Virus record (IMG/VR): IMGVR_UViG_2671181189_000003 | Reading direction: 5' to 3' (one strand) | Source of the DNA: a virus | Taxonomy: Duplodnaviria > Heunggongvirae > Uroviricota > Caudoviricetes | Length of the DNA stretch: 9,009 nucleotides | Shown: piece after piece, positions 1 through 9,009 of the stretch | Numbering within the stretch: the first letter of the stretch is position 1 | Layout: every line of letters begins with the position of its first letter | The notes under the pieces: model-generated | The model's input: only the letters and a program-made list of their open reading frames with translations | What the model was told of the DNA's origin: nothing | Databases searched by the model: none | Made by a program: the position numbers and the translations under genes

Positions 1-187
1 ACGTTTAACTCTCAAGCCTCGAGCCAAGCCTGTTTCAGAAGCCCCGTTACCTGATGAACCCATTCAGGGACATGCTGTTGCTGCAAATATCTCTGCGATT
101 GAAAAGCAGATGGAGGCGGCAGCAAACAAAGGGGATGTAGAGACGTACCGCAAGCTCAAGGCGCAACTGAATAAAGGAATTCGATAA
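1..187 (+). CDS. Scaffolding protein, C-terminal fragment (P22 gp8-like coat-binding domain); 5' end lies upstream of the window
   Basis: Frame 2 is open from base 2 to TAA at 185-187 and translates to [61 protein letters not shown]. The stop overlaps the coat ATG (TAATG), as expected for the scaffold-coat pair. Resemblance to the P22 scaffolding C-terminus is from memory. Confidence 0.75.
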
Positions 188-1479
188 TGGCATTAAATGA
201 AGGTCAACTGGTCACGTATGCTCTGGATGAAATCATCGGAACCGTCCAGAACCTGACGCCAATGGCGTCAAAAGTGACAAAATACCCCCCTCCGGCAGAA
301 TCCATGCAGCGTTCAAGCAACACCGTGTGGATGCCTGTTGAGCAGGAAGCGCCAACCCAGACTGGCTGGGATTTAACTGGCAACGCAACCGGGATTCTGG
401 AACTCTCCGTGAAGTGCAACATGGGCGATCCGGATAACGATTTCTTCGAGCTTCGTGCAGATGACCTGCGTGATGAGCGTTCTTACCGTCGCCGCATCCA
501 GGCATCCGCCAGAAAACTGGCGAATAACATTGAGTCAGCGATTGCCAAACAGGCAACTGAAATGGGCTCGCTTGTTGTTCACGATACCCGCGCAATTGGT
601 CCATCGACTGGCCTGCCTGGCTGGGATTTTGTGTCTGATGCAGAGCGACTGATGTTCTCCCGTGAGCTAAACCGCGACATGGGCATCAGTTACTTCCTGA
701 ACCCTGACGATTACCGCAAAGCAGGCCGCAACCTGGTAGATGGTGACATCTTCGGGCGCGTTCCTGAAGAAGCATATCGAAACGGTACTATTCAGCGTCA
801 GATTGCTGGCTTTGATGAAATTCTTCGCTCACCGAAACTTCCGGCAGTTACCAAGTCAACCGCGACTGGTGTAACTGTTTCTGGTGCGCAGAAGTTTAAG
901 CCGCAGGCATACACCCTTGATACCGATGGTAACAAAGAGAACGTCGACAACCGTGTTGCAACGGTGACCGTATCCTCCACCACCGGATTTAAGCGCGGCG
1001 ACAAAATCAGCTTCATTGGTGTGAAGTTCCTGTCTCAGATGGCGAAGAATGTGCTGACTGATGACGCGACTTTCTCAATCACCCGTGTGATCGATGGTAC
1101 TCACATCGAAATCACGCCGAAGCCGATTGCGCTGGATGACGCGTCACTGACAAAAGAAGAGAAGGCTTACGCTAACGTAAACACCTCTCTTGCTGATACC
1201 ACTCCGGTAAACGTTCTGAACGTGGCAACAACCACCGCTAACGTGTTCTGGGCTGATGACTCAATCCGCCTGCTGTCTCAGCCGATCCCGGTAACCCATG
1301 AACTGTTTGCTGGCATGAAAACGTCTTCCTTCAGCATTCCAGGTATTGGTGTTAACGGCATCTTCGCAACGCAGGGTGATATCAACACTCTGTCTGGTAA
1401 GTGCCGTATTGCTGTGNNNNNNNNNNNNNNNNNNNNNNNNNNNNNNNNNNNNNNNNNNNNNNNNNNNNNNNNNNNNNNN
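187..1479 (+). CDS. Major capsid (coat) protein, P22 gp5-like; 3' end hidden in N-run, end coordinate estimated
   Basis: ATG at 187; 410 unmasked residues beginning [30 protein letters not shown] and ending [37 protein letters not shown], which I recognise as strongly similar to the P22 coat protein. P22 gp5 is about 430 aa, so the stop should fall about 20 codons into the N-run (near 1479). The terminator, RBS and ATG at 1544-1582 argue against the 485-aa read-through shown in the ORF track. Confidence 0.9.
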
Positions 1480-1528
1480 NNNNNNNNNNNNNNNNNNNNN
1501 NNNNNNNNNNNNNNNNNNNNNNNNNNNN
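1417..1528. other. Masked/undetermined sequence (112 N) covering the coat gene 3' end
   Basis: Run of n characters seen directly in the sequence. Confidence 1.
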
Positions 1529-1543
1529 CGCGTGATAACCAGA

Positions 1544-1567
1544 GGGAGCTTCGGCTCCCGTTTTTAT
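1544..1567 (+). terminator. Candidate rho-independent terminator or RNA-stabilising 3' hairpin downstream of the coat gene
   Basis: GGGAGC (1544-1549), TTCG loop (1550-1553), GCTCCC (1554-1559), then G and TTTTTAT (1561-1567): a perfect 6-bp GC-rich stem with a UUCG-type tetraloop followed by a U-tract. It lies between the coat gene and the next RBS/ATG. Confidence 0.6.
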
Positions 1568-1579
1568 CTGGAGACAAGC

Positions 1580-1810
1580 ATGACACACATGATCTTTCGT
1601 CATGGCGACATGAAGAAGTGGAAAGGCGTTGGCTACGACTTTGAAATCGTGAAAGCCGAAGAGCTTCAGGAATATCTGGATGCTGGCTGGTTTTCACATC
1701 CTGATGACCTTTTGAAGGATGTTGCAGAGCCAGAGCCAGAAGAAAAACAGCGTAAAAAGCCTGGTCGAAAACCTAAGGCGGCAGCAGATGAACCTGACAA
1801 CGAAGGGTGA
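1580..1810 (+). CDS. Small hypothetical protein (76 aa) between the coat and gp4-like genes; acidic core with a basic Pro/Lys-rich C-terminal tail
   Basis: ATG at 1580 preceded by GGAGA (1570-1574); translates to [76 protein letters not shown]. Its last 23 nt overlap the gp4-like start in another frame. I believe P22-like genomes carry a small gene at this position, but that is not verified. The ORF is open upstream into the N-run, so the true start could be earlier. Confidence 0.5.
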
Positions 1811-2288
1811 TTTAGTTCTTGCGGCATTACGTAAGCTCGGTGTTGCATCAAATGCCACGTTAACCGATGTCGAACCGCAGTCTATGGAAGACGGCGTCAA
1901 CGACCTTGAAATGATGATGGCTGAATGGCTTGGCGGTGATGCGTCACCTGGTATCAACGTTGGCTACATTTTTGCTGATGCAGATGTTGCTCCGGATCCG
2001 GGCGATGAGCACGGTTTATCAAATAACGCTATCAATGCCGTCATTTTCAACCTTGCCTGCCGAATTGCTCCAGATTATGCGCTGGAAGCGTCTGCAAAAC
2101 TTATAACCACTGCCAGATACGGGAAAGAGCGACTCGTCAAACTGTCTGCAATGGACAGGGCAAAAGCAGCTAAATGTAAGTCCGGTTATCCAAACCGTAT
2201 GCCTGTTGGTAGTGGTAACCAGTTGGCGAAGTGGAATGGTTGGAATTACTTCCACCGAAAGGAACCTTGCGATAACGGGAGCGAATAA
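1788..2288 (+). CDS. Head-tail adaptor / portal-closure protein, P22 gp4-like (166 aa)
   Basis: Internal ATG at 1788 gives [50 protein letters not shown]..., which matches my recollection of the P22 gp4 N-terminus and its ~166-aa length. The stop TAA at 2286-2288 overlaps the next ATG (TAATG). The ORF-track start at 1719 would lie wholly inside the preceding small ORF. Confidence 0.85.
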
Positions 2289-3745
2289 TGCCTATTCAGC
2301 AACTTCCGCTTATGAAAGGTGTCGGCAAAGACTTCCGAAACGCCGACTATATCGACTATCTGCCAGTGAATATGCTGGCTACACCCAAAGAAATCCTGAA
2401 CAGCAGCGGATATCTTCGCTCATTCCCGGGCATTGCCAAACGTTCTGACGTGAACGGTGTATCTCGCGGCGTCGAGTACAACATGGCGCAGAATGCTGTT
2501 TATCGCGTGTGTGGCGGCAAGCTGTACAAAGGAGAAAGTGAAGTCGGTGATGTTGCCGGAAGTGGTCGTGTATCAATGGCGCATGGTCGGACATCACAGG
2601 CGGTAGGCGTTAATGGTCAACTGGTCGAGTATCGCTATGATGGCACGGTCAAAACCGTCTCAAACTGGCCTACAGACAGTGGATTCACTCAGTATGAGTT
2701 AGGTTCAGTTCGCGACATTACGCGCTTACGTGGGCGTTATGCGTGGTCAAAAGACGGAACTGATTCATGGTTTATCACTGACCTTGAAGACGAATCTCAT
2801 CCTGACCGTTACAGCGCACAATATCGTGCCGAGTCTCAGCCTGACGGCATCATCGGTATCGGGACATGGCGAGACTTCATCGTCTGCTTTGGTTCATCGA
2901 CTATTGAATATTTCTCCCTGACTGGCGCAACCACCGTTGGTGCCGCTTTGTATGTTGCACAACCATCGCTGATGGTGCAGAAAGGCATTGCCGGAACTTA
3001 CTGCAAAACGCCATTCGCTGATTCGTATGCGTTTATCAGCAATCCGGCAACGGGTGCGCCGTCTGTGTATATCATCGACTCCGGTCAGGTGTCACCAATT
3101 GCCAGCGCGAGCATTGAGAAAATCCTCCGCTCCTACACTGCTGATGAACTGGCTGATGGTGTGATGGAATCGCTGCGATTTGATGCTCATGAGTTGCTGA
3201 TTATCCACCTTCCGCGTCACGTCCTCGTGTACGACGCATCTTCAATCGCCAATGGCCCACAATGGTGTGTGCTGAAAACAGGTCTGTATGACGATGTGTA
3301 CCGCGCTATCGACTTCGTTTACGAAGGCAATCAGATAACGTGCGGCGATAAGCTGGAATCTGTTACCGGGAAACTGCAATTCGATATCAGCAGCCAGTAC
3401 GACAAGCAACAGGAACACCTGCTGTTTACTCCACTCTTCAAAGCGGATAACGCCAGAGTGTTCGACCTTGAGGTTGAATCGTCAACTGGCGTTGCGCAGT
3501 ACGCCGACCGCCTTTTTCTCTCTGCAACCACTGACTGCATCAATTACGGGCGTGAGCAGATGATTGAGCAGAATGAACCGTTCGTTTACGACAAGCGTGT
3601 TTTGTGGANNNNNNNNNNNNNNNNNNNNNNNNNNNNNNNNNNNNNNNNNNNNNNNNNNNNNNNNNNNNNNNNNNNNNNNNNNNNNNNNNNNNNNNNNNNN
3701 NNNNNNNNNNNNNNNNNNNNNNNNNNNNGCTCAGATAAGGATTGA
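2288..3745 (+). CDS. Tail hub / tail accessory factor, P22 gp10-like; 3' portion masked, end uncertain (about 3706 to 3745)
   Basis: ATG at 2288 overlapping the gp4-like stop; 440 unmasked residues [61 protein letters not shown]... consistent with P22 gp10 (about 472 aa) by sequence memory and synteny. If the N-run length is faithful and holds no stop, the frame ends at TGA 3743-3745, 4 nt before the tail-needle ATG. Confidence 0.8.
   Translation: MPIQQLPLMKGVGKDFRNADYIDYLPVNMLATPKEILNSSGYLRSFPGIAKRSDVNGVSRGVEYNMAQNAVYRVCGGKLYKGESEVGDVAGSGRVSMAHGRTSQAVGVNGQLVEYRYDGTVKTVSNWPTDSGFTQYELGSVRDITRLRGRYAWSKDGTDSWFITDLEDESHPDRYSAQYRAESQPDGIIGIGTWRDFIVCFGSSTIEYFSLTGATTVGAALYVAQPSLMVQKGIAGTYCKTPFADSYAFISNPATGAPSVYIIDSGQVSPIASASIEKILRSYTADELADGVMESLRFDAHELLIIHLPRHVLVYDASSIANGPQWCVLKTGLYDDVYRAIDFVYEGNQITCGDKLESVTGKLQFDISSQYDKQQEHLLFTPLFKADNARVFDLEVESSTGVAQYADRLFLSATTDCINYGREQMIEQNEPFVYDKRVLWXXXXXXXXXXXXXXXXXXXXXXXXXXXXXXXXXXXXXXXXXSDKD
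3610..3728. other. Masked/undetermined sequence (119 N) covering the gp10-like 3' end
   Basis: Run of n characters seen directly in the sequence. Confidence 1.
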
Positions 3746-3748
3746 GTA

Positions 3749-4597
3749 ATGGCTGATTCGAATCTCAATGTGCCGGTAATCATCCAAGCTACGCGGCTCG
3801 ATACATCAGTCCTTCCACGCAATATCTTCTCGCAGTCGTATCTGCTTTACGTTATCGCACAGGGCACTGATGTTGGTAACGTGGCTAACAAAGCCAACGA
3901 GGCCGGACAGGGCGCTTATGATGCACAGGTCAGGAACGATGAGCAGGATGTGATTCTCGCTGACCATGAGCAGCGAATTTCTGCTGCGGAAGCAACGCTT
4001 GTTAATCATGAGGAGCGAATCAGACAGGCAGAATCAACTCTTCAGGACCATGAAACACGAATAGCTCAGAATGAAAGCGATATTTCGTCGCTTGACACAA
4101 GAGTTCAGTCGCTGGAGTCGCAGGTTTCAGACCATGAAACGCGCATCGATGCTCTGGAGTATGCAACCACACGCAAGAAGTCAGAGGTTGTTTACTCTGG
4201 TGTATCTGTAACCATCCCGACAGCGCCGACCAACCTTGTTAGCCTGCTGAAAACGCTCACACCGTCATCCGGCTCGTTGGCACCATTCTTCGACACCGTT
4301 AACAACAAGATGGTTGTGTTCAACGAGAACAAAACCCTGCTCTTCAAGTTGTCGATTGTCGGCACGTGGCCCAGCGGAACCGCCAACAGGTCAATGCAGC
4401 TAACCTTTTCCGGCTCTGTTCCTGACACACTGGTCAGCAGTCGTAATGCGGCGACAACAACCGACAACATCCTGTTAGCTACGTTCTTCAGCGTGGATAA
4501 AGACGGCTTTCTTGCCACAAATGGCAGTACGTTAACCATTCAGTCGAATGGTGCGGCGTTTACTGCCACAACCATCAAGATAATCGCGGAGCAGTGA
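3749..4597 (+). CDS. Tail needle protein (P22 gp26-like N-terminus and trimeric coiled coil, with a longer C-terminal domain resembling the Sf6-type knob), 282 aa
   Basis: RBS AAGG at 3737-3740 and ATG at 3749. The N-terminus [43 protein letters not shown] matches the conserved gp26 N-terminal domain from memory. It is followed by 14-residue periodic repeats ([13 protein letters not shown] / [13 protein letters not shown] / [13 protein letters not shown] / [12 protein letters not shown]) and a roughly 140-aa Ser/Thr/Asn-rich C-terminal domain absent from the 233-aa P22 protein. Stop TGA at 4595-4597. Confidence 0.9.
3959..4165 (+). repeat. In-frame 42-nt (14-aa) periodic repeats encoding the tail-needle coiled-coil shaft
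   Basis: The motif D/N-H-E-x-R-I starts at residues 72, 86, 100 and 128, with a degenerate copy at about 114 ([10 protein letters not shown]). The nucleotide copies are diverged but recognisable (gaccatgagcagcgaat / aatcatgaggagcgaat / gaccatgaaacacgaat / gaccatgaaacgcgcat). Confidence 0.7.
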
Positions 4598-5052
4598 TGA
4601 TTACATTCAAACCAACGCGAAACATCGACCTGATAGAAGCAGTCGGAAATCACCCTGACATTATCGCCGGGAGCAACAACGGTGATGGATACGACTACAA
4701 ACCTGAATGCCGTTACTTTGAGGTGAACGTGCACGGTCAGTTTGGCGGCATTGTTTACTATCAGGAGATTCAGCCGCTGACATTAGATTGCCACGCCATG
4801 TACCTGCCAGAGATTCGCGGCTTCAGCAAGGAAATTGGGCTGGCGTTCTGGCGATACATTCTGACTAACACCACCGTTCAGTGCGTAACATCGTTCGCTG
4901 CACGCAAATTCCGACACGGTCAGATGTACTGCGCAATGATTGGCCTTAAGCGTGTAGGAACCATCAAGAAATACTTCAAAGGCGTGGATGACGTGACTTT
5001 TTACAGCGCCACACGCGAAGAACTAATCGACTTCCTGAATCACGGGAGATAG
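4597..5052 (+). CDS. Virion assembly/ejection accessory protein in the P22 gp14 position (151 aa)
   Basis: ATG at 4597 overlaps the tail-needle stop (TGATG); an in-frame GTG at 4594 is an alternative start. Translation [51 protein letters not shown]... Assignment is by synteny between the tail needle and the ejection proteins; I do not recognise the sequence itself. Confidence 0.6.
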   Translation: MITFKPTRNIDLIEAVGNHPDIIAGSNNGDGYDYKPECRYFEVNVHGQFGGIVYYQEIQPLTLDCHAMYLPEIRGFSKEIGLAFWRYILTNTTVQCVTSFAARKFRHGQMYCAMIGLKRVGTIKKYFKGVDDVTFYSATREELIDFLNHGR

Positions 5053-5054
5053 CC

Positions 5055-5796
5055 ATGTTATATGCATTTAAGCTGGGCAGAAAACTGCGCGGCGAGGAAC
5101 CTTATTGCCCTGAAAAAGGCGGGAAAGGTGGCAGTTCTGATAAAAGCGCAAAGTATGCAGCAGAAGCCCAGAAGTATGCTGCAGACCTGCAAAATCAGCA
5201 GTGGCAGACGATCATGAAAAACCTTGCTCCGTTCACGCCTCTTGCGGAGCAGNNNNNNNNNNNNNNNNNNNNNNNNNNNNNNNNNNNNNNNNNNNNNNNN
5301 NNNNNNNNNNNNNCTTCAGAACCTTTCCAGTTTAGAAGGTCAGGGGCAGGCACTTAATCAGTATTACAACTCTAAGCAGTATAAAGACCTTGCAGGGCAG
5401 GCGCGTTACCAGAGTCTTGCTGCTGCGGAGGCGACGGGTGGACTTGGTTCGACAGCCACAAGCAATCAACTGGCTACGATCGCGCCGACACTCGGTCAGT
5501 CTTGGTTATCAAATCAGATGAGCAATTACAACAATCTGGCAAACGTTGGGCTTGGTGCGCTGCAAGGTCAGGCAAACGCCGGGCAGACGTACGCCAACAA
5601 CATGAGCAGCATTGCACAGCAAAGCGCAGCTCTTGCCGCTGCTAATGCCAATAAACCATCAAGTCTTCAGACTGCAATTAGCGGTGGCACGTCTGGTGCG
5701 ATTGCCGGTGCAGGTCTTGCCAGCCTTTTGGGAACATCAACGCCTTGGGGCGCTGGTATTGGTGCTGGTATCGGATTGCTTGGCTCGTTGTTTTAA
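5055..5796 (+). CDS. Ejection (E) protein, P22 gp7-position; interrupted by N-run, with upstream and downstream parts in different frames as given
   Basis: RBS GGGAG at 5044-5048 and ATG at 5055, giving MLYAFKLGRKLRGEEPYCPEKGGKGGSSDKSAKYAAEAQKYAADLQNQQWQTIMKNLAPFTPLAEQ, then the N-run. Downstream, an ORF open from 5314 to TAA 5794-5796 is Gln/Asn/Ala/Gly-rich and ends in the hydrophobic Gly-rich tail GAIAGAGLASLLGTSTPWGAGIGAGIGLLGSLF. Combined length is about 246 aa, against about 229 aa for P22 gp7. The 61-nt mask leaves the halves offset by +1. Confidence 0.65.
5253..5313. other. Masked/undetermined sequence (61 N) inside the gp7-like gene
   Basis: Run of n characters seen directly in the sequence. 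Confidence 1.
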
Positions 5797-5805
5797 GGGG
5801 GAATC

Positions 5806-7137
5806 ATGGCTACTTGGCAAGGAACAAACGGCGGATTGTTGGCTGGTATCGGCGGCGTCAACTCAAACGCTCCGAGCGTAAATGACATCGGCAATACGCT
5901 TCAGCTTATCAGGCAGAACAATGATATTGAGCGTTCAGGCGCTAACAATGTTGGGCTGACTGCTTTGCAAGGTCTTTCAGGTATTGCGGGTGTTTTTCAG
6001 CAGGAAAAGCAGGCTCAGCGGCAGAAAGAATTTCAGCAGGCGTACGCTAATGCTTATGCGTCTGGTGATCGCGGTGCTTTGCGTCAGTTGGCTACTCAAT
6101 ATCCAGACCAGATTGAATCCGTTCGTAAAGGCATGGGATTCATTGATGAAGAGCAGCGTAATTCTATCGGCACCTTAGCGGCTGGCGCACGCCTTGCGTC
6201 ATCGTCTCCAGAAGCAATGCAATCATGGCTGCAAAACAACGCCGGTGAGTTAGCTCGTGTTGGCGTTAATCCTCATGACGTCGCTCAGATGTACCAACAG
6301 AACCCGCGGCAGTTCGGCGAATTTGTCGATCACCTGGGGATGAACAGTCTCGGGCCCGAAAAATACTTTGACCTACAGGATAAAATGCAGGGTCGCCAGG
6401 TTACCATGCGCGGTCAGGATCTGGATTCGCAAACCGCCGCTCGGAATCAGGCAATCACAATGCGCGGACAAGATATCCAGGCGAATTTAGGTCAGCAGCG
6501 CATTAATCTGGACGCAGAAACAAACCGCATTAACAACGAAAATAAGCGCCTTGACCGGATGCTATCAGCAGAAACTAACGACCTGAAGCGCCAGGAAATA
6601 CAGAGCCGCATAGCAGCCAACAACCAGCAGTTGCAGCAGAAGCAGCAAGCGCTAAATGATGGCTACAAAGACGGCATCAACACCCTCACAACCAGCATGT
6701 TCACTCTGAACGATATCGTTAGTTCTCCTTCACTTAAGAGCATTACAGGCTTACGTGGAGTAATCCCCAACGTTCCAGGCTCACAGGCTGCAGACACTCA
6801 GGCACGACTTGATACCTTTAAATCACAAGCATACCTGACAGCGGTTCAGGCCATGCGAGGCATGGGCGCACTTTCTGATGCCGAGGGCAAAAAGCTCGAC
6901 CAGGCTGTTGGTTCGCTGCAGAACTCGCAGAGCGAGGAGTCCTTTCGTCGCAACGCTGGCGTCATCCTGAACACGCTCAACCAGAAGCGTAATGAGGCGG
7001 TTGGTAAGTACGTTCAGCAAAACGGTATCAAGCGAGTGGAAGCGCCTCAGGCTTCTATAGATTACCTGAAGCAGCACCCCGAGCTGTCAATCGACTTCAT
7101 TAATCGCTACGGATATCTTCCATCTTTGGGGCAGTAA
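5806..7137 (+). CDS. Ejection (E) protein, P22 gp20-position (443 aa)
   Basis: Strong RBS AAGGGGG at 5795-5801 and ATG at 5806. Gly-rich N-terminus (MATWQGTNGGLLAGIGGVNS), a long Gln/Asn/Arg-rich predicted helical region and an internal TMRGQD repeat. Stop TAA at 7135-7137 sits directly against the next ATG. Assignment is by synteny and composition. Confidence 0.7.
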   Translation: MATWQGTNGGLLAGIGGVNSNAPSVNDIGNTLQLIRQNNDIERSGANNVGLTALQGLSGIAGVFQQEKQAQRQKEFQQAYANAYASGDRGALRQLATQYPDQIESVRKGMGFIDEEQRNSIGTLAAGARLASSSPEAMQSWLQNNAGELARVGVNPHDVAQMYQQNPRQFGEFVDHLGMNSLGPEKYFDLQDKMQGRQVTMRGQDLDSQTAARNQAITMRGQDIQANLGQQRINLDAETNRINNENKRLDRMLSAETNDLKRQEIQSRIAANNQQLQQKQQALNDGYKDGINTLTTSMFTLNDIVSSPSLKSITGLRGVIPNVPGSQAADTQARLDTFKSQAYLTAVQAMRGMGALSDAEGKKLDQAVGSLQNSQSEESFRRNAGVILNTLNQKRNEAVGKYVQQNGIKRVEAPQASIDYLKQHPELSIDFINRYGYLPSLGQ

Positions 7138-8868
7138 ATGGCTAATTACCGTGATTTGTTAGAGCAGGCTGGCGCACGTTACGGTGTGCCAGAAGGGTTG
7201 ATGACTGCACTGGGTGCCAAGGAGTCTTCTTACAACCCTGCCGCAGTAAGCTCCGCCGGGGCTGTAGGATTGACTCAGGTCATGCCTGGGACATGGCGTG
7301 ATATGGGTTATACCGATGAGCAAATGCAAAACCCCGAATATCAGGCTGACGCTGGCGCGCGCTATCTGGCAAAGATGTACCAGCAGTTTGGTAACTGGCG
7401 TGACTCTCTTCAGGCTTATCACGACGGTCCCGGCAACGTTATGAAGGCAAAGCGTGGTGAATATACGCCAGGACCTGAAGGCCGCGGTTACGTTGATGAT
7501 CGCTTTGCTCAATGGGCTGGTGACCCGGTGACAGACTCAACAGTCGAACAGCGCGCCACCTCTGCAAAGGTACATCCTCAGCAAGACCCTAACAACCCGT
7601 TTGCACAACTGGAAGTACAGTCATCCGAACAAGTATCGGCATCAGGTGTGCAGTCAGACCCAAATAATCCATTTGCTCAGATTGAGCAGCAGGCAGCCAG
7701 TCAGCAGCCACCTCAACCCGTAAGTTCTGTCGCACCGAAACCTGTTCAGCAACAAACAGTTAATCAGGCCAATAATGCACCAACACGGGAAGAACCATCA
7801 TTGATGCAACAAGCTGGCGATTGGCTCACTGGTGGTCAAAGTGCAGGGCAAATTGCAGAACAGGCTGGTCGTGGTCTGGTAAACATACCATTTGACGTAT
7901 TGCAGGGTGGCGCAAGTCTGATTAATGCAATCAGTCAGGGGCTTGGGGGGCCAAAAGTATTGGATGATGTTTATCGTCCAGTAGACAGACCGACAGACCC
8001 CTACGCGCAAGCTGGAGAGTCAATAGGCGGTTATCTTGTTCCTGGAGCAGGTGTAGCTGGAAACATGGTCATTGGTTCTCTCGCTGACGCGGCGAATCAA
8101 CGGGGTGATTTTGCCGAAAATGCCGCTATTAATGCCGGACTTAGCATTGCTACGCATGGCCTGATAAATGGCGTTACCCGTGGTGTTCGTGGTGCATCAA
8201 ATATAATTAGTGGCAATAAAACATCTGCACAGAGAGCGACCACTGCGCCAACAGAAACATCACCATTCTCCGGTGATGCCGCTGCAGCAACAAATCCTGC
8301 GGTTCATGCCGCAGAGGCAAGAGTAGCACAAGGTGTACCAATGACGCCTGCGACGAAGAACCCAGAGGAAGTCGTTCGCACAGTAGCAGCACAAAAAAGG
8401 CCAAATCTCGCTTCATCGCTTGATGAACTAGATATCAATCCTCAGGCTGAAGTTCTGGAGTCTGCTGAAAGGCTTAATGTTGATTCATTACTCCCTTCAC
8501 ACTTTTCCGGGAACGAGCAATACAAGGCAGTTGAGCAAGCAATCAAGTCCCGTGCGGGTTCTGCTCTACAGGTGCAGGAAAATGAAGCAATCAGGCAGCT
8601 AGCACAGGGCGCGGGTGAGATAATTGATCGCGTTTCCGGTGCAAAAGATGCTCTTGGTATGAGCGACAAGTTTATTGATACGGTCAATGGAAGAATGTCT
8701 GCGCTGATGAAACGAAGCGACCAGCTTTATCGCAATGTTGAAAAGGCGATGCCTGCAGGTGCAAAAATTGATGCGCCATCAACAAGGTCAATGCTCAAAC
8801 AGGTGGCAGAAGATCTTGGCGGGATGAAAAACCTTGACCCTATTGAAAAGAGAGTTGAGGTAGCCTGA
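7138..8868 (+). CDS. Ejection (E) protein, P22 gp16-position, with an N-terminal soluble-lytic-transglycosylase-like domain (576 aa)
   Basis: ATG at 7138. Residues about 20-100 carry the SLT family motifs: KESSYNP (candidate catalytic Glu29, codon 7222-7224), [14 protein letters not shown] (GLxQ motif) and AYHDGPGNV (AYNxG-like). These are followed by the tandem DPNNPFAQ repeats, a Gly/Ala-rich hydrophobic segment (about residues 296-350) and a helical C-terminus. Stop TGA at 8866-8868. Confidence 0.75.
7585..7686 (+). repeat. Two in-frame copies of a DPNNPFAQ(L/I)E peptide repeat, 72 nt apart, within the gp16-position gene
   Basis: gaccctaacaacccgtttgcacaactggaa (7585-7614) and gacccaaataatccatttgctcagattgag (7657-7686) encode [10 protein letters not shown] and [10 protein letters not shown], with many synonymous differences between the two copies. 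Confidence 0.8.
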
Positions 8869-8880
8869 GTTTAACGGACA

Positions 8881-8913
8881 CTCCTTCCTGAAATAGAATG
8901 GCATCAGAAGGAG
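8881..8913 (+). promoter_or_regulatory. Hairpin pairing an anti-Shine-Dalgarno sequence (CTCCTTC) with the downstream SD (GAAGGAG); a candidate sigma70-like promoter overlaps the region
   Basis: CTCCTTC at 8881-8887 is the exact reverse complement of GAAGGAG at 8907-8913 (19-nt loop). TTAACG (8871-8876), a 17-nt spacer and TAGAAT (8894-8899) resemble -35/-10 elements. This is the only real intergenic gap in the operon. Confidence 0.3.
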
Positions 8914-8993
8914 CTAATAATGAGCAGAAAAACCCAACGTGAACCGCCCCGGGAATCCTGGAGACTAAACTTCCTGAGAAAGAGGTAAACAGG

Positions 8994-9009
8994 ATGACTA
9001 AAAATACTC
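8994..9009 (+). CDS. Start of a downstream gene (only 5 codons in the window: MTKNT...); identity unknown
   Basis: ATG at 8994 preceded by AGAGG at 8981-8985. It does not begin with the MTDI... N-terminus I recall for P22/Sf6/HK620 tailspikes, so it may be an accessory (immI-like or moron) gene rather than the tailspike. Confidence 0.3.

Follow-up and report, generated by a model that had tools for sequence, protein, structure and literature searches.

The open reading frame at positions 3749–4597 raises the question of whether a phage tail needle has been put together from two different sources. The window (the whole 9,009 nt stretch analyzed, from the Caudoviricetes virus record IMGVR_UViG_2671181189_000003) had an initial annotation which proposed that this reading frame is a needle with a P22-type N-terminus and coiled coil fused to a long Sf6-type C-terminal domain. 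The needle is not a novel mosaic because its entire length runs colinear with that of a single known needle, gp9 of Shigella phage Sf6. The useful outcome is a negative one: what looks like a mosaic is how a known class of needles is ordinarily built, and there is no new fusion. The gene, its domain plan, the crystal structure, the distribution among P22-like phages and the behavior of tip swaps have all been published (2009–2013 for the Sf6-type class, 2009–2022 overall). Thus both gene and architecture are already known, with a structure solved at 97% identity. The value of the analysis lies chiefly in a correct annotation, and the window adds one further S. flexneri prophage allele.

The tail needle gene

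An ATG-to-TGA open reading frame of 282 aa spans exactly positions 3749–4597 on the + strand, and the peptides quoted in the initial annotation, including the C-terminal TIKIIAEQ, are found in its translation. It is an orthologue of Sf6 gene 9 and P22 gene 26. PHROG 1030 ('tail needle knob') matches residues 1–282 with an E-value of 5e-135, and PHROG 1219 ('tail needle protein', P22-type) matches residues 1–146 only. The alignment with Sf6 gp9 is gapless and 278 of 282 amino acids are identical, which bears out the annotation as a tail needle. At the nucleotide level the identity to Sf6 gene 9 is 98.3% with 100% of the gene covered. Residues 1–175 are identical, and the four amino acid differences (S176 for T, L198 for F, A234 for S and A270 for S, with the Sf6 residue given second) are conservative and all situated in the knob. 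Ten further codons differ from Sf6 by synonymous changes. Differences that are mostly synonymous point to purifying selection in the + frame, a signature that would record past and not present selection.

The exact 282 aa protein is already public as 'MULTISPECIES: tail needle knob protein [Shigella]' and is present in at least 1000 contigs in public databases. Nothing counts against the identity of the gene as a tail needle. The open reading frame is almost certainly an Sf6-type, knob-tipped needle, i.e. an ordinary characterized gene in a P22-like S. flexneri prophage. A search of NCBIfam with the needle yields no match to a dedicated model, only coiled-coil noise (SMC, RNase Y and others), far below the respective cutoffs. 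Antisense open reading frames inside the gene (3806–4009, 4192–4539 and others) are dismissed because the + frame protein shares 98.6% identity with a crystallized one and most of the nucleotide differences are synonymous in that frame.

The N-terminal hub-plug domain

Residues 1–68 (positions 3749–3952, + strand) form the N-terminal domain, by homology a helical hairpin that would plug the channel of the hexameric tail hub. Cryo-EM of Sf6 shows the N-terminal helical hairpin of the trimer as a quasi-six-fold plug in this channel (PMC9728967). All 68 residues are identical to Sf6 and 56 of 68 (82%) to P22 gp26, thus the N-terminal ~60 residues are gp26-like, as first annotated. PHROG 1219 gives an E-value of 4e-36 over residues 1–68, and the P22 gp26 chains 2POH, 3C9I and 8EAP (an N-terminal fragment) in the PDB match the domain as well. 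A gp26-type hub-plug domain is therefore present in this needle.

The coiled-coil shaft and the 42 nt periodicity

Between the plug and the tip, residues 69–139 (3953–4165, + strand) make up a coiled-coil shaft consisting of five degenerate units of 14 residues (42 nt), or about 10–11 heptads. A heptad-based shaft at this place, with a range of 11–16 heptads, belongs to the plan of the class and is present here. The published counts are 11 heptads in Sf6 and P22 and 16 in HS1 (PMC3741392). The shaft residues have a self-identity of 41% at a lag of 14 and 36% at 28, versus about 5% at other lags, and periodicity at lags 7, 14, 21 and 28 extends across residues 66–140. The shaft DNA shows 50% self-identity at lag 42, as compared with 28 ± 3.3% in codon shuffles, and none of 5000 shuffles reached as high a value. 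Generic coiled-coil Pfam families match residues 57–145; the Tropomyosin, XhlA, ATG16 and other matches all score under their gathering thresholds and stem from a composition common to coiled coils.

The shaft was first described as P22-like with a 14-residue period. Its periodicity and architecture agree with that description, but its sequence does not, as 71 of 71 residues are identical to Sf6 and merely 19 of 63 (30%) to P22 gp26.

The 42 nt repeats that had been noted exist in a degenerate form. A repeat search gives a family of four copies of a 23 nt core (CTnnnnGACCATGAGnnnCGAAT) with spacings of 42, 42 and 84 nt. The 42 nt units are 33–64% identical to one another and the longest exact run shared between them is 11 nt; Tandem Repeats Finder reports no array in positions 3700–4650, and the periodicity is visible by lag analysis only. 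The units are not recombinogenic repeats because they are too diverged, and by these identities they would be poor substrates for homologous recombination. The suggestion that they mediate recombination in this gene is therefore not upheld. The companion suggestion of shaft-length variation holds for needles as a group and is already published (PMC3741392). Natural length variants, i.e. the Gally, JEP4 and HS1-type needles, have 317 aa, with 35 additional residues (5 heptads) in the shaft and the N-terminus and knob unchanged.

The C-terminal knob

Residues 140–282 (4166–4594, + strand) constitute the knob. Their serine, threonine and asparagine content is 35%, versus 21% in the rest of the protein. 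Pfam PF16532 (Phage_tail_NK, 'Sf6-type phage tail needle knob') matches these C-terminal 143 residues with an E-value of 2e-116 and 386 bits, the cutoff being 27 bits, and the match covers profile positions 1–175 of 175. The PDB chains 3RWN (Sf6 knob, E-value = 6.5e-89) and 4K6B (HS1 knob, E-value = 2e-88) match residues 130–282 with E-values of about 1e-88 and an identity of 149/153 (97%). Over the knob proper the identity to Sf6 is 139/143. These matches substantiate the Sf6-type knob of the initial annotation.

The P22 gp26 chains in the PDB align to residues 1–144 only. A homologue of the P22 gp26 tip (residues 141–233) was sought in the needle, with no meaningful alignment past residue 140. 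Thus the Ser/Thr/Asn-rich domain is, as had been stated, missing in P22 gp26, and by its tip domain the needle would not be placed in the P22-type class.

Published work describes the knob as a TNF-like trimer with a width of about 45 Å and three L-glutamates bound between its subunits (PMC3741392). A structure prediction had been proposed as a check for a jelly-roll knob. The AlphaFold (AF2) model of residues 130–282 retrieves 3RWN and 4K6B first (TM 0.74), followed by BclA, EDA-A1/TNF, C1q and PRD1 P5; the model is a single chain made with no MSA and of moderate confidence (pLDDT 68), and serves as a consistency check only. The 97% identity to crystal structures, together with the fold search of the model, argues for a TNF-like jelly roll, which is trimeric in the crystals. 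Six residues are listed as contacting L-glutamate (PMC3741392), namely E146, K200, S248, D250, L255 and K277 in Sf6 numbering, and all six, read from the sequence, are kept in the needle.

Comparison with known needles

Sf6 gp9 is the closest characterized needle. In addition to the length, the gapless alignment, the N-terminus and the shaft, the flanking genes and the start/stop overlaps are shared with the window, as are all of the L-glutamate pocket residues. Unlike Sf6 gene 9, the gene in the window belongs to a chromosomal, IS-disrupted prophage.

The 317 aa needles of the HS1 prophage and Gally are similar at both ends; Gally is identical at 68 of 68 positions over residues 1–68 and at 140 of 143 over the knob. 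Their shaft differs, being about 70% identical in addition to its greater length (16 versus 11 heptads).

P22 gp26 (233 aa; 2POH, 3C9I) has the homologous hub-plug domain and a trimeric coiled-coil plan of 11 heptads, and its gene likewise sits between genes 10 and 14, but the tip of the protein is unrelated to the knob. PF16532 domains are also found outside the P22-like phages, in T4-like RB43, phage 31 and Vi1-like/Cba120-type phages. These are homologous C-terminal knobs with 35–56% identity, in proteins that are otherwise different and have neither the gp26-type plug nor the shaft. PRD1 P5-like TNF folds are fold neighbors of the knob.

Module exchange and the question of a mosaic

Read as a fusion, the initial proposal makes the needle a recombinant of its own, with an Sf6-type knob attached to a P22-type N-terminus and coiled coil at a new junction near residue 140. 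The P22 gp26 chains match residues 1–144 and the knob structures residues 130–282, as expected of such a protein, and the needle module is exchanged among related genomes. Identity to Sf6 gp9 is complete over the first 175 residues, however, which leaves no junction at residue 140, and the shaft is largely unlike that of P22. A 2013 survey of 164 P22-like genomes encountered the same architecture in 69 of them (PMC3741392). The initial annotation had itself named colinearity of the whole protein with a single known needle type as speaking against a fusion, and this is what the Sf6 gp9 alignment displays. The layout of a P22-like N-terminus followed by a knob is the published, defining layout of the Sf6 needle class (PMC3741392). 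Leavitt et al. (2013) reported this plug/shaft and knob plan, with the knob as Sf6 residues 140–282, found that the knobs differ by no more than 4.9% and proposed that they arrived recently in the group (PMC3741392). A distinct recombinant is hardly credible, and the preferred reading is a standard Sf6-type needle.

Nucleotide comparisons place the limits of similarity elsewhere. The flanking genes of the window are closest (97–99%) to those of phages IME10, Dewey and APC_JM3.2, nearer than to Sf6, and all three phages have 233 aa P22-type needles. The left limit of similarity to these relatives lies at positions 3957–3969, at about codon 70 and away from the shaft-knob boundary. The blastn segments to Dewey, APC_JM3.2 and IME10 end at 3957, 3969 and 3951, respectively, and similarity resumes at 4595, at the needle stop. 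Sliding identity to these relatives drops from 0.9–1.0 to 0.3–0.5 at the left limit.

Relative to Sf6, the needle gene has no mismatch over nt 7–525 (3755–4273; 519 nt) and a single earlier mismatch at 3754. Four SNPs private to the window allele are situated at nt 526–615. An E. coli prophage allele (strain 2017.15.01CC) agrees at every position with the last 207 nt (nt 643–849; 4391–4597), a stretch in which Sf6 differs at 9 sites. This patchwork of alleles and the similarity limits show that the recombination limits do not match the shaft-knob boundary. Alignment and sliding identity were used to look for a junction near residue 140 with Sf6 as the reference, and none was found. Mosaicism consists solely of module exchange at the level of the population: from about codon 70 through the stop the needle gene is Sf6-type, and the nearest relatives of the flanks carry P22-type needles. 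The fine-scale allele shuffling within the gene is typical of P22-like phages.

The blast match to Dewey is also split at window positions 174–188. The split stems from an HNH endonuclease gene that Dewey carries between scaffold and coat, in opposite orientation (1688–2209 of the Dewey locus); neither the window nor IME10 has this gene.

Proposed role of the needle and its knob

Structures and genetics of Sf6, HS1 and P22 describe the needle as a homotrimer which plugs the tail channel until it is expelled upon infection (PMC9728967, PMC3741392). The identity of the gene, the domain limits, the kept pocket residues, the synteny and the host are shown directly by the present analysis, and near-identity to these characterized proteins suggests the same roles for the trimer, the plug and the kinetics here. 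Three chains would assemble into a thin trimeric fiber, as in Sf6 gp9, HS1 and P22 gp26. The N-terminal ~60–68 residues would fold back as a helical hairpin, and once the DNA is packaged the resulting quasi-six-fold plug would close the tail-hub channel. Residues ~69–139 would form a three-stranded coiled coil of about 11 heptads. At the distal tip, residues 140–282 would fold into a globular, TNF-like knob with a width of about 45 Å and three L-glutamates between its subunits. On infection the needle would reach the outer membrane first, and its expulsion would open the channel for the ejection proteins and then for the DNA. The shape of the tip may modulate the speed of DNA delivery.

The position of the knob at the distal tip and its fold, which resembles TNF and the adenovirus knob, could also suggest a host-specific receptor-binding module that decides which species or serotype is infected. 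As of 2013, Sf6-type knobs were found in phages of Escherichia and Shigella only (PMC3741392). Against such a module, P22 hybrids with Sf6 or HS1 knobs show normal infection of Salmonella, and virions remain functional when the needle is tipped with a foldon (PMC3741392). Close homologues of the knob are also found in phages recorded on Klebsiella (95% nt identity) and Salmonella (78% aa identity). Receptor binding of this kind is unlikely. The authors of the hybrid-phage work likewise considered a role in host specificity unlikely; their test was made in Salmonella and left a specific role in Shigella possible (PMC3741392).

Mutants of the glutamate pocket are normal, and tip changes (HS1 knob, foldon) alter K+ release and DNA-delivery kinetics (PMC3741392). 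This published work indicates that the knob would tune the kinetics of DNA delivery and would not set the host range. The initial suggestion that a domain swap is relevant to host interaction is thus sustained with respect to K+ release and DNA delivery, but not with respect to the choice of host, given the normal infection of Salmonella by the hybrids.

The Salmonella phage is vB_SalP_ABTNLsp11242 (MW790496.1), where the 78% identity extends over the knob, and the Klebsiella phage is phiKp_30 (LC768498.2). Both Sf6-type knob needles fall outside the Escherichia/Shigella-only range reported in 2013 (PMC3741392).

Gene neighborhood and masked sequence

The gene order of the window, i.e. coat, gp4 homologue, tail hub, needle, gene 14 (DUF2824) and the gp7, gp20 and gp16 homologues, is that of the P22/Sf6 late operon. 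The needle is found between the tail-hub gene (P22 gene 10/Sf6 gene 8) and the gene 14 homologue, colinear with the annotations of Sf6, P22, IME10 and Dewey. The tail-hub gene (2288–3749, + strand) is a homologue of Sf6 gp8 and P22 gp10, colinear with Sf6 gene 8, and shows PF11134 in identical S. flexneri loci. Its stop codon TAA (3747–3749) and the needle ATG have one base in common, with the junction GAGTAATGG. In unmasked sequence the tail-hub protein ends in ...GAQIRIE*, and the 3′ end is masked in the window by the N run at 3609–3728. On the other side, the ATG of the gene 14 homologue (4597–5052, + strand; 151 aa, DUF2824) overlaps the needle stop TGA (TGATG). PF11039 is found in the corresponding gene call at 5849–6304 in identical loci, in agreement with the annotation of Sf6 gene 10.

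Three N runs at 1417–1528, 3609–3728 and 5253–5313 (112, 120 and 61 nt) replace only 59, 77 and 12 nt of real S. flexneri sequence, as read in an identical locus. The masks keep neither length nor frame, and therefore the open reading frames listed at 187–1644 and 2288–3745 have false C-termini.

The host prophage and its disruption by IS elements

Outside of the N runs the window is 99.9–100% identical to the S. flexneri chromosomes CP182555.1, CP054886.1 and CP001383.1, and genes for the exact needle protein lie on S. flexneri chromosomes. Homology to phages ends at about position 8855, where an IS3-family element begins. The element at about 8856 shortens the homologue of gene 16 (SLT/ejection protein) to 576 aa, and the loci read show no tailspike gene after gene 16. 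One S. flexneri locus (CP007037.1) shows two IS3-type transposase genes at 2112–4911 that replace all prophage genes upstream of the needle. The replacement stops about 90 nt before the needle ATG, and the block from the needle to gene 16 is kept at 100% identity. The prophage is probably defective because an IS3-family element cuts the gene 16 homologue, no tailspike follows in the loci read and upstream genes have been lost to IS elements in CP007037.1, and the needle is perhaps not assembled into virions today.

These same features bear on whether the needle is an idle relic of an IS-eroded prophage that is no longer built into infectious particles. In addition to the truncation, the absence of a tailspike in the loci read and the loss of upstream genes, more than 100 E. 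coli genomes contain an Sf6-type needle gene within small P22-like remnants (PMC3741392). The needle open reading frame is, on the other hand, intact and identical in many genomes, and its substitutions relative to Sf6 are mostly synonymous, though these signal past selection. An idle relic is a serious possibility, of somewhat less than even probability. It concerns the present use of the gene; the preferred reading of the gene itself is that of a characterized Sf6-type needle.

Persistence of the 100% identical block even where IS elements removed the upstream genes could also be read as retention by the host, e.g. as a domesticated envelope-active or exclusion module, or the four private knob substitutions could be taken to fit the tip to the Shigella envelope. 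Such readings are very improbable. Clonal descent of S. flexneri accounts equally well for the conservation of the block, and would require neither a host use nor an adaptation of the tip.

At the right end of the window, positions 8856–9009 display an IS3-family inverted-repeat end (TGAGGTAGCCTGAGTTTAACGG...) which is apparently broken by a second IS end (TGAACCGCCCCGGGAATCC...) at about position 8938.

Follow-up and report, generated by a model that had tools for sequence, protein, structure and literature searches.

An N-terminal lytic transglycosylase domain in a gp16-slot gene of a P22-like prophage remnant, truncated by IS600

The last gene of the window (the whole stretch of DNA that was analysed, 9,009 nucleotides) encodes over residues 7-110 a bona fide family-1 lytic transglycosylase (GH23) domain, as judged by both sequence and fold. 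This domain, hereafter SLT, is an optional and portable cassette, found where the N-terminus of gp16 homologues varies. The copy found here is a pseudogene, and the prophage remnant around it is fixed in a lineage of Shigella.

The window very probably derives from a Shigella flexneri prophage remnant of P22-like (Lederbergvirus) type and covers its late (virion) operon, the open reading frame (ORF) at 7138 being the 5′ 63% of the gene that occupies the gp16 slot. All long ORFs lie on the plus strand, and their Pfam and PHROG identities give the order coat-gp4-gp10-needle-gp14-gp7-gp20-X, where X is the ORF at 7138:

187 to about 1416, plus strand: coat protein (Pfam P22_CoatProtein, E=7e-152)
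1719-2288, plus strand: gp4 homologue
2288 to about 3745, plus strand: gp10
3749-4597, plus strand: tail needle with knob, Sf6-type
4594-5052, plus strand: gp14 homologue (Pfam DUF2824, E=1e-52; PHROG 651)
5055-5796, plus strand: gp7 homologue, the outer-membrane / extracellular channel ejection protein (97-98% nucleotide identity to Sf101_0011, 'DNA transfer protein')
5806-7137, plus strand: gp20 homologue, the periplasmic tube ejection protein (Pfam PF16928 Inj_translocase, E=1e-67; PHROG 2534)

Runs of N at 1417-1528, 3609-3728 and 5253-5313 mask parts of the coat, gp10 and gp7 genes. The last ORF (ATG start, 7138-8868, plus strand, 576 aa) abuts by its ATG the stop codon of the gp20 gene and closes the gp14-gp7-gp20-gp16 cluster, directly after the gp14, gp7 and gp20 homologues, in the slot to which the preliminary description of this DNA had assigned it. 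It was matched by PHROG 770, 'DNA transfer protein' (E=2e-107), and its homologues are listed under Pfam family PF26808. A scan of the window with Rfam gave no match, and a scan for promoters and terminators gave nothing above shuffled-sequence expectation, save one promoter-like site within the IS600 end (see below). ORFs of 117 aa or shorter on the minus strand beneath the gp16-slot gene were disregarded as unsupported. The parts of the gene and the sequences that interrupt it are the following:

7138-8855, plus strand: surviving part of the gene-16-slot ('DNA transfer') gene, Sf101 gp13 type (codons 1-573 of 911)
7156-7467, plus strand: SLT / family-1 lytic transglycosylase domain (residues 7-110; folded domain about residues 1-125)
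7219-7239, plus strand: motif KESSYNP (residues 28-34)
7222-7224, plus strand: codon for E29, the Glu of the E-S motif predicted to be catalytic
7267-7287, plus strand: motif II, GLTQVMP (residues 44-50; GLTQ, residues 44-47, aligned to GLMQ of Slt70)
7414-7434, plus strand: motif III, AYHDGPG (residues 93-99; aligned to AYNAGPG of Slt70)
7513-7785, plus strand: Q/P/A/S-rich linker, predicted disordered (residues 126-216)
7585-7614 and 7657-7686, plus strand: two copies of the repeat DPNNPFAQ(L/I)E, in the linker (residues 150-159 and 174-183)
7786-8202, plus strand: conserved gp16 core (residues 217-355)
8023-8187, plus strand: Gly/Ala-rich segment, inside the core (residues 296-350)
8203-8855, plus strand: variable helical body, truncated (residues 356-573)
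8856-8939, plus strand: left end of IS600
8940-9009, plus strand: left end of a second IS3-family element, nested in IS600

Assignment of the N-terminal domain goes far beyond chance, since the Pfam SLT model (PF01464) matched residues 7-110 with 86.9 bits (E=9.3e-25), against a cut-off of 21.3. The NCBIfam models Slt70, MltC, EmtA and MltD all matched the same N-terminal stretch, and a search of PDB sequences returned Slt70 (E=1.3e-11), MltC, MltE and T7 gp16 (E=7.5e-4). An AlphaFold model made with 32 homologues had a pLDDT of 86-96 for residues 1-120, and the Foldseek matches in the PDB were lytic transglycosylases and T7 gp16, the best being Slt70, P. aeruginosa Slt, LtgA, MltF/D/E/C and T7 gp16. 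By AlphaFold and Foldseek together, these residues have the goose-lysozyme-like alpha-helical fold. The preliminary description had read a set of three SLT motifs in this region, and they are indeed present in the order and spacing claimed; the profile that it proposed to search with residues 1-130 gave the match reported above, and the Glu in question, E29, aligns with E478 of Slt70 and with E37 of T7 gp16, a residue named as catalytic (PMC8954989).

The E. coli enzymes Slt70, MltE and MltC have the same catalytic-domain fold and motifs, with 33% identity to Slt70 over ~150 aligned positions in the fold search. All three are cellular enzymes that undergo export and bear signal or lipoprotein sequences as well as accessory domains, whereas the domain studied here belongs to a phage protein, the N-terminus of which has no signal-peptide-like sequence or other export signal. 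T7 gp16 (1318 aa), the last and largest of the ejection proteins, likewise has its SLT domain at the N-terminus. Its N-terminal domain is 28% identical to ours (pairwise E=9e-11), with E29 and E37 aligned, and the likeness reaches the PEGRxY segment past motif III; over this domain, the T7 gp16-like architecture suggested earlier was confirmed. In contrast, a search of PDB sequences with the full 911-aa protein detected no similarity to T7 gp16 outside the SLT domain (after about residue 125), so that the core-stack part, the remaining ~1150 residues of T7 gp16, found no counterpart, and the window protein is much shorter. P22-like phages form no T7-type core stack (PMC8954989). Judging from its sequence, the SLT-gp16 protein would work like T7 gp16-N, but it is not a member of the T7 gp16 family overall.

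The linker that follows the SLT domain contains 19% Q, 13% A, 13% P and 11% S, and its pLDDT is below 50 save for short helices over the two DPNNPFAQ(L/I)E copies. Both copies are conserved in every bearer of the SLT and linker cassette; Tandem Repeats Finder detected no DNA repeat beneath them. Next comes the core, shared with P22 gp16 (609 aa) and HK620 gp16 (722 aa), which occupy the same slot. It is 81% identical over 137 aa (E=1e-67) to residues 53-189 of P22 gp16, and near-identical to HK620 gp16 over residues 217-300 of our protein. Upstream of it, P22 and HK620 gp16 have an N-terminus of 52-59 aa without any Pfam domain, where the window protein has instead its ~216-aa SLT and linker cassette. 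Pfam found no SLT domain in either of these two proteins, as the preliminary description had suggested in the case of P22. Beyond residue 355, identity to HK620 gp16 is ~30% (~34% across most of HK620 gp16), and sequence comparison detected no similarity to P22 gp16. This body is predicted to be helical with moderate to low confidence; the AlphaFold model of residues 126-573 as a whole is of low confidence (mean pLDDT 59). Since the model is poor after residue 125, it is homology that argues for a channel-forming part.

The Gly/Ala-rich segment of the core had been pointed out as hydrophobic and possibly membrane-interacting. Its composition is real (G 20%, A 18%), but it is only moderately hydrophobic: the best 19-residue Kyte-Doolittle mean was 1.20, compared to a usual threshold of ~1.6 for transmembrane helices, so that no canonical transmembrane helix is predicted within residues 296-350. 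Gly/Ala-rich, moderately hydrophobic helices are common to the protein in this slot, to P22 gp16 and to HK620 gp16. P22 gp16 is described as having no strongly predicted transmembrane helices while forming the channel part that spans the cytoplasmic membrane (bioRxiv 10.64898/2026.09.03.749273), and the Kyte-Doolittle result agrees with that statement. In the intact 911-aa form, the helical body extends over residues 356-911 and includes a second Gly-rich hydrophobic stretch (residues 802-820), lost from the window copy.

The closest known relatives of the protein are gp13 of Shigella phage Sf101 (Sf101_0013, AII27837, 'transglycosylase', 911 aa) and its homologue in Escherichia phage APC_JM3.2, both intact. 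Sf101 gp13 likewise follows gp7 and gp20 homologues. The operon around the gene is mosaic with respect to Sf101: in the window, the coat/gp4 type differs, and the needle is of the Sf6 type with a knob. The gene itself is 98.5% identical to Sf101_0013 (KJ832078) at the nucleotide level, and 99% at the amino acid level over residues 1-573, and homology stops at nucleotide 8855 (V573). The 84 nucleotides that follow reproduce, at 100% identity, the beginning of an element annotated as 'IS3-like element IS600 family transposase'. The ATG of orfA falls at 8920, and this terminal sequence makes the element a member of IS600 (IS3 family). It provides the final three codons of the ORF (E-V-A) and its stop codon (8857-8868). 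The ORF announced at 7138-8868 thus exists, with an ATG and 576 codons, but its end is not native, as it derives from IS600 after 8855. From 8940 onwards, the window agrees at 100% with the left terminus of an element annotated as 'IS3 family transposase'. We take this second, nested element to be IS629/IS1203-like. It is present in full (~1.3 kb) at locus L006 of S. flexneri.

An identical junction was found in two genomes, S. flexneri SFBU1023 (100% identical to 8183-9009 of the window) and ECMA0423, which is labelled E. coli. Over 5.7-7.2 kb downstream of the junction, these two genomes contain no remainder of gene 16, no Sf101-like sequence and no further IS600; the second IS is followed by chromosomal DNA, including an alkaline-phosphatase fragment. 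IS600 inserted after codon 573, and the second IS3-family element in turn hit IS600. Compared to Sf101 and APC_JM3.2, the window copy is without residues 574-911 owing to IS600, and is therefore not a complete coding sequence for an ejection protein of P22 gp16 type. Having lost its last 338 codons, along with every phage gene that lay downstream, this copy is a pseudogene; it cannot be a working ejection protein, as the preliminary description had implicitly supposed it to be, and plays no role in infection. The assignment to the P22 gp16 family holds for the gene lineage, despite the truncation of this copy.

We next consider how the SLT domain is distributed. Bodies of gp16 homologues occur with and without the cassette, and the cassette occurs on unrelated bodies, which is why we regard it as optional. 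The E. coli prophage proteins P0002, P0008 and P0011 have the same body as ours (94-98% identity) behind short N-termini of P22 or HK620 type. Conversely, an identical SLT and linker cassette is fused to an unrelated body in IME10-type proteins of E. coli prophages (797 aa; one cluster has 1295 members). There, the first 618 nucleotides are 99% identical to the window, and the body, unlike that of the window protein, has no P22-type core. In the relatives P0043, P0054 and P0057, a P22-like N-terminal peptide is kept and the SLT domain is placed after it. The idea of a domain-swapped protein is therefore correct as far as modularity goes, short N-termini or SLT being found on one and the same body. 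The Gly/Ala-rich segment, however, was not swapped in: no part is more conserved with P22 gp16 (81%).

Among 5426 complete E. coli genomes, 610 contain the P22-type gp16 core and 70 contain the cassette (nucleotides 7138-7755), always annotated "lytic transglycosylase domain-containing protein". Phage isolates that bear it include Sf101, APC_JM3.2, IME10, phiKp_30, Huey and Dewey. Full-length SLT-gp16 proteins with 31-34% identity exist in other genera having P22-like virion modules, for example in Murrayvirus IME_EC2 (gp26), Skarpretter, Sortsne, Lumpael, Klebsiella IME279 and Kosakonia phages, and homologues are annotated in Serratia, Klebsiella, Cronobacter, Pluralibacter and Shimwellia. 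Gp26 of IME_EC2 (1007 aa), 31% identical over its full length and encoded in an operon of the order gp4-gp10-needle-gp7-gp20-gp16, differs by an extra N-terminal peptide of 33 aa. The linker repeats also vary by group: NPFAQ in the window, NxFDQF in Murrayvirus, and GPWEKYQ/QPW in Serratia and Klebsiella prophages. One might propose that the SLT cassette and its two-repeat linker form a self-contained module that recombines, across the P22 supergroup, with gp16 bodies having nothing else in common, the aromatic repeats being a counterpart of the T7 gp16 'molecular tape' that would dock the enzyme onto the gp20 tube. We hold this proposal to be doubtful, and unlikely on balance.

Several other readings of these data deserve consideration, two of which concern the truncated copy itself. 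A clean ORF with a stop codon, the listing of the 576-aa form at NCBI as a complete Shigella protein, and a PHROG 21143 profile whose length is exactly 576 would all fit an intact native protein, that is, a short SLT-plus-channel ejection protein. There is hardly any probability left to this reading, which is refuted by the junction analysis, given that the final three codons and the stop lie within IS600, whose first 84 nucleotides are matched at 100%. In addition, the Sf101 and APC_JM3.2 proteins run on for another 338 residues past the same point, and only one Shigella lineage has the 576-aa form. The exact 576-aa sequence nevertheless occurs in at least 1000 contigs, where it is called "lytic transglycosylase domain-containing protein [Shigella]" or "DNA transfer protein", and its cluster has 227 members. 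Such a spread of an identical truncated allele might suggest that S. flexneri has exapted the SLT fragment as a host-beneficial gene. We give that idea next to no credit as well: clonal descent of the IS-rich S. flexneri explains the pattern, the fragment has no signal peptide with which to reach the periplasm, the gene is part of a late operon that needs phage antitermination, and no independent promoter exceeds shuffled-sequence expectation. A pseudogene remains our reading of this copy.

Two further readings bear on what the domain does in intact relatives. It might have lost catalysis and serve instead to bind peptidoglycan or as an anchor, or else form a structural 'wing' of the periplasmic tube; the gp16-N domains of T7 do form structural wings on the gp15 tunnel, too (PMC8954989), and P22-type phages without the domain infect normally. 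We find an inactive domain quite improbable, as the catalytic Glu-Ser pair, GLxQ and AYxxGxG are all kept. Moreover, E29 and the motifs recur among divergent homologues down to about 40% identity, which is the pattern that selection for catalysis would be expected to leave in the sequences. Less probable still is an enzyme acting late, in lysis or in wall remodelling during assembly or release, rather than at entry. In some databases, relatives go under the label 'endolysin' or 'lytic tail fiber protein', but the domain is fused to a gp16 homologue that translationally abuts gp20 within the cluster of ejection-protein genes, it lacks a signal peptide and any feature of holin-dependent export, and P22-like phages possess a separate holin/endolysin/spanin cassette elsewhere (P22 map). 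We thus favour an active transglycosylase employed at entry.

For the intact relatives, analogy with T7 and P22 gp16 leads us to infer that the protein is packaged in the virion, ejected and enzymatically active, and that it takes part in entry. The protein comprises four parts: the SLT domain (residue 1 to ~125), the Q/P-rich linker, the core shared with P22, and the long helical C-terminal body. It would be packaged in the capsid and, on ejection, pass through the tail and then the gp7 channel to reach the periplasm. In that compartment, the SLT domain would cut MurNAc-GlcNAc bonds locally and widen the murein mesh, which may allow assembly of the gp20 tube in the periplasm and of the gp16 complex at the cytoplasmic membrane. 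The core and the C-terminal body would presumably make up the portion of the DNA conduit at the inner membrane. In T7, gp16-N is a transglycosylase required when the peptidoglycan is highly cross-linked (PMC8954989), and P22 gp16 associates with membranes in vitro (PMC10883804). Muralytic activity of the P22 virion has been assigned to gp4 (PMC5380687). Because P22 infects without SLT on its gp16, and because the window likewise encodes a gp4 homologue, the SLT domain may be dispensable or, more probably, only conditionally useful as in T7.

The fusion of SLT to gp16 is already known: it is annotated in GenBank (Sf101, 2014), RefSeq, UniRef, PHROGs and PGAP, under labels such as "internal virion protein with endolysin domain". 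An earlier description of an SLT-bearing gp16 may exist, most likely in Casjens & Thuman-Commike 2011 (Virology 411:393) or Casjens & Grose 2016. In the Sf101 paper, the SLT domain goes unmentioned, and in the accessible literature on P22-like phages, Lederbergvirus, and DNA transfer protein combined with transglycosylase, we found only a 2022 review and genome announcements. That review states that a gp16-borne transglycosylase is absent from P22-like phages. This statement is wrong, given the 70 E. coli genomes reported above, Sf101, APC_JM3.2, IME10, Huey and Dewey, and the neighbouring Murrayvirus.

For the window itself, the significance is little, as it holds a decayed fragment of a fusion that was already annotated. 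For the field, the point is a modest one, namely the correction of the supposed absence of SLT from P22-like phages. If the module and docking proposal were true, P22-like phages would fall into two mechanistic classes for murein crossing, contrary to the published statement. The natural pairs of near-identical gp16 bodies with and without the cassette offer a clean system in which to ask when DNA entry needs a virion-borne murein enzyme.

The late operon of the window is a mosaic relative to the Shigella phage Sf101, as seen when positions 1-4597 were compared with the Sf101 locus. The coat and gp4 region (1-2282) found no nucleotide match in Sf101, and neither did the tail needle (3749-4597), which is an Sf6-type knob needle in the window (Pfam PF16532, E=2e-116), whereas that of Sf101 is a 212-aa needle. 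Identity to Sf101 was 93-98.5% for gp10, gp14, gp7, gp20 and gene 16. Between coat and gp4, a small ORF (1530-1810) with a Lys/Pro/Glu-rich tail, whose start is concealed by a masked run of N, occupies the slot of P22 orf69 and Sf101_0006. Three such runs are present in the window:

1417-1528, run of N
3609-3728, run of N
5253-5313, run of N

The run inside gp7 spans 61 nt, whereas the corresponding stretch of Sf101 measures just 12 nt, and the gp7 reading frame, as listed among the ORFs, is broken at this point. The masks thus seem to differ in length from the sequence they cover. The ends of the coat, gp10 and gp7 genes close to the masks were unreadable.

At the 3′ end of the window, gene 16 is cut by insertion sequences:

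8856-8939, left end of IS600 (84 nt), then broken by another IS3-family element
8940-9009, left end of this second IS3-family element, nested inside IS600

At an S. flexneri locus where the second element is found in full (L006), no more IS600 sequence was found after it, and the element is followed by chromosomal DNA including an alkaline-phosphatase fragment. This arrangement implies that the distal part of the prophage was removed through an IS-mediated deletion.

Upstream of the gp16 body, the disordered linker of the SLT cassette (the N-terminal lytic transglycosylase domain plus this linker) contains two copies of a short repeat:

7585-7614, DPNNPFAQ(L/I)E (aa 150-159)
7657-7686, DPNNPFAQ(L/I)E (aa 174-183)

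This repeat was kept in all bearers of this SLT cassette, Shimwellia included. In other SLT-gp16 lineages, short aromatic motifs differing from it stand at the same positions, namely NIFDQF/NVFDQF in IME_EC2 and, in prophages of Serratia and Klebsiella, two copies of GPWEKYQ together with QPW. These repeats and aromatic motifs may be docking motifs.

In three E. coli prophage homologues (P0002, P0008 and P0011), the gp16 body was 94-98% identical to window 7786-8855, and the SLT cassette was absent, replaced by short N-termini of P22 type (MKVTANGKTF...) or HK620 type (MAKAWKDV...). Precomputed annotations assign Pfam family PF26808 to the gp16 core of homologues. Near-identical gp16 bodies with and without the SLT cassette are natural pairs usable in functional tests.

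Follow-up and report, generated by a model that had tools for sequence, protein, structure and literature searches.

Genomic organization of the region

The window analysed here (the whole stretch of 9,009 nt from the virus record IMGVR_UViG_2671181189_000003) ends in what a preliminary description had taken for a regulatory spacer behind the last ejection gene of a phage operon, with a Shine-Dalgarno (SD) sequence and its upstream complement, promoter-like hexamers and a 22-codon open reading frame (ORF), followed by the start of a further gene. Reading the sequence directly, we found all of these motifs at the positions at which they had been listed. Megablast of positions 8300-9009 resolved the region into three unrelated pieces, namely phage DNA up to 8855, DNA of the insertion sequence IS600 at 8856-8940 and DNA of the insertion sequence IS629 at 8940-9009, the T at 8940 being common to both elements. 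In a base-by-base comparison the identity to the Shigella phage Sf101 stops exactly at 8855 and the identity to IS600 starts at 8856. The following features were assigned:

7138-8855, + strand: 5' part of a P22 gene-16-type ejection/lytic transglycosylase gene, from Pfam and the comparison with Sf101
8856-8940, + strand: left-end remnant of IS600, 85 of 1264 bp, 100% identical to a complete IS600
8856-8882, + strand: left inverted repeat (IRL) of IS600, beginning TGAGG, 19 of 27 positions matching the reverse complement of the right end
8866-8868, + strand: TGA stop of the truncated ejection ORF, inside the IS600 IRL
8871-8899, + strand: candidate indigenous promoter of IS600, consisting of TTAACG (-35, in the IRL), a 17-nt spacer and TAGAAT (-10, in the hairpin loop)
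8881-8913, + strand: anti-SD hairpin in the leader of IS600, with arms at 8881-8891 (5') and 8904-8913 (3', including the SD) and a loop at 8892-8903
8907-8913, + strand: SD sequence GAAGGAG of IS600 orfA, 6 nt before the PGAP-annotated ATG
8920-8988, + strand: chimeric 22-codon ORF, MSRKTQREPPRESWRLNFLRKR, with TAA at 8986-8988
8940-9009, + strand: left end of IS629 (IS3 family), IRL TGAACCGCCCCGGGAATCC..., multi-copy and running past the end of the window
8982-8985, + strand: SD sequence GAGG of IS629, before the orfA ATG
8994, + strand: ATG of IS629 orfA (MTKNTRFSPEVRQRA...; OrfA starts MTKNTRFSPEVRQRAV...), the full copy of the element being found in S. flexneri

The ejection ORF (7138-8868) encodes 576 aa with the Pfam domains SLT and Phage_P22_gp16 and is 99.6% identical over 8300-8855 to gp13 of Sf101 (genus Lederbergvirus), which is annotated as ‘transglycosylase / lytic tail fiber’ and has 911 aa as compared to the 576 aa in the window. 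It retains 573 native codons, the last of which (Val) obtains its third base from the start of IS600, while the final three residues E-V-A (Glu-Val-Ala) and the TGA come from the inverted repeat of that element. The homologue of gene 16 in Sf101 runs on for 339 codons past the position corresponding to 8855 and is followed by a small gene in reverse orientation and then by a tail protein gene. Judged from these alignments, the ejection gene is without its natural end here and is cut at 8855 by IS600, and the supposed regulatory spacer is the first 85 bases of IS600, cut in turn by IS629 as a second insertion sequence. The preliminary description had the last ejection gene ending at this point and being followed by the only real intergenic gap of an otherwise overlapping operon; neither view holds, as the stop at 8866-8868 and everything else after 8855 is insertion-sequence DNA. 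The 576-aa protein should consequently be annotated as a truncated pseudogene product and the prophage as defective, the tailspike being absent at the locus. More generally, the combination of a short last gene, a spacer and a micro-ORF can mean that a gene has been truncated by an insertion sequence.

An exact look-up of the truncated 576-aa protein led to chromosomes of Shigella flexneri, e.g., CP001383.1 (strain 2002017), where the genes upstream are homologues of the P22 portal, scaffold, coat, gp4, gp10, gp26, gp14, gp7 and gp20. This protein appears in 1949 indexed blocks of the collection, so that the junction is common across S. flexneri, and positions 8301-9009 of the window are present exactly in six S. 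flexneri chromosomes. Taken together, it is very probable that the region represents nested ends of IS600 and IS629 in a decaying P22-like (Sf101-like, Lederbergvirus) prophage of S. flexneri.

The window also contains three runs of N, at 1417-1528 (112), 3609-3728 (120) and 5253-5313 (61), which stand in for 59, 77 and 12 real bases of the S. flexneri chromosomes and therefore produce false ORF breaks (e.g., in the gene-7 homologue at 5055-5796) and false ORF starts in the coat/gp10 region. A 49-nt insertion with a frameshift in the gene-7 homologue was rejected on these grounds, being a run of N in the window.

Expression signals at the left end of IS600

As a reference for IS600 we used a complete 1264-bp copy from E. 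coli E2865 (L009 1601-2864), which is bounded by TGAGG...CCTCA and a 3-bp target duplication (CGC) and which PGAP names ‘IS3-like element IS600 family transposase’, with a CDS containing a programmed frameshift. Positions 8856-8940 of the window are 100% identical to L009 1601-1685, and the transposase start given by PGAP (L009 1665) corresponds to 8920. The remnant thus spans the inverted repeat, the promoter, the 5' UTR hairpin, the ribosome binding site (RBS) and the first seven codons of orfA. This segment is multi-copy, occurring at 6066 places on chromosomes and plasmids in 3057 of the 5426 complete E. coli genomes. Compared to IS600 (IS3 family, IS3 group; Shigella and E. coli), the segment shares the TG-initiated inverted repeat, leader, RBS and orfA start base for base, but it is without orfA past codon 7, orfB, the right end and a visible target duplication. 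The element in the window accordingly shows the identity and the 5'-TG inverted repeat of IS600 but not the DDE transposase made from orfA and orfB by -1 frameshifting; ending after orfA codon 7, the copy is fragmentary and not a functional member, i.e., a dead remnant. The reference copy of E. coli E2865 itself (L009 1494-2970) sits in ninF of a lambdoid prophage, and many Stx-converting phages carry several IS600 left ends per genome.

The preliminary description had proposed a sigma70-type promoter, TTAACG-N17-TAGAAT, and a perfect SD sequence in front of an ATG at 8920. Both motifs are present, but both belong to IS600 and not to the phage. A promoter scan of 8500-9009 returned exactly one site, with 9 of 12 matches and with TTAACG at 8871-8876 and TAGAAT at 8894-8899, as compared to 0.3 ± 0.6 sites in shuffled sequences; the SD and the ATG are those of IS600 orfA.

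CTCCTTC at 8881-8887 is complementary to GAAGGAG at 8907-8913, and the resulting anti-SD hairpin, which had been suggested earlier from the sequence and for which RNA folding had been proposed as a check, was recovered as both the minimum free energy (MFE) and the centroid structure in every context folded. It comprises 10 pairs with one bulged C and a 12-nt loop (-10.7 kcal/mol). Its energy is unexceptional (z = -1.36; 20 of 200 shuffles fold as well), as is that of the whole IS600 leader (z = +0.26), whereas the SD of IS600 pairs with sequence upstream of it with a probability of 0.99, versus 0.56 when the upstream part is shuffled, the native value being reached by 1.3% of shuffles. An interpretation of the hairpin as intrinsic terminator was rejected, as it is not followed by a T-run and the scan of 8500-9009 gave no terminator on the + strand. 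Rfam holds no family matching the region, the sole match being noise (Noro_CRE, E = 0.83). The candidate promoter, a weak one, the RBS, the SD of which is strong, and the anti-SD hairpin form a coherent module, the native one of IS600. What looks regulatory at the end of a phage operon can in other words turn out to be the usual signals for the expression of an insertion sequence.

Conservation of the leader hairpin in distant relatives

The left end of IS600 (85 nt) is identical in 15 of 17 copies, and the other two differ only at the position of 8936, outside the hairpin. Since variation within IS600 was thus uninformative, we turned to loci in GTDB genomes that encode relatives of the IS600 OrfA (42-58% OrfA identity), from Geobacter, Duganella, Massilia, Paraburkholderia, Nitrospira, Polaromonas and others. 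Their left ends show an IRL core, either TGAGGTAGCCTGA...GGACAC or TGACCTTG...CGTAC, and their leaders measure 62-68 nt. With few exceptions, the MFE hairpin begins right after the IRL core and places its 3' arm over the SD, while the stems differ by lineage, with inner helices such as CUUGGUA/UACCGAG, UUUGAUA/UGUCAAA, ACCCU/AGGG and GCUGAU/AUCAGU. Over 44 leaders, the probability of the SD being paired upstream averages 0.83 versus 0.63 with the upstream part shuffled, and in 20 of the 44 fewer than 5% of shuffles reach the native SD pairing. The value for shuffled leaders is as high as about 0.6 because the leaders are pyrimidine-rich. In a Psychrobacter subgroup the occlusion of the SD is weak or lacking.

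When the leaders of the relatives were aligned with plain MAFFT (A1, A2), the result was either no consensus helix or four outer pairs only, because the 3' arms are out of register, and an alignment to a covariance model was therefore used. This model, which was built from eight distant relatives only and with IS600 left out, detects 8856-8922 of the window end to end with 36.9 bits (E about 1e-6). Model R1 also matches the right end of the complete IS600 copy, weakly. In the covariance-model alignment 84.9% of cells pair, versus 37-50% with the partners slid by one to three columns, and double changes occur in 9 of 14 pairs (shuffled mean 5.4; 9 was reached by none of 500 shuffles); as the alignment is fitted to the structure of the model and the sequences are related, these shuffle counts are supportive figures rather than probabilities. 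Counts of G-U versus A-C combinations on the same model-fitted alignment (45 versus 27) were discarded as unusable owing to misregister in the outer helix.

The loop of the hairpin holds a -10-like hexamer (at least 4 of 6 matches, A2 and T6 included) in 40 of the 44 leaders, typically 7-10 nt before the SD, compared to 18.6 ± 3.1 in shuffled sequences, while the -35 element is poorly conserved among the relatives. An SD complement, a hairpin in the leader and its conservation in relatives, i.e., the hallmarks of an RBS-sequestering hairpin, are hence all found. The hairpin is a real feature of IS600 and is conserved in distant relatives. The earlier suggestion of an occlusion hairpin was thus right in kind, but the element to which it was assigned was the wrong one.

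The inverted repeat around the -10 hexamer might instead act as a DNA-level site, for example as operator for a dimeric OrfA, or might be a chance complement of the SD. There is precedent for the former, as OrfA of IS2 binds beside the weak promoter in the IRL (PMC3299598) and OrfA represses the IRL promoter in other IS3-family elements, and the weak energy z-score of IS600 taken by itself as well as the pairing of the SD in shuffled leaders in about 60% of cases would be expected if chance were at work. Neither would account for stems whose sequences differ wholly among relatives while pairing and position are kept, nor for a 3' arm that always lies over the SD. In addition, 35 of 44 leaders fold better on the sense than on the antisense strand, the mean difference being 2.9 kcal/mol, and the sense folds hold 51 G-U pairs, an asymmetry which favours an RNA structure over a DNA palindrome. 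We therefore regard a DNA site or a chance complement as improbable.

A potential mechanism of insulation from read-through

Elements of the IS3 family have a weak indigenous promoter just inside the IRL, as described for IS2 (PMC3299598), and in IS2 and IS911 this promoter lies partly inside the IRL (PMC3299598). From the loop position of the -10 hexamer, shared by IS600 and 40 of 44 relatives, a transcription start within the 3' arm is predicted. In IS600 the element's own transcripts would begin some 7 nt past TAGAAT, in the vicinity of 8905-8907, and would lack the 5' arm CUCCUUC, so that the SD would be free and the mRNA translatable. Transcripts entering from outside, in this case those of the phage late operon, would hold both arms, so that the SD would be sequestered and orfA left untranslated. 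The hairpin might in this way insulate the transposase gene from fortuitous activation by read-through.

RNA structures of comparable effect, which cover the RBS or the start codon, are known or have been proposed for other elements. IS200 hides its translation signals in RNA structure (PMC3196728), protection of IS10 and IS50 from read-through by RNA structure is discussed in a preprint (bioRxiv 10.1101/2025.01.24.634351), and for Tn10/IS10 such protection is attributed to Davis, Simons & Kleckner 1985, as cited in PMC2965389. Structures at the 5' end can block expression when an insertion sequence sits in a transcribed region (PMC2965389), and the IS3/IS2/IS600 transposase family is among those listed with such 5' elements (PMC2965389). 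As in IS10/Tn10, IS50 and IS200, the SD complement of IS600 is predicted to lie upstream of the element's own start, so that only external transcripts would carry both arms. Unlike these, IS600 belongs to another family of insertion sequences and has its -10 hexamer in the hairpin loop, and the insulating role of its hairpin is putative. In the literature searched we found no description of an occlusion hairpin in the IS600 leader other than the general statement in PMC2965389.

By analogy, the combination of hairpin and promoter most likely represents an ordinary self-protection design of insertion sequences. At this locus the module has become a relic, IS600 having lost 1179 of its 1264 bp and kept 85. 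The point that is mildly new is the clade-wide conservation of an anti-SD hairpin with the -10 in its loop at left ends of the IS600 type; it fits the principle known from IS10, IS50 and IS200 and may be modestly useful to the study of transposon regulation. It is tempting to go further and to speculate that the whole IS600 clade, from Shigella to Geobacter, Nitrospira and the Burkholderiales, shares a self-insulating left end in which the choice of promoter decides on translatability, and that the orphan module in the window has been co-opted for orfA of IS629. We put this forward tentatively, and as a whole it is rather doubtful.

The chimeric ORF and the IS629 left end

The 22-codon ORF opening at 8920, for which control by a leader peptide had been considered, is indeed present with its TAA, but it is a fusion of two insertion sequences. 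Its first seven codons (MSRKTQR) come from the beginning of IS600 orfA, and codons 8-22 with the TAA derive from the IRL and leader of IS629. The native IS600 OrfA (MSRKTQRYSKEFKAEAV..., 100 residues) and the ORF of the window part ways at 8941, i.e., after codon 7, because IS629 begins there. An ORF existing only through the IS600/IS629 junction does not behave as a leader peptide of the attenuation type, and the sequence identifies it as an accident of nesting; it should not be annotated as a gene.

Positions 8940-9009 are multi-copy as well (22787 places in 3553 E. coli genomes). In S. flexneri CP001383.1 the complete element is 1306 bp long (L007 11803-13108) and has a matching right repeat, IRL and IRR both reading TGAACCGCCCCGGG. 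Over its full length it is 98.6% identical to records deposited as ‘IS3 family IS629’, and the genes called on it match Pfam HTH_Tnp_1 and rve, the latter in OrfB. Identity, inverted repeats, the helix-turn-helix of orfA and the rve domain of orfB all place it in IS629, with orfB being broken. IS629 also goes by the names IS1203 or IS3411-like. Compared to an E. coli copy, the S. flexneri copy lacks 4 bp (GTGC) at L007 12380 (IS629 position 578) and has 12 substitutions. Due to this deletion it measures 1306 and not 1310 bp and orfB is broken (called as 222 aa), so that the copy at this locus is probably unable to make its own transposase. It differs from deposited IS629 in length (1306 versus 1310 bp) and in having unrelated flanks without target duplication.

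The gene starting at 8994 is orfA of IS629, which explains why its first codons (MTKNT) are unlike those of a tailspike gene; it had been rightly supposed not to encode the tailspike. In the IS629 leader, AUCCUG (8955-8960, in the inverted repeat) can pair with CAGGAU (8990-8995), which overlaps the start codon. The predicted pairing may reflect the same kind of sequestration of translation signals as in IS600; the fold of the IS629 leader is no better than that of shuffled sequences (z = -0.49).

Given this arrangement, promoter, RBS and micro-ORF of the IS600 remnant could have been exapted to drive IS629 orfA and to couple its translation to that of the micro-ORF. The micro-ORF stop at 8986-8988 lies 5 nt before the IS629 ATG at 8994 and right after the SD at 8982-8985, a ribosome on the micro-ORF would open the AUCCUG/CAGGAU pairing over the IS629 start, and the junction is fixed in many S. 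flexneri genomes. It is the geometry that suggests this reading; the leader structure which the ribosome would open does not exceed the shuffled background, orfB is broken by the 4-bp deletion, leaving no sign of selection for expression, and clonal descent accounts for the wide occurrence of the junction. We thus consider such an exaptation quite unlikely.

Across the complete E. coli genomes the IS600/IS629 junction was not found; 75 records have the two elements close together, where they always form separate pieces, spread over 255-580 bp.

The wider locus and its history

Extension downstream, which had been proposed as a check on the window, leads through IS629 directly into the core chromosome and to no accessory genes. 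The right end of IS629 adjoins core psiF-phoA (L007 13109 onward), 8 nt past the end of psiF, and psiF-phoA is carried by 5426 of 5426 E. coli genomes. As IS629 is directly followed by psiF-phoA, the locus lacks the other part of IS600, the 339 codons that would complete gene 16, and the tailspike region. IS629 is flanked by ACG on the left and ATC on the right, which means that there is no target duplication.

These findings bear on the boundary between a structural operon and an accessory cassette that had been suspected here by analogy to P22, where the region after gene 16 holds sieA and immI (mnt-arc-ant). The likeness to this region and to its equivalent in Sf101 is confined to the position after a gene-16-type gene; the DNA after 8855 has no homology to either, and the genes found downstream in Sf101 are absent at the locus. 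In place of an intact gene 16 followed by single-copy accessory DNA, we find a gene 16 truncated at 8855, then multi-copy insertion-sequence DNA and then core chromosome. That a phage-encoded spacer bounds the late operon and an accessory or lysogenic-conversion cassette of the sieA/immI kind, under the control of a leader peptide or hairpin, has practically nothing left to recommend it: all the motifs are there and the next gene is no tailspike, but the breakpoints, together with the copy numbers of the two segments, refute the reading, with the Sf101 gene continuing past 8855 towards its small reverse gene and tail protein, both 8856-8940 and 8940-9009 being mobile and multi-copy in thousands of E. 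coli genomes, the micro-ORF being fused across the junction of the two elements and the downstream gene being a transposase orfA.

For the nested insertion sequences, we infer the following order of events. IS600 would have inserted into the gene-16-type ejection gene after base 8855 of the window, and IS629 would later have inserted into IS600 orfA at codon 7/8 (8940). At the right end of IS629, DNA could then have been rearranged, either by deletion or by recombination between IS629 copies, so that the parts of IS600 and gene 16 lying beyond it, together with all DNA farther downstream, were removed or relocated from the locus. The region is an ordinary scar in a decayed S. flexneri prophage; it is ordinary because both insertion sequences are catalogued, published S. 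flexneri genomes contain the locus, and the proposed mechanism belongs to a known type. The main value of the present result lies in the correction.

In strain CP058589.1 (L003 11600-17000) this IS629 is itself interrupted by another insertion, of about 2.26 kb, with the flanking matches overlapping by 9 nt. An independent case is seen in E. coli 504239 (NZ_CP025859.1 1297186-1303255), where IS629 interrupts a ‘phage DNA ejection protein’ gene of a P22-like prophage, adjoining a truncated dsdX, at a site other than that of the window.
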